From: an uncultured Verrucomicrobiae bacterium
GTDB lineage: Bacteria > Verrucomicrobiota > Verrucomicrobiia > Palsa-1439
NCBI GenBank assembly: GCA_963812605.1
Contig: CAWEWF010000006.1
Span: 352,001-416,000 of the forward strand
Direction: 5' to 3'
DNA: 64,000 bases
Shown here piece by piece: positions 1-64,000 of this stretch. The position numbers were made by a program, and so were the translations under genes. Under the pieces are notes generated by a model that saw only the letters and a list, made by a program, of their open reading frames with translations, did not search any database and was not told where the DNA came from. Every line of letters begins with the position of its first letter. Position 1 is the first letter of the stretch.

Positions 1-101
1 TTATTGTCAGGGAGCCAACTTTCCAATACGCAAACACCGGCAGGATTGCCGCCAAAGGTCCGTTTGGTGAATGCGTTAACCTGATAGTAAGGAATTCGCA
101 T
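1..101 (-). CDS. PhzF-family isomerase, 5' part (runs off window)
   Basis: Hand translation MRIPYYQVNAFTKRTFGGNPAGVCVLESWLPDN matches the PhzF N-terminal xAFT..FxGNPAxV pattern; absent from the ORF track. Confidence 0.8.
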   Translation of the reverse strand, partial: MRIPYYQVNAFTKRTFGGNPAGVCVLESWLPDN

Positions 102-190
102 AACCCCACTGACGCTAGTGTGGATCCAAATGCGGCACGTTAACCACACGGGTCGCTGGAGTGGATTTGTCAGACATCTTCACAAGTCAA

Positions 191-643
191 TTAACTCTTC
201 GGTGGCCAAGCAACTCCATCCAACTCTTTCGGTAGCTGTTTTGGGTTCACCGGATATACCAGGTTCTGGTCGAGTGCTTCGCCGGTCTCCAACTCCTTCT
301 CGGGGGCACCGATGATAAGCCAGAGCACCTCAGTTTCTGTATCGTTGAACACCTGCCGCAAATGTTCCGGCCCCACGAGCACTCCCCCGTGCTTTGGGAC
401 GGTGAGAGTCTGGTCCCCGATTCGAATGCGCCCGACACCTTCGACCACAAAGTAAAATTCTTCCATCTTGGGATGCCTGTGGAGCGTGTTGGCGCTCTTT
501 GGTGGAAGCCGCCATAGTCTGGCTCCTAGAATCTCGCTCTTTGTTCGCTCAAGAAAATCCGCATTGGGGATTCTCATGATATTTGATGGCCTCCAGAAGA
601 GGTCTTCCGGCTTGATAAGAAAATAACCGTCTATTGGCTTCAT
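191..643 (-). CDS. Cupin-domain protein
   Basis: LHRHPKMEEFYFVVEGVG cupin motif 1. Confidence 0.85.
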   Translation of the reverse strand: MKPIDGYFLIKPEDLFWRPSNIMRIPNADFLERTKSEILGARLWRLPPKSANTLHRHPKMEEFYFVVEGVGRIRIGDQTLTVPKHGGVLVGPEHLRQVFNDTETEVLWLIIGAPEKELETGEALDQNLVYPVNPKQLPKELDGVAWPPKS

Positions 644-650
644 AAAGGTT

Positions 651-721
651 ACCTAACAAGTATTAGGGAACAAAAGTACCACCCGCCCCGGCTGCGCATT
701 GGCTCCAGTACGGTGTTAAAC
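651..721 (-). repeat. attC-like recombination site
   Basis: Minus strand GTTTAAC (RYYYAAC, overlapping the upstream gene's TAA) ... GTTAGGT (GTTRRRY), 71 bp, next ATG 8 bp later; inner pairing is imperfect. Confidence 0.5.
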
Positions 722-1021
722 GTTAGTGGTAACGATTGGTTCGTCATAATGCTCGACCGTCGGAAATGGGTCATAAAAGTGGTGCAGCAGCGTGCGCCAC
801 CGCTGATACTCGGCTGACCGGCGGAAGCCGACGGTGTGGTCTTCCAGTCGCCGCCACTCGACCAGCAAAACGTAACGGCTGGGGGTCTCAAGGCAGCGCC
901 TCAACTCATGTGAAAGATAGCCGGGCATGGAGGCGATGATGGGAGACGCTTTACGGAATGCCGCCTCGAATGTAGCGCACGTTCCTTCTCGGACGTTCAG
1001 GATAGCGACCTCAAGAATCAT
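716..1021 (-). CDS. Antibiotic biosynthesis monooxygenase (ABM) family protein
   Basis: MILEVAILNV...PGYLSHEL...YVLLVEW..LEDH..GFR.S. Confidence 0.9.
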   Translation of the reverse strand: MILEVAILNVREGTCATFEAAFRKASPIIASMPGYLSHELRRCLETPSRYVLLVEWRRLEDHTVGFRRSAEYQRWRTLLHHFYDPFPTVEHYDEPIVTTNV

Positions 1022-1091
1022 ATGCGCGAACGCCGCCTCCACCCGCGGACAACCGCCTTGTTCACGCTTCGCTCCCGTGACTGCTCAGCCT

Positions 1092-1511
1092 TCATTTTGC
1101 CCGTCCTTCGTCGAATTCATAATAATCGAATAGTGTTTGAATCTCACTTCGATCAGCAAAACCACTTGCTGCCTTGTATCGGTTTAATTCTTCCGTGTTG
1201 TCATCCTTCCAGCCTCGTTTCGTCATGAACGCATTCCAAATCAAAACTTCCTCGTCATTCGGTTTGCGCCCGTGAGCAAAACACCATTGAAGAATTTCCG
1301 TATCGGTGCCGCCTTGCTGAACGCGATGTTGAACGGCGGCATAAGTAACCCCTAGAAACCGACAACATCGTCCATCGAAGCCGATCCCCAGATTTTTGTG
1401 GTAATCCGTGGGAAGCTTCTCTTCGGCCTTCAGCCGAATTTTATCGAGCATGCGGGCAAAATAGACAATCCCTTCCACCTTGTCGTATGCGCTGCGAGGG
1501 TACTGATTCAT
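1092..1511 (-). CDS. DUF5069-like protein
   Basis: PRSAY..V.GIVYFARMLDKIRL...GFDGRCCRFLGV.Y; start moved to ATG 1511. Confidence 0.8.
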   Translation of the reverse strand: MNQYPRSAYDKVEGIVYFARMLDKIRLKAEEKLPTDYHKNLGIGFDGRCCRFLGVTYAAVQHRVQQGGTDTEILQWCFAHGRKPNDEEVLIWNAFMTKRGWKDDNTEELNRYKAASGFADRSEIQTLFDYYEFDEGRAK

Positions 1512-1518
1512 ATTTGTA

Positions 1519-1615
1519 GGTGAACAATTCTGGGACTGATTACACCCCTGATCGAACCGCGAGGAAAGCACAAAAGAAGAATCCCCGCTTTGGACGATTT
1601 GCGAACCTTGCGGTT
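1519..1615 (-). repeat. Intergenic repeat, copy A (about 97 bp, terminal hairpin plus GTTC box)
   Basis: Aligns by eye with 2905-3002 and partly with 3842-3897; AACCGCAAGG...CCTCGCGGTT inverted ends. Confidence 0.75.
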
Positions 1616-1726
1616 AGAGTTTTCAAGGGTTGGAACACTGAGATCGCGGTCGTTTCGCCAGACGCCGAAACTAAGCGATCACCGTCGGTGCCAAGACCGC
1701 TTCCGATGTACTCGCGCACCAGTCCG

Positions 1727-2779
1727 CTATTTGCCAGAGGGGCTTACGACCACGATCATGAACGAGCCGGGTTTTGGGGTTGGTCGAGATTGACCTTGCG
1801 ATGGGGGCCCAAACTCCGCTGTGGGAAGGTACAGCGTATGGGTCGTCGGATCGCTGCCCATGGTTCGCGCACCTAGTGGCGTCGGAACGGTCTGGACTAC
1901 CTGGAATTTGCCGGGCGCAGTCTCGTGGGCGACTGCAAGCGTACCGTCGCGGCAACTGGCAAAAGCGTCGCCGTCGAATTGCGTGGCGTCCACGCCGGCG
2001 CCAATCGGGAGATCGCCAAGGACTTTGCCATCATCCGCGCTCATGACGATCAGCTTCTGCGGTTTTCGACAACCGATGAACAGGCGGCGCTTCGCGCGAT
2101 CCATCGACATACCGACCGGCGAGCCGCCGGGGCTGGTGGGCCATTTGTTGATGACCTTCATCGTCTTGGTGTCCACCACCGCGACCTGATCCTTGTCTTC
2201 GAGGTTGATGTACGCCTTCCCCTGGCCGTCGGCGACGAGAAATTCAGGCTTGCCTCCAAGCTCAACCGCTGCGTCCGCTTTGCCCGTCTTGAGATCCACG
2301 TCCGCCGAGATGGGAATCAGTACACCGGCGTCCCCGCAGACGACCAGCACCTTGCCACTGGCCGGGTCGTAGATGACCCCGTCAGCGTCGTCCGCCGCCT
2401 TGACCTTGCCGAGCACCGCGTAAGTTTTCAGGTCGAAGACGGTGACCGAGGCATCCTCACCGTCGGTAATGAACCCACGACCGGCGCTGGCGACGATGGC
2501 CACACCGTGGTTGCGCTTCTGGCCGGGGATGTCGGCAACGGCCTTGCCCGTGGCGGCGTCAAGAACCATCGTGTGCGTCGAGCGCGGAACGTAGAGAAGC
2601 TTTTGCTCGGGATCAACGGTCAGGTAGTCCCAGCCACCTTCGCCTCCGACATGAAAGGTCTGGGAGACGTGATAAGGGCCCGTGTCGTTTGGTGGCGACG
2701 CGGGAGATTGCGCGCGAGCAAACGACGCGACCAGGACTGCCAGTGATAGTGGGAAAAGAGTGTACGTGATCTTGCTCAT
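1727..2779 (-). CDS. Secreted YncE/YVTN-type beta-propeller protein
   Basis: Signal peptide; GGEGGWDYLTVD, HGVAI, GKPEF, GARTM..DP repeats. Confidence 0.85.
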   Translation of the reverse strand: MSKITYTLFPLSLAVLVASFARAQSPASPPNDTGPYHVSQTFHVGGEGGWDYLTVDPEQKLLYVPRSTHTMVLDAATGKAVADIPGQKRNHGVAIVASAGRGFITDGEDASVTVFDLKTYAVLGKVKAADDADGVIYDPASGKVLVVCGDAGVLIPISADVDLKTGKADAAVELGGKPEFLVADGQGKAYINLEDKDQVAVVDTKTMKVINKWPTSPGGSPVGMSMDRAKRRLFIGCRKPQKLIVMSADDGKVLGDLPIGAGVDATQFDGDAFASCRDGTLAVAHETAPGKFQVVQTVPTPLGARTMGSDPTTHTLYLPTAEFGPPSQGQSRPTPKPGSFMIVVVSPSGK

Positions 2780-2904
2780 AAGACCTCCAGTTGATTGAGT
2801 TTCGTCGTTCCCGCGTGGTTGCCGTAGCCTATAGAAATACACTTAGACGCCGCGGAACAGAGTGCTCGAATACAAACGCGATTACAAGGGCATATTTTCT
2901 CCGC

Positions 2905-3002
2905 ACCGAACAACCATGTGAACCGCATTTCACCTCTGGTGGAACCGCGAGGAAAGCATAAAGAGGAGTCCCCGCTTCGGACGGTTTGCGAGCCTTGCGG
3001 TT
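2905..3002 (-). repeat. Intergenic repeat, copy B
   Basis: gaaccgcgaggaaagca...tccccgcttcggacggtttgcgagccttgcggtt, near-identical core to copy A. Confidence 0.75.
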
Positions 3003-3019
3003 TCAGATTCTAAGAGGGA

Positions 3020-3744
3020 TCATGAGGAGCGGCGACGCAAACGACTACTACCGAAGAGAACACCAGCGCCGCATAAGGCCAACGCCCAAGTCGAAGGTTC
3101 GGGGACCTGCACGGCTCCGGGAGCGGCTGGACAAGGAACGTGACGTCATGCGGTCCTGCGGTCCATCCTCCAAAGTCCAGGTACGAGTAGAGATTAAAAT
3201 CGAACCCAATCACGCTAATGGTGGCCGAGGTAACCGCGATTGTGGAAACAACAGACGGGGGAAAGTCGCCGGTTAGACTCGTAAGCGCTGGGTGAGATGC
3301 ATACGGGTAGCTGTTGAACGGTCCGATTACTGACGCGGCCTCCATCCACTGGGTCGCCGAACTGGAGCCGTCAACTGAAACTAGGGTGAATTGGAGGTCA
3401 AAATTCGAATACGCGCTCACATTGATGCCAGCCAACGTTCCCGCTCCATAGGTCTTGTCCGAAACTCGATATAAGAAAGCGTCGGGTGCATTCGTGCTGA
3501 CGAAGTGAACGTTAAATAGCACGCCTGTCCCGGGGATGTCTTGTTCCGACAAAATGCTTGGTGGGAACGGCTGGACTTCCTCGTTGCTCATGTTGTAATC
3601 GAGCGACATGATCGCCGAGTCGGACAGAGTGAAATCCGCCGCCTTCACCGGGGACGCCGTGATCAGTAGGCTGCCGAGCGCGAGTAGGCTGAGAGGGAAG
3701 GATGTAATTGGAAGACCCCGGTGTAGTTTCCGTCCTATCCTCAT
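3020..3744 (-). CDS. PEP-CTERM sorted surface protein (frameshift near 3125)
   Basis: Signal peptide ending VKA; the alternate frame ends VQVPEPSTWALALCGAGVLFGSSRLRRRSS*, a typical PEP-CTERM tail. Confidence 0.8.
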
Positions 3745-3841
3745 CGCTCAACTCCTAGCCGCTACCAAACGGGATCACTTCCTAAGTATGAGGGGAAGAG
3801 ATCGGCCACGCAAGCCAATTGTTCTCAGAAGAAACGGGCGG

Positions 3842-3897
3842 GAACCCCCAGAAAACAATTGGTTCCCCGCTTTGGACGGTTTACGAACCTTGTGGTT
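3842..3897 (-). repeat. Intergenic repeat, partial copy C
   Basis: tccccgctttggacggtttacgaaccttgtggtt matches copies A and B. Confidence 0.7.
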
Positions 3898-3918
3898 TGA
3901 ACTTCCTAGGACTCCATA

Positions 3919-4281
3919 TCAATCGTGCGGGAAAGACTGTGCCTTGTCCGACGGCGGCAATTCTTCGGCCGCAGAGAGATGATGCGTCGGAGACGGAGTC
4001 AAAGGTGATGGCTTGCCGGCATCCGGTGGTCGTGAACCTGGGCTGCCGCCGCCAGTACCGCCGCCGAGTGCCGGCTGAGGTCGTGCGGCATCGGCTCGCC
4101 GAAAAAGCAGGATGCGCCAAATGGCGAAAGCCTGCGCGGCGAAAAGGGCGGCAAGACAAAGACCCTCAACTCGGAGGGAGACCGTCCCAGGCTGAACGGC
4201 GAGAGAAATGCCCAACGCGGATATCGCACACAGCGCCGCGAACATCGGGATGCCGAGAAGAAATCTGAAAAATAGCGCCAT
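3919..4281 (-). CDS. Hypothetical membrane protein, 2 TM plus Pro/Gly-rich tail
   Basis: MALFFRFLLGIPMFAALC... two hydrophobic segments. Confidence 0.55.
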   Translation of the reverse strand: MALFFRFLLGIPMFAALCAISALGISLAVQPGTVSLRVEGLCLAALFAAQAFAIWRILLFRRADAARPQPALGGGTGGGSPGSRPPDAGKPSPLTPSPTHHLSAAEELPPSDKAQSFPHD

Positions 4282-4448
4282 TATCCACTCCAGCCTATCA
4301 GTAGCCTTGGAGGCTCTTCGTCCAAGTACGCGATGCGATTGGCTCGAGCCACCATTACTTCGGTTTGAACTGTCGCGACGGTTTTCGCGTTGGCTGGGTG
4401 TTCGGCAAAGGCAAGTTGGACAAGGATGTTGCAGTCCAAGCCGATCAT
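4281..4448 (-). pseudogene. Truncated PIN/VapC toxin (55 aa)
   Basis: MIGLDCNILVQLAFAEHPANAKT.. has the PIN LDxNIL start; ATGA-coupled to the antitoxin; stops after 55 aa. Confidence 0.65.
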
Positions 4449-4684
4449 GGCTCGCCGAACATTTCCTCTGCCAGTTCCCCCTGTGAGATGGCGGGGGCCA
4501 AGACTTGATGGCCTTTAAGCGAGCGGATGCGCAAAGCCGCGCCATTCCCCGCTTCGATTGCGTGAGCGGATACAATCCTCGCAACGGGCTTGTCGCCTTG
4601 CGTGAGCAAGACCTCGTTTCCCGCCTGCACCTGTTTCACCAGGTCGGCGAGGTGGGCAGTTCCGACTTCTTTGATCACGGTCAC
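4445..4684 (-). CDS. Phd/YefM-family antitoxin
   Basis: AHLADLVKQVQAGNEVLLTQGDKPVARIV. Confidence 0.85.
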   Translation of the reverse strand: MTVIKEVGTAHLADLVKQVQAGNEVLLTQGDKPVARIVSAHAIEAGNGAALRIRSLKGHQVLAPAISQGELAEEMFGEP

Positions 4685-4898
4685 GGGGTAACAATACAGC
4701 TTTTCCTGCCGGTAGTCGAGAGCCGTTTAACGTGGGTATTCAGACTCCGCTTTCATTTCAGGATGGGAGCATCATTTAATAGCTTAACGTTCGCCGCGTG
4801 GGGGCACGCGGCCTACAACAAGACGGCTGGGAGTTTGTGCAAGGCGAGCGGATTTCGCAAGCGCAGATGAGCAAGATTTGTTAGCATTATAAGCGCAC

Positions 4899-7250
4899 AT
4901 GGCGAGGCCCAGCAATGAACCATTGGAGACTGTCGAGGGGACGCTCGAACGGATTATTTATTCCAACGAGGAGAATCTTTATACGGTTGCGCAGCTTTTG
5001 CCGGAGAGCGGGGGGCGGCGCGCTGAACCGGTCATCATCGTTGGCAATCTGGCGGCGCTCAATGTGGGGGAGACCTTGCGCGTGCAGGGGCGCTGGACAA
5101 ACCATAAACAATTCGGGCGACAATTTGCCGTCGAGCGGTTCGAGTCGGTGCTGCCGCGCACGATTGTCGGCATCAAGCGATACCTCGGCAGCGGCCTGAT
5201 CAAGGGCATCGGCGACGCGTTTGCCGACCGCATCGTGGATAAATTCGGCGAGCAGACGCTGGAAGTGATCGATTCGTTTTCGGCGCGGCTCCGCGAAGTG
5301 GAAGGCATCGGCCCCGAGCGGGCCAAGCGCATCAAGGAAGCGTGGGCGGCGCAGAAGAGCGTGCGCGATATCATGATTTTTCTGCAAGGCCACGGCATCG
5401 GCAGCGCGCACGCCGCAAAGATTTTCAAGGAATACGGTGAGAGCGCCATTGAGGTGGTCCGCGAAAACCCGTATCGCCTCGCGAAAGACATTTCCGGGAT
5501 CGGCTTCCGCACGGCGGACGGGATTGCCGCGAAGGTGGGCATCGAAAAGGATTCCATCCATCGGCTGAAAGCGGGAGTGGTCCATACCTTGGTCCGCGCG
5601 ACGGATGAGGGTCACACTTGTCTGCCGCGCGAGCGGCTGATTGAACACGCGCGGGAATTGCTCGATGTCGAGGTGGCGCCGATGGAGAACGCGATCAACC
5701 TGCTGGCGCTCGGCGGCAACGTCATCGTCGAGGACGACTACGTTTACTTGACCGGGCTCTACAAATCCGAGCGCGGCGTCGCGGGCAAGATCCAGGAAGT
5801 ATGTGCCGCGCCGCTCACGCTTCCGGCCATCGACATCGACAAGGCGCTGGTTTGGGTGCAGCAGAAAACCGACGTGGAACTTGCCGCTGCACAACGTAAC
5901 GCGATCAGGACCGCGCTCACGTCGAAAATTTCCGTCATTACCGGCGGCCCGGGCGTCGGCAAGACCACGATCGTCAACAGCATCGTCAAAATCCTCCAGG
6001 CCAAGAAGAGCAAGGTGTTGCTGGCCGCGCCCACGGGGCGGGCCGCCAAGCGAATGAGCGAAGCGACGGGCGCGGCGGCGCAGACGATCCACCGCCTGCT
6101 CAAGTACGAGCCGCGCGAGGGCGGCTTCACGCACAACGAGCGGCGTCCGCTTCAGGGCGACATGATCATCATCGACGAAACGTCGATGCTCGACATTCCC
6201 CTCGCCTATCACCTCTTGAAAGCGGTCCCGCTCACGGCGTCGGTCGTGTTTGTCGGCGATGTGGACCAGTTGCCGTCCGTGGGCCCGGGGAATTTCCTGC
6301 GCGATCTCATCGATTCCGACCGGATTCCCGTCGTGCGGTTGACGGAGATTTTCCGCCAGGCGAAGAATAGTTTCATCATCACGAACGCCCATCTCGTGAA
6401 TGAAGGGCAGATGCCGGTTCTTGACGCGGCCGAGGAGAGCGACTTCTTTTTCATCGCCGAGGAAGACCCGGAGAAGGTGTTGGCGACCATCAAGACGCTT
6501 TGCAGCGAGCGCGTGCCGAAGAAATTTGGGTTCGACCCGATGCGCGATGTCCAGGTGCTCACGCCGATGCACAAGGGAGTGTGCGGCTCGGAGAATTTGA
6601 ATCGGGAATTGCAGGCCACGCTGAACCCCAGCGGGCCGAATGTCCAGCGCCTTGGCCGCACGTACCGGGTTGGCGACCGCGTGATGCAGGTGCGCAACAA
6701 TTACGACAAGGATGTGTTCAATGGCGATCTTGGCCGCGTGAAACACCTCGACCTGATCGAACAGCAGGTAATTGTCCAGATCGATGACCGGGATGTCCCC
6801 TATGAATTCACCGACATGGATGAACTGCTGCCGGCCTACGCCATCAGCGTCCACAAATCGCAGGGCAACGAGTATCCGTGCGTCATCGTGCCGCTGTTGA
6901 CGCAGCATTTCATCCTGCTGCAGCGCAACCTGCTTTACACCGCCATCACGCGCGGCAAGAAACTGGTTATCCTTGTCGGCTCGAAGAAGGCGCTGGCGAT
7001 TGCGATCCGCAACAACAAGACGGCGGCGCGCTTCAGCCGCCTGCGGGAACGACTGCAGGGCCTCGCCGATCGGAGGGCGCATCTTGATACAGTCCCGCGA
7101 GCGCGAAGTCATGCCAAGGGACGCCGACTCAGAGAGTCGGCCTACAATCACCTGGTCGCGAGTAAATTTGACTGGCCGAGTCGCGGCGGCGTGGCATATT
7201 CCCACCGGCTTCTGGTTCACCGCGTCAAGGAGCGGTGTGGTTGCGCGGCA
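4899..7250 (+). CDS. recD2: RecD2-like SF1B helicase (true 3' end uncertain)
   Basis: TGGPGVGKTT, APTGRAAKR, IIDETSM, VGDVDQLPSVG, AISVHKSQG, N-terminal HhH; homology ends near 7060 but no in-frame stop until 7394. Confidence 0.9.
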
Positions 7251-7903
7251 ATGAAACAAAAGGTATCAGCAGTTTTTGAGCGCGACGGGGGGTTCACGTT
7301 GATTGAACTGCTCGTCGTGATCGCCATCATCGGAATCCTGGCCGGACTCCTGTTACCGGTGCTGGACAGGCGAAGCAAGCGGCGCTGCGGGTGAAATGCA
7401 TCGACCACGAGCGGCAATTGTTTCTCGCGGCACGGATGTTTGCGGACGACCATGACGGGTGGCTGCCCGCGCGCGGGCTGGGAGGGGACGATCGTTGGCC
7501 GGCGGCGTTTCGTCCGTATGTGGGTGGCAATACCGGTATTTATTATTGCCCGGCGTCGCATGACGTGGCCGAGCAAACCGCCGATCCCTACTCCAACACC
7601 CACAACAACACCGCCTACATCATCAACGGCTTCAACGACATTATTCCCTACAACACGCCCAACTCGGTTTTATTGGACAGCTTGCCCCACCCCAGCGAGA
7701 CAATTTTGTTCGGTGAAGAACTGGACGGGAACGGCGAATTTTACATGGACCTGGTTGAGAACAACCAGAACACGATCCTCGATTATACGCGGCACAATAA
7801 CGGCGCGTGCTACGCGTTTGCCGACGGCCACGGCGAATGGATCGCCAGTCCGCGGACGGTGACGGAAAATATGTGGTTGGTGAACAAACCGTCGCCGTCG
7901 TGA
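7251..7903 (+). CDS. Prepilin-type protein with H-X9-DG motif (frameshift near 7370)
   Basis: GFTLIELLVVIAIIGILAGLLLP then KC....RQL; C-terminal RHNNGACYAFADGH. Confidence 0.85.
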
Positions 7904-7911
7904 TGTACGGC

Positions 7912-7935
7912 CACAGGCAGGGACGCCTGTGCCAC
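7912..7935 (-). repeat. GTGG-palindrome REP-like 24-mer
   Basis: cacaggcagggacgcctgtgccac, identical at 11590-11613 and 16285-16308. Confidence 0.85.
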
Positions 7936-7952
7936 TGCTCACAAGGGGAGTT

Positions 7953-8948
7953 CTAGTTGCCGCCCGGCTCGCTCTTCTTTTCCTTCTCGTCCTTGCGCTC
8001 TTGTTTCTCGTCTTTGCGAGACTCGTCGTGTGGCGGCTGTTTTTCCGTGGGTTGTGGAGCGACGCGCGGTTTTTCGGCGACCGGCGATTCGTGCGGTTTC
8101 TCGGATTGCTTCTTTTCCGTTACACCTGTCGGCTCGGACGATTGTTTTGGAGCTTCACGGAAGTTTTCCGCGTCGTGTTTCGGGGCCTTCTCTTCATTGC
8201 CCGGTTGACGAGTCTCCTCGTCGCGCGGCTTTACGTTCTTCGGGGACGTCTCGCGGAATTGATCCGCGTTACGATGATCGACTGCAACACGCGGCGGCGG
8301 GACGGTCAATTTGCGCGAGCTGACTTTCTCGATCACATCGACTCTCGGGCCGTTATTGACCACGACGTTGTTGACGCGGGTGATCTTCGTGATGTTGACG
8401 GTTTTGTTGATGATCGTGACATTGTTCACGATCACGGCGCGGCGATGGATCGGCTCCGCAAAATGGCCGACTTCGACAAACACGAAAGCGCGCGGCGGCA
8501 ACGCGGCTTCCCGCACGACCACGTAACCCTCCGGGCCAAAAACGGCGGCGGGTGGCAGCGGCGCCCAGCCGACGTATCCATCGCCTTCGCGCCAGGACAC
8601 CCATGATGGAGCCCACTCCGTGCCGGGCACCCAAACCCAGCCGTAATAAGGATCGTCAACCCAGCGTCCATAGTGATAGGTGGCCCAGGCCCATTGTTCG
8701 TCGCTGACCCAATACCAGCCGCCATCCGTCCAGAGCCAGTATCCTTCGCAGTACGGACGCCAATCCGACGACACGTACGCAGGCCGCCAGCATTGTCCGT
8801 AACCCGGCCGGTCAACCCAGCTACCGCATTGCCCCAAGGGGGCGCTAAATACGCTCACCGAAAAACTCACGCCGGCGACCGACTGGTTGACCGCCAGCGA
8901 CGAAAGTCCCACCACTGCGCAGAGCACGCTCAACAATCGTATTTTCAT
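7953..8948 (-). CDS. Secreted Trp/Pro-rich DUF6600-like protein
   Basis: Signal peptide; WRPY..GYW.WTD.GWYWVSDE.WAWATYHYGRW, WVPGTEWAPSWVSWR, GWAPLPP. Confidence 0.8.
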   Translation of the reverse strand: MKIRLLSVLCAVVGLSSLAVNQSVAGVSFSVSVFSAPLGQCGSWVDRPGYGQCWRPAYVSSDWRPYCEGYWLWTDGGWYWVSDEQWAWATYHYGRWVDDPYYGWVWVPGTEWAPSWVSWREGDGYVGWAPLPPAAVFGPEGYVVVREAALPPRAFVFVEVGHFAEPIHRRAVIVNNVTIINKTVNITKITRVNNVVVNNGPRVDVIEKVSSRKLTVPPPRVAVDHRNADQFRETSPKNVKPRDEETRQPGNEEKAPKHDAENFREAPKQSSEPTGVTEKKQSEKPHESPVAEKPRVAPQPTEKQPPHDESRKDEKQERKDEKEKKSEPGGN

Positions 8949-9003
8949 TTTGGCAAAAGCCTTTCCCATGTCTTCGGATACGTTGACGATGGACATCCCG
9001 TTA

Positions 9004-9894
9004 TTATTCAACACCGCTCTTATCCGCGCGGACGATGGCTCCCATTGCCTGCGATTGGCCGGGCGCGATGGTGACGGCATTCTGGCGGACATTGCAGGTT
9101 TCGATGCAGAGCATGGATGGCCATTCGTCGTCGCCGAAATCCGGCATCGCCTTGGCTTTGGCAATCCACGGGTTCCACACCACGGTCGCATTCGAGCCGG
9201 TTTTCTCCACCACCAGCCGGCGCTGCCAAGCGGGATCATGGGCCACGCAAGTGGCCTGTGTGCCCAGATAAACGCGATCCGTCTCGGCGATGATGGGAAT
9301 GGGAGCGGCGCCTTCGGTTTCCGTGCGCGGGGTGCCGACAGCCGTAAAATAAGACGCGCCCGCCAATCCTTCAATGCTCACTTGCCGCGCATCGCCGACC
9401 GCCAGATACGTGTGCAGCGCTTCCTCAATGCGGAGCGGCTGGTTGCCCGTGTTTTTCACACGTAGTTCCAAGCCAAGCGTCGTGCTGATTCGCACCCGAT
9501 ACTCCACTTCAAATTCCCCGGGCCACAACGCACGCGTCGCATCGCTGGATACCAAACGCAACCGAACCTCCACGATCCCATCGCTTGCTTGCTCCGCGGA
9601 AACCAGTTCCCATTCCATCAAGCGCGCGAATCCGTGAGCCGGGCCAGGCTGCCCGTCCTGTCGCGCACCGAACCAGGGAAAACAGATCGGCACGCCGCCG
9701 CGGATCGGTTTGCCCGGTTCAAACCAACTCTTTCCGCTCATGAACAGCACCGGTTTCTGTCCGCGCGGCTGGAAATGCGTCACGTGGGCGCCGTGCAGAT
9801 AGATTTCCGCGTCGGCCTGCGGCGTCCGAATTGCCAGGCGCCGCAACCCGCCTTGTCCTTCTTCCATTCGAACGCTATCCGGTAGTTTTTGCAT
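9004..9894 (-). CDS. D-hexose-6-phosphate mutarotase (aldose epimerase family, YeaD-like)
   Basis: GKPIRGGVPICFPWF, HGFAR, ALHTYL, VVWNPW, MLCIE. Confidence 0.92.
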   Translation of the reverse strand: MQKLPDSVRMEEGQGGLRRLAIRTPQADAEIYLHGAHVTHFQPRGQKPVLFMSGKSWFEPGKPIRGGVPICFPWFGARQDGQPGPAHGFARLMEWELVSAEQASDGIVEVRLRLVSSDATRALWPGEFEVEYRVRISTTLGLELRVKNTGNQPLRIEEALHTYLAVGDARQVSIEGLAGASYFTAVGTPRTETEGAAPIPIIAETDRVYLGTQATCVAHDPAWQRRLVVEKTGSNATVVWNPWIAKAKAMPDFGDDEWPSMLCIETCNVRQNAVTIAPGQSQAMGAIVRADKSGVE

Positions 9895-9981
9895 CGCGAT
9901 ATGCTACTCAGCCCAGCCGACGCTGCCAATGTTTTTCCCCGGTTCGATCCTTGGTGGCGAGGCAGGTGGGGCGCCATGACC

Positions 9982-10052
9982 GTAGTGGCGCGGGCGTCTC
10001 GCCCGTTATTTTGAAAGCCAGCAACCAGGCGGGCGAGACGCCCGCCCCACTA
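9982..10052. repeat. REP doublet (inverted pair, REPIN/BIME-like)
   Basis: gtagtggcgcgggcgtctcgcccg ... gcgggcgagacgcccgccccacta. Confidence 0.75.
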
Positions 10053-10155
10053 TTGCAGCACTCGATTTTGGTGGCAGCAGCAAGATGCACTCATCCGTGC
10101 GGCGTCCGTCAATCCCTCCATTGCCTTTCGCGCGCGCGCCGGGTAGGCTGTGGGT

Positions 10156-10569
10156 ATGAGCGCGTTTCCTGTCAGCCCGGAAAAGGAAAGCCAACTGGCC
10201 CAGCGCATGGCCGCGCTGGGCGTGCGCGAAGCGGACATTGAGGAGACGTTTGTCCGCTCGGGCGGTCACGGCGGCCAGAATGTCAACAAGACGTCCACGT
10301 GCGTGATGTTGGTCCACCGTCCAACGCGCCTCCAGGTCAAATGCCAGGATACCCGGCAGCAGGCGCTCAACCGTTTTCTTGCGCGCCGGCTGTTGCTCGA
10401 CAAGATCGAAGCTTTCAAGAAGGGCTTTGTCGATGCCGAGCGCTCCCGCATCGAGAAAATCCGCCGCCAAAAACGCAAGCGCAGCCGTCGCGCCAAACAA
10501 CGCATGCTCGATAACAAGTCCCACCACGCCGCCAAGAAAGAATCACGACGGTCGGTACGGATGGAATAG
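10156..10569 (+). CDS. ArfB-like ribosome rescue peptidyl-tRNA hydrolase (RF-1 domain)
   Basis: RSGGHGGQNVNK GGQ motif, basic C-terminal tail. Confidence 0.88.
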   Translation: MSAFPVSPEKESQLAQRMAALGVREADIEETFVRSGGHGGQNVNKTSTCVMLVHRPTRLQVKCQDTRQQALNRFLARRLLLDKIEAFKKGFVDAERSRIEKIRRQKRKRSRRAKQRMLDNKSHHAAKKESRRSVRME

Positions 10570-10615
10570 GGCCATAAACGAATCATTGCCATCATCTGTT
10601 GCAGTCGAACCACCG

Positions 10616-11433
10616 GTGACGGGTCGTGTTGCCAGACTGACGGCGACGTTTAGCATTTTCGCGCCCTTGATCGCTATTCTGGTGGGCTTCCTTGGCCATT
10701 TTGTTCATCCGCGTATTCCGGGTATTCGTTTGGTGAAGACTGTCGTCGAGTTGTTGCTGATCGTTTCCGGCCTTGTGTGCGGCGCGGTCGCGCTGGAGGC
10801 AGTCCAGCGACGCGGATACAAGGGCGTATTCGTCAAGGCCCTCATAGGCACTTGTGTCAATGGCCTGCTGGTTTTGCTGACATTCGGCGTTTCAATTCTC
10901 TTCGCTCTTTGGTTGCCGGTTTTCACCCACCACGTCCCTTTGACACCGCAAGGGAAACTTGACAAGGCGACGAGCGAATTGGCGACGGCATCCACGGATG
11001 AGAAGAGGTTCTACGCTTTGGACGATGCCGCCAAGCAGAGTTTTGAAACCGGCAAGATCGAGGATGCCCAAAAATATGCCACGGAATTGTTGGCGCTGGC
11101 TCCGAATTTCCAAGGGAATTGGAATTATGGCAACGCCATTCAAGATGGGAATCTCGTGCTTGGACGCATCGCGGTACGGGAGGGGCGAATGGAAGAGGCG
11201 AAAAAGTATTTGCTCGAAGCCGGAAGAGCCCGGGCTCTCCGCAGATGGACAGTTTTGGCCCGAACGTGAGCCTGGCCAAGGACCTACTGGAAAAAGGCGA
11301 ACGCGACACGGTCCTGCAATATTTCGAGCTTTGCCGCAAATTTTGGACGATGGATTACGGCAAGTTGGATGAGTGGAGCAAAGCCGTGAAGGCTGGCGAG
11401 GTTCCTGACTTCGGCGCGAACCTGGTTTATTGA
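10616..11433 (+). CDS. Membrane protein with C-terminal TPR-like domain (frameshift near 11230, start uncertain)
   Basis: 3 TM segments, then WNYGNAIQDGNLVLGRIA and GSPQMDSFGPNVSLAKDLL in the next frame. Confidence 0.7.
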
Positions 11434-11466
11434 GGGTGCGCCGCTCGCGGAAGAAAAACTCTGAAT

Positions 11467-11613
11467 CCCCCGCACGTGGGGGCACGTGGCCTACAACTGA
11501 ACCTAAGAGCGGGAGCCGCGGTCAGCGCCCGCCTGCGTGGCCGAAGCCACTTCGTCGCGGCGAAGGCCCGCGGCTACGACGCTACCCATCACAGGCAGGG
11601 ACGCCTGTGCCAC
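11467..11613 (-). repeat. Array of GTAG/GTGG hairpin repeats
   Basis: Several hairpins ending ctac/ccac on plus strand. Confidence 0.65.
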
Positions 11614-11677
11614 CAACGACTTCCTGGGGCTATTCGCATTGACGCGGGGCGGGTGCGCTTTCATGCTGGTTGCCTGA

Positions 11678-12970
11678 ATGAGTTCACGACGGGTCATGGT
11701 GGTGGGCGGGGGCGCGGCCGGGTTTTTTGCGGCGATCACTTGCGCGGAGGCGATGCCGCAGGCGGAGGTGACCATCCTGGAGAAGTCGGCGCAGTTTTTG
11801 TCGAAAGTCCGCATCTCCGGGGGCGGGCGTTGCAACGTGACGCACGCTTGTTTCGATGCGCGGGAGTTTACGACGCGATTTCCGCGCGGGGAACGGGCGT
11901 TGATCGGGCCGCTCCAGCGATTTCAGGCGAGCGATACGGTTGCGTGGTTCGAAAAACGGGGCGTGAAACTCAAGACCGAGGATGACGGACGGATGTTTCC
12001 CATCAGCGATTCGTCGGAGACGATCATCGATTGCCTGGTCCGTGCGGCCAGGGCGGCGGGCGTGAAGCTCGTGACGCGCTGCGGCGTGGAGCTCGCGACA
12101 AGGCGGGCGGGACGCCCGTTCGAACCGGAGAATGAGGGGGAACTTGCGACGAGGCGGGCGGGACGCCCGCCCCACTACGGATTTGAACTGACGCTGACGA
12201 ATGGCGAGACGTTGGGGTGCGACCGGTTGCTATTGGCGACGGGCGGGTGCCGCACGGTGGCGGCGGGGCAGTTGGCGGTTTCGCTCGGGCACACTTTGGA
12301 AGCGCCGGTGCCGTCGTTGTTCACGTTCCACTCGGCAACGGCGTGGCTGCGGGATTTGGCGGGGATTTCGGTCGAGTCGGTGGAGGCATCCGTGCCGGGC
12401 GAGCGATTGCGGGAACGGGGCGCGCTGCTGGTGACGCACACGGGATTGAGCGGGCCGGTGATCCTGCGTCTCTCAGCGTGGGGCGCTCGGGCGTTGCATG
12501 ACCGCGATTATCGATTCGCGCTGCATTTGAATTGGCTGCCGCACCTCGGCGCGGACGGGATTGCGGCGGAGTTGAACGCGCGTCGCAAACAACAGCCGGC
12601 CAAGCTGGTGATCAATACGCCGATTGCTCCCCTACCCGCCCGGCTGTGGGAGCGGTTGGTCCTGACGGCGGGAGTCGAACCGGACACGCGCTGGTCGCGC
12701 CTGACCCGCGCGGCGCAACATCGGCTGGTCCAGCAATTAATCCGCACCGAAGCGGAAATAAGAGGAAAGAGCTTGAACAAGGAGGAATTTGTCACCTGCG
12801 GCGGGGTGCGTTTGCGCGAGGTGAATTTCAAGACGATGGAGAACCGGATTTGTCCGGGCCTCTACTTCGCGGGCGAGTTGCTGGACATCGACGGCATCAC
12901 CGGCGGGTTCAATTTCCAGTCGGCCTGGACGACCGGCCGGCTGGCCGGGCGGGCGCTGGCGGGGGATTAG
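11678..12970 (+). CDS. HI0933/YhiN-family NAD(P)/FAD-dependent oxidoreductase
   Basis: GGGAAG, KVRISGGGRCNVT, GRMFP, VTCGGV, GELLDIDGITGGFNFQSAW. Confidence 0.95.
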   Translation: MSSRRVMVVGGGAAGFFAAITCAEAMPQAEVTILEKSAQFLSKVRISGGGRCNVTHACFDAREFTTRFPRGERALIGPLQRFQASDTVAWFEKRGVKLKTEDDGRMFPISDSSETIIDCLVRAARAAGVKLVTRCGVELATRRAGRPFEPENEGELATRRAGRPPHYGFELTLTNGETLGCDRLLLATGGCRTVAAGQLAVSLGHTLEAPVPSLFTFHSATAWLRDLAGISVESVEASVPGERLRERGALLVTHTGLSGPVILRLSAWGARALHDRDYRFALHLNWLPHLGADGIAAELNARRKQQPAKLVINTPIAPLPARLWERLVLTAGVEPDTRWSRLTRAAQHRLVQQLIRTEAEIRGKSLNKEEFVTCGGVRLREVNFKTMENRICPGLYFAGELLDIDGITGGFNFQSAWTTGRLAGRALAGD

Positions 12971-12996
12971 AACCTATCTCGTAAATGTTCACAGAC

Positions 12997-13167
12997 AGCG
13001 GGCTGGGCCAGCCCGCCCTACCAAAGTCGCGGTATCTGGCGTGTAGCCACGGCTCTTCGAGCCGTGTGTTTGAGAGTCGTGGTCGAAGCGCGCCTCACAG
13101 AGGCGCGGCTACACCGGCCCGCGCCCACCGCCCGCGGCGGACGGCAACGGGGCCCGTTGCCCTACAA
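12997..13167. repeat. GTAG-REP cluster
   Basis: gcgggctgggccagcccgccctac; gtagccacggctcttcgagccgtg; gcgcgcctcacagaggcgcggctac; ggcaacggggcccgttgccctac. Confidence 0.75.
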
Positions 13168-13289
13168 GACGGATCGCCACAAGTGCGGGAGAAATTGTAC
13201 CACTGTCGATTAAAAATCCAAATTGACTTGGTTGGAAGTAGCAAGCATCATGCGGACGGTCCAAGCCAGTTGCACCCAGAGATCATCAA

Positions 13290-13796
13290 ATGCCGAAACT
13301 GCACATCATGTCGGGTCAGTTGGAGGGGAAGGTTTTTGACCTGCTCGAGGAGCGCGTGACGATCGGGCGCGGGCTGGACAACCTGATTCGCATGGAGGAT
13401 GGCACGATGTCGCACCACCACGCGATGTTCGTCCTCGAAGCCGACGGCTACAAGCTGCGCGATCTCAACTCGACCAACGGCACGCGCGTCAACGGGATGC
13501 GCATCGCCGAGACGAAGTTGAACAATGGCGACGCGGTGCGCATGGGCTCGGTCGAGATGCGGTTCGAGGCCGACATGAAGAAAGCGAGCCAGCCGTTGCC
13601 GCCGACGCAAACGGGTGTGGACATCACGCAGGTCGGCAAAGGGGGCGGGCCGCCCCCGGCGTTTGGCTCGTCCTCCCCGTTCGGTCGCAAGAAAACTGGT
13701 GGCGCCAACATCTGGTTGTGGGTGATGCTCGGCCTCGGCGCGGTTGCGGTCCTGGTCTTGGGTTGGTTCGTCTACAAGTTTTTCCAGTTGAGCTAG
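13290..13796 (+). CDS. FHA-domain protein with C-terminal membrane anchor
   Basis: IGRGLDN...MSHHHA...DLNSTNGTRVNG; hydrophobic C-terminus. Confidence 0.92.
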   Translation: MPKLHIMSGQLEGKVFDLLEERVTIGRGLDNLIRMEDGTMSHHHAMFVLEADGYKLRDLNSTNGTRVNGMRIAETKLNNGDAVRMGSVEMRFEADMKKASQPLPPTQTGVDITQVGKGGGPPPAFGSSSPFGRKKTGGANIWLWVMLGLGAVAVLVLGWFVYKFFQLS

Positions 13797-13803
13797 GGCG
13801 CGT

Positions 13804-14091
13804 CGTGAGCGGACGGCAAAGCTGCGACGAGTCGCAGCACTCCAAAGAGGAACGACGGCAACCGGGCCGGTTGCCCTGCAATCTCGGCAGGCCAACAGGC
13901 GGTCCCGCGACGGCGGGATCCCGAGGACGGGAGACGCCTGTTCAACCCGGAGCGCGGCGACAGAGCGGCGCGGCTCATAGAGCCGCTCGTGGTGAAGACT
14001 CGCGATGAACCGCGGCTACACCGGGCGGGGCGACGCGACTTTTCGACCTGGAAATTTCCCTCGAAAACCGCAAGCGGGACGCTCGCGCTAC
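13804..14091 (-). repeat. Mixed REP-like array
   Basis: Includes gcaaagctgcgacgagtcgcagcactccaaa (also about 15490-15520 and 35046-35076) and caagcgggacgctcgcgctac. Confidence 0.75.
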
Positions 14092-14148
14092 TTCAGCCAC
14101 TTGGCGGCTTGTTGGGCCCAGTAGATGAGGATGATGTCGGCGCCGGAG
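14071..14148 (-). repeat. Duplicate of hemB 3' end plus adjacent REP (78 bp)
   Basis: Matches 15699-15776 with one mismatch. Confidence 0.9.
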
Positions 14149-14246
14149 TGAGGAAAACTGGTTCGTGTCAAAGAGAATCTGTCCAGAGTACAGAGTTGAC
14201 TCCGATTAGGAGACTCCGATTAGGAGAATAAACCGAACCTGAATAG

Positions 14247-15265
14247 TTACATCTTTTGAAGGGCCGCCAGGGTCGTCCGCACATCCTCCAGCGAACCGAC
14301 CACCACGAAGACATGGTAACTGAAATCGTCCGATAAGCCATCCGGGTTTTGCAAACGGAAAATGCAGTTCCATTTCACGACCCGATAGGCTTTCATATTC
14401 CAGCGGCCATAAGTGGGTCCGCGCCCATCCCGCAGCGCCTCCGCCCCAGAAAAAACGCCCATGGCGTACTTTCCATCGGCGGTGGAAAAGACCAGCGGCA
14501 GCGCTTGCTCGCCGGGCCCATTATCGATGGGGGCAAGCTTCCCGGTTTTCGGATCAAAGACTTGAAATTGATCGAACTCCGGCGGCATGTAACCGGTCAG
14601 CACTTCGATAACACAGCGCGTGTTGCGGTCCTCGGCGGCGAGAGAAACCGTGACCTGGTAGTCGATGGCGTGCGGCAAGTTCTTGCGGCCGATCACCACC
14701 CGTTTGCGCAGACGATCATTGGAAAGAATGGTTTTGTTACGCGCGGGTTTTCCGCCGGAGTCTTGCCCGGATTCAACCAGAAAGCGGGCTGACTGAAGGT
14801 CTCAAGCTGATTTCCGCGAGCCTGGATTTCCAGCAATCGACTCGACGAGGCGGCGCCGCGGTCGTCATCAAGCGAGCCGGCCTCCGTCGGGTTGAACGTC
14901 TCGTCGGCGATGGGCTCTACCCCCGCGTTGCCATTCCAACACGTCTGCAACTCCCGGCCGTGGTCCGAGTCATCAATGAACTCCTTGCCACCCCATTGCA
15001 AGGACTCAATCGCCCCAGCCGTCCGCGAGGTGGTCTTGATCACGATCTCCGAGCCCCCAACCGGCGCCCGAATGACCGCGTCGCCGCTAACCACCGGAGC
15101 CCCCACCAGCGCGATCGGCAGCATGACAAAAACGATAGAGCAGCGGACGACGACGTAAGACAAAACGGTCTCGCCGGTGATGACGCGCTTCAGCGCGCCG
15201 ATGATTTGTCGCGGATCGAACACAAGAGGCGCTGCTCCTTGGCTTTGCGGTCGGTTTTCGGCCAT
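14247..15265 (-). CDS. Hypothetical, probably secreted protein (frameshift near 14750; start may be near 15124)
   Basis: AGAIESLQWGGKEFID..DHGRELQ, FNPTEAGS continuing into EVLTGYMPPEF...KWNCIFR in the adjacent frame. Confidence 0.7.
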
Positions 15266-15408
15266 TGGCCGCGGGCTTCGACTTCGCGGAGCGCAGCCAT
15301 CAAGGTTTCGACACGCTCCTCCAGGGGTTTGCCGCAGACGACAGCGGCGTCTCGTCTAACTCGGCTTGCGGAGGTTCCGCCAATGGTTTCGTCGAGGTGC
15401 AGGTTCAT
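15190..15408 (-). CDS. Small hypothetical protein
   Basis: 72-aa ORF filling the gap, no recognised motif. Confidence 0.35.
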   Translation of the reverse strand: MNLHLDETIGGTSASRVRRDAAVVCGKPLEERVETLMAALREVEARGQWPKTDRKAKEQRLLCSIRDKSSAR

Positions 15409-15477
15409 GGGGGAAATGATAACATGCTGACGGCAAGGACGGAAGTGGAATTGGGGGCACCGCTCATATTCAGGCGG

Positions 15478-15719
15478 CGTGAGCGGACGGCAAAGCTGCG
15501 ACGAGTCGCAGCACTCCAAAAGGAACGACGCGGAAGGCGTGACTCCGATCTCGGCTTGGCTCAGGACAGGGAGCTGCGGCTACACGGCAGGGCGGTCATA
15601 ATTCGAGGCTGGCGCGACTTTTCGACCTGGAAATTTCCTCGAAAACCGCAAGCGGGACGCTCGCGCTACCGTGAGGATGACCGCGGCCCGGGGACGACCA
15701 AGCGGGACGCTCGCGCTAC
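15478..15719 (-). repeat. Mixed REP-like array downstream of hemB
   Basis: Shares units with 13804-14091; the first GTAG supplies the hemB TAG stop. Confidence 0.75.
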
Positions 15720-16761
15720 TTCAGCCACTTGGCGGCTTGTTGGGCCCAGTAGGTGAGGATGATGTCGGCGCCGGAGCGGCGGAAGCCGGTGAGCATTTCC
15801 AGGACGGCTTGTTTTTCGTCGAGCCAGCCATTTTGGGCGGCGGCTTTGAGCATGGCGTATTCGCCGCTGACGTTGTAGCAGGCGACGGGATAGCGGAACT
15901 TTTCTTTCACGCGCCAGATCAGGTCCTGATAGCCGAGCGCGGGCTTGACCATCACGATGTCGGCGCCTTCCTGGATGTCGAGCGCGACTTCGCGCAGCGC
16001 TTCCTCGGCGTTGGCGTAATCCATCTGGTAGGTGCGGCGGTCGCCGAATTGCGGCGGCGATTCGGCGGCTTCGCGGAACGGGCCGTAATACGCGGACGCA
16101 AATTTCGCCGCGTAACTCATGATCGGCGTGTCGGCAAAACCGGTTTCGTCGAGCGCCGCGCGGATGGCGGCGACACGTCCGTCCATCATGTCGCTCGGGG
16201 CGATGATGTCGGCGCCGGCCGCGGCGTAGGCGACGGAGGATTTTGCGAGCAGGCTGAGCGTGGCGTCGTTGTCTACTTTGAATTCACAGGCAGGGACGCC
16301 TGTGCCACGACTTGCTGATTTTGAGGCGGCGGCGCCGGCGCCACTGGATCGTGAAGTTTTGCGGACGACGCCGCAGTGGCCGTGGCTCATGTATTCGCAG
16401 AGGCAGACGTCGCAGATGACGATGAGTTCGGGCAATTCTTTTTTCAGGGCGCGGACGGCTTTGGGGATGATGCCGTTCGCGGCGTAGGCGCCGCTCGCTT
16501 TTTCGTCCTTCTTGTCGGGGATGCCGAAGAGAATCACGGCGGGGATGCCGAGCTTCGCGGTTCGCTCGGATTCTTTCACGAGTTCATCGACGGAAAGCTG
16601 GAACTGGCCGGGCATGGAGCTGATCGGTTTGCGGAGGCGCGAGCCTTCGCGCACGAACAGCGGCAGGACGAGGTCGCTGACCGACAATTCCGTTTCGCGG
16701 ACCAGCGCGCGGAGTTGTGGGTTTTGACGAGCCGGCGCGGGCGATAGATCGGAAAGCGCAT
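15716..16761 (-). CDS. hemB: Porphobilinogen synthase (frameshift near 16730)
   Basis: MRFPIYRPRRL start, DVCLCEYMSHGHCG, APSDMMDGR, YGPFREA, MVKPA, YNVSGEY. Confidence 0.97.
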
Positions 16762-16764
16762 GGT

Positions 16765-17452
16765 TCATCCCTGGACGAGGCGCGGTTCCGCCTCGCGAAT
16801 CAGGGCGATAATATCGTCGGGCAGCTTCGCGGCCATCGAGTTGGAGCGGAAGTCCCGTTGTTCACCAGTCGCAGAGGCGTGAGAGCAATTGCAGGTGCTG
16901 GCGCACGTTCGGCGCGCAGAGCAGAAAGAAATGATAAACGGGTTTGCCGTCCAGCGCGCCGAAATCTACGCCCTGGTTGTGCCTTCCGTAGGCGAGGACG
17001 GGCGCTCGACGAGACCGACGAGGGCATTGCGGGCGTGCGGGATGGCGACGCCTTCGGTGATGCAGGTGGGGCACAAATCTTCGCGGGACTTGAGGGCCTG
17101 GAACAGCGTGTCGAAAAAACGTTCTTCACGCGGGTCGAGGACCAGCGCGCACAATTCGCGCAAGACACCGTTTTGTCGGGGGCGGCGAGGTTGAGATTGA
17201 TGCGCGCGGGGGCGATGACGTTGGCGACGGTCAGGCGCGGCAGGCCGGTGGCTTCGGGCGGAAATTCTTTTTCGTCCATCGGGATGTCGTCGCGGTTGGT
17301 CATCCAGAAGTCGATTGCAGTGCGCTGGAAGCGCCATTGGCGTGCCAGTTTTGCGCGGGAAGGCGGCCTTCCTGCGCGATGCGGCTGACGGTCTTTTCGT
17401 TCAGGCGGAGGTATTCGGAAACCTCTTTGAGCGTCATGATTTCGGTTTCCAT
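16765..17452 (-). CDS. Excisionase-type HTH fused to PTS IIA (PtsN/Fru type), several frameshifts
   Basis: MTLKEVSEYLRLNEKTV..RQWRF; RE...T.I.EGVAIPHAR; GVDFGALDGKPV.HFFLL. Confidence 0.85.
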
Positions 17453-17520
17453 GGACGCGAAGATAGTACGGCGAGGGTGCGCGTTGCGCAAGCGGTGAAA
17501 CTGCAAATGGGTTCACATGC

Positions 17521-17656
17521 GGCGCGGTCGGGAGACCGTACGCCTGAACAGGAGGCAAAGAGAAGGCTACACCGGGCGGGGCGGCTACAACGGCACAGCG
17601 GCAAGCGAGCGTCTTTGCCCTACAAATCTCGGCAACGGCGGGCGGGACGCCTACCC
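17521..17656 (-). repeat. GTAG-REP array
   Basis: Four units ending ctac on the plus strand. Confidence 0.6.
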
Positions 17657-17664
17657 CATGCTAT

Positions 17665-18282
17665 TCAGAATTTGCGCTCGTAACTGCGGATGACGCCGAT
17701 GACTTTGCCGAGGATGCGCGTGTCGCCGTCGACGGGGATGGGCTGGTAGCGGGGTCGGCGGGTTGGAGCCAGAGCTTGCTGTTGCGGCGTTCGAGACGTT
17801 TGACGGTGGATTCGCCGTCGACGAGGGCGACGACGATCTCGCCGGCCTCGGCGTGGGCTTGGGCGCGCACGACGACCAGGTCGTCTTCACAGATGCCGGC
17901 TTCGATCATCGAATCGCCATGGACTTTGAGCGCGAAGACTTTTGGCCCGCGAATTCTTCGGTCAGGTCGAGCGAGCCTTCGATGTTTTCCTCGGCGAGGA
18001 GCGGGCCGCCGGCGGGGACGCGGCCGAGGATGGGCATGGGCGGAATTCGGCGCGGAGAATTTTCGGCCAGTTGCGCGGGACAAGGCCGCGGGATTTGCCG
18101 GGGAGTTTTTTGAGGTAATTTTTTGTTTCGAGGGCGTTGAGGTGATCGCGGGCGGTCCCGGTCGAGCGGTAGCCGAAGGCGTGGCAGATTTCGCGGATGG
18201 TGGGCGGGCGGCCGCTGCCGCGGATGTTGTCGAGGATGTAGGTGAGGAGCTTTTGTTGCGGCGGTGTGAGCGGTTCCTGCAT
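17665..18282 (-). CDS. lexA: LexA repressor (several frameshifts)
   Basis: LTPPQQKLLTYI..GRPPTIREIC..F; PILGRVPAG; FALKVHGDSM (Ser); STVKR (Lys); ILGKVIGVIR. Confidence 0.9.
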
Positions 18283-18287
18283 GAGAA

Positions 18288-18317
18288 TGCCATACCACAC
18301 AGATGTGTGGTATGGCA
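18288..18317. promoter_or_regulatory. Perfect 14-bp-arm palindrome, probable LexA auto-operator
   Basis: tgccataccacaca-ga-tgtgtggtatggca, 5 bp before the lexA ATG, overlapping a TTGCCA -35-like box. Confidence 0.7.
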
Positions 18318-18467
18318 AGAGGAAAAGAAATCGAGGGGAGAAGCGAGGAGCGTGGAGAGGGGAGTGCCATGAATCCCCGCCGGGCGTTTCCTACAGGATA
18401 CAGGTGACGGGGCCTAACGCTTCGGCGAGCCGCAAGCAAGATGGCCACCAAGGTTTCGAACCAATTC

Positions 18468-18821
18468 TTAGGCGGCGGCGAGGGCGCCGGAGATGGCGCG
18501 GTCGAGTTCGGAGACGTGAAGGGTTTTTCGACGGAGCCCGGCGCCGGCTTCGCGGGCTTCCAATTCGGTGGTGCGGCTGCCGGTGACGATGACAACCTTT
18601 GCCTGGGGGCTGCTCTTGGAAAGGAGCGTGGTGCAGGTGAGGCCGTCCATGAGGGGCATGCGGACATCCATGACGACGAGGTCAGGATGCATGTGGGCGC
18701 ACTTGTCGATGGCGTCCTGGCCGTTGGTGGCGAAGCCGATCACTTCGTGGCCGAGGTGTTCGAGCACCAGGCGGAGCGCGAAGCGAACGGAATCCGTATC
18801 ATCTGCAATCAAGACTTTCAT
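18468..18821 (-). CDS. Single-domain response regulator
   Basis: MKVLIADD...PDLVVMDVRMPLMDG; FVEKPF appears in an alternate frame near the 3' end. Confidence 0.9.
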   Translation of the reverse strand: MKVLIADDTDSVRFALRLVLEHLGHEVIGFATNGQDAIDKCAHMHPDLVVMDVRMPLMDGLTCTTLLSKSSPQAKVVIVTGSRTTELEAREAGAGLRRKTLHVSELDRAISGALAAA

Positions 18822-18836
18822 CGTGCTTGTTGATTT

Positions 18837-18852
18837 AGCACTGGGCATGCCA
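18837..18852 (-). promoter_or_regulatory. Sigma54-like -24/-12 promoter
   Basis: TGGCATGCCCAGTGCT, GG-N10-GC spacing, just upstream of the regulator. Confidence 0.5.
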
Positions 18853-18977
18853 CGGCCTTGAAAGCCAGAGAAATTGGGCATTCTAAGGCATAGAAAAGTC
18901 AAAATGGCTCAAAATTGGCCATGTTTGACAAAAAACGAGAGAAAATGTCCCGTTTTGAGGGCTGGCGGTCCGAGGGG

Positions 18978-19883
18978 CTACAGGGCACGGACGCGGTAGA
19001 AGCGTGACGGAGCGTTGGTTGCCCCGCCGTATAGGTAAAGCTGTTCGTGACACCGGTGCTGACCACGAAGGGCGCGCTAAGATCCGCAAAATTATTCGTG
19101 TTATAATTGCCGTTTTCCGCCTGCACGATATTGGTTCCCGCGCTCGCGGCTGTCCATTTGATGACAATATCATTCACACTTCGCGTGATGGAGACGATTT
19201 TAAACAAACGGGTCGGCGGGGGTGCAAAGCCGGATACGGTTAATTTGACCAGACCTGCTGTGCTGGTGTCGATCGTACAATTAGTGTTTGAAGGCGTCGT
19301 GCCGATCGTCAGACCGTTGTAGGTCAACACGCCACCGTAGGTGAACAGGGTGTAGCTGCCCGAGGTGAAGAAGCCGCCGGCGTCGGTAACGTTGAGTTTG
19401 CCACCCAGCGTCAGATTATTACCTATCGCCACCGCTGTGCTGTTGGTACCCAACGAGAATAGCAGGGTCGCATTTGTGGCAATCGAGGCGTTGCCGGCCT
19501 CGACATCGAATTGGTGATTTCCAATAGACCGCGAGCGCCGATGGTCAACGTGTTGAGAACATTGAGTGGAACAGGACCTCCATCGTTCATATCAAAAAGT
19601 GACAGCGTGTTCGTCAAGGTGACCGTTGGCGACGACACGGTAAGATTGCTAATTGTCAGTTCCTGTGGAAAGCCCGCACTGTCCGTATCGTCAATGGTAA
19701 CAGTCTTGGAGGTGGAATTGGTGATGAAGTCAGCGGCGTCGGTGATGGATGGCGCGTTTGTTAGGACCATCTCACCCCGGTATCCCAAAAGTCACTACCG
19801 CCGAAGATCCAACTGTTGGTCGCGGCTTGGGCATTTACGACGACGAGGGTGAAACCGACCGCGATGATTGTCCTGATTCCCAT
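18978..19883 (-). CDS. Secreted Thr/Asn-rich beta-strand protein, autotransporter-passenger-like (several frameshifts)
   Basis: Signal peptide ..AQA-ATNSW; NLTLGGKLNVTDAGGF..GSYTLFTYGG; C-terminal GATNAPSRFYRVR. Confidence 0.65.
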
Positions 19884-20022
19884 GATGTCCCTTTTTCCTA
19901 CGGCCCGTTGCAATTCGCCTAGGGCGTAATTCATACACGTTCGCCAGCATTTCGTCAATCAATATCAGACGGTGGAACTGGCTTGCCCGCAATATCTAGC
20001 GCACAGTTTGTCAAAAATGGTG

Positions 20023-20052
20023 TTGACATGCGTGTAAACACATTGTACATAC
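20023..20052 (+). promoter_or_regulatory. Sigma70-type promoter with tgta-N2-aca repeats (possible TA operator)
   Basis: TTGACA at 20023 followed by tgtaaaca and tgtacataca. Confidence 0.45.
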
Positions 20053-20073
20053 AGGGCAGATACAGGCGCACCA

Positions 20074-20373
20074 ATGGAATTTGACTGGTCAGATCCGCCG
20101 TTTAGCCCGAAGGATACTCCGACGACGCGTGAAATCGAGGAGTCATTTGAGGATCCGCTGGGGATTCGGTTGTTTCCCGATTCGGGCCGGTTCGCAAAGG
20201 AATCGCGGGCATTTTGTTTGGGGCGGACGTTGACGGGCCGCGGTATCTTCAGTGTGTATCGTTCGGATGGCAAACAGGTGCGCGTGATTGGGGCGCGGGC
20301 GATGAGTGAGGAAGAAGAATATTTTTATGACAGGAAGGTGTCGGAATGGACGTCAGAGAAAAACAGGCGGTGA
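20074..20373 (+). CDS. BrnT-like toxin
   Basis: MEFDW..EIEESFEDP..ESR..CLG.T..GR..F.VY....VRVIGAR.MS..E...Y. Confidence 0.8.
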   Translation: MEFDWSDPPFSPKDTPTTREIEESFEDPLGIRLFPDSGRFAKESRAFCLGRTLTGRGIFSVYRSDGKQVRVIGARAMSEEEEYFYDRKVSEWTSEKNRR

Positions 20374-20391
20374 ACCCACCCCTGTATCCCC

Positions 20392-20440
20392 TCCGAGGAG
20401 GGGAACGTGAAGGCGGACGGCTCGGAGAGCCGTCCCTACC
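20392..20440 (-). repeat. REP-like hairpins between toxin and antitoxin
   Basis: ggacggctcggagagccgtccctac. Confidence 0.6.
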
Positions 20441-20482
20441 AAAAGCCCTGTATCCCCGGGGAAATGAAGGACGACCTAAATT

Positions 20483-20764
20483 ATGGATGTTGTAACTGTG
20501 TGGGAAGAAATACCGCAGTTTACGTGCGAGCATGACGAGGCGCGGTTCTGGGTCGGGCATCGCATCGACGCGAAGCTGATGGAGGAATCCATCATCAATG
20601 CCGACCAGGCCGAGTCCACAACCATCACGTTGCGCATGGATCCGCGAATGTTGTCGCGCATCAAACGGCTGGCGCGGTCGCGGTATTTAAACTACCAGAG
20701 TATGATCAAGCAGTGGATCAGTGAGCGCATGGAATCTGAGTTGCGGGAACGAGGGAATCGATGA
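20483..20764 (+). CDS. BrnA/CopG-type RHH antitoxin
   Basis: IPQF..E.DEARFW; TITLRMD..MLSRIK.LA.....YQSMIKQWI.E. Confidence 0.85.
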   Translation: MDVVTVWEEIPQFTCEHDEARFWVGHRIDAKLMEESIINADQAESTTITLRMDPRMLSRIKRLARSRYLNYQSMIKQWISERMESELRERGNR

Positions 20765-21297
20765 GAAGAGAGAAGTCATCTGCCGTCGCCAAGGCTTTGG
20801 CGGACAAGGGAGTCAGGAGTCAGAAGTCAGAAGATGGCTTTACGCTCATTGAGTTGCTGACGGTCATCGGGATTATTGGCATTCTGGCGGGTTTTCTTCT
20901 TGGCGTCGGCAGTTATGCTTACAAGAAGGCGAAATACAACCGCGTGAAGGCGGAAATCGCCGCCATGGAGAACGGGCTCGAGAATTTCAAGAATGACAAC
21001 GGTTATTATCCGCAACGTTCAGCGGGCGTCGATGATACCTGGAGTTCCACGAACCTCTACAACGCTCTTGCCGGTGGCCCGAAAGTTTACATGAGCTTTC
21101 GCGCTAATCAGCTCTATATCGTGGGCACGACCACGAATATTCTCGATCCATTTGGAACGCCCTATCGCTATCTGTGTCCGGGAGCCAGCAACCCCGTAAG
21201 TTTCGATATTTGGAGTTTCGGTTTTGATAAAACAGGCGGAGTCAACGGCGCGGTCAATAACGACCTCGACAATATTAACAACTGGCAACAGCAATAG
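20761..21297 (+). CDS. GspG-like major pseudopilin
   Basis: GFTLIELLTVIGII; F..DNGYYP; LDPFGTPYRY..PG; FDIWSFG.D. Confidence 0.88.
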   Translation: MRREKSSAVAKALADKGVRSQKSEDGFTLIELLTVIGIIGILAGFLLGVGSYAYKKAKYNRVKAEIAAMENGLENFKNDNGYYPQRSAGVDDTWSSTNLYNALAGGPKVYMSFRANQLYIVGTTTNILDPFGTPYRYLCPGASNPVSFDIWSFGFDKTGGVNGAVNNDLDNINNWQQQ

Positions 21298-21312
21298 GTG
21301 GAGGGAAGTCCT

Positions 21313-21882
21313 ATGAAACGTCTCAGAAAAAGCAACAGCGGCTTTACGATGATCGAGCTATTGACGGTCATCGTCATCATTGCGATTCTCGCGGGCCTGC
21401 TACTGCCGGCCCTCGGCAAAGCGAGGACAAAGGCAAAAATTGCCAAGGCATCAACTGAGGTATCTTCCATCCTGACGGCCATTAAAGCGTATCAGACCGA
21501 ATACGGAAAGCTGCCTGTGCCAACGACCGGCGGTTGCGTTGGTATTGCTGATGTAGGCCCAGCCGATGGGGATACGTGGTTTCCCGGTTGCAGCAGCCAA
21601 GCGGTCATAAAAATACTCATTGGGCAGGATCCGGTAATGAATCCTCGCAATGTTGTCTTCCTTGAGCCCAAGAACGGGCTTACGGATGGGACATTCCTGG
21701 ATCCTTGGAATCAACAGTATTACATCAAGCTCAATACCAGCTACAGCGGATCGATGAATTATTATCCTCCCAGTGGAACTCCGAATGTTGTTGGGTCGGC
21801 AATTGTCATTAGCTACGGTCCAAACGGCATTCAAGAGAACCCCGGTGCGAGTGGATCTGATGATATCGTCTCTTACAAATAA
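21313..21882 (+). CDS. Second GspG-like pseudopilin
   Basis: GFTMIELLTVIVIIAILAGL; FLDPWNQQY; SYGPNG...DDI.SY. Confidence 0.88.
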   Translation: MKRLRKSNSGFTMIELLTVIVIIAILAGLLLPALGKARTKAKIAKASTEVSSILTAIKAYQTEYGKLPVPTTGGCVGIADVGPADGDTWFPGCSSQAVIKILIGQDPVMNPRNVVFLEPKNGLTDGTFLDPWNQQYYIKLNTSYSGSMNYYPPSGTPNVVGSAIVISYGPNGIQENPGASGSDDIVSYK

Positions 21883-22559
21883 GCGCGGCTTCACGCTGAT
21901 CGAACTGCTCACGGTCATCGCGATCATGGGCCTGATCGTGGCCATTGCCATCCCGTCGGTGGAACGTCTCATGAAATCGGGCGGTTTGAGCGCTGCCAGT
22001 CGCGAGGTCTCCAATACACTCGGCCTCGCTCGGCAATATGCCATCACGCACCGTACGAAGACCCGCGTGGTATTCGCCCACCCTCTCACGATCGGCTCAA
22101 TAGACCCGTCCACTTATTTGAACTATGTCGCTTACACGGTCGTTGTGTCCGACACTACCAACACCGCCCTCTTCTTCCCGTGGGACTACATCGGCAAATG
22201 GGATTTCCTCCCGACTGGTACGATCTTCCTTAACCAGACTCCCGGGCGGGACATTTGGCGGAGGGTACGACCTGGACAATGGTAATAGTATACTGAATCA
22301 AGATCCTGTGGGAGGTCCTTCTTTCGCACTTCCGTTTCCGAACCCGGCCTCGGGCAATTTCGTTGCATGCGCCTACATCGAGTTTGGCCCGACCGGCGCA
22401 GATACACGATCCGATGGGAATCCGGACCAGATCACGCTTACCGAGGGTTTTATCCAACCGCCATCCGCGAATTCGCTTCCATTCCGCACGAGTGCCAATT
22501 ACGTCAATATCTCCGTGGACAGCATCGTCGGGCGCGTAAAGATCTCAAGGCCACAATGA
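21860..22559 (+). CDS. GspH/FimT-like minor pseudopilin, Verru_Chthon cassette D-like (frameshift near 22240)
   Basis: GFTLIELL; LGLARQYAIT; ends VDSIVGRVKISRP. Confidence 0.8.
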
Positions 22560-23022
22560 ACCGTTCCGACATACACCGCCGCAGAGACGCGAAGGAGCGT
22601 TTACCTTGATCGAGGTCGTACTGGCGGTGGCGATTGCGTCCATCGGCATCATCGCCATCATGGGGTTGCTTCCAAACGCCATTCAGGCCAGCCGCAACGC
22701 CACAGACAACACTTTGTCCGCCACCATTGCACAGGATGTCTTCAGTAACATCCGCAGCCAGCCTCTTGATGCTGTAGATTTTGGCGATGGATCAGGAACC
22801 CATAATTTGACGAACGCCCCTGTGCAGCTAACTCTTAATTTCGACTCCACCGGCGTTTCAACGAACGCAACCGCTTATTACAAGGTCCTTGTCTCGATTC
22901 AGCCGCAGCCTACGGCCCCCGCTCTCCCTCTGTGGACTGTACAAGCCGGGGTTGTCTGGCCAGCGCTATCACCGGCGGCCACCACGAATATCTTTGTTTC
23001 CTATGTAACCGCATACAACTAA
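22556..23022 (+). CDS. PilV/GspI-like minor pseudopilin, cassette B-like (frameshift near 22597)
   Basis: AFTLIEVVLAVAIASIGIIAIMGLLP; FDSTG. Confidence 0.8.
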
Positions 23023-23929
23023 ATGAAACGACGCCCGACTCAATCCGTCACTTCGCGCCACGCCGGTTTCACCTTGTTGGAACTGCTGGCCGCCATGGCC
23101 ATTTTGTTGATCATGACCGCGCTTTTATTTCAGGCCTTCGGCCAGGCAAGTCGTGGTTGGTTGCAGGCCGAAAATCGCGTGGAAACTTTTTCCCAAGCCC
23201 GCGCGGTGCTCGACTTCATGTCGAAAGAGATTTCCCAAGCGATTGTCAACAGCAACATCACTTTCCTGGGCGATGCCAATGACATCGCTTTCGTCGCCCC
23301 GGTAAACACCGGCACAAACGCGGTCGATTTGGTGGAAGTTGTTTACCGGCTCAGTTTGCCGTCCAAGGCCGCCCCCGGGCTGCTGATCCAGGAAGTAACT
23401 TTGTCGACAATGCTACCATTTGGCCAAAGAGATTGGTCCGACGAACATCTCATTTCGGCGCGCCCACGACTGAGTGTTGGAACTATGGGTCGGGCGCCTC
23501 TGGCTCGGCACCACCGTGGGATTTCTATGGCAGCCCAAACCCCAATCCGAATTGGCCGGAAACGAGCGATTCCAACCGTACCGCTGTACTGGCGGAGAAT
23601 GTCATGAGCATTACTTTCCAATACTACGATGCAACTAATAGTATCGTGCAAAGCTATTGGAATTCCGACGTAATGCCGACCACTGCCTGGCAAAATGAAT
23701 TACCAACAGCAATACCTACAGGAACCCTTGGGCCTGGGGGTCCCGGTTTCGTCCGGTGATGACCAACCGATCTCCCGCCAGCGTTCAAATCACCCTGACA
23801 ATGATCGACAGCAAGGCCGCCGCCCGGCTCAAAACGGTGGCCGTAGGAAGTCCCGGTTTCATGAATATTACCAACCAAGCTTTGAGAACTTTTAGCACCT
23901 TCGTCGCCATACCGAACCGCCAGCCATGA
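23023..23929 (+). CDS. PilW/GspJ-like minor pseudopilin, cassette C-like (frameshifts)
   Basis: GFTLLELLAAMAILLI; QARAVLDFM..EI; VLAENV; ends STFVAIPNRQP* in ATGA overlap. Confidence 0.8.
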
Positions 23930-26348
23930 GAAAATGCACCCCATTTATTCGGCGCTCTTCGGAGCAAGGTGTGGCGCTCATCATGACGCTCGGGATCCTG
24001 GTGTTGGTCACGCTGCTGGTCGTCGCGTTTGCGGTCAGCATGCGCGTTGAGAATACGGCGTCAAAGAATTTTAACGACCTCATCAAAGCCCGCCAGCTCG
24101 CGCAGGGCGCGATCGATCAGGCGGTGGCGCAATTAAGCCAGGCGACGGCACTACGAACCAACAACACGGCCAGTGGCGGCATTTACACCTACGTGACATC
24201 CCCCGGCCTCGCCTATGCCAACAACGGCGGCGCAATCGTCTCGCTCCCGTTGTATTCCACCACCGCGTCGACTGACACGACCAACTTGAATAACCAGTTT
24301 TGGATTACCGGTAGTAACAATGCCGAGTTCTTTGACCCGACTGCCACGGCGATGAACGTGGGATGGGTTTACGTCACCGAGGATGGCACTACCGGCCCGC
24401 TGCCCATCACCGGGCATGGGGCGATTGTCGGCCGATTCGCCTATTGGGTGGATGATGAGGCGTCGAAGATCAATCTCAATACGGCTGGACTGCGACCCAA
24501 TCCAGCCGTTCCCACCGATGTTTACGGTTACGGCGTTCCCAGCGAAATCGATCTCACCATGTTGCTGCCGGGTCTCGGCACCGCGGCCTCTGTAAGCGCC
24601 ATCCAAACGAGGCAATCGACACTGGGATTCAGTACGATTGGAGAGGCTCGAACTCACGGATACCGCTCCCGGCGCGCCCGCCACCACCGATAGTGATTTC
24701 AACACGAACCGCTTTTACCTGACGACTTCTTCCGATGACGCAGGCGATCTTGATGTCTTTGGTCGTCCGCGTTTGGATCTCGCCTTGCTCAGCCAAGCCA
24801 AGGATGTGCTTGATCCTGCCGGGCCCAATAGCGCGTATGCACGCCTTTCCGACAGCGCATTGACGAAAGTATATAGTTCTGCGCGGGCTTTCACGACCAA
24901 GTATCCCGTTGTCATCGATAACGGCCATAATTTTGACGGCCTCCAGCAAATTGTTGCCAACATGATTGCGTACCGTCTTAACCCGCGAGTGCCCGCGGAC
25001 CTCACACAACAGCCCGATGGCGGCGGCGATCCGCCACCTTATCTTGGCCTTATAAGAGCGCCGTACATCAATGAAGTGAAAGTTAATTATGATTATGAGA
25101 CGACCCCCGCTCCTCAAATCACTCGAACCGTGACAATCGAACTTTATTATATTTACGGGGGTGACGGATCCACCTATATCACGGGCCCGAAGGACACCAT
25201 TCAGGTAAGTGGTCTTCCAGTAGTCGGAGGCTTACCGACAACGACACCAGCGCCGCTCCCTTTCACTCTTCCACCAGGGCTCACTTTCAGTAGTAACACG
25301 GCGTACTACACATTCACTTTGCCGCCCGAGACCGTTACCCCCAGCCCATTTCCCCCTACTCCAATTGTAGTGCCGTCAACAACCGCCATAACCGTAGACT
25401 ATTTGCGGTCAGGCACACGACTGGACTGTGCACAAGTCCCATTGTCGACCGTGATAATAACTACCGCAGGAACACCCGTATGGCAGGGGGCTGAAGTGAA
25501 CGATCCCTGCTTGAACGAAAGGACCACGTCGTGGACGCCGTATCGTCCCCCCAATGCGGGAACATTGATAGCGGCTCCGCCTGGATTCTCCGCAAGCGCG
25601 TCCGCCTCACAAAACAGCGTTTACGCGCCGCCTGAAAATCCGCCTTCAAAGGCGCTCATACGAGCTTCCAAAATGTTATCAGTCGGCGAACTCGGTTATA
25701 TTCATACGCCGAATCCCTGGTCATACCTGCGATTACAACCCCAACCGGCAGCTGAAAAGGTGGCCCCCAGACAGATTCCCGATTGGGCCGTACTCGATAT
25801 GTTTACCGTGGGAACCGCCGCTATTCCCAATCCGACCGCCGGACGCATAAACATCAATAGTACCGTTACACCGCTCGCCGCCAACCGGTTGAGACCCCTT
25901 GAGGCGTTGCTTAATGGGCTGTTCTCGACACCGGCGGTAGCCGCAACGGTCGCGCAGAACATTTACTCGGGGACGTATGTCAACATGCCGGATGCTTATG
26001 GCAGCGCAAACAGTTACGACACGATCGGGGAAATTTGCGAAGTCGCGGGCATGGATAATGGAGGGTTAACCGAAGCGGCGAAAGAAGCGACCATTCGCCG
26101 CATTGCGAACCTAATTACGGTTCGCTCAAACACGTATTGCATCTGGGTGTATGCCCAAAGCATTAAGGACGTTGATAAGAACGGGCAGTTCAATCCGCCT
26201 GCTAATCCGCCTCCGGGATGGCGGTGGGCAACGATTTCATTACCGGCGAAGTCAAAGCGCAAGCGATGGTCGAGCGCTATGAAACCCACCGGTGCCAGCC
26301 CGACGTGTCAAATTCCGCACGCGGTATTTCCGGTATTTGTACAATTGA
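23926..26348 (+). CDS. PilX/GspK-like large protein, Verru_Chthon cassette A-like (frameshifts)
   Basis: GVALIMTLGIL; GRFAYWVDDEASKINLNTAG; SVGELG; GRININ; ITVRSNTY.IWV.AQ. Confidence 0.85.
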
Positions 26349-26382
26349 GCGGGGATTGGGGGGAGAGGCGTAGAGAAAAACT

Positions 26383-26696
26383 GCGTTTCTGCGAAACGAA
26401 CTGGTGGGTCAAGTGCTTGCGGCGCAGGTGGTAACGTCGGGGAGACATGGATCGAACTTTCAACGCTCAACCCCGAAAAGGATTCGGGGCAAGCCGTCCA
26501 ACGTTCAACAACATCAAGACAGCGCGCCGACTCGCAGAGTCGGCCTACAACGGCTGCTGGGAATGCAAACAGGCGGGACGCCTGTTCAACGGGGGCGCGG
26601 AATACAACAAGGAAAAGCCCGCCGACTCGCAGAGTTCGGGCGACAACAGATTAGGAAACGGCGGGATACCTAAACGACAGGCATCCCGCCCTACAA
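26383..26696 (-). repeat. Mixed REP-like array
   Basis: gcgtttctgcgaaacgaac (also 35145), gccgactcgcagagtcggcctac, aacaggcgggacgcctgttc, ggcgggat..atcccgccctac. Confidence 0.7.
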
Positions 26697-26708
26697 TAGG
26701 GTTGGAAA

Positions 26709-27598
26709 ATGGCGCTGATTCCACTGGAGGATAATTTTACGGATATCGTGGGGAAGGCGCAGCGGGGGTTGAACCTATCCGGCACGGCGCTGGCGGGGCG
26801 GGCGGGGGTGTCGCTGGCGCAACTGAATGCGTTGAAGGCGGGCGCGGTGGATGAGGCGGCGCTGCGGAAGGTGGCGGGGGCGCTGGGGTTGGGGGCGGAG
26901 GCGCTGGTGACGATGGCGCGGGGGGCGTGGCGTCCGCGCGAGGCGGGCGAGGTGGCGGGGCTGGGGTGTTTCAATACGGCTTTCGATGATATGACGGTGA
27001 ATGCGTATGTGGCGTTCGACCCGGGGACGCGGCGGGCGGCGGCGTTCGATACGGGGGCGGACTGCGGTGGGATGTTGGAATTCATTCGCGAGCAGGGGCT
27101 GGAGGTGGAGGTGATTTTATTGACGCATACGCACACGGACCATGTGTTTGATTTGGATCGGCTGAAGGCGGCGACGGGGGCGCGGGCGTGGGTGAGCGGG
27201 CGGGAGGCGTTGGCGGGGGCGGAGACGTTCGCGGACGGGAAGGTTTTCGAAGTGGGACGGGCGTCCCGACCGTCTGATCTGACGGATAAACGGGCGGGAC
27301 GCCCGCTCCACTCTGGAATTGAGGATCGAGACGCGGCGGACGAGCGGGCATGCGCGGGGCGGGACGACGTTTGTGGTGACGGGGCTGGCGCGGCGAGCTG
27401 GCGGTGGTGGGGGATGCGCTGTTTGCGGGGTCGATGGGCGGCGGGATGGTGGATTATGATGAGGCGTTGCGGACGAATCGCGAGGGGATTTTTACGTTGT
27501 CCGATGAGACGATTTTGTGTCCCGGGCACGGGCCGTTGAGCACGGTCGGCGAGGAGAAGCTGCACAATCCGTTTTTCCCGGAGTTTCAGCAGCAGTGA
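26709..27598 (+). CDS. MBL-fold metallo-hydrolase with N-terminal HTH-like region (two frameshifts)
   Basis: LTHTHTDH; SGHARGG; VGDALFAGSMGG; PGHGPLSTVGEEK..NPF. Confidence 0.9.
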
Positions 27599-27614
27599 AC
27601 TGCGCGGTAAGTAA

Positions 27615-27690
27615 TGGCGGCCCCAACGGGATTCGAACCCGTGTACCCAGATTGAGAATCTGATGTCCTAGGCCTCTAGACGATGGGGCC
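27615..27690 (-). tRNA. tRNA-Glu (CTC)
   Basis: ggccccatcgtctagaggcctaggaca-tcaga-ttCTCaa-tctgg...gggttcgaatccc...gcca cloverleaf with CCA end. Confidence 0.95.
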
Positions 27691-27736
27691 GTCGAGGTCG
27701 GAAAACAGGGAGAGAATACCCGCGACAGGCGGAAAA

Positions 27737-29074
27737 TCAAGCGCTTTGGCGCAGCCGCGTCAGCAACTTTTCGTGGATGCCGTCGAACTTGCCGTTGGAG
27801 AAAACCGCGACGACATCGCGGTCGTGGAGATTCGGGACGAGGCGGTTGATGATCTCGTCGGCGTTGCGCGAATACTCGGCCATCTTGCCATGGCTGCGCA
27901 ACCGCGCGATGATCGCATCGGGGTTCAAGCGCTCGCTCTCGTGGAGTTCCTGCAGCCGATCCACGCGCGAGATGAACACGCCATCGGCCAGCGACAGCGA
28001 CTCGGTCAGTTCATGCTGGAAGACGTTGCGGCGGGTCGTGTTGCTGCGCGGCTCAAAAAGCGCCCACAATCTCCGCCGCGGATACTTCTCGCGAATGGCG
28101 CGAATCGTCTCGGCGATGGCGGTCGGGTGATGCGCGAAATCATCGAGCACCGTCACGCCCGCCGCTTCCCCGCGCACTTCCATGCGCCGCTTGACGCCCG
28201 TGAACGTGGAGAACCCGCGCTGGATCTGCTCGCGCGACAAGCCCAATTCGCCCGCGCATATCGCGACCGCCGCGGCGTTGCGCTGATTGTGTTCCCCCGC
28301 CAGCGGCACCACGAAATCACCGGCGTCCGCCTTCGTGAAAAAGCGCACAGGACATTGCGCCCCGTCAACGACTTCACGGATGTTGGCGTCCTCTCCATTG
28401 GCAATAATCAGCCCCCGTCGCGGCACGATCGCCACCAGTTGGCGGAAAGCGCGCTTCACCGCCGCGAGGTCGGGGAAAATATCGGCGTGATCGAATTCGA
28501 TATTATTGAGAATGACCGTGTCGGGCTGGTAATGAACAAATTTGCTGCGCTTGTCGAAGAACGCGGTATCATACTCATCGCCTTCGACGAGAAAGTGTTT
28601 CCCCTGCCCCGTCCGCGCGCCACATCCGAAATTGTTGGGCAGGCCGCCGATTAGAAAACCCGGCGACAGGCCCGCCGACTCCATGACCCAGGCGAGCAGC
28701 GAGGTCGCCGTCGTTTTGCCGTGTGTGCCCGCGACCACCACCGAGTGTTTGCCGCAGAGGAAGCGGTCGCGCACCAGTTCCGGCAACGAACAGATCGGGA
28801 GGCGTTCATCGAGCGCCCGCTCGATTTCGGGATTGCCGCGCTTCATCGCGTTACCGATCACGATCAGATCTGGCTGATGGTCCAGGTTTGATTCACGGTG
28901 ACCCGGCACAATGCGGATGCCGTGGGCTTCGAGGAAAGTGGACATCGGCGGGTAGATGTTCTCGTCGCTGCCGGTGACGGCAAAGCCGAGTTCGCGGCAC
29001 AGCGCGGCGACGGACGCCATCGCGGTGCCACAAACACCCACAAAATGGATGGTATTGACCTCCTTCGCGAACAT
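27737..29074 (-). CDS. mpl: Murein peptide ligase
   Basis: HFVGVCGTAM, GTHGKTT, EGDEYDTAFFDKRSKF, DDFAHHPTAI, EPRSNT. Confidence 0.93.
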   Translation of the reverse strand: MFAKEVNTIHFVGVCGTAMASVAALCRELGFAVTGSDENIYPPMSTFLEAHGIRIVPGHRESNLDHQPDLIVIGNAMKRGNPEIERALDERLPICSLPELVRDRFLCGKHSVVVAGTHGKTTATSLLAWVMESAGLSPGFLIGGLPNNFGCGARTGQGKHFLVEGDEYDTAFFDKRSKFVHYQPDTVILNNIEFDHADIFPDLAAVKRAFRQLVAIVPRRGLIIANGEDANIREVVDGAQCPVRFFTKADAGDFVVPLAGEHNQRNAAAVAICAGELGLSREQIQRGFSTFTGVKRRMEVRGEAAGVTVLDDFAHHPTAIAETIRAIREKYPRRRLWALFEPRSNTTRRNVFQHELTESLSLADGVFISRVDRLQELHESERLNPDAIIARLRSHGKMAEYSRNADEIINRLVPNLHDRDVVAVFSNGKFDGIHEKLLTRLRQSA

Positions 29075-29107
29075 CACTAGGGTTCCCCGCGCGAGCTTGT
29101 AGCAGAG

Positions 29108-29986
29108 ATGCCGAACTTAATCAATATTTCTGATTTTGCCCTCGCCAGCACGGTGGAATGCGGGCAGGCCTTTCGTTGGTCCCGGACGGCGGACGGCTGG
29201 TTTGAAGGCGTGGTGGGCCGGCGGGTGATCCGGTTGCGGGAACATCTTCATTCCGTGGAATGGGAGTCGCGTCCGCGGGCTGACAAGAAGGCTGTGGCGC
29301 GATATCTGGCCCTGGACGTTTCGTTGCCGGAGATCCTCGCAACATTTCCCGGCGATCCGCTCTTGCGCCAGGCGGTGAAAGACCACCACGGCTTGCGCGT
29401 CATTCGCCAGGAACCATGGGAATGCCTCGCCTCATTCATTGCCAGCTCGTCAAAGCAGATCGTGCAGATCCGCCAGATCGTTGACCTGCTGGCGCGACGC
29501 TTCGGCGAACCGGTCAGCGACACGCACCACACCTTCCCGACCGTTTCAGCCATCGCCCGCGTGACGCATCAACAACTTTGGGACTGCAAACTGGGTTTTC
29601 GCGCCAAGAACCTGCTCGCGGCGGCGCGAATGATCGATAGCGGCAAACTTGATCTCGACGCATTGCCGTCGATGGAATACGGACAGGCGCTGGAAGAGTT
29701 GATCCAACTGCCCGGCGTGGGCGAGAAAATCGCCAACTGCACCCTGCTCTTCGCGTGTGGATTCAACCAGGCCTTCCCGATCGACGTCTGGATTGAGCGT
29801 TCGCTTCGCCGGATCTATTTCGGCGACAAACCACGCGTCACCGCCCGCGAACTTCGAGAATTTGCGCGCACCCACTTCGGCCCCTACGCCGGTTGGGCGC
29901 AACAGTACTTATTTTTCAGTGAGCGGTTGTTGGGTCAGCAACGTCCGCGTCGTCGCCAGGTGCTGCTCGATGCCGGCGCGAAGTAA
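29108..29986 (+). CDS. 8-oxoguanine DNA glycosylase (OGG/HhH-GPD)
   Basis: ECGQAFRW, QEPWECL, LPGVGEKIANC, AFPIDVW, YAGWAQQYLF. Confidence 0.92.
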   Translation: MPNLINISDFALASTVECGQAFRWSRTADGWFEGVVGRRVIRLREHLHSVEWESRPRADKKAVARYLALDVSLPEILATFPGDPLLRQAVKDHHGLRVIRQEPWECLASFIASSSKQIVQIRQIVDLLARRFGEPVSDTHHTFPTVSAIARVTHQQLWDCKLGFRAKNLLAAARMIDSGKLDLDALPSMEYGQALEELIQLPGVGEKIANCTLLFACGFNQAFPIDVWIERSLRRIYFGDKPRVTARELREFARTHFGPYAGWAQQYLFFSERLLGQQRPRRRQVLLDAGAK

Positions 29987-30940
29987 GGCCTGGCGCTCGG
30001 TCGTCGCGGCGAGCGCGGACTCGAGGGTGGCGAGGGCGCCCCGCAATTTGCCTTCCTTCAGGTAGATCGTTCCGAGAGTGTCGAGGTAGTACGCCTGGCG
30101 CGCTGGCCGCAAGCTGGCCGCCCGCTGACAGAGGTTGGCCGCCTCATCGAGATTGCTGCCCATCTCCGAATACGTGTAGGCGAGGTTATTCATGGCGTCC
30201 GCGTTTTCCGCATCGAGTTCCAGGGCGCGGATGAAAGCGCCCACCGCTTCGTGCAACCGCCGCTGCTTGAGCAACACGTTCCCCAGATTCATGCGAAAGT
30301 AGGAATTCTCGGGGTGCAACTGTGTGGCCGTGACATAGTGTTCGGTCGCCGCTCCGAGGAGGTTGGCGCGTTCGAAGAACAGGCCGAGATCGTTGTGCTC
30401 CTCGGCTGTCAAACGCCACGTCGCCTTCTCGGGCGGGCACACCAGCAATGTCCAATTACCCGCGCGGTCCCACCGGTTTTGGAAATCCTCGGCGCGCATC
30501 TCGTACCGCGGACGCGTATCGGAATGCACGGTCACCACCTGCCGGAACTTGTCCCAGCCGAGCACCACGAAGTAATGGGATTGGTCGCCGAATTTCCCGA
30601 GCACGAGCAGCGGGACACCGGCGTCGAGTTTCTGGCGGAGATCGTCGAGCGTGCCGTGATACTGGCGCACCCAAAGGTTGAAGCGGCGCGCGTAATCGCC
30701 GAGTTCGCTGGTGAGCGCCCCGCCAATGTCCGGCAGATAAATCGCGCTGGCGATCTCGTCCTGCGAAACCGGGTGGCCGTAGTAATTCGCCAGCATCGCC
30801 AGGGCCGCGGGGCCGCAATAGTTTGGTTTCTGCGCGATGAAAGGAACATCCAGGATGTCATCGACAGCCCGAGCGAAGGACGCGGCGGACAGGACGACCA
30901 AGAAACCTAGCAAGCGGATGGAATGGCGAGTTTTGAACAT
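29909..30940 (-). CDS. Secreted C39-like cysteine peptidase with TPR repeats
   Basis: VPFIAQKPNYCGPAALAM, HYFVVLG; TPR NNLA/YLDTLG. Confidence 0.88.
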   Translation of the reverse strand: MFKTRHSIRLLGFLVVLSAASFARAVDDILDVPFIAQKPNYCGPAALAMLANYYGHPVSQDEIASAIYLPDIGGALTSELGDYARRFNLWVRQYHGTLDDLRQKLDAGVPLLVLGKFGDQSHYFVVLGWDKFRQVVTVHSDTRPRYEMRAEDFQNRWDRAGNWTLLVCPPEKATWRLTAEEHNDLGLFFERANLLGAATEHYVTATQLHPENSYFRMNLGNVLLKQRRLHEAVGAFIRALELDAENADAMNNLAYTYSEMGSNLDEAANLCQRAASLRPARQAYYLDTLGTIYLKEGKLRGALATLESALAATTERQALLRAGIEQHLATTRTLLTQQPLTEK

Positions 30941-31305
30941 CAGCCAATGCGGAAAGAGATGTCGCGAACCACTTTTTTACCGAGGCGCTGCTGCACTTTT
31001 TGAAGAATGAGCGGTTTGGAGTAGCGCGTGATTTCCTGCAGCCAAATGGGATGATCGCAGCCGACGACGAGCAGGCCGTTGCGGAGGCTGACCGGTTGCG
31101 CGTGGCGCGCGATGTCGCTGCCCACGATGGTGGGCCAAAGGTAGAAAACCTGGGATTGCTGGAGCCGCTCTTCGAGGCCGAGTTGTTTCATCACGAGCGG
31201 GACGATCTGGTTCGCGGAACTCGCCGACTTTTGACCATGCGCCTCGGAATCGCCGACGGATGGCCGCCATTCGTGGAGGACCTGTGCTCGCAAAGCGGGC
31301 GTCAT
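30940..31305 (-). CDS. dciA: DUF721/DciA-family protein
   Basis: W.TIVG.DIARHAQP..L..G.L.V..DHPIWLQEI. Confidence 0.8.
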   Translation of the reverse strand: MTPALRAQVLHEWRPSVGDSEAHGQKSASSANQIVPLVMKQLGLEERLQQSQVFYLWPTIVGSDIARHAQPVSLRNGLLVVGCDHPIWLQEITRYSKPLILQKVQQRLGKKVVRDISFRIG

Positions 31306-31580
31306 TGCGCTTGCTGCGGAGATTGTTGCGCGGGGGTGATGGCGGCTTCCACGCCATCATTGCCGATGGCCTCGACGGGACAACCTTCCATGGCTTCCTT
31401 GCAAAGGGTTTCCTCATCGGGCGACGTCGGCTGCTTGTAGACAAAGCTGTAGCCGCCGTCTTCATTGCGCGTGAAATTATCCGGCGCCGTCTCGCGGCAC
31501 AGATCACAATCGATGCACTGGTCGTCCACGTAGAACTTCCCAGGCACGTTTTCCGGATACCGATTTGCAAATACAGCCAT
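31302..31580 (-). CDS. Ferredoxin
   Basis: CIDCDLC...CPVEAIG. Confidence 0.93.
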   Translation of the reverse strand: MAVFANRYPENVPGKFYVDDQCIDCDLCRETAPDNFTRNEDGGYSFVYKQPTSPDEETLCKEAMEGCPVEAIGNDGVEAAITPAQQSPQQAQ

Positions 31581-31657
31581 GTCCCCCCACTCTCCGTTAG
31601 CGCAGGAAGTATAACAGAGCGGAAAACTGATTCAACAGCATTCTTGTTGCTGAAGGA

Positions 31658-32023
31658 TTGTTTCCTTCCCGATCCAGAAGTTTGGGCTTGTCGCGTCAGA
31701 ACCTCATCACTACCGTGGAATACATGGTTTCCATTAGCAAGAGACTGCTCGGACACCTGCATCCCTATTGGATTGCTCCGGCCACCCTTTATGTGCGCCA
31801 GCGTTGCGGTTGGGTTGAATTGCCACGAGCCGAGATTGCCGCCGTGAAAATTGAGAGCATCAGCAGGGTCGTAGTCCGGTTGTACAGCGGTCGCCGATAT
31901 GTCCTCAGTTTGTTCCGCTTTCCGAACTACGCTGTGGATGCCATATTCCGTGCATTGCGTGATACATTGCGCCAGAATGAACAGTCCAAGGGCTTGTGGA
32001 AGGGAGCAAGCATCTTTCGGTAG
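31658..32023 (+). CDS. Hypothetical protein
   Basis: ORF filling the gap before the GNAT gene; start uncertain. Confidence 0.4.
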   Translation: MFPSRSRSLGLSRQNLITTVEYMVSISKRLLGHLHPYWIAPATLYVRQRCGWVELPRAEIAAVKIESISRVVVRLYSGRRYVLSLFRFPNYAVDAIFRALRDTLRQNEQSKGLWKGASIFR

Positions 32024-32059
32024 TGGGGTGCCAATCAACCCCGTGCCGCTTCGCCACTC

Positions 32060-32596
32060 GTGAAAATGACGATTCGATTTTTAGATTCTGGCGATCTCAC
32101 GGCCTACAGGGCCTTGCGCCTGGCCGCCCTTCAGGAGTCCCCGACGGCATTCGGTTCCAGTTACGCTGAGGAGACGGAGCTACCTCTGACGGAATTCGCC
32201 GCCAGACTGCGGCCACCGAACAAGCCCGACAATGGCGTCCTTGGCGCGTTTGTTGATGATGGCCGGCTGGTTGGGGTATTGGGTTTCGCCAGAGAGAGCG
32301 GAGTGAAGCGGGCGCATATCGCATCGATCTGGGGCATGTATGTTTCGCCCGAGTTCCGCGGCCAGGGGTTTGGAGCGGCTCTGGTTGATGAAGCCATCGC
32401 CCACGCGCGAAGGTTGGGTACCGTTCGACAAATCACCCTCACCGTCACCGCAAACAACACGGCCGCAGTTTCACTTTATCGTTCACGCGGGTTTGAGCTT
32501 TTCGGCACGGAATGCGATGCCCTTTGCGTTGACGGCAAATACTTCGATGAGCAACACCTGGCGCTCGTCATTGAAAAGCAGAAGACGGAGAGGTGA
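32060..32596 (+). CDS. GNAT acetyltransferase
   Basis: LRLAALQESPTAFGS; GMYVSPEFRGQGFG; N.AA.SLY...GF. Confidence 0.92.
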   Translation: MKMTIRFLDSGDLTAYRALRLAALQESPTAFGSSYAEETELPLTEFAARLRPPNKPDNGVLGAFVDDGRLVGVLGFARESGVKRAHIASIWGMYVSPEFRGQGFGAALVDEAIAHARRLGTVRQITLTVTANNTAAVSLYRSRGFELFGTECDALCVDGKYFDEQHLALVIEKQKTER

Positions 32597-32739
32597 GTCT
32601 GATTCCCGACTCGCACCGACTGTTAAGAGTGAAGCGTTGAGCCATTGAATTGACCCCTTTGAACGGGCTGTCTTCCCCCGCCGGTGAGGCTTCCGTCAGC
32701 ACAAGGAAGGAACATACCGATCAGAACGCTTTCGGAGAC

Positions 32740-34513
32740 CTACTCATCAGCCTCAAGATCATTTAAGGCCGCAACAAACATTCGGAGTCGGGTATGGGCT
32801 TGAATACGGTACCGATTTTTGCCCGACGACCAGAATTGCCTAAAGGGAGCATAGAGACTGCGGCTGCTTGAAGAATGTTTGCCTATCCATGGCCTCCTCT
32901 CCGCGACCGCGCTCCCGCCGGTAAAACAGCAGCGCCGCCTTAAATGCCGCACGGATGGCTTTTTCCAGGTGTCCAAGCGCCTTCTGACCGTCGTCCCAGG
33001 CATTTTCGCAAGCATATCGGAACTTCCGTTCCGCTTGTCCCCCGATTTCATTCGACAAGTTCTCCCAGAGGAAATGCAAAACGAGCCATTTCGCGTACGC
33101 AAGCTGGCGCTTGCCACGACTTACGCCAACAACTTGCTTCATCAACCAATAGCGTCCTAGATAAAATGATATTGAACGCGAGCGGAACACCTTCTTGTAA
33201 TAGGGGTCTTCAAAGAGGATTTCTTTCCCTTTAAGAGCTACTGATGGTTCGTATTCACAAGCGGCTACAGCTTGCGCAAGCTGCTCCTTCTTAATCTGGA
33301 TGCCAAGACTACCGCCCATCATCGCTCGAATCTCAGATTTGGTTTGCCGTTTTCGAATATACTGATAGCCGCGCTTCCTGAGTTCTCGTTCGAGAAAAAC
33401 TTGGATGGCATCATTTGAGACGAGATCGGATGGTGTAATCTCGTTCTGCCAGTTCGTCGATCTAACAATCGAACTTACCAAATCGTCGTACTTGTCATCG
33501 TCATTTGGCGATCTGGTGATCTTAATTACCTTCACCAGAACAGTAGCGTGATCGGACGAGGATTTATGCAATGTTCTTGTGGTCTGTTGACCATTTATTA
33601 CTTGAGGACGTTCCACCGTGAGAACGTCCTCGCGGCCTTGCGTCTCCCGTTTCGCGCCTTCACACACGATGGTCACTCCATTATTGAAGTACCAGAAATT
33701 CTCCGGGTGCTTCTGAACCGTCGCAGTCATTGCATCGTTGATTTCATTGGTGCGTCCCAGATAGCCTCTGATATTGCGCGCGAATAGCCTTACTCCGGCT
33801 CTCGTGAACATATCGCCCACGTCGGGCGAGGACATAGAGAACACCCAAGAGTCGATCCCCATCACTGGGTCATAACGATGAATCAATCGATCCGTGCCGG
33901 AAGAATCCCCAGGATCGATAGGGAGAATCAGTTCGGGAACGGCGGGGGCATTGCCCAAAAGGTAGTTCCGGTAAATGGTCATCACTTGATGCCCATCAAA
34001 AACGGCAATCTTGGCAGGGCCTTCCGCTTGATTGACGACCTCGATTGCCTCCCTGAGCTTCGTGTCGCTACACCTTCCCGTGGTAACAAAATACAACCGG
34101 AGTGCATAGCTGTTGTCTCTAGCGTGATGGACCAACATCTCGAACTTCTCACGAACTGAATCTCCAAGCTTGTTGTAGTATGCATCCAGAAACGCTTTAG
34201 GACGCCATGGGTAATTGGCGAGGTCGGCGAAAGCTAGTACGTCATTTCGTAATTCAGGATGTTCAGCGAGAGAATGACGGAATTTACCTTGGATGAGATG
34301 CACCTGTTTGGCTCGCTCATCAATTAGAATTGCGTCAGCGTTCTTGTCGCCCGTCTCACCCGTGAGAGCTTTTGCTGTCGCTTCTTCGGAGTCATCGAGG
34401 TACGCGTGCATGAACCAGAGCACAAATGCTGAATCATCTTTCAGGACAGGATTGGCCTTGCGGTATTGTTTGACCTCATCTTTAAGGTCGATGAATGAGA
34501 CTTTCAGCTTCAT
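32740..34513 (-). CDS. AIPR-family (abortive infection phage resistance) protein (frameshift near 32860)
   Basis: D.NADAI..D...IQGKF; LFARNIRGYLG; FWYFNNGVTIVC; PQVINGQQT; TNWQN.I...DL.SND; visibly lower GC. Confidence 0.9.
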
Positions 34514-34714
34514 TGAGATTCCTTGCGCTTATGACTGTTCACTTCACCACTCGATTCCTTCTCACCTTGTGGATCAAGCTGGCGAAGTGTAGCGGCCGTG
34601 AGATGCTTCGGCAAGCTCCACGATTGACTTGAACGGCGGAAAGCCCCGAAATACTTTGCGGTAAACAGGCAGCTCGCCCTACCATCGGATTGGAGACGGA
34701 GGGAATGCGGAGCC

Positions 34715-34818
34715 GAACGCAGGCTGAAGCCTGCGACTACGCGACAATACCGGACGGCAGCATCATTCACTTTGGTCTGGACATCGAATTTCGATAATTG
34801 TATAATGCGGGCATGTTC
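34715..34818 (+). promoter_or_regulatory. REP plus sigma70 promoter module, copy 1
   Basis: TGGACA(34778)-N17-TATAAT(34801)-N6-ATG; 35/39 identity to the reverse complement of 42978-43016. Confidence 0.7.
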
Positions 34819-34920
34819 GCTGATCGTGAGAATACGAGAGTGAGTTGCAACGAACCCCACCCTTCTGCTTTGATCCATCCATGAAAGACAAAACGACGGC
34901 AGGCGGAGCGTTGCGACCAC

Positions 34921-35165
34921 GGCACGACGAGGTCGCGTTTCGTCCGACTCAGCTTGCCCTACAAGCCAGACCAGCGCGACGGCACGCGAGCCGCGTGCCC
35001 CGATCTCGAAATCGGGGCAGGCCCTACAAGGCGGATCGGCGAATGGCAAAGCTGCGACAAGTCGCAGCACTCCAAAGAACAGACGGCGGACAATGGAACC
35101 GCGCTCACCGCGCGGCTACAGGGGAGAAGAGGGTCAAAAAACATGCGTTTCTGCGAAACGAACCG
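34921..35165 (-). repeat. Mixed REP-like array
   Basis: tgccccgatctcgaaatcggggcaggccctac, gctgcgacaagtcgcagcactcc, ccgcgctcaccgcgcggctac, gcgtttctgcgaaacgaacc. Confidence 0.7.
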
Positions 35166-35274
35166 GATTCAATTGAGCGTGAAAACAGGCGATAACCGAC
35201 TGTGGTGGAATTGGATGCGAAGCCGGAGAGTGAGAATTCCAATCCGGTTCGTTTGGGACGAGCAGACCAGTAGT

Positions 35275-36595
35275 TCAGCCCGACTTTTTGAGCGCTTTCT
35301 CGATCAGTTCGACGCAGCGGGTAGTGGCTCCGACGTTGGATTGGATGACGCGGTGGGCGGCGGCGACGATGGCCTGGCGGCGGTCGGGGTTTTCCAGAAG
35401 TTCCTGCAGGGCGTGACGCAGGGCGTCGGCATCGGGCACTTGAACACACGCGCCTTCGGTGACGAACTGGCGGGCGATGGCGCGGAAATTCTGCATGTTG
35501 GGCCCGAAAATGACGGGATGACCACTGGCGGCGGCTTCGACGATGTTCTGGCCGCCCTGCCCCACCAGGCTTTTGCCGACGAAGATGACGGTCGCGACCT
35601 TGTAAAACCATTTCAGTTCGCCCGTGGTATTGACGATGAGACAATCGTACGGCTTGGCGGTCTGTTCGAGGTGCGAGTTGATCTCAGAGCGGAGCACAAA
35701 CTTGATCTGCCGGCGCCGGGCCAGATCCACGACCTCGCGCGTCCGCTCGACGTGCCGCGGGACGACGATGAGAAACAGGCGCGGAAATTTCCGGCGCAGA
35801 TCGGTGAAGACATCGAAGAGGATTTGTTCCTCCCCCGGATGGGTGCTGCCCGGCAACCAGGATCGGTTGCGCGGGCGAGATGCTGATCTGCTTGAGCAAC
35901 TGGACGGGATCGACTTTCTGCACGTCGGCGTAGGGCATGGAGACGTCATACTTCAGGTTGCCCGTCATGTGGACGCGGTCGCGCGGCACGCCGATGGCCG
36001 CAAAGTTGGCGGCGTCCTCCGGGCTCTGCGCGCAGACGAGCGAGAGCTTGTTGAAAACCTGACGGGAGAGCCAGCCCAGCCGTTCGTAACCCCGCACCGA
36101 ACGGGGAGACATGCGACCGTTCACGAGAAACAAGGGCACGCTACGGCGCACGGCCATCCAGATGTGGTTCGGCCACAATTCGGACTCCATGAGGACAATG
36201 AAGTCGGGCTGGATCAAATCGTAGGCGCGGCGGACGGACCCGGGGAAATCCTGCGGGAAGTAGAGCAACTCGACTTCCTGCGGCAGGCGTTCGTAGGCGA
36301 GCGCGTACCCCGTCGAGGTGGTGGTGGTCACGACGATGAGCAGGTCGGGAAACTTGCGCTGCAACACGCCGATGAACAGGAGCGCAACATTGACCTCGCC
36401 AACGCTTACCGCCTGGATCCAGCAGCGCGGCTCCTTCTTGGGGACAAGCCGCTCCCGCAAATCCTGGGAGTAACAACCAAAGCGTTGCCAGAAGTTCTCC
36501 CGATACTTGCCGCGTTTCCACATCTTGTAGAGGAAGAGCGGGCTCAAGAGCGCGAAGCCCAACGAGTACATTATTGTGTACAGAAGCCGGATCAC
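35275..36595 (-). CDS. waaA: Kdo transferase (frameshift near 35845)
   Basis: WIQAVSVGE, ESELWPN, VNGRMS.RS, TGNLKYD, GSTHPGEE, VPRHVER, GGQN..E, FGPNMQNF. Confidence 0.95.
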
Positions 36596-36757
36596 GGGGC
36601 GACAATAGCGAAATCGTCGCACGGTTGCAAACGCGATATTCCCGCCAAACTCAGCTTCAATCCCCGCCGGCTCGCCCCGCGGACAAAATGGCGCTGTTTT
36701 AGGCGCTTTGGAGGGGGACAAACCGCCGAACTGGCCGAAATCAACACGTTTTCGGTG

Positions 36758-36772
36758 TGGCACACGAGTTGC
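36758..36772 (+). promoter_or_regulatory. Sigma54 -24/-12 promoter with upstream IHF-like site
   Basis: TGGCAC-ACGAG-TTGC exact consensus; aatcaacacgttt at 36739-36751. Confidence 0.7.
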
Positions 36773-36787
36773 GGAATAAACAGGGTG

Positions 36788-39700
36788 ATGAATAGTGCTC
36801 GCACCCATACGCTCGAGCTGATGGGTGATGGTGTTCGCCAGACCGAGGCGCATTTTCGATCCCTGATCGAAAACGCCTCTGACATCATCACCATCCTGGA
36901 GGCGGACGGCAGTATCCGTTACGAGAGCCCGTCCCTCGAGCGCATCCTCGGCTACAAGCCCGAGGAATTGGTCGGGCGCAATGCTTTTGAGCTTATCCAT
37001 CCTGACGACGTGGCCCGAATCCAGAAAATATTTACGGAAGGGCTGACGCGACCCGGACGTATCGAATCCGGGGAATATCGATTCCGGCATAAAGACGGTT
37101 CCTGGCGAGTTCTGGAAGGGATCGGCAAGAATCTCCTTGAGGACCCCGCGATTCGCGGCGTCATCGTCAACTCCCGCGATATCACGGAGCGCAAACGGAT
37201 GGATGAAGCGTTGCGCAAGATCCAGCAACAGCAACGCGCGCTCCTCGACAACATTCCCGACATGGCCTGGGTCAAGGACAAGCAAAGCCGCTTCATCGCT
37301 GCCAATGAAGCGTTCGCCAGGGTCTTTGGCCACACCCCCGAGGAAATGGTCGGCAAAACCGATTTCGATTTCGTACCCCGCGAACTGGCGGAACGTTATC
37401 TCGCTGACGACAAACAAGTCATGGAGTTGCGTCAGCGGCGACGCATCGAAGAGCCTTTTGTGGATGCCGCGGGGAACCGCACCTGGATCGAAACCATCAA
37501 GTCCGCGTTCCTGAACGACCAGGGAGAGGTTGCCGGGACAACCGGCGTCGCCCGCGACATCACCGAACGCAAGAAAATGGACCTCGCGCTGCGCACCAGT
37601 GAAGAGCAATACCGGACACTGTTCGAGGCGATGCGGGAGGGATTCGCCCTGTGCGAGATCATCTGGGATGAAAACGGCAAACCTTGCGATTACCGTTACC
37701 TGGAGGTCAATCCGGCATTCGAAAAGATCCTGGGCGTCACGCGCAGCCAGGCAATCGGCCGGACCGAACGTGAAGTCTTCCCGCAAGTGGAGGATTATTG
37801 GATCGATACCTACGGCAAGGTCGCCCTCACCAGCCAGCCCGCCCGGTTCGAGAATTATTCGCGGTCCGTGGACAAACACTTCCAGGTGGCGGCCTTCAGT
37901 CCGAAGCGCGGCCAGTTTGCGACGATCTTCTCGGACGTGACCGAACGCAAGCGGACGGAAGAGCGCCTTCGCCTCCAAAGCACGGCCCTGGAAGCCGCCG
38001 CCAACGGCATCGTGCTCACCGACAGCAAGGGGACAATCCTCTGGGTCAATCCGGCCTTTACGAAGTTGACCGGTTATAGCGCCGCCGAAGCCATCGGGCA
38101 AAACACGCGGCTCCTCAAATCGGGCAAGCACGACGAGACCTTTTATCGCAACCTCTGGCAGACGGTGAATTCCGGCAACGTCTGGCAGGGCGACATGATC
38201 AATCGCCGCAAAGACGGCAGTCTCTACGACGAAGAGATGACGATCACGCCGGTGTGCGACGAGCGCGGTGAGGTCACCTACTTCATCGCGATGAAGCAGG
38301 ACATCACGGACCGCAAAAAGGCGGAAACGTCGCTGCGCGAGAGTGAAGAATTATTCCGCTCGCTGAGCGTTTCCTCACCGCTGGGCATCTTTCTCACCGA
38401 CGTCCATGGCCGGTTGACCTACGCCAATCCCCGCTGCCGTGAACTCTGCGGTTTCACGCTGATGGAGAGCCAGAACGACGGGTGGACGCAATTCATCCAT
38501 GTCGACGATCGCGAATGGGTCACCCGGAAATGGCAGGCGTTTATTGCCGAAGGGATCGATTATTCCTGTGAGTATCGTGTCAGCCATCGGAACGGCAACG
38601 TCGTGTGCGTGCATGTGCGTGCCGCCCGAATGCAGTCGGAGCACGGTGAATCGACGGGCTTCGTCGGCACGATCGAGGACGTTACGGTCCGCAAACAGTC
38701 GGAAGACGAGCTCCGGGAAAGCAAACAGCAATTGGAGCACGCGCTCGAAGAGTTGCAGGCGGCGCAGGAGCAGGTCATCCAGCAAGAGCGTCTGCGGGCG
38801 CTGGGCGCCATGGCCAGCGGCATTGCCCACGATTTCAACAACGCGCTGGCCGCCATTCTCGGCTTCACCGAACTCCTGATTTATCGCCCCGAAAACATTG
38901 CCAATACGGAAAAGACCCTGCGGTACCTGCAGATGATGAATACCGCGGCGAAGGACGCGGGCAACGTCGTCAACCGTCTTCGCGAGTTCTACCGCCAGCG
39001 CGAAGAAGGCGAAGTCTTCGTCCCGGTGGATCTCAACCATCTCATGGAAGAAGCCGTCTCGCTCACGCAACCGAAATGGAAGAACCAGTCCGAGGCCAAA
39101 GGCATTGCCATCCAGATGGCGACCGAATTGGGCAAGGTCCCGCCGGTGATTGGCAACGCCGCGGACCTTCGCGAAGTCCTCACCAACCTCATTTTCAATG
39201 CCGTTGACGCCATGCCACAGGGCGGGACGATCACGCTACGGACCCGGTCCGACAACGCGCGCATCATCCTCGAGGTCGCCGACACCGGGACAGGCATGAC
39301 CGAGGAGGTGCGCAGCCGTTGTCTCGAACCGTTCTTTACCACCAAGGGTGAACGCGGCACGGGCCTTGGGTTGTCCATGGTTTACGGCATTCTCCAGCGT
39401 CACCAGGGAGTTATCGATATCCAATCGAAGCCCGGGCAAGGTACCAAATTCATTCTTTCCCTGCCTGTGGGCGTCGAATCACAAGCGCCCGCGAAAACTG
39501 ACTCCGACCCCTGCGTACTCCGTCCGTTGCGCGTGCTATTGGTCGATGATGAAGAGCTGGTGCGGCGGATTCTCAATGAGTTCTTGCTGGGCGACGAGCA
39601 CATCGTGGAGACCGCTGCCAACGGACGCGAAGCGCTCGACAAATTCCAGCGCGGCGAGTTCGATGTCGTGATTCTTGACCGCGCGATGCCGGATATGAGC

Positions 39701-39916
39701 GGCGATCAAGTCGCCCAATCCATCAAGAAGCTCCGGCCGGCAACGCCGATCATCCTCCTCACCGGCTTCGGTTCCATGATGCAGGCCGCCGGCGAACAAC
39801 CTTCCGGCGTGGACCTCGTTGTCGGCAAGCCGGTCACCATCCTCGGCTTGCGCGAGGCTGTGGCGAAGGTGGTGGCGAAGTATTCTCCCACCAAGACTGT
39901 CGCGCTCAAGGCGTGA
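36788..39916 (+). CDS. Cytoplasmic hybrid histidine kinase, 5 PAS + HisKA/HATPase + receiver
   Basis: Five PAS/PAC units ending D(I/V)TxRK; GIAHDFNN; EPFFTTK..GTGLGL; VLLVDD..D.AMP. Confidence 0.95.
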   Translation: MNSARTHTLELMGDGVRQTEAHFRSLIENASDIITILEADGSIRYESPSLERILGYKPEELVGRNAFELIHPDDVARIQKIFTEGLTRPGRIESGEYRFRHKDGSWRVLEGIGKNLLEDPAIRGVIVNSRDITERKRMDEALRKIQQQQRALLDNIPDMAWVKDKQSRFIAANEAFARVFGHTPEEMVGKTDFDFVPRELAERYLADDKQVMELRQRRRIEEPFVDAAGNRTWIETIKSAFLNDQGEVAGTTGVARDITERKKMDLALRTSEEQYRTLFEAMREGFALCEIIWDENGKPCDYRYLEVNPAFEKILGVTRSQAIGRTEREVFPQVEDYWIDTYGKVALTSQPARFENYSRSVDKHFQVAAFSPKRGQFATIFSDVTERKRTEERLRLQSTALEAAANGIVLTDSKGTILWVNPAFTKLTGYSAAEAIGQNTRLLKSGKHDETFYRNLWQTVNSGNVWQGDMINRRKDGSLYDEEMTITPVCDERGEVTYFIAMKQDITDRKKAETSLRESEELFRSLSVSSPLGIFLTDVHGRLTYANPRCRELCGFTLMESQNDGWTQFIHVDDREWVTRKWQAFIAEGIDYSCEYRVSHRNGNVVCVHVRAARMQSEHGESTGFVGTIEDVTVRKQSEDELRESKQQLEHALEELQAAQEQVIQQERLRALGAMASGIAHDFNNALAAILGFTELLIYRPENIANTEKTLRYLQMMNTAAKDAGNVVNRLREFYRQREEGEVFVPVDLNHLMEEAVSLTQPKWKNQSEAKGIAIQMATELGKVPPVIGNAADLREVLTNLIFNAVDAMPQGGTITLRTRSDNARIILEVADTGTGMTEEVRSRCLEPFFTTKGERGTGLGLSMVYGILQRHQGVIDIQSKPGQGTKFILSLPVGVESQAPAKTDSDPCVLRPLRVLLVDDEELVRRILNEFLLGDEHIVETAANGREALDKFQRGEFDVVILDRAMPDMSGDQVAQSIKKLRPATPIILLTGFGSMMQAAGEQPSGVDLVVGKPVTILGLREAVAKVVAKYSPTKTVALKA

Positions 39917-39949
39917 AGGTTTCAGTCCTTCTTTCCCGCCAAACTGTTT

Positions 39950-40402
39950 TCATGTCCCGGAAGCGCGCTCGCGCAGGTCCCGAACGGCGAGGATGTACTG
40001 ATTCAGGCGCTCTACATGGTCGGTGACGTGAATCGTCTTGAACATCGCTCGAACGCGAATCAACAGTTCCTCCATCGCGAACGGTTTACCCAAAAAATCA
40101 TCAGCTCCCGCTTCCATGCATTCTTCGAGGCGTCCCGTTGCGGTCAGGGAGGTAATAACGATGACCGGGATCCTGCGCGTTTCTTTGCCAGCCCGAATCG
40201 CCTTGCAGAATGTCAGCCCATTCAGTTTGGGCATGTTAATATCCAGCAGGATTAAATCCGGCATTAATGACAGCGTCTTCTGGACCGCATCCTTGCCGTC
40301 GACCGCTGTATAGACCAGCGTATTCTCAAGCACGAGAATGCTCTCCAATACCTCCCGCATCCCCGGATCGTCGTCGACCACCAGGACTTTTCGTTCGTTC
40401 AA
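39950..40402 (-). CDS. Response regulator (receiver plus short tail)
   Basis: VLVVDDD, PDLILLDINMP, GADDFLGKP. Confidence 0.92.
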   Translation of the reverse strand: MNERKVLVVDDDPGMREVLESILVLENTLVYTAVDGKDAVQKTLSLMPDLILLDINMPKLNGLTFCKAIRAGKETRRIPVIVITSLTATGRLEECMEAGADDFLGKPFAMEELLIRVRAMFKTIHVTDHVERLNQYILAVRDLRERASGT

Positions 40403-40620
40403 GCGAATCCCCGCGCTGTTCGGCGCTTATATCGCGTTCCAGTCCCTGACACAAGGTTTTCGATAACCCGGCTGGACATTTTGGGCGCTTTTTGCTTTAA
40501 TTGGGCCGCTTTGGAGAAGCGAGAGTAAGCGTCGCGTTTGCGTTTCCATCCGCGTATCCCTCCAGAATCGCAGGACATGCTGACGCATAACGCACGCAAC
40601 TTGATCATAGGAGCAATCGT

Positions 40621-42909
40621 ATGAAGAAGTGTCGTATTCTGGTTTTAATCGCACTGCTGACATTGTGCGCTTCCCTGTCGCGGGCGAACGTGAATTGCAA
40701 TGGAAACGGTAACACCAGCTTTGGCGGCGCCGTGGGTACAGGCGTGCTGAGCTTGTCGGATGACGGAACGAACGTATACGGGACATTCACGCTGGGTTCC
40801 GGCACGTTTAACGATTGCCTCGTGATTTATATCCAGGCGGGCGCAAGTTCGGGGATTTCCAGTACGGCGGGTTTCAACGACACGGGCGACGGCTCGCGCA
40901 AGGCGATTTCCGGCTTCAATGGCACGACCAACAGCGTATTGACGTTCGCTCCGGGTTTCTCGCCGAACTACGCCATCGCGCTCGGGCCGACGGACAACAA
41001 CTTTGGCGGCCTGTGGTTTTTGGTCAACGGAGGAACTTTTCCGTTCGTGGATACCGTGAACCTGTCGCCGCTGAACAACTCCGGCCCCGTCTATGCCTTT
41101 TCCTTTCCCGCCTCGGATATCGGGCTGACGCCCGGCGTGAGCGGCAGCTTCAAATTGTTCGGGACGTACATTTCCAACACCGGTTACCGCTCGGGCGAAG
41201 CCGTTGCCGGCAACCTGACCGGCACGCCGGGCTGGCAACCGTTCACGCAAACCTCGTTCACCAACTATAATTTCGCCTCCGGCGTGCGTGTCACCTACCC
41301 GGTGACATTTCAAGTGGATATGTCGGTCCAAATCACCAATGGCACTTTCAACCCCTTTGAGGGCGACGTGGTCGAGGCCCGCGGCACGTTCCAGTCTCCC
41401 ATTCAGTGGACCGGTGGATTTATACTGACCAACAATCCAAGTTCCATCCATCCCAATATCTACTCGGGAACCTATCAGGATGGCAGCCCCACCGGAACGC
41501 CCGAGCAGGTTAAGTTTGCCATTGCGCCCTTTGGAGATGACACGAGTGCCGTCTTCGAGTCCAGCGACAACCGCCCGTTTACGCTGCAAGCAGGAAATCA
41601 AACATTGCCGCTCGTCTACTACAGCGACCTCACGCCCAGCTCGGCGGTTCCCACCAGCCCCATCACTTTCCGGGTGGATATGTCCGCGCAAATTCGTGCC
41701 GGCCTTTTCAATCCGCAGAACGGCGACACCGTCGAGGTCCAGGGTACTTTCCAGACCCCGACGCAGTGGGTCGATTTCTATACGTTGACCAATAATCCCA
41801 GTTCGGTCAATCCGAACCTTTACAGCGGTACGTTCAGCGATGCGAATTACCCGGGGACCTGGGAACAATACAAGTTTGTCATTCTTAATGGCGGGCCCAC
41901 CGTTTACGAAACCATCAACAACCGTGATTTCACGACGCCGGCGAGCGCCCAGGTATTCCCATCGGTCTATTTCAATAACGGCAGTAATACCGTGGTCTTT
42001 CAGGTGGATATGTCCGTCGAGATTCAGGATGGCAACTTCAACTCGTTGTCTCCCCAGTTCGATTATGTGGAAGCCCGGGGCACATTCAACGGCTGGAGCG
42101 CGGGATTCCTGCTGACCAATAATCCGAGCTCGGCCAGTTCCAACATTTACAGCGGCATCGCCGTCGTTGGTGATCCGATTGGAGCGGTGGAGCAGTATAA
42201 ATTCGTGGTCGACGGCGGCACAGGTTTGGGCTGGGAACAACCCGTCAGCACCGCCGGCGGGAATCGCTTGTTCACGTTGACGAGCACCAACCAAACCCTC
42301 CCCGCCGTTCTCTTCAGCGACCTCGCCGCCAGCGACCTTCTCTCCACTGATACCTGGGTGACCTTCAGCGTCAATATGACGAATGCGGTGGGCACGGATG
42401 CCACGGTATTTAATCCGGCAACGCACAGCGTTTACATCAACGGGGATTTCCTGGGCTGGTGGACATGGGGGACGCAGCCAGTCGCAATACCAATATGACC
42501 AATAGTCCGCCCGGCAGCTCGATTTATGTAGTCAGCGCTGTTGGTTCCCAAGGGAAATCTCCTGAAGCTGACTTACAAGTATGGCATTGACGGCTTCGAT
42601 GATGAAGCCGGATTTGGACAGGATCACGTCCGTTACGTCCGGAAGGTTGGCAACTATGCCATGCCTCTCGATGTGTTTGGTTCGCAGCTCGTGGAGTTGC
42701 CGTTCGGGAACATGAACATCCATCAGATACCGGGCGGTTTGGTCTCGCTCACCTGGCTGACCTTGCCGGCCGTACACCTGCAAACGACCACCAATCTCGT
42801 CGGCAACCTCTGGCAGGATCACCTCGAAACCACAGGCCTGAGTTCGACCAACTGGCCCATCGGCAATAGCAAAAATCTGTTCTTCCGACTCATAAAGCCC
42901 GGAAATTAG
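40621..42909 (+). CDS. Secreted protein with four tandem CBM20/Ig-like repeats (frameshift near 42485)
   Basis: Repeats VTFQVDMS..VEARGTF..W..LTNNPS..YSG..QYKF. Confidence 0.75.
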
Positions 42910-42977
42910 AATTGACGAACATCTGTGGTAGGAAGGTCACCCAACGGTTTGGCGTTCCAGATGGCGAACATGCCCGA

Positions 42978-43077
42978 GAACATGTCCGCACTATACAATT
43001 ATCGTAAATCGATGTCAAGCGGCCCGGACAAATAACTGCACCGGGTCTTTGTAGCCGCAGCCCTCAGCCTGCGTTCG
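42978..43077 (-). promoter_or_regulatory. REP plus sigma70 promoter module, copy 2
   Basis: TTGACA(43018)-N17-TATAGT-N6-ATG with the same REP family upstream. Confidence 0.7.
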
Positions 43078-43149
43078 CCTCACTGCTCCCCTTGAATAGT
43101 CGGGACGGATTTGAGAGTCCTAGGGTGGAGGAAGGACTCGATGAAACGT

Positions 43150-43361
43150 CGGCAGATGGACACCAAAAGAAATACTGACCAGTTTAACCGGATGACAGAA
43201 AAAGGAAATTGGCAGAGCGCATGATTGCGGCGGAGCATTTTGTGCCGAACAATGAAGGGATGTTCTGTAAATCCTGCCCCTTCCAGAATTCATGTAAAGG
43301 CTGGCATCGGGATCACGCACGCGTAATCAGCATTGGAAAGGAGGAGCAGACAGCGGCTTAA
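43150..43361 (+). pseudogene. C-terminal remnant of a PD-(D/E)XK RecB-family nuclease
   Basis: ...AERMIAAEHFVPNNEGMFCKSCPFQNSCKGW: F.P....CxxCP....C tail with no N-terminus. Confidence 0.6.
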
Positions 43362-43604
43362 GTGATGGCAGGTCGAGACTGGTAGTGTTGTGAAAGAGAA
43401 GGGTGCAGGCCCTTTTCTTTAGCTATGGCAGCCTTTACGCAGGCTCAAGGAGTGACTTTCGCTCGAAAGAATCCACTTGGTTGATTGGTCATTCGAACTG
43501 CAAGTGCTAGATCGCCATAGAAGGCAGGTAGAGCAACCCTTGTGAGCCCGATAATCCTTGCCAAATACGAGGTTGTCTGATACCAATCAGACCTTGCGAG
43601 GAGG

Positions 43605-43931
43605 GTGGGCGAAATGGGCGGACTGTTCAGCGCGGAATTTGAACAGGTCAAACGAAGTTTGGCGGATTTGACTTCGGAGATGCGGTGTCCTCATCATTTT
43701 AAGAACGCCACGGTGGAAATGGACGGTGACAGCTTCGATGATTTCAGCGTGGAGGTCATTACCTGTTGTAGCGAATTCCAAAAGTGCGTCGAAGCGGCCC
43801 TAGACAAGTTGGTGGCACAACAGAGTGTAACCGTAGCTCCTGCTGTTGCTATCACGACTCCCAATCCCCACACAAAACACTCCGTCGCTAATCTCCCCAA
43901 CACCCATCACATCAGTCACCATCGTGCGTAG
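43605..43931 (+). CDS. Hypothetical protein with CPxH...CC motif
   Basis: RCPHH...ITCCSEF; GAGGAGG Shine-Dalgarno upstream. Confidence 0.55.
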   Translation: MGEMGGLFSAEFEQVKRSLADLTSEMRCPHHFKNATVEMDGDSFDDFSVEVITCCSEFQKCVEAALDKLVAQQSVTVAPAVAITTPNPHTKHSVANLPNTHHISHHRA

Positions 43932-44083
43932 AAAACGATTCTAGACGCGATCTGAAGTGACCAGAATGACCAGTTTGTATTGACAACACCCAGTTCTTGT
44001 GAAAAACTCCGCACTCAGCGAGTCTAATCCCCACGTCGGGCCAACCAGTCCCAAGATGGGCCAAATCCTAGGGAGTGCGTAGT

Positions 44084-44212
44084 ATGGCAAAGCACGTTAA
44101 AGAATATCCACCGAAGAGGCTCCTCACGCCATTGGAAGGTCAATTACTCCTGTTGCTGTGTGCCGTCGTCGTGGTAATCGTTGGCATGATCCTGAAACAA
44201 CAGCATCTGTAA
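44084..44212 (+). CDS. 42-aa single-pass membrane protein
   Basis: MAKHVKEYPPKRLLTPLEGQLLLLLCAVVVVIVGMILKQQHL, GGGAG upstream, TTGACA at 43980. Confidence 0.5.
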   Translation: MAKHVKEYPPKRLLTPLEGQLLLLLCAVVVVIVGMILKQQHL

Positions 44213-44560
44213 AGGGGGCAGTCCTTAGTATTGACACGAAGGATTTGGTGCGCGGGGTTTATCGGGTCGGGTTTCTTCTTTCTGCGTTTGACTGCGAGGT
44301 TGGAGGTCACGTCTAATCATCGGGGCAACTCTGGCGAGAGGAAATGGTGTCACATCTCCTCGTATAATGCCCCAGCCTGTTCGCCCTTCCCACCCGCCAG
44401 AAAAACGAAACCTTTGGCGCATTTCCTCCGTCTGTGATAATGAAAACATGGTGTTTTCAGCACAACCAACTCTTGTGCTGCGGTGTTGAAGGTAACAGGT
44501 GATTACATGCGCTTTTTACCGGGAAACCAGGGATTTCGCTTTCGCGGAGGGACGACGGAA

Positions 44561-46387
44561 ATGCTGAATCTACTTGTTCGCAAGCCAAGTAGCCGACGCT
44601 GCTGGCAGGCTATCGCAATCGTGGTGCTTGTCGGATTGTCGGGGAGCCTAGTGCGAGCCCGGGACGACCAGCCACTCACCGACCGACAGAAGATCGTTCA
44701 CGTTCTCAATCGGCTCGGGTACGGCCCGCGCCCCGGCAACGTCGAGCGGGTCGAGAAGATGGGCCTGCCGGCGTATCTTCGCCAGCAATTGCACCCCGAG
44801 ACGATCGACGATTCCGCGCTCCGGTCTGAACTCGCCAAATTCGACATCCTCACCATGAGCGAGACGGAATTGTTCCAGGATTTCCGTGATGAGCAGCAGG
44901 CGAACAAGCAACGAAAGATCGAACAGGCCGATGCGGAGAAGAAGAGCGCAGCCGCCGCGGCCGGCTCTTCAACCAATTCCATGAGCGCCCAGAATGAATC
45001 ATCGCCCGCCCTGAGACGTCCCCGGTACCGCGAAGACGGTCCCCGCCGCTCGGTGATCGCCGTGGCGGAACTGCAGGACGCCAAGATCATCAGCGCCGTC
45101 GATTCGCCCCGCCAACTTTACGAGGTGCTCGTCGATTTCTGGAGCAATCATTTCAACATCGATGTTCGCAAAGGCCCGTGCCGCGTCCTCAAGGTCGTCG
45201 ACGAGCGCGAAGTCATCCGCCCGCACGTCTTCGGCAAATTCCGTGATTTACTGGGGGCTTCCGCCAAGAGTCCCGCGATGCTTCACTATCTCGATAATTT
45301 CCAGAACTCCGCCGAGCGCGAATTGTCCCCCAACGAACTGCGCCGCCACCAGCAATTCCAACAGAGCGTTCCCGGGACAACGGGAGTCATCGAGAGCAAA
45401 CCGCAGAAGGTTGGCGGCCTCAATGAAAATTACGCCCGGGAGATCATGGAACTGCATACGTTGGGCGTGGACGGTGGCTACACGCAAAAAGACGTGCAGG
45501 AAGTGGCCCGTTGCTTCACCGGTTGGGGCGTCGACCCACAAACCGGCGAATTCCAGTTCATGCCGCGCCGCCATGACAACGGCTCGAAGATGGTTCTCGG
45601 CCATTTCATCATGGCCAATGGCGGTATTAAGGACGGCGAAAGGGTTCTCGACATCCTGGCGTCGCACCCCTCGACCGCGAAGTTCATTTCCACGGAACTC
45701 TGCCGCCGCCTCGTGACCGACGATCCGCCGCCCGTGTTGGTGGACCGTGTGGCCAGCGTCTTCCGGGAAACAGACGGCGACCTGCGGCTGGTCGTCCAGG
45801 CGATCATCAACAGCCCCGAGTTCTTCTCGCCGCAAGCCTATCGCGCAAAAATCAAATCGCCCTTTGAATTCGCCGTGTCCGCCGTTCGCGCGACCGGCCG
45901 GTCCATTGTGGACGATGACTTCCCGCCGATGAATGCGCGCCTCGCCATGGAAGCGGGCGCCACGTTCGGGCGCGGCATGGACCGGATCGCGAACGCCAGG
46001 CGCAAATCGTTGGATATTGCTCTCATTGAGATGGGCCAGCCCTTGTTCGCGTACCAGGCGCCCACGGGTTATACCGAGGACTCGCGCAAGTGGGTCAACG
46101 CGGGCGCGCTGATTGCCCGCATGAACTTTGCCCTCGCGCTGTCGGAACACAAGGTCATCGATGTCTCGACCGCCCCCACGGATTTGATTCGCGGCGTGGA
46201 CAGCGATAAGCCCGGCTTGGTCCTCGATCAATTGAATCAGGTCTTGCTCCACGGCGAGATGGCGCCCACCACGCGCGCCACGCTGGAAAAGCAAATCTCG
46301 AACAAGGATGCTGACGAGGCCAGCACCGTCAACGTTCCCGAACTCACCGCCCTGGTCCTTGGTTCACCGGAATTCCAACGCCACTAA
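44561..46387 (+). CDS. DUF1800-family exported protein
   Basis: HVLNRLGYGPRPG, FWSNHFN, PAMLHYLDN, NENYAREIMELHTLG, SPEFQRH. Confidence 0.95.
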   Translation: MLNLLVRKPSSRRCWQAIAIVVLVGLSGSLVRARDDQPLTDRQKIVHVLNRLGYGPRPGNVERVEKMGLPAYLRQQLHPETIDDSALRSELAKFDILTMSETELFQDFRDEQQANKQRKIEQADAEKKSAAAAAGSSTNSMSAQNESSPALRRPRYREDGPRRSVIAVAELQDAKIISAVDSPRQLYEVLVDFWSNHFNIDVRKGPCRVLKVVDEREVIRPHVFGKFRDLLGASAKSPAMLHYLDNFQNSAERELSPNELRRHQQFQQSVPGTTGVIESKPQKVGGLNENYAREIMELHTLGVDGGYTQKDVQEVARCFTGWGVDPQTGEFQFMPRRHDNGSKMVLGHFIMANGGIKDGERVLDILASHPSTAKFISTELCRRLVTDDPPPVLVDRVASVFRETDGDLRLVVQAIINSPEFFSPQAYRAKIKSPFEFAVSAVRATGRSIVDDDFPPMNARLAMEAGATFGRGMDRIANARRKSLDIALIEMGQPLFAYQAPTGYTEDSRKWVNAGALIARMNFALALSEHKVIDVSTAPTDLIRGVDSDKPGLVLDQLNQVLLHGEMAPTTRATLEKQISNKDADEASTVNVPELTALVLGSPEFQRH

Positions 46388-46403
46388 TGCAAGGAGATCG
46401 ATC

Positions 46404-47702
46404 ATGACACTCACACGTCGAGCATTTCTCAAACGCGGCGGTCTGGCCCTGGTATCCGTCGGCACGATGCCGCTGTGGGGGCCGTCTTTCCTCCAGCAAC
46501 TGGTCTTCGCCGCTGACCCGGCCCAGGCAGGAGGCAAAAAGATTCTCATCTGCATTTTCCAGCGCGGGGCGGTGGACGGACTCTCCATGGTCGTGCCCTT
46601 CGGCGATCCCTACTATTACCAGGCCCGTTCCGAGATCGCGATCGCCCAGCCCACCCAGAAAGCCGGCGTGGAAGGCGTGCTCCCCCTCGACGACCTCTTC
46701 GGTTTCCACCCGAACATGGCCGCGCTGATGCCCATCTACAAGAGCGGTCATCTGGCCCTGATTCACGCCTGCGGCTCGCCCAGTTCCAACCGCTCGCATT
46801 TCGACGCGCAGGATTTCATGGAATGTGGCGTGGCGGATGACAAATCGATCCGCACCGGTTGGCTCAATCGCGCCCTGCTCGAATGTCCCGAGGATCGCGC
46901 CAAGCTCACTCCTTTTCGCGCAGTCTCGATGACCTCCATTTTGCCACGCACCTTGCAAGGCGATCAGGAGGCGCTGGCCATTCCCGATCTGAAGTCATTT
47001 GGGGTCGGCGGCGCCGGCTTCGCCCCGAGCAGCACCACCGCCTCCGCCGCGAGCGGATTCGAGGGCATGTACGAAAGCGCCGTGGGCGACCTGCTGCACG
47101 GCAACGGCAAGGACGCTTTCGATGCCATCGGGATGTTGAAGGCCGCTGACCCGACAAAGTATTCGCCGCGCAACGGCGCTTCCTATCCGAATGGCGCATT
47201 CGGTCGTTCGCTCATGCAAATCGCCCAGATGATCAAGGCCAACATCGGCGTCGAAGTCGCCTTTGCCGAAATCGGCGGCTGGGATACTCACGTCAATCAG
47301 GGCGCCGCACAGGGCCAGTTGGCCAATCGGTTTACGGAATTCTCCGGCGGCCTCGCCGCCTTGTACCAGGACCTCGGCGATCGCATGGACGACGTGGTCA
47401 TCCTGACAATGAGCGAGTTTGGCCGTACCGTCCGCCAAAACGGCAACCGCGGCACGGACCATGGTCATGCCACTTGTTTCATGGTGCTCGGCGGCCCGAT
47501 CCGTGGCGGCAAGGTTTACGGCAAATGGCCCGGTCTCGCCCGTGAACAACTTTTTGAACAGCGCGACCTGATGTTGACCACCGACTACCGCGACGTCTTT
47601 GCCGAATTGTCCCAGAAGCATCTCGGCGCTCGCGATGTTGACAAGATTTTTCCGAACCACACGCTCCATCCCAGGAACTACCCGGGATTGGTGGCGGTAT
47701 AA
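46404..47702 (+). CDS. DUF1501-family protein with Tat signal
   Basis: TRRAFLK; RGAVDGL, RSHFDAQ, GGWDTH, SEFGRT, GTDHG. Confidence 0.95.
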   Translation: MTLTRRAFLKRGGLALVSVGTMPLWGPSFLQQLVFAADPAQAGGKKILICIFQRGAVDGLSMVVPFGDPYYYQARSEIAIAQPTQKAGVEGVLPLDDLFGFHPNMAALMPIYKSGHLALIHACGSPSSNRSHFDAQDFMECGVADDKSIRTGWLNRALLECPEDRAKLTPFRAVSMTSILPRTLQGDQEALAIPDLKSFGVGGAGFAPSSTTASAASGFEGMYESAVGDLLHGNGKDAFDAIGMLKAADPTKYSPRNGASYPNGAFGRSLMQIAQMIKANIGVEVAFAEIGGWDTHVNQGAAQGQLANRFTEFSGGLAALYQDLGDRMDDVVILTMSEFGRTVRQNGNRGTDHGHATCFMVLGGPIRGGKVYGKWPGLAREQLFEQRDLMLTTDYRDVFAELSQKHLGARDVDKIFPNHTLHPRNYPGLVAV

Positions 47703-47916
47703 GCCGGGAAATGCGTTCTTTCCAGCCTTCGGGTCTTCAGCATCGTTGCCAATTTGTTGCCGTGTCGAAATCTGATCGTCGCGCTCCTCGGCCAGTCTTG
47801 CAATGCTGCCAGTTCTCCTTGACTGCGGCTGCGCGGGGCGGTTCCCACCGCTTCATCCTCCAAAGCACCTCTCCCGCGCGCCCCCCTGTTTGCGTTTCAT
47901 CGTCCAGACATATTCA

Positions 47917-48025
47917 TGCGCAACGCTTGCGCAACGGAAACCGATCACCTGTGAAGACAATGCGCATCGCAGAATGGCAAGTTGTTGATTTACAATGCCT
48001 TTTCGGGCTTGGCATTTCTTTTGCT
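47917..48025 (+). promoter_or_regulatory. Sigma54 control region: enhancer pair, IHF site, -24/-12
   Basis: TGCGCA-N5-TGCGCA (47917-47933) and TGTGAA-N5-TGCGCA (47950-47966); WATCAANNNNTTR match on minus strand (47978-47990); TGGCAT-N5-TTGCT (48010-48025). Confidence 0.8.
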
Positions 48026-48102
48026 AAGGACGTCAGGGTAAACTGCAGGAGAACAATCTGTGGTAACGCGAACGTATCAACCGAACAATTGAAGGAGCCG
48101 GA

Positions 48103-48630
48103 ATGATGAAAAGAATAATGATCAGACCGTTGCTGTTAACCGTTGGATTGGCCGCACTCGTGGTCGGGGCGGGAAATGTAATGGCCCAGGCCGACGGCGG
48201 CGATGGCGGCCGGCGAGGCGGAAATTCTGACCCGGCGCAGTTTCAGCAGCAAATGATGGATCGCTTCAAGGAACGCCTGGAGATGACCAACGATGACGAG
48301 TGGGCGGCTGTCCAGGGCCTGGTCCAAAAGGTAATGGATGCGCGACGCGCAACTTTCAGCGGAATGGGATTTGGCGGTGGCCGCCGCAATAACGGTGGTG
48401 GCAACGGTGGGCGCGGTGGGTTCAATGCCCCGCCAAGTCCTGAAGCCGAAGACCTGCAAAAAGCACTGGATGCGAAGGCTTCCCCCGATGAGTTGAAAGC
48501 CAAGCTGGCGAAATTCCGCGAGGCGCGCAAGGTGAAGGAAGCGGCTTTGACCAAGGCCCAGGAAGACCTTCGCAAAGTGCTGACAGTTCGCCAGGAAGCC
48601 ACGGCAGTCTCCATGGGACTTCTGCCATAA
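48103..48630 (+). CDS. Periplasmic helical protein, Spy/CpxP/ZraP-like
   Basis: Signal peptide, Gly-rich loops, C-terminal VLTVRQ (LTxxQ motif). Confidence 0.6.
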   Translation: MMKRIMIRPLLLTVGLAALVVGAGNVMAQADGGDGGRRGGNSDPAQFQQQMMDRFKERLEMTNDDEWAAVQGLVQKVMDARRATFSGMGFGGGRRNNGGGNGGRGGFNAPPSPEAEDLQKALDAKASPDELKAKLAKFREARKVKEAALTKAQEDLRKVLTVRQEATAVSMGLLP

Positions 48631-48661
48631 CAAAACCGGCAAGGAGACGCGGGAAGACAAC

Positions 48662-50381
48662 GTGAACGAGTTACTCGATAAAATGGTGGCGGCCCGGCAA
48701 CTGTCGGTTGCCGATGCCGCGACCCTGGCCCGGCAGCCGGTAGAGGGTCCCCACGCCATTCGCTCCGAAGAGGACGTGCTTCGCTGGCTGGCCGGCGAGT
48801 ATGGACTGGCCTACACCGATTTGGAGAACGTCGAATTGGATCGTGAACTCTTGTCGCTGTTTCCGCCGCGTATCCTGCTGAAGGAAGAACTCCTGCCGTT
48901 GAAGCGCGTCAATGGCTCCGTCGAGGTGGCCACGAGCCGCCTGTTTGCCACACAAGGGCTTGATACTCTCAAGGCGATGACGGGCTTGAAGCTCAAGCCC
49001 ATCCTCGCCCCGAGCGAAGCGATCCAGCGGGAGATGAAGAAACGGCTGGGGGTGGGCGCGGACACCATCGGCACGCTGGAAGAGGAAGCGCCCCTCCAGG
49101 TCGTCAGCGAGGACGGCTCCGAGGAAGATACCGATTTGGACGCCGCGGCGGAAGACGCGTCCATCATCCGCTTCGTCAACCAGGTGCTGCGCGACGCGAT
49201 CGAATTGCGGGCTTCGGACATTCATCTCGAACCCTTCGAACACGAGTTCCGCATTCGCTACCGGATTGATGGCGTGCTCCAGGAGGTCCCCGTCCCCTCC
49301 CAACTCAAACGGTTTCAACCGGCCATTGTTTCCCGCATCAAGATTCTCAGCCATCTCAATATCGCCGAGAAGCGGCTGCCGCAGGATGGCCGCATCAAGA
49401 TCCGCATCGATGACGGCGAAGTGGACATTCGCGTTTCCGTCATCCCGATGCTCCACGGCGAAGCGGTGGTAATGCGTTTGCTGCGGCAGAACGCCACGCT
49501 GCGCGGCCTGGGTGAACTGGGCATGGACGCGCCCGAACTGGATCGCTTCCGCCGCGTCCTTCAATTGCCGCATGGAATTATTTTGGTGACGGGCCCGACC
49601 GGCAGCGGCAAAACTTCCACGCTCTACACGGCGCTCAATGAGATCAACGATGCCGTCCGCAAGATTGTCACGATTGAAGATCCGATCGAGTATCAACTCA
49701 AGGGCGTCAACCAGATCCAGGTGTCCGAAAAAGCCGGGCTTAACTTTTGCCCGCGGCCTGCGCTCCATCCTGCGCCATGATCCCGACGTCATTCTCATCG
49801 GCGAAATTCGCGACCAGGAGACGGCGCAAATCGCCGTGCAGGCCTCCCTCACGGGTCATTTGGTCTTTTCCACGCTCCACACCAACGACGCCCCCGGCGC
49901 CTTGACCCGTCTCGTCGATATGGGCGTCGAACCGTATCTCGTGGCGTCGTCCCTCGAAGCAGTCCTGGCCCAGCGCCTCGTGCGCGTGCTCTGCACGCAT
50001 TGCAAGCAAGTGGATGAATCCCCCACCGCCCAGTCGTTCAAGGTCCAGGTGGGCATCCCCGCCGCTACCACGATTTACCGTTCGGTCGGTTGCCGGGAAT
50101 GCCGCCAAACCGGCTTCTTCGGCCGCCACGCCATTTTCGAGTGGATGGATTCCGACGACGAAATCCGCCAATTGATTCTGAAAAGCTCTTCCAGCGACGT
50201 CATCCGCGAGGCGGCCCGTCGCGCTGGTTTGCGCACGCTGGCGGAGGACGGCTGGCGGCTCGTGCGCCTGGGCATCACCACCGTCGAGGAAGTGTTAAGC
50301 GTGACGACCGCCAAGGAAGTGGCGCGCGCCAATAAAACCGAGCCGGTCACCGCTCCAACAGCGACACCCGGGAAAATGTAA
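48662..50381 (+). CDS. gspE: T2SS ATPase (frameshift near 49745)
   Basis: [52 protein letters not shown], CxxC..CxxC. Confidence 0.95.
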
Positions 50382-50383
50382 CG

Positions 50384-51624
50384 ATGCCCCTCTTTCTTTA
50401 CAAAGCCCTGCAGACCGATGGGAGCGTCACCGAAGGCAACATCGACGCCGAGGGCCGGCAGGAGGCCTTCCGTCAAATTGAAGGCCGCGGGCTGACGCCC
50501 ATCAGCTTATTGGCTGGTTCCAACGGCCAGGCCGCCAAGGGCGGTGAGGTGAAAAAAGACATGGTGGCAACGCCCTGGGCTTCCAAGAAAATCTCCTCTC
50601 GCACGCTCGAGAATTTTACCCGGCTGTTGTCCAGCCTCCTGGCGGCGGGCGTGCCTCTGAGCCGGGCCCTGGTCATTCTTCACCGTGAAGCCTCGACACC
50701 CCTGGCTCGGAAGAAGTGGAAGGAAATCCATGATTCCGTCGTGGACGGCGTGACCCTGGCCGATACGATGGCGCGCTCGCCGGATACTTTTCCGCGCGTT
50801 TACGTGGCGATGGTCGAGGCCGGCGAGACCGGCGGCTTCCTGGATTTGGTGCTCGCGCAAATCGCCGATTTCCAGGCGCGGGAAAAAGAGTTGCGTTCGA
50901 AAGTGATGGCGGCCCTGCTCTATCCGGCGGTCTTGCTGGCGGTGGCCCTGTCGTCCTCGTTTTTCTGCTGGTGTTCTTCATACCGCGATTGCAGCCTCTC
51001 TTTATCAGCTTTGGTGGAACCCTGCCGCTCTTAACGCGGATGATCATCGCCACGAGCACCGTCGTCCGGTCCTACGGTTTCTTCGTCGCACTCGGGCTGG
51101 CGCTGGGCGGTTATTTCATTCGCAATTGGATGCGATCGCAACAAGGAAGGCGTGTTTGGGAGCGTGCCCTGCTGCGCGCGCCGGTGGTGGGAAAACTCAT
51201 CGCGCAATTTGCCATGGCCCGGTTCTGCCGGATGCTCGGGACTTTGCTGGCCGCCGGTGTGCCGCTGATCAATGGATTGACCGTGGCCCGCAAATCCATT
51301 GGGAACCAGATCCTCGTGGACGCGGTCGCCAATTCCATCGAACGGGTGAAGGAAGGCGCCGCGCTGGGGCCGAGCCTGGCCAGTTGCCGCGAACTTTTCA
51401 CCGGCTCCGTCCTGGAAATGATTTCCGTGGCGGAAGAAAGCGGCCGCTTGGATCAGGAACTCATTCGCCTCGCGGACGTCACGGAACGCGACCTGGATCG
51501 CGAGTTGAAGATGGCCGTGTCCCTCGCCGAGCCGCTGATGTTGTTTTTTATCGCCGGATTCATCGGCACGATTTTCATCGGGATGGCCCTCCCGATCTTC
51601 TCGCTTCAGGATTACATCAAATGA
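50384..51624 (+). CDS. gspF: T2SS inner membrane platform (frameshift near 50950)
   Basis: LLAAGVPL, AGETGG.L, ALLYP, AEESG.L, EPLM. Confidence 0.93.
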
Positions 51625-51644
51625 ATACCCAAGGAGCTGCCATC

Positions 51645-52106
51645 ATGAAACGGAACCCATCCATCAAAAATCAATTGCGCCGGAGCAGCCGGGAGGCGTT
51701 CACGTTGATTGAACTGCTCCTGGTGCTCGTGATTCTCGGCGTGCTCGCCGCCATCGTGGTGCCGAAGTTCGCGGGTCGAACCGAACAGGCAAGAAATACT
51801 GCCGCAAAAACGCAGATCTCCAATTTCGAGACCGCGCTCGACGCCTTTGAGGTGGACAACGGTTATTATCCCAAGGGCAAGAACGGCCTCAATGATCTCG
51901 TTGTCCAACCCAAGGACGCGCCCAACTGGCATGGTCCGTACCTCAAGCAGGAAAGCATTCCCAACGACCCGTGGGGACAGCCTTACATTTACGATTGTCC
52001 GGGCAAACACAATGCAAGCACGTACGACATCATGTCCATGGGACCCGATGGACGCGTGGGCGGCGATGATGACATCACAAGCTGGGACCAGGGCAAGAAG
52101 CATTAG
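51645..52106 (+). CDS. gspG: Major pseudopilin
   Basis: AFTLIELLLVLVILGVLAAIVVP, DNGYYP, W.GPYL, DPWG.PY, GPDG. Confidence 0.95.
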   Translation: MKRNPSIKNQLRRSSREAFTLIELLLVLVILGVLAAIVVPKFAGRTEQARNTAAKTQISNFETALDAFEVDNGYYPKGKNGLNDLVVQPKDAPNWHGPYLKQESIPNDPWGQPYIYDCPGKHNASTYDIMSMGPDGRVGGDDDITSWDQGKKH

Positions 52107-52631
52107 GCCGCGGCAGCGCAGCGCCTTTACGCTGATCGAGCTGATCGTGGTGATGGCCCTGCTGTCGATCGTGATCGCCATCGGCGCGCCCCGGCTGGCC
52201 AGGTTTTTTCACGGGCAGACGGTCGCGGAAGAAGGCCAGCGACTGTTGGCCCTGACCCGGTACGGCCAGAGCCGGGCCGCCTCGGAAGGCTTGCCGATGA
52301 TTCTGTGGATGAATCCGGCAAATGGGACGTACGGGCTGCGGATGCAGGATGGATTCAGTGCCGGGGGAACGACGGCCCCGGCGGAACCGGGAAAGATAAG
52401 AGCTACCAACTGGGGGATGGGCTGCGGTTCCAGTTCGAGCAGGGAGTGGCCATGCCGAAGCAAGGAGCCAGCATCCTGTTTGCGCCCGATGGCTCCATCG
52501 AAGAAAGCAGTGTGCACCGGGTGGTGATCGCCCAGGACGATGGCGATTGGTCGGCCATCGCGGAATCACCGAATCAGATGAATTATGTCACGGTTGAGAA
52601 AACAAATGCGCGGGCAACGATATCGTGGTAG
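52066..52631 (+). CDS. gspH: Minor pseudopilin H (frameshift near 52400)
   Basis: AFTLIELIVVM; ILFAPDG. Confidence 0.8.
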
Positions 52632-53013
52632 CCGGAATTTACGGAGCGGCTTCACGTTGGTCGAAATGCTGGCCGCCATGCTTTTCATGGCCATCGTCAT
52701 CCCGGTGGCTTTGCAAGGTCTGCGGATCGCCAGCCGCGCCGGGGCCGTGGCCGGTCGCAAAAGCGTCGCCGTGCAGTTGGCCGAAAGCAAATTGAATGAA
52801 CTGATCGTCACCGGTCAATGGCACAACTCCGGTCAGGGCGGCGCTTACGGCGCGCAGTGGCCGGGCTATCAGTGGACGGTAAAGAACGAACCGTGGGGCG
52901 GCGACACCACTGTCAATAGCCTGCGGCTCGTGACCGTCGAGGTCACCTACTTCGTGCAGGGACAGAATTACAACGTGCACTTGAGCACGGTATTGCCGGA
53001 CACAGCCCTATGA
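52606..53013 (+). CDS. gspI: Minor pseudopilin I
   Basis: GFTLVEMLAA; AVQLAESKLNEL; LRLVTVEV. Confidence 0.82.
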   Translation: MRGQRYRGSRNLRSGFTLVEMLAAMLFMAIVIPVALQGLRIASRAGAVAGRKSVAVQLAESKLNELIVTGQWHNSGQGGAYGAQWPGYQWTVKNEPWGGDTTVNSLRLVTVEVTYFVQGQNYNVHLSTVLPDTAL

Positions 53014-53720
53014 CGCGCCGAGGCAACCAACGCAAGCTTTCAGACGACAGCGCCTTCACCCTGTTGGAGGTGTTGATCGCGACGCTGATCGCCGCCGTGG
53101 TCCTCGCGGCAATGAACGCCGCATTCTATGCGGCGCTGCATTTGCGATCGGTCACCAACGACCTGGTCGAAAACAGCATTCCGATGAACCATGCCGCCTC
53201 GATCCTCAAAGCCGACCTGCGGGGCACGTTGATCACCGGTGGAACCATGGCCGTTTCCATCGAAAGCCCCGGCGCGGAAAGCAGCGACAACCAACCCACG
53301 GACCTGGACATTTACACAACGACGGGGATACTCCGCGACGACCAGCCCTGGGGAGACGTGCAAAAGGTCTCCTATTTGCTGAAAGACTCGGCCAACGCCT
53401 CCCGCCTGGGTGGCAAGGACCTGGTTCGCGCGGTCACCCGCAATCTGTTGGCTTCCACGCAACCGGATCTGGCCGAACAGCCGCTCTTGAGTGGTGTCGG
53501 CTCCGTACAGTTTTCATTTTACGACGGCGCGAATTGGCAAACCACCTGGGATTCAACGTCGGCGGTTACCCCCACGCCGCTGGCGATCAAGGTGCACGTC
53601 GAGTTTGCCAACAAAAATACCACCGGACAAGGACGGCTACCGCTGGAGATCCTGGTCCCGGTGGACGGACAGATGTCCAGTAACAGTGTCGCAGCGTCGG
53701 GAAGCGTGACCGGCGGATGA
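53010..53720 (+). CDS. gspJ: Minor pseudopilin J
   Basis: AFTLLEVLIA; FYDG.NWQTTW; PLAIKV. Confidence 0.85.
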   Translation: MTRRGNQRKLSDDSAFTLLEVLIATLIAAVVLAAMNAAFYAALHLRSVTNDLVENSIPMNHAASILKADLRGTLITGGTMAVSIESPGAESSDNQPTDLDIYTTTGILRDDQPWGDVQKVSYLLKDSANASRLGGKDLVRAVTRNLLASTQPDLAEQPLLSGVGSVQFSFYDGANWQTTWDSTSAVTPTPLAIKVHVEFANKNTTGQGRLPLEILVPVDGQMSSNSVAASGSVTGG

Positions 53721-55153
53721 AAACCCGGAATTCCATAGGACAGCAGGTTGGACGGAATGCAGCATCGCCAAATGCGGCGGTGCTGGTGATTGTGCTTTGG
53801 ATTGCCTTCGGCCTGGTGAGTATCGCCCTCTATTTTGGTCAATCAATGATGTTCAATCTCCAGGCGGCCGACAATTATGAAGCCAGCGTCGAGGCCGACC
53901 AGGCCATTGAGGGCGCGGCGCGCTACGTCAGCGCCGTTCTTACCAATCTTCAACAGCAGGTCCAGTCGCAGGGCACGAACATGCCCGGTGTCCTGGTCCT
54001 GCCGGGGGTCATTCAAGCGTACACGCCGCAATCGGGACAGACGCCGTTTACCCAAACGTATCAAAGCCAGGAAGTGCCGGTGGGGAACGCGCACTTCTGG
54101 CTGATCGGAAGAGATACGGGCGGGACTTCGAACGTCAATAGCGGTGTCCCGGTTTTCGCTCTCGTCGATGAAGCGTCGAAGTTGAACCTCAACACGGCGA
54201 CGTTGGACATGCTGGAAGCCCTGCCGTTCATGACGCCCGATTTGGCCGCTTCGATCCTGAACTGGCGGACCAACGCCACCACCACCATTGCGGGAGGCGC
54301 CAAATTGGAGTACGGGATGCTGAATCCGCCGTACACCTGCAAGAACGCCCCGTTCGAGACGGTTGACGAATTGAAACTCGTGATCGGCGCGACAACAGAT
54401 ATCTTGTACGGTGCGGACATCAACCTGAATGGCATCCTCGATGCGAATGAGAGCGTCCAGAATACTTTCCAGACCGGCGCCAACCTCGATAATGGATTGA
54501 ACGCGGGGATCCTCGAGTACGTCACCGTTTACAGCCGCGAACCCAATACGCAGATCGATGGCACTCCCCGTGTCAATATCAGCGCCCGTGGACAAGCTGG
54601 CTTGCGAACGGCGCTGCAGAATGCGTTGGGCTCCGACCGGGCCAGCCAGATCCTGCAGCAGGCCGGAAGAAACACCACGTATACCAGCGTGCTCCAATTC
54701 TATCTCACTAGCGGGATGACCGCCGACGAGTTCGCCCAGGTCGCCGACATGCTGACAGTGAGTGCTGATCCCTACGTTCAAGGACTGGTGAATGTGAATA
54801 CGGCTTCCGCCACGGTTCTGGCCTGCCTCCCCGGTATCGGGGTGAACAACGCGCCGGCGCTCATCACTTATCGACAGGCTCATCCCGATCAACTGGCCAC
54901 GGTGGCCTGGGTGGCCCAGGTTTTGGGGAACGACGCGGCCATCCAGGCGGGCCCGTATATCACCGCCAAAAGTTACCAGTTCAGCGCCGACGTGGCCGCC
55001 GTCGGTCATCACGGCCGCGGGTATCGGCGGACCGTGTTCGTGTTTGACACCAGTAGCGGAACGCCACAGATCACTTACCGCCGAGATTTGAATCAATTGA
55101 CCCGGGCGCTTGGCGCCGCCCGACAAAACTGGCAACTGACCGGGAACATGTGA
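53717..55153 (+). CDS. gspK: Minor pseudopilin K
   Basis: VLVIVLW; DEASKLNLNTA; PFETVDEL.LV.G; VNVNTA..VL.CLPG. Confidence 0.9.
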   Translation: MKTRNSIGQQVGRNAASPNAAVLVIVLWIAFGLVSIALYFGQSMMFNLQAADNYEASVEADQAIEGAARYVSAVLTNLQQQVQSQGTNMPGVLVLPGVIQAYTPQSGQTPFTQTYQSQEVPVGNAHFWLIGRDTGGTSNVNSGVPVFALVDEASKLNLNTATLDMLEALPFMTPDLAASILNWRTNATTTIAGGAKLEYGMLNPPYTCKNAPFETVDELKLVIGATTDILYGADINLNGILDANESVQNTFQTGANLDNGLNAGILEYVTVYSREPNTQIDGTPRVNISARGQAGLRTALQNALGSDRASQILQQAGRNTTYTSVLQFYLTSGMTADEFAQVADMLTVSADPYVQGLVNVNTASATVLACLPGIGVNNAPALITYRQAHPDQLATVAWVAQVLGNDAAIQAGPYITAKSYQFSADVAAVGHHGRGYRRTVFVFDTSSGTPQITYRRDLNQLTRALGAARQNWQLTGNM

Positions 55154-56604
55154 TGACACTGGATTTTCTTGCATCGCTGAAACCGCGCGGGTCTTCCCTG
55201 ATGGGATTGACCATCGAGGGGCGGCGACTCGAAGGGATCGTCCTTTCACGCGCCAAGGATTCTTTGGAGGCGGGCCAGCCCTTTGAAGTTCTGCTGTCAC
55301 TGGACCCCTTGACCAACGATCCGGAACTGGTTGGACAGGAAATTCGCAATCGACTCGATGAAGCCGGAGTGCGCGAAAGCCGGTGCGCGGTCGGCATTCC
55401 TTTGAATTGGGCGCTGACCCTTCCGGTAAAATTGCCGGAAATTCCCGAGGAAGATGTCCCCAGTTTCCTCAGTATCCAGGCCGAAAGAGGTTTTCCCTAC
55501 AGCCCGGAAGATTTGCGCGTGACGACATCGCGCTGCCATTCCGCCAAAGATGGGCAGTACGCCACTCTCGTGGCGATCCCCCGTGACTATTTGGCGCGCC
55601 TCGAGCAGGTACTCGTTGCCGCCCGGCTCAAACCGGTCAGTTTCTCGCTGCTTGTTACGGCTTTGCAATTGCCGTCCGCTGCGGAATCGGAAGGTGTCCT
55701 GTCCCTGGTGGTCGGTGAAAACAGGGTTGACCTCCAGATTACGTGCGGGGGTGGCGTCGTCGCGTTGCGCTCGCTGGAGGGAGCCATCGAGATCGAGAAC
55801 GGCCAGCGCCAGATTGATACGGATTTGCTGACCCGGGAGATCCGGTTGACGCTGGGGCAACTGCCGGCTGGGTTCCGCGAAGCCGTCACCAGGATTCGTG
55901 TCTTCGGACGCACGGAATGGACGCAACCGTTGGCCGACGAAATTGCGGCGATTGCCGGGCGCATGGGGTTGCCGGTGGAACTGCAGCCGATCGCCCAGGT
56001 GGACGGAGTTGGGGCGTTGGCTTCCATTCCAGAAAGTGCCCCGCCGGCACTGGTGATGGCGCTTCGTTCTTTGGAAGGCAATCCAACCGGTTTCGAGTTC
56101 CTGCCCCCGAAGGTCAGCCCATGGATGGAACTCGCGGCGCGGTTCTCTTCACGTCGCGTCTTTTGGTCGAGCGCGACGGCGGGCGCGGCCATCCTCCTGA
56201 TTTTGCTGGCCTTTCTGGTGCAGTATACCCGGCTTTCGATCCTCGAATCGCGCTGGCACGCCATCGAACCACGCGTCACGGAAATCGATGGCATGCAGCA
56301 AAACATCCGCAAGTTTCGCCCGTGGTTCGACAACTCAGCGCGCACGTTGACAATTCTCAAGAACCTCACCCAGGCCTTTCCGGAAGACGGCGTGGTTTCC
56401 GCGAAGACGCTCGAAATCAAGGATCTTTCGGAAGTCTCCTGCTCCGGCGTGGCGGATGACAACCAGGCTCTGTTGAAGTTGTTGGACCGACTGCGGGCCG
56501 CGCCTCACGTCGAGGACGTCAAGGTCCAGCAGGTCCGCGGCAAATCACCGCTGCAATTCACCTTCGACTTTCATTGGTCGGATGGAGCCACCCATGAAAA
56601 TTGA
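55150..56604 (+). CDS. gspL: GspL / PilM-PilN-like assembly protein
   Basis: Cytoplasmic actin-like region, one TM, C-terminal ferredoxin-like region; operon position. Confidence 0.7.
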   Translation: MMTLDFLASLKPRGSSLMGLTIEGRRLEGIVLSRAKDSLEAGQPFEVLLSLDPLTNDPELVGQEIRNRLDEAGVRESRCAVGIPLNWALTLPVKLPEIPEEDVPSFLSIQAERGFPYSPEDLRVTTSRCHSAKDGQYATLVAIPRDYLARLEQVLVAARLKPVSFSLLVTALQLPSAAESEGVLSLVVGENRVDLQITCGGGVVALRSLEGAIEIENGQRQIDTDLLTREIRLTLGQLPAGFREAVTRIRVFGRTEWTQPLADEIAAIAGRMGLPVELQPIAQVDGVGALASIPESAPPALVMALRSLEGNPTGFEFLPPKVSPWMELAARFSSRRVFWSSATAGAAILLILLAFLVQYTRLSILESRWHAIEPRVTEIDGMQQNIRKFRPWFDNSARTLTILKNLTQAFPEDGVVSAKTLEIKDLSEVSCSGVADDNQALLKLLDRLRAAPHVEDVKVQQVRGKSPLQFTFDFHWSDGATHEN

Positions 56605-57133
56605 GAATCGCCAAAAAGTGCTGACGATCGTGGCGATCAGCGCGGTGGCTGTGTTGGCCCTCGATCGGCTGGTTCTCACGCCGTTGGGCCGGGTGTGGCA
56701 AAAACGCTCCGAGCGGATTGCGGAATTGTCGAAGGACCTCAGCCAGGGCAAACTTCTGCTGGAGCGCGAGACGACGATCCGGAACCGCTGGTCAAACATG
56801 GCGAGCAACACCCTGCCCGTGAACCTGTCGATGGCAGAAAGCAAGGTCTTGAAGTCCGTGGATAATTGGACGCAAGACAGCGGGATCAGTTTCACTTCCA
56901 TCAAGCCCCAGTGGAAACAGAATGAGAACGACTACGTGACGCTGGAGTGCCGGGCCGATGCATTTGGAGACATGTCATCCCTGACTCGCTTTCTCTACGA
57001 TCTGGAGCGGGAACAGGCCTTGCGAGTGGAGGACGTTGAAATCTCCTCGCGGGATAACGATGGCCAACAACTTTCGCTCGGAGTGCGTTTTACCGGATTG
57101 GTCCTTACCGGAGAACCGGCGGAACAGCCATGA
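56594..57133 (+). CDS. gspM: GspM / PilO-like protein
   Basis: N-terminal TM, coiled coil, G.M..L.RFLY.LE. Confidence 0.7.
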   Translation: MKIENRQKVLTIVAISAVAVLALDRLVLTPLGRVWQKRSERIAELSKDLSQGKLLLERETTIRNRWSNMASNTLPVNLSMAESKVLKSVDNWTQDSGISFTSIKPQWKQNENDYVTLECRADAFGDMSSLTRFLYDLEREQALRVEDVEISSRDNDGQQLSLGVRFTGLVLTGEPAEQP

Positions 57134-57759
57134 AACATTCCGGGAAACGACGACAACGAATCGACAGGCTGGCGTGGCTTGTGCCTGCCTTCGCCGCGGC
57201 GTTGTCCTGCCTTCCCGCCGCGGTCGGCGCGGTCGATACGAGCAACACCTCGTCCGCCGTGTCCCTCCAGAATTTCAAAATCATTACGCAACGGAACATT
57301 TTCGACCCCAACCGCCAGGCAGACTCCGGGGAACGGGGCCGGAGGATCGATCCCAATCGGCTGGCGCGCGCGGAAGGCTTTTCCCTGGTGGGCACGTTGC
57401 TTGATAAGCGGGGTGAATTCGCTTTCTTCAGCGGTAGTGACTCGAAATACAAGAAGGTCCTGAAAGTAGCCGGCACCATCGCCGACTACAAGGTCACGGA
57501 AGTCGCGCCGGACCATGTCGAGCTGGAGAACAACGGCACGCAGGTCAAGATGACCGTCGGAATGCAGATGAAAAAACTTGATGCGGGAGAATGGCAGTTG
57601 GTGGATGGCACTGTGGCCCTGGCCAAAGTATCGGAGACTTCCGCTTCCGAAACAAAAGATACGGAAACTTCCAACGACGGACCCAGCACGGGCAACAGCA
57701 GCGCCGATGCGGTCCTTAAAAAGTTGATGCAACAGCGCGAAAAGGAGTTGAATAAATGA
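57130..57759 (+). CDS. GspC/PilP-like protein
   Basis: RNIFDPNR; LVGT...AFF; G.I..YKV.EV..D.V.L. Confidence 0.6.
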   Translation: MKHSGKRRQRIDRLAWLVPAFAAALSCLPAAVGAVDTSNTSSAVSLQNFKIITQRNIFDPNRQADSGERGRRIDPNRLARAEGFSLVGTLLDKRGEFAFFSGSDSKYKKVLKVAGTIADYKVTEVAPDHVELENNGTQVKMTVGMQMKKLDAGEWQLVDGTVALAKVSETSASETKDTETSNDGPSTGNSSADAVLKKLMQQREKELNK

Positions 57760-59384
57760 ACACCGTGAAAATCTACGTACTACTGCTTGGATTAAGCTGG
57801 GGCACCGTGACGCTGTCGTTCGGCCAAACAAATGATGCGCCGCGAGCGTCCGATCCCACGAACGGCCCCGCGGTCGAGCAGCCCAATGCTTCGCCCGCAG
57901 TCGCGGATCAACCGTCCACCAACGAGACGGCGGTTGCTGAGACTCCCAGTGAGGCGGCAACCGCCAGTGCGGCTGTTACAACGAATGAACCCGCAGGCGA
58001 TGATGAATTGCGCCTGAATTTCCGCGGCGCCCCGTTGGAAATGGTATTGGATTACCTCAGCAAAGCCGCCGGTTTCACCATCGTTTTGGAAACGGACGTG
58101 AAGGGCAAGGTGGATGTTTGGAACAACCATCCGCTCACCAAGGATGAGGCGGTCGCGGTGTTGGATTCCGCGTTGAATCGCAATGGCTACGCGGCGATTC
58201 GCAACGGGCGCACCCTGACGATCATGAGCCGGGACGAGGCGAAGAAACGCAACATCCCCGTCACGCCCGGCAGCAATCCCGAGGCGATCCCGAAGACCGA
58301 TGAAATGGTCACGCAAATCATCCCGGTCCGTTATGCCAATGTCTCTCAGTTGCTCAAAGACCTGGAACCTCTCAAACCCGCTTATGCCACCTTGACCGCG
58401 AACGACAGCGCGAACGCGCTGGTCTTGACCGATACACGGGCCAACGTCCGGCGCATGGTGGAAATCGTCAACGCGCTGGATACTTCCGTTTCCAGTGTTT
58501 CGACCGTGCGCGTGTTCCCGTTGAAATATGCGGATGCCAAGGATTTGGCGGCTGCGGTCAAGGAATTATTCCAATCACCCACCACCGGCCAGCAGCAAGG
58601 CAACAATGCGCGCCAGTTTTTCCGTGGCTTCGGCGGCGGTGGTGGTGGCCCCGGCGGCCAGGGCGGCGGCACAGACAATGCGGCGGCGCAACGAGTCGTT
58701 CCCCACGTCTCGGCGGTGGCGGACGACCGTAGCAACTCATTGGTCGTCAGCGCGCCGGACGAATACATCCCAACGATCGAGCAATTGGTCCGGGAAATCG
58801 ATGTCAGCGTCACGGACGTGACCGAATTGCGAGTATTCCATCTGGCCAATTGCGATCCGGTGGAGACAGCGGCGCTTTTTGCGCAGTTGTTCCCGGATGA
58901 CAGCCGGACAACTGACCAGAACCAGGCCGCCGTCCGTTTTCGTGGAGGATTCGGCGGCTTCTTCAACCAGGGAAACGTCCCGACCGTTCAGACGCCGACC
59001 AGCGACCGGATGAAGAAGAAAGGCGAGGTCATCGCGGTACCGGACCAGCGCACGTCGTCGGTCATTATTAGCGCCGCGGGCGATTTAATGCCCCAGATCG
59101 CCGCCATGATCGAGCAGCTCGACGGCAATTCATCCAAGAAACAAAGCGTCTATGTCATCCCTCTGGAAAACGCGGAAGTTACCGATGTCCTGCCCGTGTT
59201 GCAGGATATGTTCAACAAGAATAACAACACGTCCAAGAGCAGTGCTTCGAGCCAGAATGACCAGAATAACGCGCTCAATGCCCGAGCCACCCGGAACAAC
59301 CAGCAATCGACAACCGCCGCCGGCACAGGGATGCGCACCGGTGGTGTCGGCGGGGGCGGAGCCGCCGGCGGAGGCGGATTCTAA
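57756..59384 (+). CDS. Secretin N-domain-only protein (N0 plus N repeats, no barrel)
   Basis: Signal peptide; LNFRGAPL..VL; repeats IPVRYANV, FPLKYADA, FHLANCDP, IPLENAEV; Gly-rich tail then stop. Confidence 0.88.
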   Translation: MNTVKIYVLLLGLSWGTVTLSFGQTNDAPRASDPTNGPAVEQPNASPAVADQPSTNETAVAETPSEAATASAAVTTNEPAGDDELRLNFRGAPLEMVLDYLSKAAGFTIVLETDVKGKVDVWNNHPLTKDEAVAVLDSALNRNGYAAIRNGRTLTIMSRDEAKKRNIPVTPGSNPEAIPKTDEMVTQIIPVRYANVSQLLKDLEPLKPAYATLTANDSANALVLTDTRANVRRMVEIVNALDTSVSSVSTVRVFPLKYADAKDLAAAVKELFQSPTTGQQQGNNARQFFRGFGGGGGGPGGQGGGTDNAAAQRVVPHVSAVADDRSNSLVVSAPDEYIPTIEQLVREIDVSVTDVTELRVFHLANCDPVETAALFAQLFPDDSRTTDQNQAAVRFRGGFGGFFNQGNVPTVQTPTSDRMKKKGEVIAVPDQRTSSVIISAAGDLMPQIAAMIEQLDGNSSKKQSVYVIPLENAEVTDVLPVLQDMFNKNNNTSKSSASSQNDQNNALNARATRNNQQSTTAAGTGMRTGGVGGGGAAGGGGF

Positions 59385-59428
59385 CCATGATCGAATTCTC
59401 TGACAAACAGAACACCGCAAGGCGAAAT

Positions 59429-60611
59429 ATGATAAACAAGGTTTGGCAGCCAAAAAAAGTTCTCGTCGGGATCGTCAGCTTCTGGATGTGTGCCGTGCTC
59501 CAGGTTCGTGCGCAAGGGCAACAGCAGTTGCAGCCGCGACCAGCCGCGGCGTCTTCCTCGACCGCTGGCAGCCGGCCGTATGTTCCCAATGGAACGATCG
59601 GTGACGCGGTGATCTCCAGCGACCCGGATACCAAGCAGATCACAGTCATCGCCGACGAGGAAACCGCTGGGTATATCAAGCAAGTGATCAGCGGGTTGGA
59701 TCGCCCGAAGCCCCAGGTACTGATCAAAGTTGTTTTCCTGGAAGTGGAATACGACAACGCTTCCGACATTGGCGTTGAGGGCAACATCACCGGCAAGCTC
59801 CGGGTCCATGACCGGTACAGCCTCGAATATTTTCGGCCTTCTTTCATCGGGCGCCTCCCCGGTGCCGCCGGGCGCCGGGCTTTATACTGTCCTGGGAAAT
59901 GATTTTTCGGCCACCCTGCGGTTGATTGCATCGGCGGGGAAAACGGAAATCCTTTCCCGTCCTTCAATCCTTGCCCGAAATAACCAGCAGGCCACAATCA
60001 CGCTTGGCCAACAGGTCCCCTTGATCACCAGCACACGGTTTGATACGCTGGGCAACCAGATCAACTCCGTCACCTACCAGAATGTCGGGATTATCCTGCA
60101 AGTGACCCCGTTCATCACGCCGGAGGGATTTGTGGAAATGATCGTCTCGCCGCAAACTTCAGAACTTGCTGATCGATCGCAGTGGGTTCCCATCTCGAGT
60201 GGACCCAGCGGTTCCATTAGCGCCCCCGTGATTAACACACGGTCGGCGGACACCGTGGTGGTTGTTCCGGACGGGCAAACATGCATTATTGGTGGGTTGA
60301 TGGAAAATCAGCGCGTTAGTTCCGACAGCAAGATCCCGATCCTGGGCGACATTCCCCTCATCGGCAATGCGTTTAAGCGCCAAACAAAAACTTACACCAA
60401 AACCGAACTCATCATCTTCCTGACCCCGCACATCGTTGCGAACCCTGTGCAACTTGTCGGGTTGTCCGCAAGGGAGAAGGCAAACGCGCAATTGGCCCCC
60501 AAGGCATTTACGGAACAGGAACTGGACCGTTTTCTGGACACCGTGCCCGTAAAGGGTAAGACCAATAGTATGAATCGGGCTGGCACCCAGCCCACGAAGA
60601 GCGCGCAATAA
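59429..60611 (+). CDS. gspD: Secretin C-domain protein with its own signal peptide (frameshift near 59810)
   Basis: KKVLVGIVSFWMCAVLQVRA; LDRPKPQVLIKV..LEV; LSRPSI..NNQ.A.I..GQ.VP; VGIIL.VTP; GGL..KIPILGDIP.IG.AF; ELIIFLTPHI. Confidence 0.9.
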
Positions 60612-62171
60612 ATGGCCGAATCCGAAGCGACTTTTACCTCGCGCATCCGGCGGCGGACTCCGCTCGTCTACGGTTTTCTGCTGGCGGCCTGGGCCACGAT
60701 CATCATCTGGCAGGTCCTGGAATACCGTTGGGTCAAGGAGTCCGCGCGGACAACACTAATCAACCGATCCCGAGACATCGCCGCAACGCTGAGCATCGTC
60801 ATTCGGTCGCAGCGGCGCTTCGGGGGAATTGTCTCCCAGGAACGCCTGGAATCCGCGTTGAATGAACTCGCAAAATCCGGCGAACTCATCTCGGTCGCGC
60901 TCTTAAATGCCTCGGGCTACGTGGTGGCCTTCGCGGGCAAACCCCTTGATTTCGAAACGACGGATGCGGCCCAGCAGGCGGAACGGTGGAACGACCGGAG
61001 CGTCACCCTTGTGAATCTGATCGATTTGGGCGCAAGCGTGACGCCAGCCGGCGAAACCAATCGCCCGACAATCATTCTGCCGCGACGGGATGCGACAAAT
61101 GTCGTTCGCAATGTCGAGAGAGGAATCGAACGCGGCGAGCCCCGTATGGGCGATCCACCGTTCCAACGCCCTGCCGACAGCGGGATCACCAACAACACGA
61201 CGACGAACACGGTCGAGCGGGCCGAAGGTCCCAGGGATCGCGGAGGCCGCCCACGGTTCGGACGACCATTTTGGATGGATGAGAAAGAGTACCAGGAGTT
61301 GAGCAAGACGCGCGGGCTCCATCATTTGGTGATCGCCATGTCCACCGAGTCTTTTCGCACCGCGTCCCTGCGGGATCTCTGGCTGCGGTTTATCATCGGC
61401 TTTCTGGCGACGGTCGCCGTCGTCGGTATCGGACTGGCCTGGCAGAATCTCGTCAAAACCTCCGAATTGCAGGTGTACCTGCTGCGCGCCAGCGAACTGA
61501 ACTCCCACTTGCGGGAGATGAACGTGGCCGCGGCCGGTCTCGCCCATGAAACCCGCAATCCACTGAATATCGTTCGCGGCCTGGCGCAAATGATTTCCAA
61601 GGAACCCGCCACGCCGGAGGAAATTCGGGATAAATCACTCCAGATCGCCGATGAGGTGGATCGGGTGACCGCGCAATTGAACGAATTCATCAACTATTCC
61701 CGGCCGCGTGAAGTGCGACGGTCGGCGGTCGCCCTGGATTCGGTGATCCGCGATGTGGTCCGCGCGCTCCAAAGCGACCTCGATGACAAAGATATCGAAC
61801 TAACGATCGACGACGAGGGCCTTACCGTGGAAGCGGACGCGCAGTTGCTTCGCCAGGTCATCTTTAATCTGCTGATCAACAGCATCCAGGCCCTCCCGTC
61901 GCACGGGGAGATCCAAATCGTTTCCCGAAAAAGCAGCGCCACAGAGGCGCAGCTCGATGTTCGGGACAATGGCCCGGGCGTTTCACGCGAGCACCGCAAT
62001 GAAATCTTCAAGCCATACTTCACCACCCATCCGAAGGGGACGGGATTGGGGCTGGCGGTCGTCCAGCAAATTGTTCTCGCGCACGGATGGGAGATTCAAT
62101 ATATCCCCAAGGAACCGAACGGAGCGATTTTTCGTCTCAGTCGCCTGAAACTCTCTTCGAAGACGGGATGA
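60612..62171 (+). CDS. Membrane sensor histidine kinase, ZraS/AtoS-like
   Basis: 2 TM; AAGLAHETRNPL; NLLINS; DNGPG; PYFTT..GTGLGL. Confidence 0.93.
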   Translation: MAESEATFTSRIRRRTPLVYGFLLAAWATIIIWQVLEYRWVKESARTTLINRSRDIAATLSIVIRSQRRFGGIVSQERLESALNELAKSGELISVALLNASGYVVAFAGKPLDFETTDAAQQAERWNDRSVTLVNLIDLGASVTPAGETNRPTIILPRRDATNVVRNVERGIERGEPRMGDPPFQRPADSGITNNTTTNTVERAEGPRDRGGRPRFGRPFWMDEKEYQELSKTRGLHHLVIAMSTESFRTASLRDLWLRFIIGFLATVAVVGIGLAWQNLVKTSELQVYLLRASELNSHLREMNVAAAGLAHETRNPLNIVRGLAQMISKEPATPEEIRDKSLQIADEVDRVTAQLNEFINYSRPREVRRSAVALDSVIRDVVRALQSDLDDKDIELTIDDEGLTVEADAQLLRQVIFNLLINSIQALPSHGEIQIVSRKSSATEAQLDVRDNGPGVSREHRNEIFKPYFTTHPKGTGLGLAVVQQIVLAHGWEIQYIPKEPNGAIFRLSRLKLSSKTG

Positions 62172-62183
62172 CAACCGGAGCGC

Positions 62184-63591
62184 ATGCCACAAAACACCAA
62201 CCACCCATCCTCCAGCGCAGGCCGCATCCTGATCGTCGACGACGATGCCGGCCAGCGCAGCCTCCTGAGTTCGTTTTTGAACGGCCAAGGGTTCGAGACC
62301 GTGCCAGTCTCCTCGGGCGAAAGTGCGCTCGAAGTCCTGGGCGAACAGGAATTCGCCATGATGATTACCGATGTGCGGATGCCCGGCATCTCCGGCCTCG
62401 AGACGCTGCGACGTTTGCGAAAGGTGCGCCCCGCCCTGCCCGTCCTGCTCGTCACTGCCTATGCGGACATCCGCGACGCGGTCGTGGCGATGCGTGATGG
62501 CGCGGTGAATTACCTGGAAAAGCCGATTGATTTGGATGAATTGCTGGCCTCCGTTCGGACCGCCGTCGGCCTTGATGGCGCGGTGGCTCCGACGGTGACG
62601 GAAGAACGGCCGTTGCCCAAAGGCGTCGTCGCCAGCAGCCGGCTCATGCAAGCCGTCTTTCGCGACACGTCGCTGGTCGCTTCCTCCGAAACCCGGATCC
62701 TGCTCGACGGGCGAGAGTGGCGTCGGCAAGGAAGTGATCGCCGAAGTCATCCACGCGTGGAGTCCTCGAGCCGCCGGTCCCTTCGTCAAAGTGAATTGCG
62801 CGGCCATTCCGGAAACCCTCCTGGAAAGTGAACTCTTTGGCCACGAGAAGGGCGCCTTCACGGGCGCGTACACCCAGCGCATCGGGCGTTTCGAGGAAGC
62901 GAATCAAGGGACTATTTTCCTCGATGAAATTGTCGAGATGTCTTCGCCGCTGCAGGCAAAATTGCTGCGCGTCCTCCAGGATGGGCGATTTCAACGGGTG
63001 GGCTCCAACAAGGAATTGCATACGGACGCGCGCATTCTCGCGGCCACCAATCGCGACCTGGAAGAGGTCGTCGCCAATGGGGAATTCCGCGAGGATCTGT
63101 ACTACCGGCTCAATGTGATGGAGATCCACGTTCCGCCGCTTCGTGAACGTCCGGAGGACATTTTGCCGCTGGCGACTTTGTTTCTCGGGCAGTTTACCGA
63201 TCACAAGGCGAAGTTTTCGCCGGGTGTCGCGCGCTTTCTGGAGGCGTACAAATGGCCCGGCAATGTACGGGAATTGCGCAACGCGATTGAACGGGCGGTA
63301 TTGATGTCGCACGGCAACCTGATTCTGCCCGAACACTTCCCCGCCCGTGTCCAGGAAGATTCGACGAAGTCCACGGAAAGACTGACCCTTCAGGCCAGCC
63401 GCTTGGAAGACCTCGAACGGGAAGCGATTCTCCTTGCCCTGCGCGAGCACAGTTTTAACCGCACCGAGACCGCCAAGGCGCTGGGCCTGAGCCGTCGAGC
63501 CCTGCTCTACAAGCTCCATCGGCTGCGTGAGCTCGGATTTCCAGTCGATCCGCCGGCAGCCGGTGCCGCGAAAGATGCACCAGCTACATGA
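62184..63591 (+). CDS. NtrC/ZraR-family sigma54 activator (frameshift near 62707)
   Basis: Receiver; GESGVGKE (across frameshift); GAFTGA; FLDEI; REDLYYRL; WPGNVREL; Fis HTH. Confidence 0.95.
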
Positions 63592-63782
63592 GTCGTTCCC
63601 CCGTTGGGTGCGTTCGCCATCTTCCATAAATTGCTTTCGCGGTTACCGATGGATCTCATCCGCGCATTTGCCGGTTTCAAAAAACCTGTTGCCCTCCGGG
63701 GCATGGCTGTGGCACTAAGAATGGTCAGCGCGTTGCGGAACACACCGTCCGCCAAACGTGACGACGGGCCGAGGTTATCAAT

Positions 63783-64000
63783 ATGGCGACACCAGCATTT
63801 CCCGACATTGCGCGAATCGAATACGAAGGCCCGAAGTCGAAGAATCCGCTCGCCTTCAAGCATTACCATGCGACCGAGAAACTCGACGGCAAAACGCTGC
63901 GTGACCATTTGCGCTTCGCGGTCTGTTACTGGCATACGTTTCGCAACCCATTGAGTGATCCCTTCGGCGTCGGGACAGCGCTTCGCCCGTGGGATGACGG
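63783..64000 (+). CDS. xylA: Xylose isomerase, 5' part (runs off window)
   Basis: Hand translation [28 protein letters not shown]...[13 protein letters not shown]...DPFG. Confidence 0.93.

Follow-up and report, generated by a model that had tools for sequence, protein, structure and literature searches.

A conserved two-gene secretin of GspD type, divided inside an N-domain, in a type II secretion operon of Verrucomicrobiota

Analysis of the window, by which we mean the whole stretch of 64,000 nucleotides of DNA from a soil member of the Verrucomicrobiota, revealed that the secretin of its type II secretion system (T2SS) operon is encoded by two adjacent genes on the forward (+) strand. Gene 1 (57756..59384; defined by its open reading frame, Pfam, NCBIfam and an AlphaFold2 model) specifies the N-terminal or 'vestibule' chain of 542 amino acids, and gene 2 (59429..60611; delimited by a contig of sequencing run X1 and by orthologues) specifies the barrel chain, which has 394 amino acids once two bases absent from the assembly are restored. 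The fission itself, its conservation among relatives, the colinearity of the two products with one-chain homologues and the conserved features of the signal peptides are established, and we consider it likely that an old, fixed fission of a GspD-type secretin has given rise to separately exported chains that dock into a 1:1 hetero-oligomeric pore. Secretins serve as the model for the large pores that secretion systems, pili and filamentous phages have in the outer membrane, and the formation of their periplasmic rings and the coupling of these to the barrel are usually studied with engineered truncations. A natural two-chain secretin, widespread and conserved and cut inside the domain adjoining the barrel, makes it testable whether N-domains assemble in trans, in which order barrel and vestibule assemble, and what purpose the long loop serves.

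Gene 1 begins with a signal peptide (about residues 1-23, 57756..57824) whose predicted cleavage site lies between SFG and Q, as judged by inspecting the sequence and alignment A1, in which relatives carry AHA before Q. It is followed by an N0 domain (residues 87-164, 58014..58247; Pfam PF21305 match to residues 87-151 with 51.7 bits, model elements E88-H164) and by three complete N-domains (residues 184-246, 250-348 and 356-456, 58306..59123), to which Pfam Secretin_N (PF03958) matched in 3 stretches with 131.1 bits and the second and third of which contain G-rich loops. The AlphaFold2 model of gene 1 has four folded domains with a pLDDT of about 90, and each complete N-domain in it shows the beta-alpha-beta-beta-alpha fold. 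Beyond these comes half of a fourth N-domain, namely its opening beta1-alpha1 unit (residues 463-487, 59142..59216): residues 466-498 matched only positions 2-26 of the 69 positions of the Secretin_N profile, with 19.3 bits, and the model places a helix at residues 475-487 with a pLDDT of 60-73 and leaves the beta1 strand unformed. The unformed strand and these pLDDT values would fit a piece that needs a partner and, equally well, plain disorder. The chain ends in a low-complexity tail of 55 residues (488-542, 59217..59381; pLDDT below 50), the first part of the presumed ancestral domain loop, which over 70 aligned rows consists of 20% G, 16% N, 16% T, 15% S and 11% Q, contains a conserved L507..R510 and is closed by the TAA at 59382-59384. 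The only name that annotation pipelines give to gene 1 is 'secretin N-terminal domain-containing protein'.

Sequence, orthologues and run contigs agree on the junction, which consists of this TAA stop and 44 nt of spacer (59382..59428), in which an AAGG motif precedes the gene 2 ATG. The frame after gene 1 opens at 59387, and the start of gene 2 was placed by orthologues at the ATG at 59429 (MINKVWQPKK...). Gene 2 begins with a predicted signal peptide of its own (residues 1-28, 59429..59512; cleavage between VRA and Q), which was recognized with a simple heuristic as well as from the alignment and coincides with a helix at residues 4-22 in the model of an orthologue. The heuristic is passed by 86 of 88 loci, Ala occupies position -1 of the cleavage site in 65 of 69 aligned rows and Gln occupies position +1 in 68 of 69, all of which agrees with the second signal peptide that an earlier note on this DNA had described. 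A low-complexity linker (59513..59596), recognized by its composition and by a pLDDT below 50 at residues 26-52 of the orthologue model, appears to form the second part of the ancestral loop. It leads into the second half, beta2-beta3-alpha2, of the fourth N-domain (59597..59701; Secretin_N profile and orthologue model), which matched only profile positions 30-69, with 20.6 bits, and for which the AlphaFold2 model of the orthologue has the elements E59-63, E68-72 and H75-88. Since Secretin_N profile positions 26 and 30 flank the cut, the same note was right to place it inside an N-domain. The barrel, or secretin, domain follows at 59702..60437 (Pfam PF00263, 164.9 bits, residues 67-236 of ORF3), and the orthologue model has its strands from residue 94 on. 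In Foldseek searches the top matches of the gene 2 chain were T2SS secretins, with an E value of 1.4e-17, and solved secretins were matched at a probability of 1.00.

In the window as assembled, the barrel lies in another frame (59730-60611) than the start of gene 2, and therefore gene 2 itself is broken near 59802, a frameshift on which the earlier note was silent. This break is an assembly error at 59801..59805, where two single bases are missing and gene 2 is divided into ORF2 (59387-59902) and ORF3 (59730-60611): in one contig of X1, at a depth of 3.8, an additional base stands after 59801 and a second one after 59805, and adding both restores a 394-residue frame from 59429 to 60611 that is identical to the orthologue of locus L013 at 323 of 394 columns. 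The existence of such an error, together with further frame breaks in the window in gspE, in gspF and in the gene of a sigma-54 regulator, could suggest that the break between gene 1 and gene 2 is an artefact or a recent pseudogene, that is, another indel of an indel-prone assembly. We regard this as extremely improbable, given that the X1 contig spans the junction (59231-59654) gaplessly with 0 differences and that the X2 and X3 contigs span it (59331-59670) with 18 substitutions and 0 gaps. Run X1 may be the source sample, and therefore it does not provide independent support, while X2 and X3 look like one data set filed twice; positions 59869-60021 are without cover in all four runs. Moreover, stop, spacer and second signal peptide recur in 84 distinct loci drawn from many assemblies and in a genome consisting of a single contig, with all three stop codons and with spacers of variable length. 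Thus, the view that the split is a real two-gene arrangement and no assembly indel, already put forward in the earlier note, is borne out by the run contigs, which keep the junction free of indels, as well as by the relatives.

Among 92 related loci, which are records of Verrucomicrobiota MAGs, both genes are present in 88, corresponding to 84 distinct loci, and one open frame was found in 0 of the 88. In each of the 84 distinct paired loci the two genes are adjacent and separated by a stop and a spacer; the stop codon of gene 1 is TAA in 39, TGA in 27 and TAG in 18 of them, and the spacer measures 4-809 nt with a median of 38. Three further genomes share the two-gene arrangement, including one assembled as a single contig of 4.15 Mb. 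Within the same genus an orthologue was found in 15 of 17 genomes, and all orthologue-level matches are in open frames of 375-627 amino acids. The gene 1 family comprises 2648 proteins at E<=1e-40, and in the best 120 of these 2648 N0 and Secretin_N were found in all and Secretin in none. An intactness check on both genes was passed by 70 of the 88 related loci; most of the others run off the end of the locus or contig, and a few (L008/L090, L061) have frameshifts of their own. Run-off or frameshifted loci were excluded from tree and alignments, as were the duplicates L002, L023 and L083, L001 itself and L068, for which no start was found.

The short distance of 44 nt between the two genes might also invite the idea that ribosomes pass the stop, by programmed read-through or frameshifting, and so make a single chain. 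There is, in our judgement, hardly any chance of this: frame 0 contains four stops from 59382 to 59433, relatives use all three stop codons, have gene 2 in all three frames relative to gene 1 and have spacers of up to 809 nt, and read-through would land a hydrophobic signal peptide inside the loop. The sole 'fused' record of this kind, P0122, is an out-of-frame read-through with the signal peptide. Similarly, that the system is decaying and that both genes are no longer functional appears very improbable, because, even though the genome has two other one-piece secretins, the family is large, its sequence conservation extends over families within the phylum and the remaining genes of the operon are present.

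Fused forms were sought among longer proteins with gene 1 and with gene 2 as queries. Two candidates were rejected, namely P0122, which had appeared as a 52%-identical fusion and still contains the gene 2 signal peptide, and P0121, in which an N-terminal part of GspE is joined to a gene-2-like part. Genuine one-chain homologues (P0001, P0129, P0130, P0004, P0005 and P0124-P0128), at 34-45% identity, have the same domain order as the two genes together and, in the N-domain that adjoins the barrel, the same loop rich in G, S and N, and differ in being single polypeptides of 800-1180 amino acids that lack the stop, the spacer and the internal signal peptide. When aligned to P0001, gene 1 covers residues 607-685 with its residues 463-541 and gene 2 covers residues 678-1001 with its residues 27-354, and the loop of P0001 shares LNxRAT and AGTGM stretches with the gene 1 tail. 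In a tree from a quick search, for which the split rows had been gathered with the gene-1 pattern, all 68 split rows fall into a single clade (SH-aLRT 100) next to the fused P0001, P0129 and P0130 (support 84), so that one-chain forms are the nearest neighbours of the split forms; therefore, a single old gene fission fits. P0130 is labelled Sedimentisphaerales by one source.

We next consider whether the two half-domains rebuild one domain. Their profile coordinates do not overlap, in Secretin_N (2-26 and 30-69) or in the NCBIfam model type_II_gspD (TIGR02517), where gene 1 covers positions 1-268 with 218.8 bits and the L013 orthologue of gene 2 covers positions 278-599 with 221.5 bits, the two of them jointly spanning that model. 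The AlphaFold2 models contain alpha1 only in gene 1 and a beta-beta-alpha unit followed by the barrel in gene 2. The half-domains have majority-residue frequencies of 0.65 (gene 1) and 0.69 (gene 2), compared with 0.69-0.72 for halves of intact domains (69-70 rows), and the loop parts have 0.44 (tail) and 0.41 (linker). A complex prediction with gene 1 residues 360-542 and gene 2 residues 29-100, using separate alignments, scored 0.15, short of the mark of 0.32, and counts neither for nor against docking. On the basis of complementary profiles, conservation and predicted secondary structure, we infer that the two half-domains dock and so rebuild one N-domain; as the secretin is cut in the middle of a domain, the exported halves probably must meet in the periplasm to build the pore.

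It is also conceivable, though we find it unlikely, that both chains serve the secretion system without rebuilding one domain, chain 2 forming a short secretin by itself, chain 1 being either a distinct periplasmic ring or adaptor that is held by other contacts or a protein with an added role, and the half-domains being docking peptides or remnants. Such an arrangement would be compatible with the moderate confidence at which the gene 1 half-domain is modelled and with locus L045, an orphan gene-1-type copy outside any T2SS cluster, which has neither gene 2 nor T2SS genes within 4 kb and therefore suggests that gene-1-type chains may have a life of their own. Excerpts of two reports on rhizobia (PMC3574062, PMC3973906) likewise describe the N-part gene rhcC1 as separately regulated and R. 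etli as having rhcC1 without rhcC2. On the other hand, both half-domains are as conserved as intact domains, their profile coordinates fit together without overlap, and in all 84 distinct paired loci the genes lie side by side. Pairwise identities of gene 1 and gene 2 correlate as well (r 0.667; 200 shuffles gave 0.165 at most), a correlation that is expected anyway for neighbouring genes.

According to the docking model that we prefer, the cut fell within the N-domain adjoining the barrel, in the long disordered loop that links its alpha1 to its beta2, and the downstream half gained its own start codon and Sec signal peptide. The two chains would then be exported separately, chain 1 as a soluble periplasmic protein consisting of N0, three N-domains, the beta1-alpha1 half and the tail, and chain 2 as linker, beta2-beta3-alpha2 half and outer-membrane barrel. 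Docking of the half-domains would create one ring-building N-domain, and the assembled pore would be a 1:1 hetero-oligomer, the equivalent of one-chain GspD, serving the upstream T2SS genes. What is said here on export, docking, stoichiometry and function is inferred. A further step, which we consider quite improbable, would be that the fission has made docking of the vestibule on the barrel a separate stage of assembly, the last ring-building domain existing only where chain 1 meets chain 2, so that barrels can be inserted first and vestibules added later, that this stage could be regulated or vestibules swapped, as L045 might hint, and that the free tails may contribute to a disordered plug or filter in the vestibule. 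For the exchangeable or regulated gating proposed in the earlier note, this one orphan copy is all that we found.

The remainder of the operon (48662..57759, + strand; Pfam) comprises gspE, gspF, gspG, pseudopilins, gspJ, gspK, a PilN-containing L-like gene, a gspM/pilO-like gene and a gene of 209 amino acids with a weak similarity to GspC (GspC_delta 27.4 bits, below the cut-off). The secretin thus lies alongside T2SS core genes, and it has the barrel, the N0 and the N-domains that characterize the superfamily, though not in a single polypeptide. Members of the secretin superfamily form outer-membrane pores as 12-17-mers. It resembles the canonical GspD, PulD and XcpQ (5ZDH, 6HCG, 5WLN, 5WQ7) in these domains and in having type_II_gspD as its best NCBIfam model, and differs from them in its two chains, its four N-domains beyond N0 and its long low-complexity domain loops. 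Each gene stays below the type_II_gspD cut-off of 351.35 bits, the simple sum of both scores being 440. Because each gene fails this cut-off and gene 1 is vaguely named, T2SS searches built on the expectation of a single secretin gene may miscall such systems.

Split secretins are already known from rhizobial type III systems and from the mitochondrial T2SS relic; for a bacterial T2SS, our literature search found no report of a split secretin. In Rhc type III clusters the secretin is encoded in two ORFs (RhcC1/NolW and RhcC2), which the excerpted text of PMC3574062 and PMC3973906 presents as a distinguishing functional feature and whose significance it calls unknown; these belong to a type III system, whereas the operon described here is of the T2SS type. 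Family searches of the pNGR234a record located its two Rhc secretin genes about 12 kb apart on opposite strands, whereas RhcC2 did not stand out among plasmid matches in a tblastn search with gene 2. NolW of NGR234 has N0 and a complete Secretin_N (profile positions 1-63) and then ends, and RhcC2 has T2SS-T3SS_pil_N and BON domains of its own ahead of the Secretin barrel; therefore, the Rhc split does not divide one domain cleanly. Some protists have a mitochondrial T2SS relic in which the GspD gene is split into several parts (GspD, GspDL, GspDN1-3), and a two-hybrid test suggested an interaction of GspD with GspDN1, as stated in excerpts of PMC8134430. According to the same excerpts that relic is eukaryotic and highly diverged, its barrel protein lacks N0-N3 altogether and the authors were unable to assign its pieces to particular N-domains; the bacterial locus described here resembles it only in the principle of half-domain proteins. 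In type IVb pili, a small exported N0-like periplasmic partner joins the secretin 17:17 by strand pairing (BfpB-BfpG, TcpC-TcpQ; PMC12531336), but this partner is an added whole domain bound outside the N3 ring and not half of a domain belonging to the secretin.

Solved T2SS secretins form a pore of about 15 subunits. If the pore proposed here had ~15 subunits as well, each pore would, as a result of the cut, have about 30 free tails rich in G, S, N, Q and T. These free tails would sit beside the conserved R-F-x-G-G loops of other N-domains.

The T2SS secretin gene of the window is split by a gene fission that falls within an N-domain, and the downstream gene carries its own signal peptide; this arrangement is real, conserved and taxonomically bounded. 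Three open frames on the plus strand encode the secretin: ORF1 (57756-59384, frame 0, 542 aa), ORF2 (59387-59902, frame 2, 171 aa) and ORF3 (59730-60611, frame 0, 293 aa). Pfam profiles assigned to ORF1 one N0 domain of the GspD type plus three stretches of Secretin_N, to ORF2 only positions 30-69 of the Secretin_N profile, and to ORF3 the Secretin barrel domain. When the two ends were scanned by themselves, the C-terminal 86 residues of ORF1 matched Secretin_N positions 2-26 (19.3 bits) and the mature start of ORF2 matched positions 30-69 (20.6 bits). These complementary matches show that the earlier note was correct in describing a single N-domain divided between the end of gene 1 (ORF1) and the start of gene 2 (ORF2 plus ORF3).

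The two breaks within the secretin differ in nature. The one between ORF2 and ORF3 is an assembly error: in a tblastn comparison an intact orthologue passes between the frames at 59802-59803 with no residue lost, and the contig from sequencing run X1 (a single contig, depth 3.8) has one extra base behind 59801 and another behind 59805. With two bases added, gene 2 becomes a 394-aa frame running from the ATG at 59429 to 60611, which matches the intact orthologue at locus L013 in 323 of 394 columns. The genes for gspE (48662-50381), gspF (50384-51624) and a sigma-54 response regulator (62184-63591) are each likewise read as two overlapping frames, of which the second continues the Pfam match of the first; these pairs probably reflect further single-base errors of the same kind, and they mark the assembly as prone to indels. 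The break at the ORF1/ORF2 junction, where the earlier note had argued against an indel and proposed inspecting the reads at 59380-59430, is no such error. Contigs from the sequencing runs span it free of gaps: that of X1 covers 59231-59654 with zero differences, and 59331-59670 is covered by contigs from X2 and X3 that differ by 18 substitutions. X1 could be the sample of origin, and runs X2 and X3 seem to be one data set filed twice; we therefore placed the weight on the comparison with relatives.

Among 41 related genomes searched, 15 of the 17 from the same genus and four from other genera had an orthologue-level match (E 7e-60 or better), without exception in open frames of 375-627 aa; matches in frames longer than 730 aa were paralogues of 23-32% identity. 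Completeness is 73% and 59% for the two same-genus genomes in which no orthologue turned up. Scanning one genome per species added another 80 loci; almost all are labelled Verrucomicrobiota, several of them as Pedosphaera or Limisphaerales. Both genes were present in 88 of 92 loci (84 of the 88 distinct, four having been fetched twice), and in none of these 88 did they share one open frame; three of the unpaired loci stop at a contig end and the fourth, L045, is a real orphan. In the 84 distinct loci the stop codon of gene 1 is TAA (39), TGA (27) or TAG (18), and the predicted start of gene 2 follows it after 4-809 nt (median 38). In an evenly drawn phylum sample, 4 of 301 genomes, the window's own included, contained an orthologue at E<=1e-45, thus the split arrangement is limited to a few families and not phylum-wide. 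All three genomes new from this sample had the stop and a second gene bearing a signal peptide, and one of them is a single contig of 4.15 Mb. A protein collection contained 2648 matches to gene 1 at E<=1e-40 (298-949 aa); the best 120 all had N0 and Secretin_N and none had Secretin, and their sources name them GspD or 'secretin N-terminal domain-containing protein'.

Searches among longer proteins revealed true one-chain homologues, in which alpha1 and beta2 of the N-domain adjoining the barrel are joined by a long loop rich in G, S and N. Residues 463-541 of gene 1 align with residues 607-685 of one of them, P0001, including the LNxRAT and AGTGM of the tail, and residues 27-354 of gene 2 align with P0001 residues 678-1001; therefore the two genes are colinear with the single chain. 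Judged from these alignments, the disordered loop has gained, relative to one chain, a stop codon, a spacer and a signal peptide. Two other candidate fusions were rejected: P0122 runs out of frame from gene 1 across the spacer into gene 2, with the signal peptide retained, and P0121 (6 member sequences, 2 contigs) combines a GspE N-part with a gene-2-like barrel part. In a quick IQ-TREE search of 90 rows (68 split, 14 fused, 8 ordinary GspD), in which some branches are long and the split rows had been gathered by their gene-1 pattern, all split rows formed one clade (SH-aLRT 100) that stands beside the fused P0001, P0129 and P0130 (support 84) inside the long-loop fused group. One fission would account for this pattern.

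The signal peptide proposed for gene 2 was assessed at the 88 paired loci, taking each N-terminus from the first start ahead of the hydrophobic stretch. By a simple heuristic, which demands a basic residue (K or R) among the first 14, a hydrophobic core and a small-x-small motif, 86 of the 88 pass, and in a 69-row alignment the predicted cleavage site has Ala at -1 in 65 rows and Gln at +1 in 68, in agreement with the earlier note. The AlphaFold2 model of a gene 2 orthologue places a helix at residues 4-22 followed by a disordered stretch. The gene 2 product is thus predicted to be exported.

Gene 1 and the gene 2 orthologue also divide the NCBIfam GspD model, which has 600 positions and a cut-off of 351.35 bits: they match positions 1-268 (218.8 bits) and 278-599 (221.5 bits), respectively. 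Foldseek grouped the model of gene 2 with T2SS secretins of solved structure (E 1.4e-17). Gene 1 is modelled as four well-folded domains (pLDDT ~90), beyond which there is just one helix, at 475-487 (pLDDT 60-73), ahead of a disordered tail; the gene 2 model has, after its linker, strand-strand-helix and then directly the barrel. In these models the elements of the two chains sum to the beta-alpha-beta-beta-alpha of one N-domain. The half-domains are conserved to about the same degree as halves of intact domains (majority-residue frequency 0.65 and 0.69 versus 0.69-0.72), unlike the tail (0.44) and the linker (0.41), in 69-70 rows. From the profile complementarity, the models and the half-domain conservation we infer that each chain would be exported and that their half-domains would dock in the periplasm, the pore presumably being a 1:1 hetero-oligomer with parts equal to those of one-chain GspD. 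Domain complementation, the mechanism suggested in the earlier note, appears to be the best reading. Loci that are similar in one gene tend to be similar in the other (r 0.667 between pairwise identities; maximum 0.165 in 200 shuffles), as expected for co-inherited genes. For the accompanying suggestion of exchangeable or regulated gating, the one pertinent observation is the orphan gene-1-type ORF L045:3884-5545 (553 aa), which has the half-domain and tail, no gene 2 or T2SS genes within 4 kb, and as neighbours a dioxygenase-like gene on one side and heme-synthesis genes on the other; it is filed with the paired locus L032 under the same MAG, a bin that may mix organisms.

Split secretin genes are already known elsewhere. 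Passages of two papers on rhizobial-type type III systems describe split rhcC1/nolW and rhcC2 genes and call their significance unknown (PMC3574062, PMC3973906). On pNGR234a, however, these lie ~12 kb apart on opposite strands, NolW has a complete Secretin_N before its end, and RhcC2 of NGR234 (L099:13473-14897) has its own T2SS-T3SS_pil_N and BON domains together with Secretin; therefore this split is no clean within-domain cut. The gene is followed by one of the CpaD family, and this RhcC2 resembles a CpaC/Tad-type secretin more than it does the C-terminal half of an SctC. The nearest parallel in principle is the mitochondrial T2SS relic of some protists, whose GspD is described as being in several pieces, two of these proteins matching the C-terminal and N-terminal half of a Secretin_N domain (passages of PMC8134430). 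Separate subunits are also described for type IVb pilus secretins, which bind an N0-like protein (PMC12531336), and for the Deinococcus T2SS, which has a cap subunit (PMC10828601). In 12 of the 15 matching passages of a type IV filament survey, gene fission is reported only for TadB/TadC, and Verrucomicrobia are not mentioned (PMC6668835). In the literature covered, main texts outside subscription journals, no description of a divided secretin turned up, either for a bacterial T2SS or for Verrucomicrobiota.

The operon contains gspE, gspF, gspG, pseudopilin genes, gspJ, gspK, an L-like gene that includes a PilN part, and a gspM/pilO-like gene; immediately 5' of gene 1 is a gene of 209 aa that matches GspC weakly. 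The same genome encodes two one-piece secretins, one of 547 aa adjoining pilin-like genes (L093:1924-3567, contig C5) and one of 866 aa downstream of a GspM-like gene (L094:1654-4254, contig C14); thus it has three filament or secretion systems, only one with a split pore. Further upstream, at 44483-47702, the T2SS operon is preceded by a DUF1800/DUF1501 pair of genes. In most same-genus relatives gene 1 is 449-478 aa long versus 542 aa in the window, with one N-domain fewer (alignment A1, columns ~345-454), so the number of vestibule rings varies within the clade and the cut site is constant. The low-complexity loops carry conserved motifs, hence are not featureless: N-domains two and three have loops (58600-58710 and 58900-59020) whose R-F-x-G-G(-F-G-G) motifs are invariant in A1, and L507..R510 of the gene 1 tail (59270-59290), a short low-confidence helix in AlphaFold2, is conserved in 90% or more of 70 rows and is also present in the P0001 loop. 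At the gene 2 C-terminus (60440-60608; alignment A4) a conserved F.E.EL..FLD.LP.K stretch, modelled in the orthologue as two helices (338-353 and 361-369), might be an S-domain-like pilotin site.
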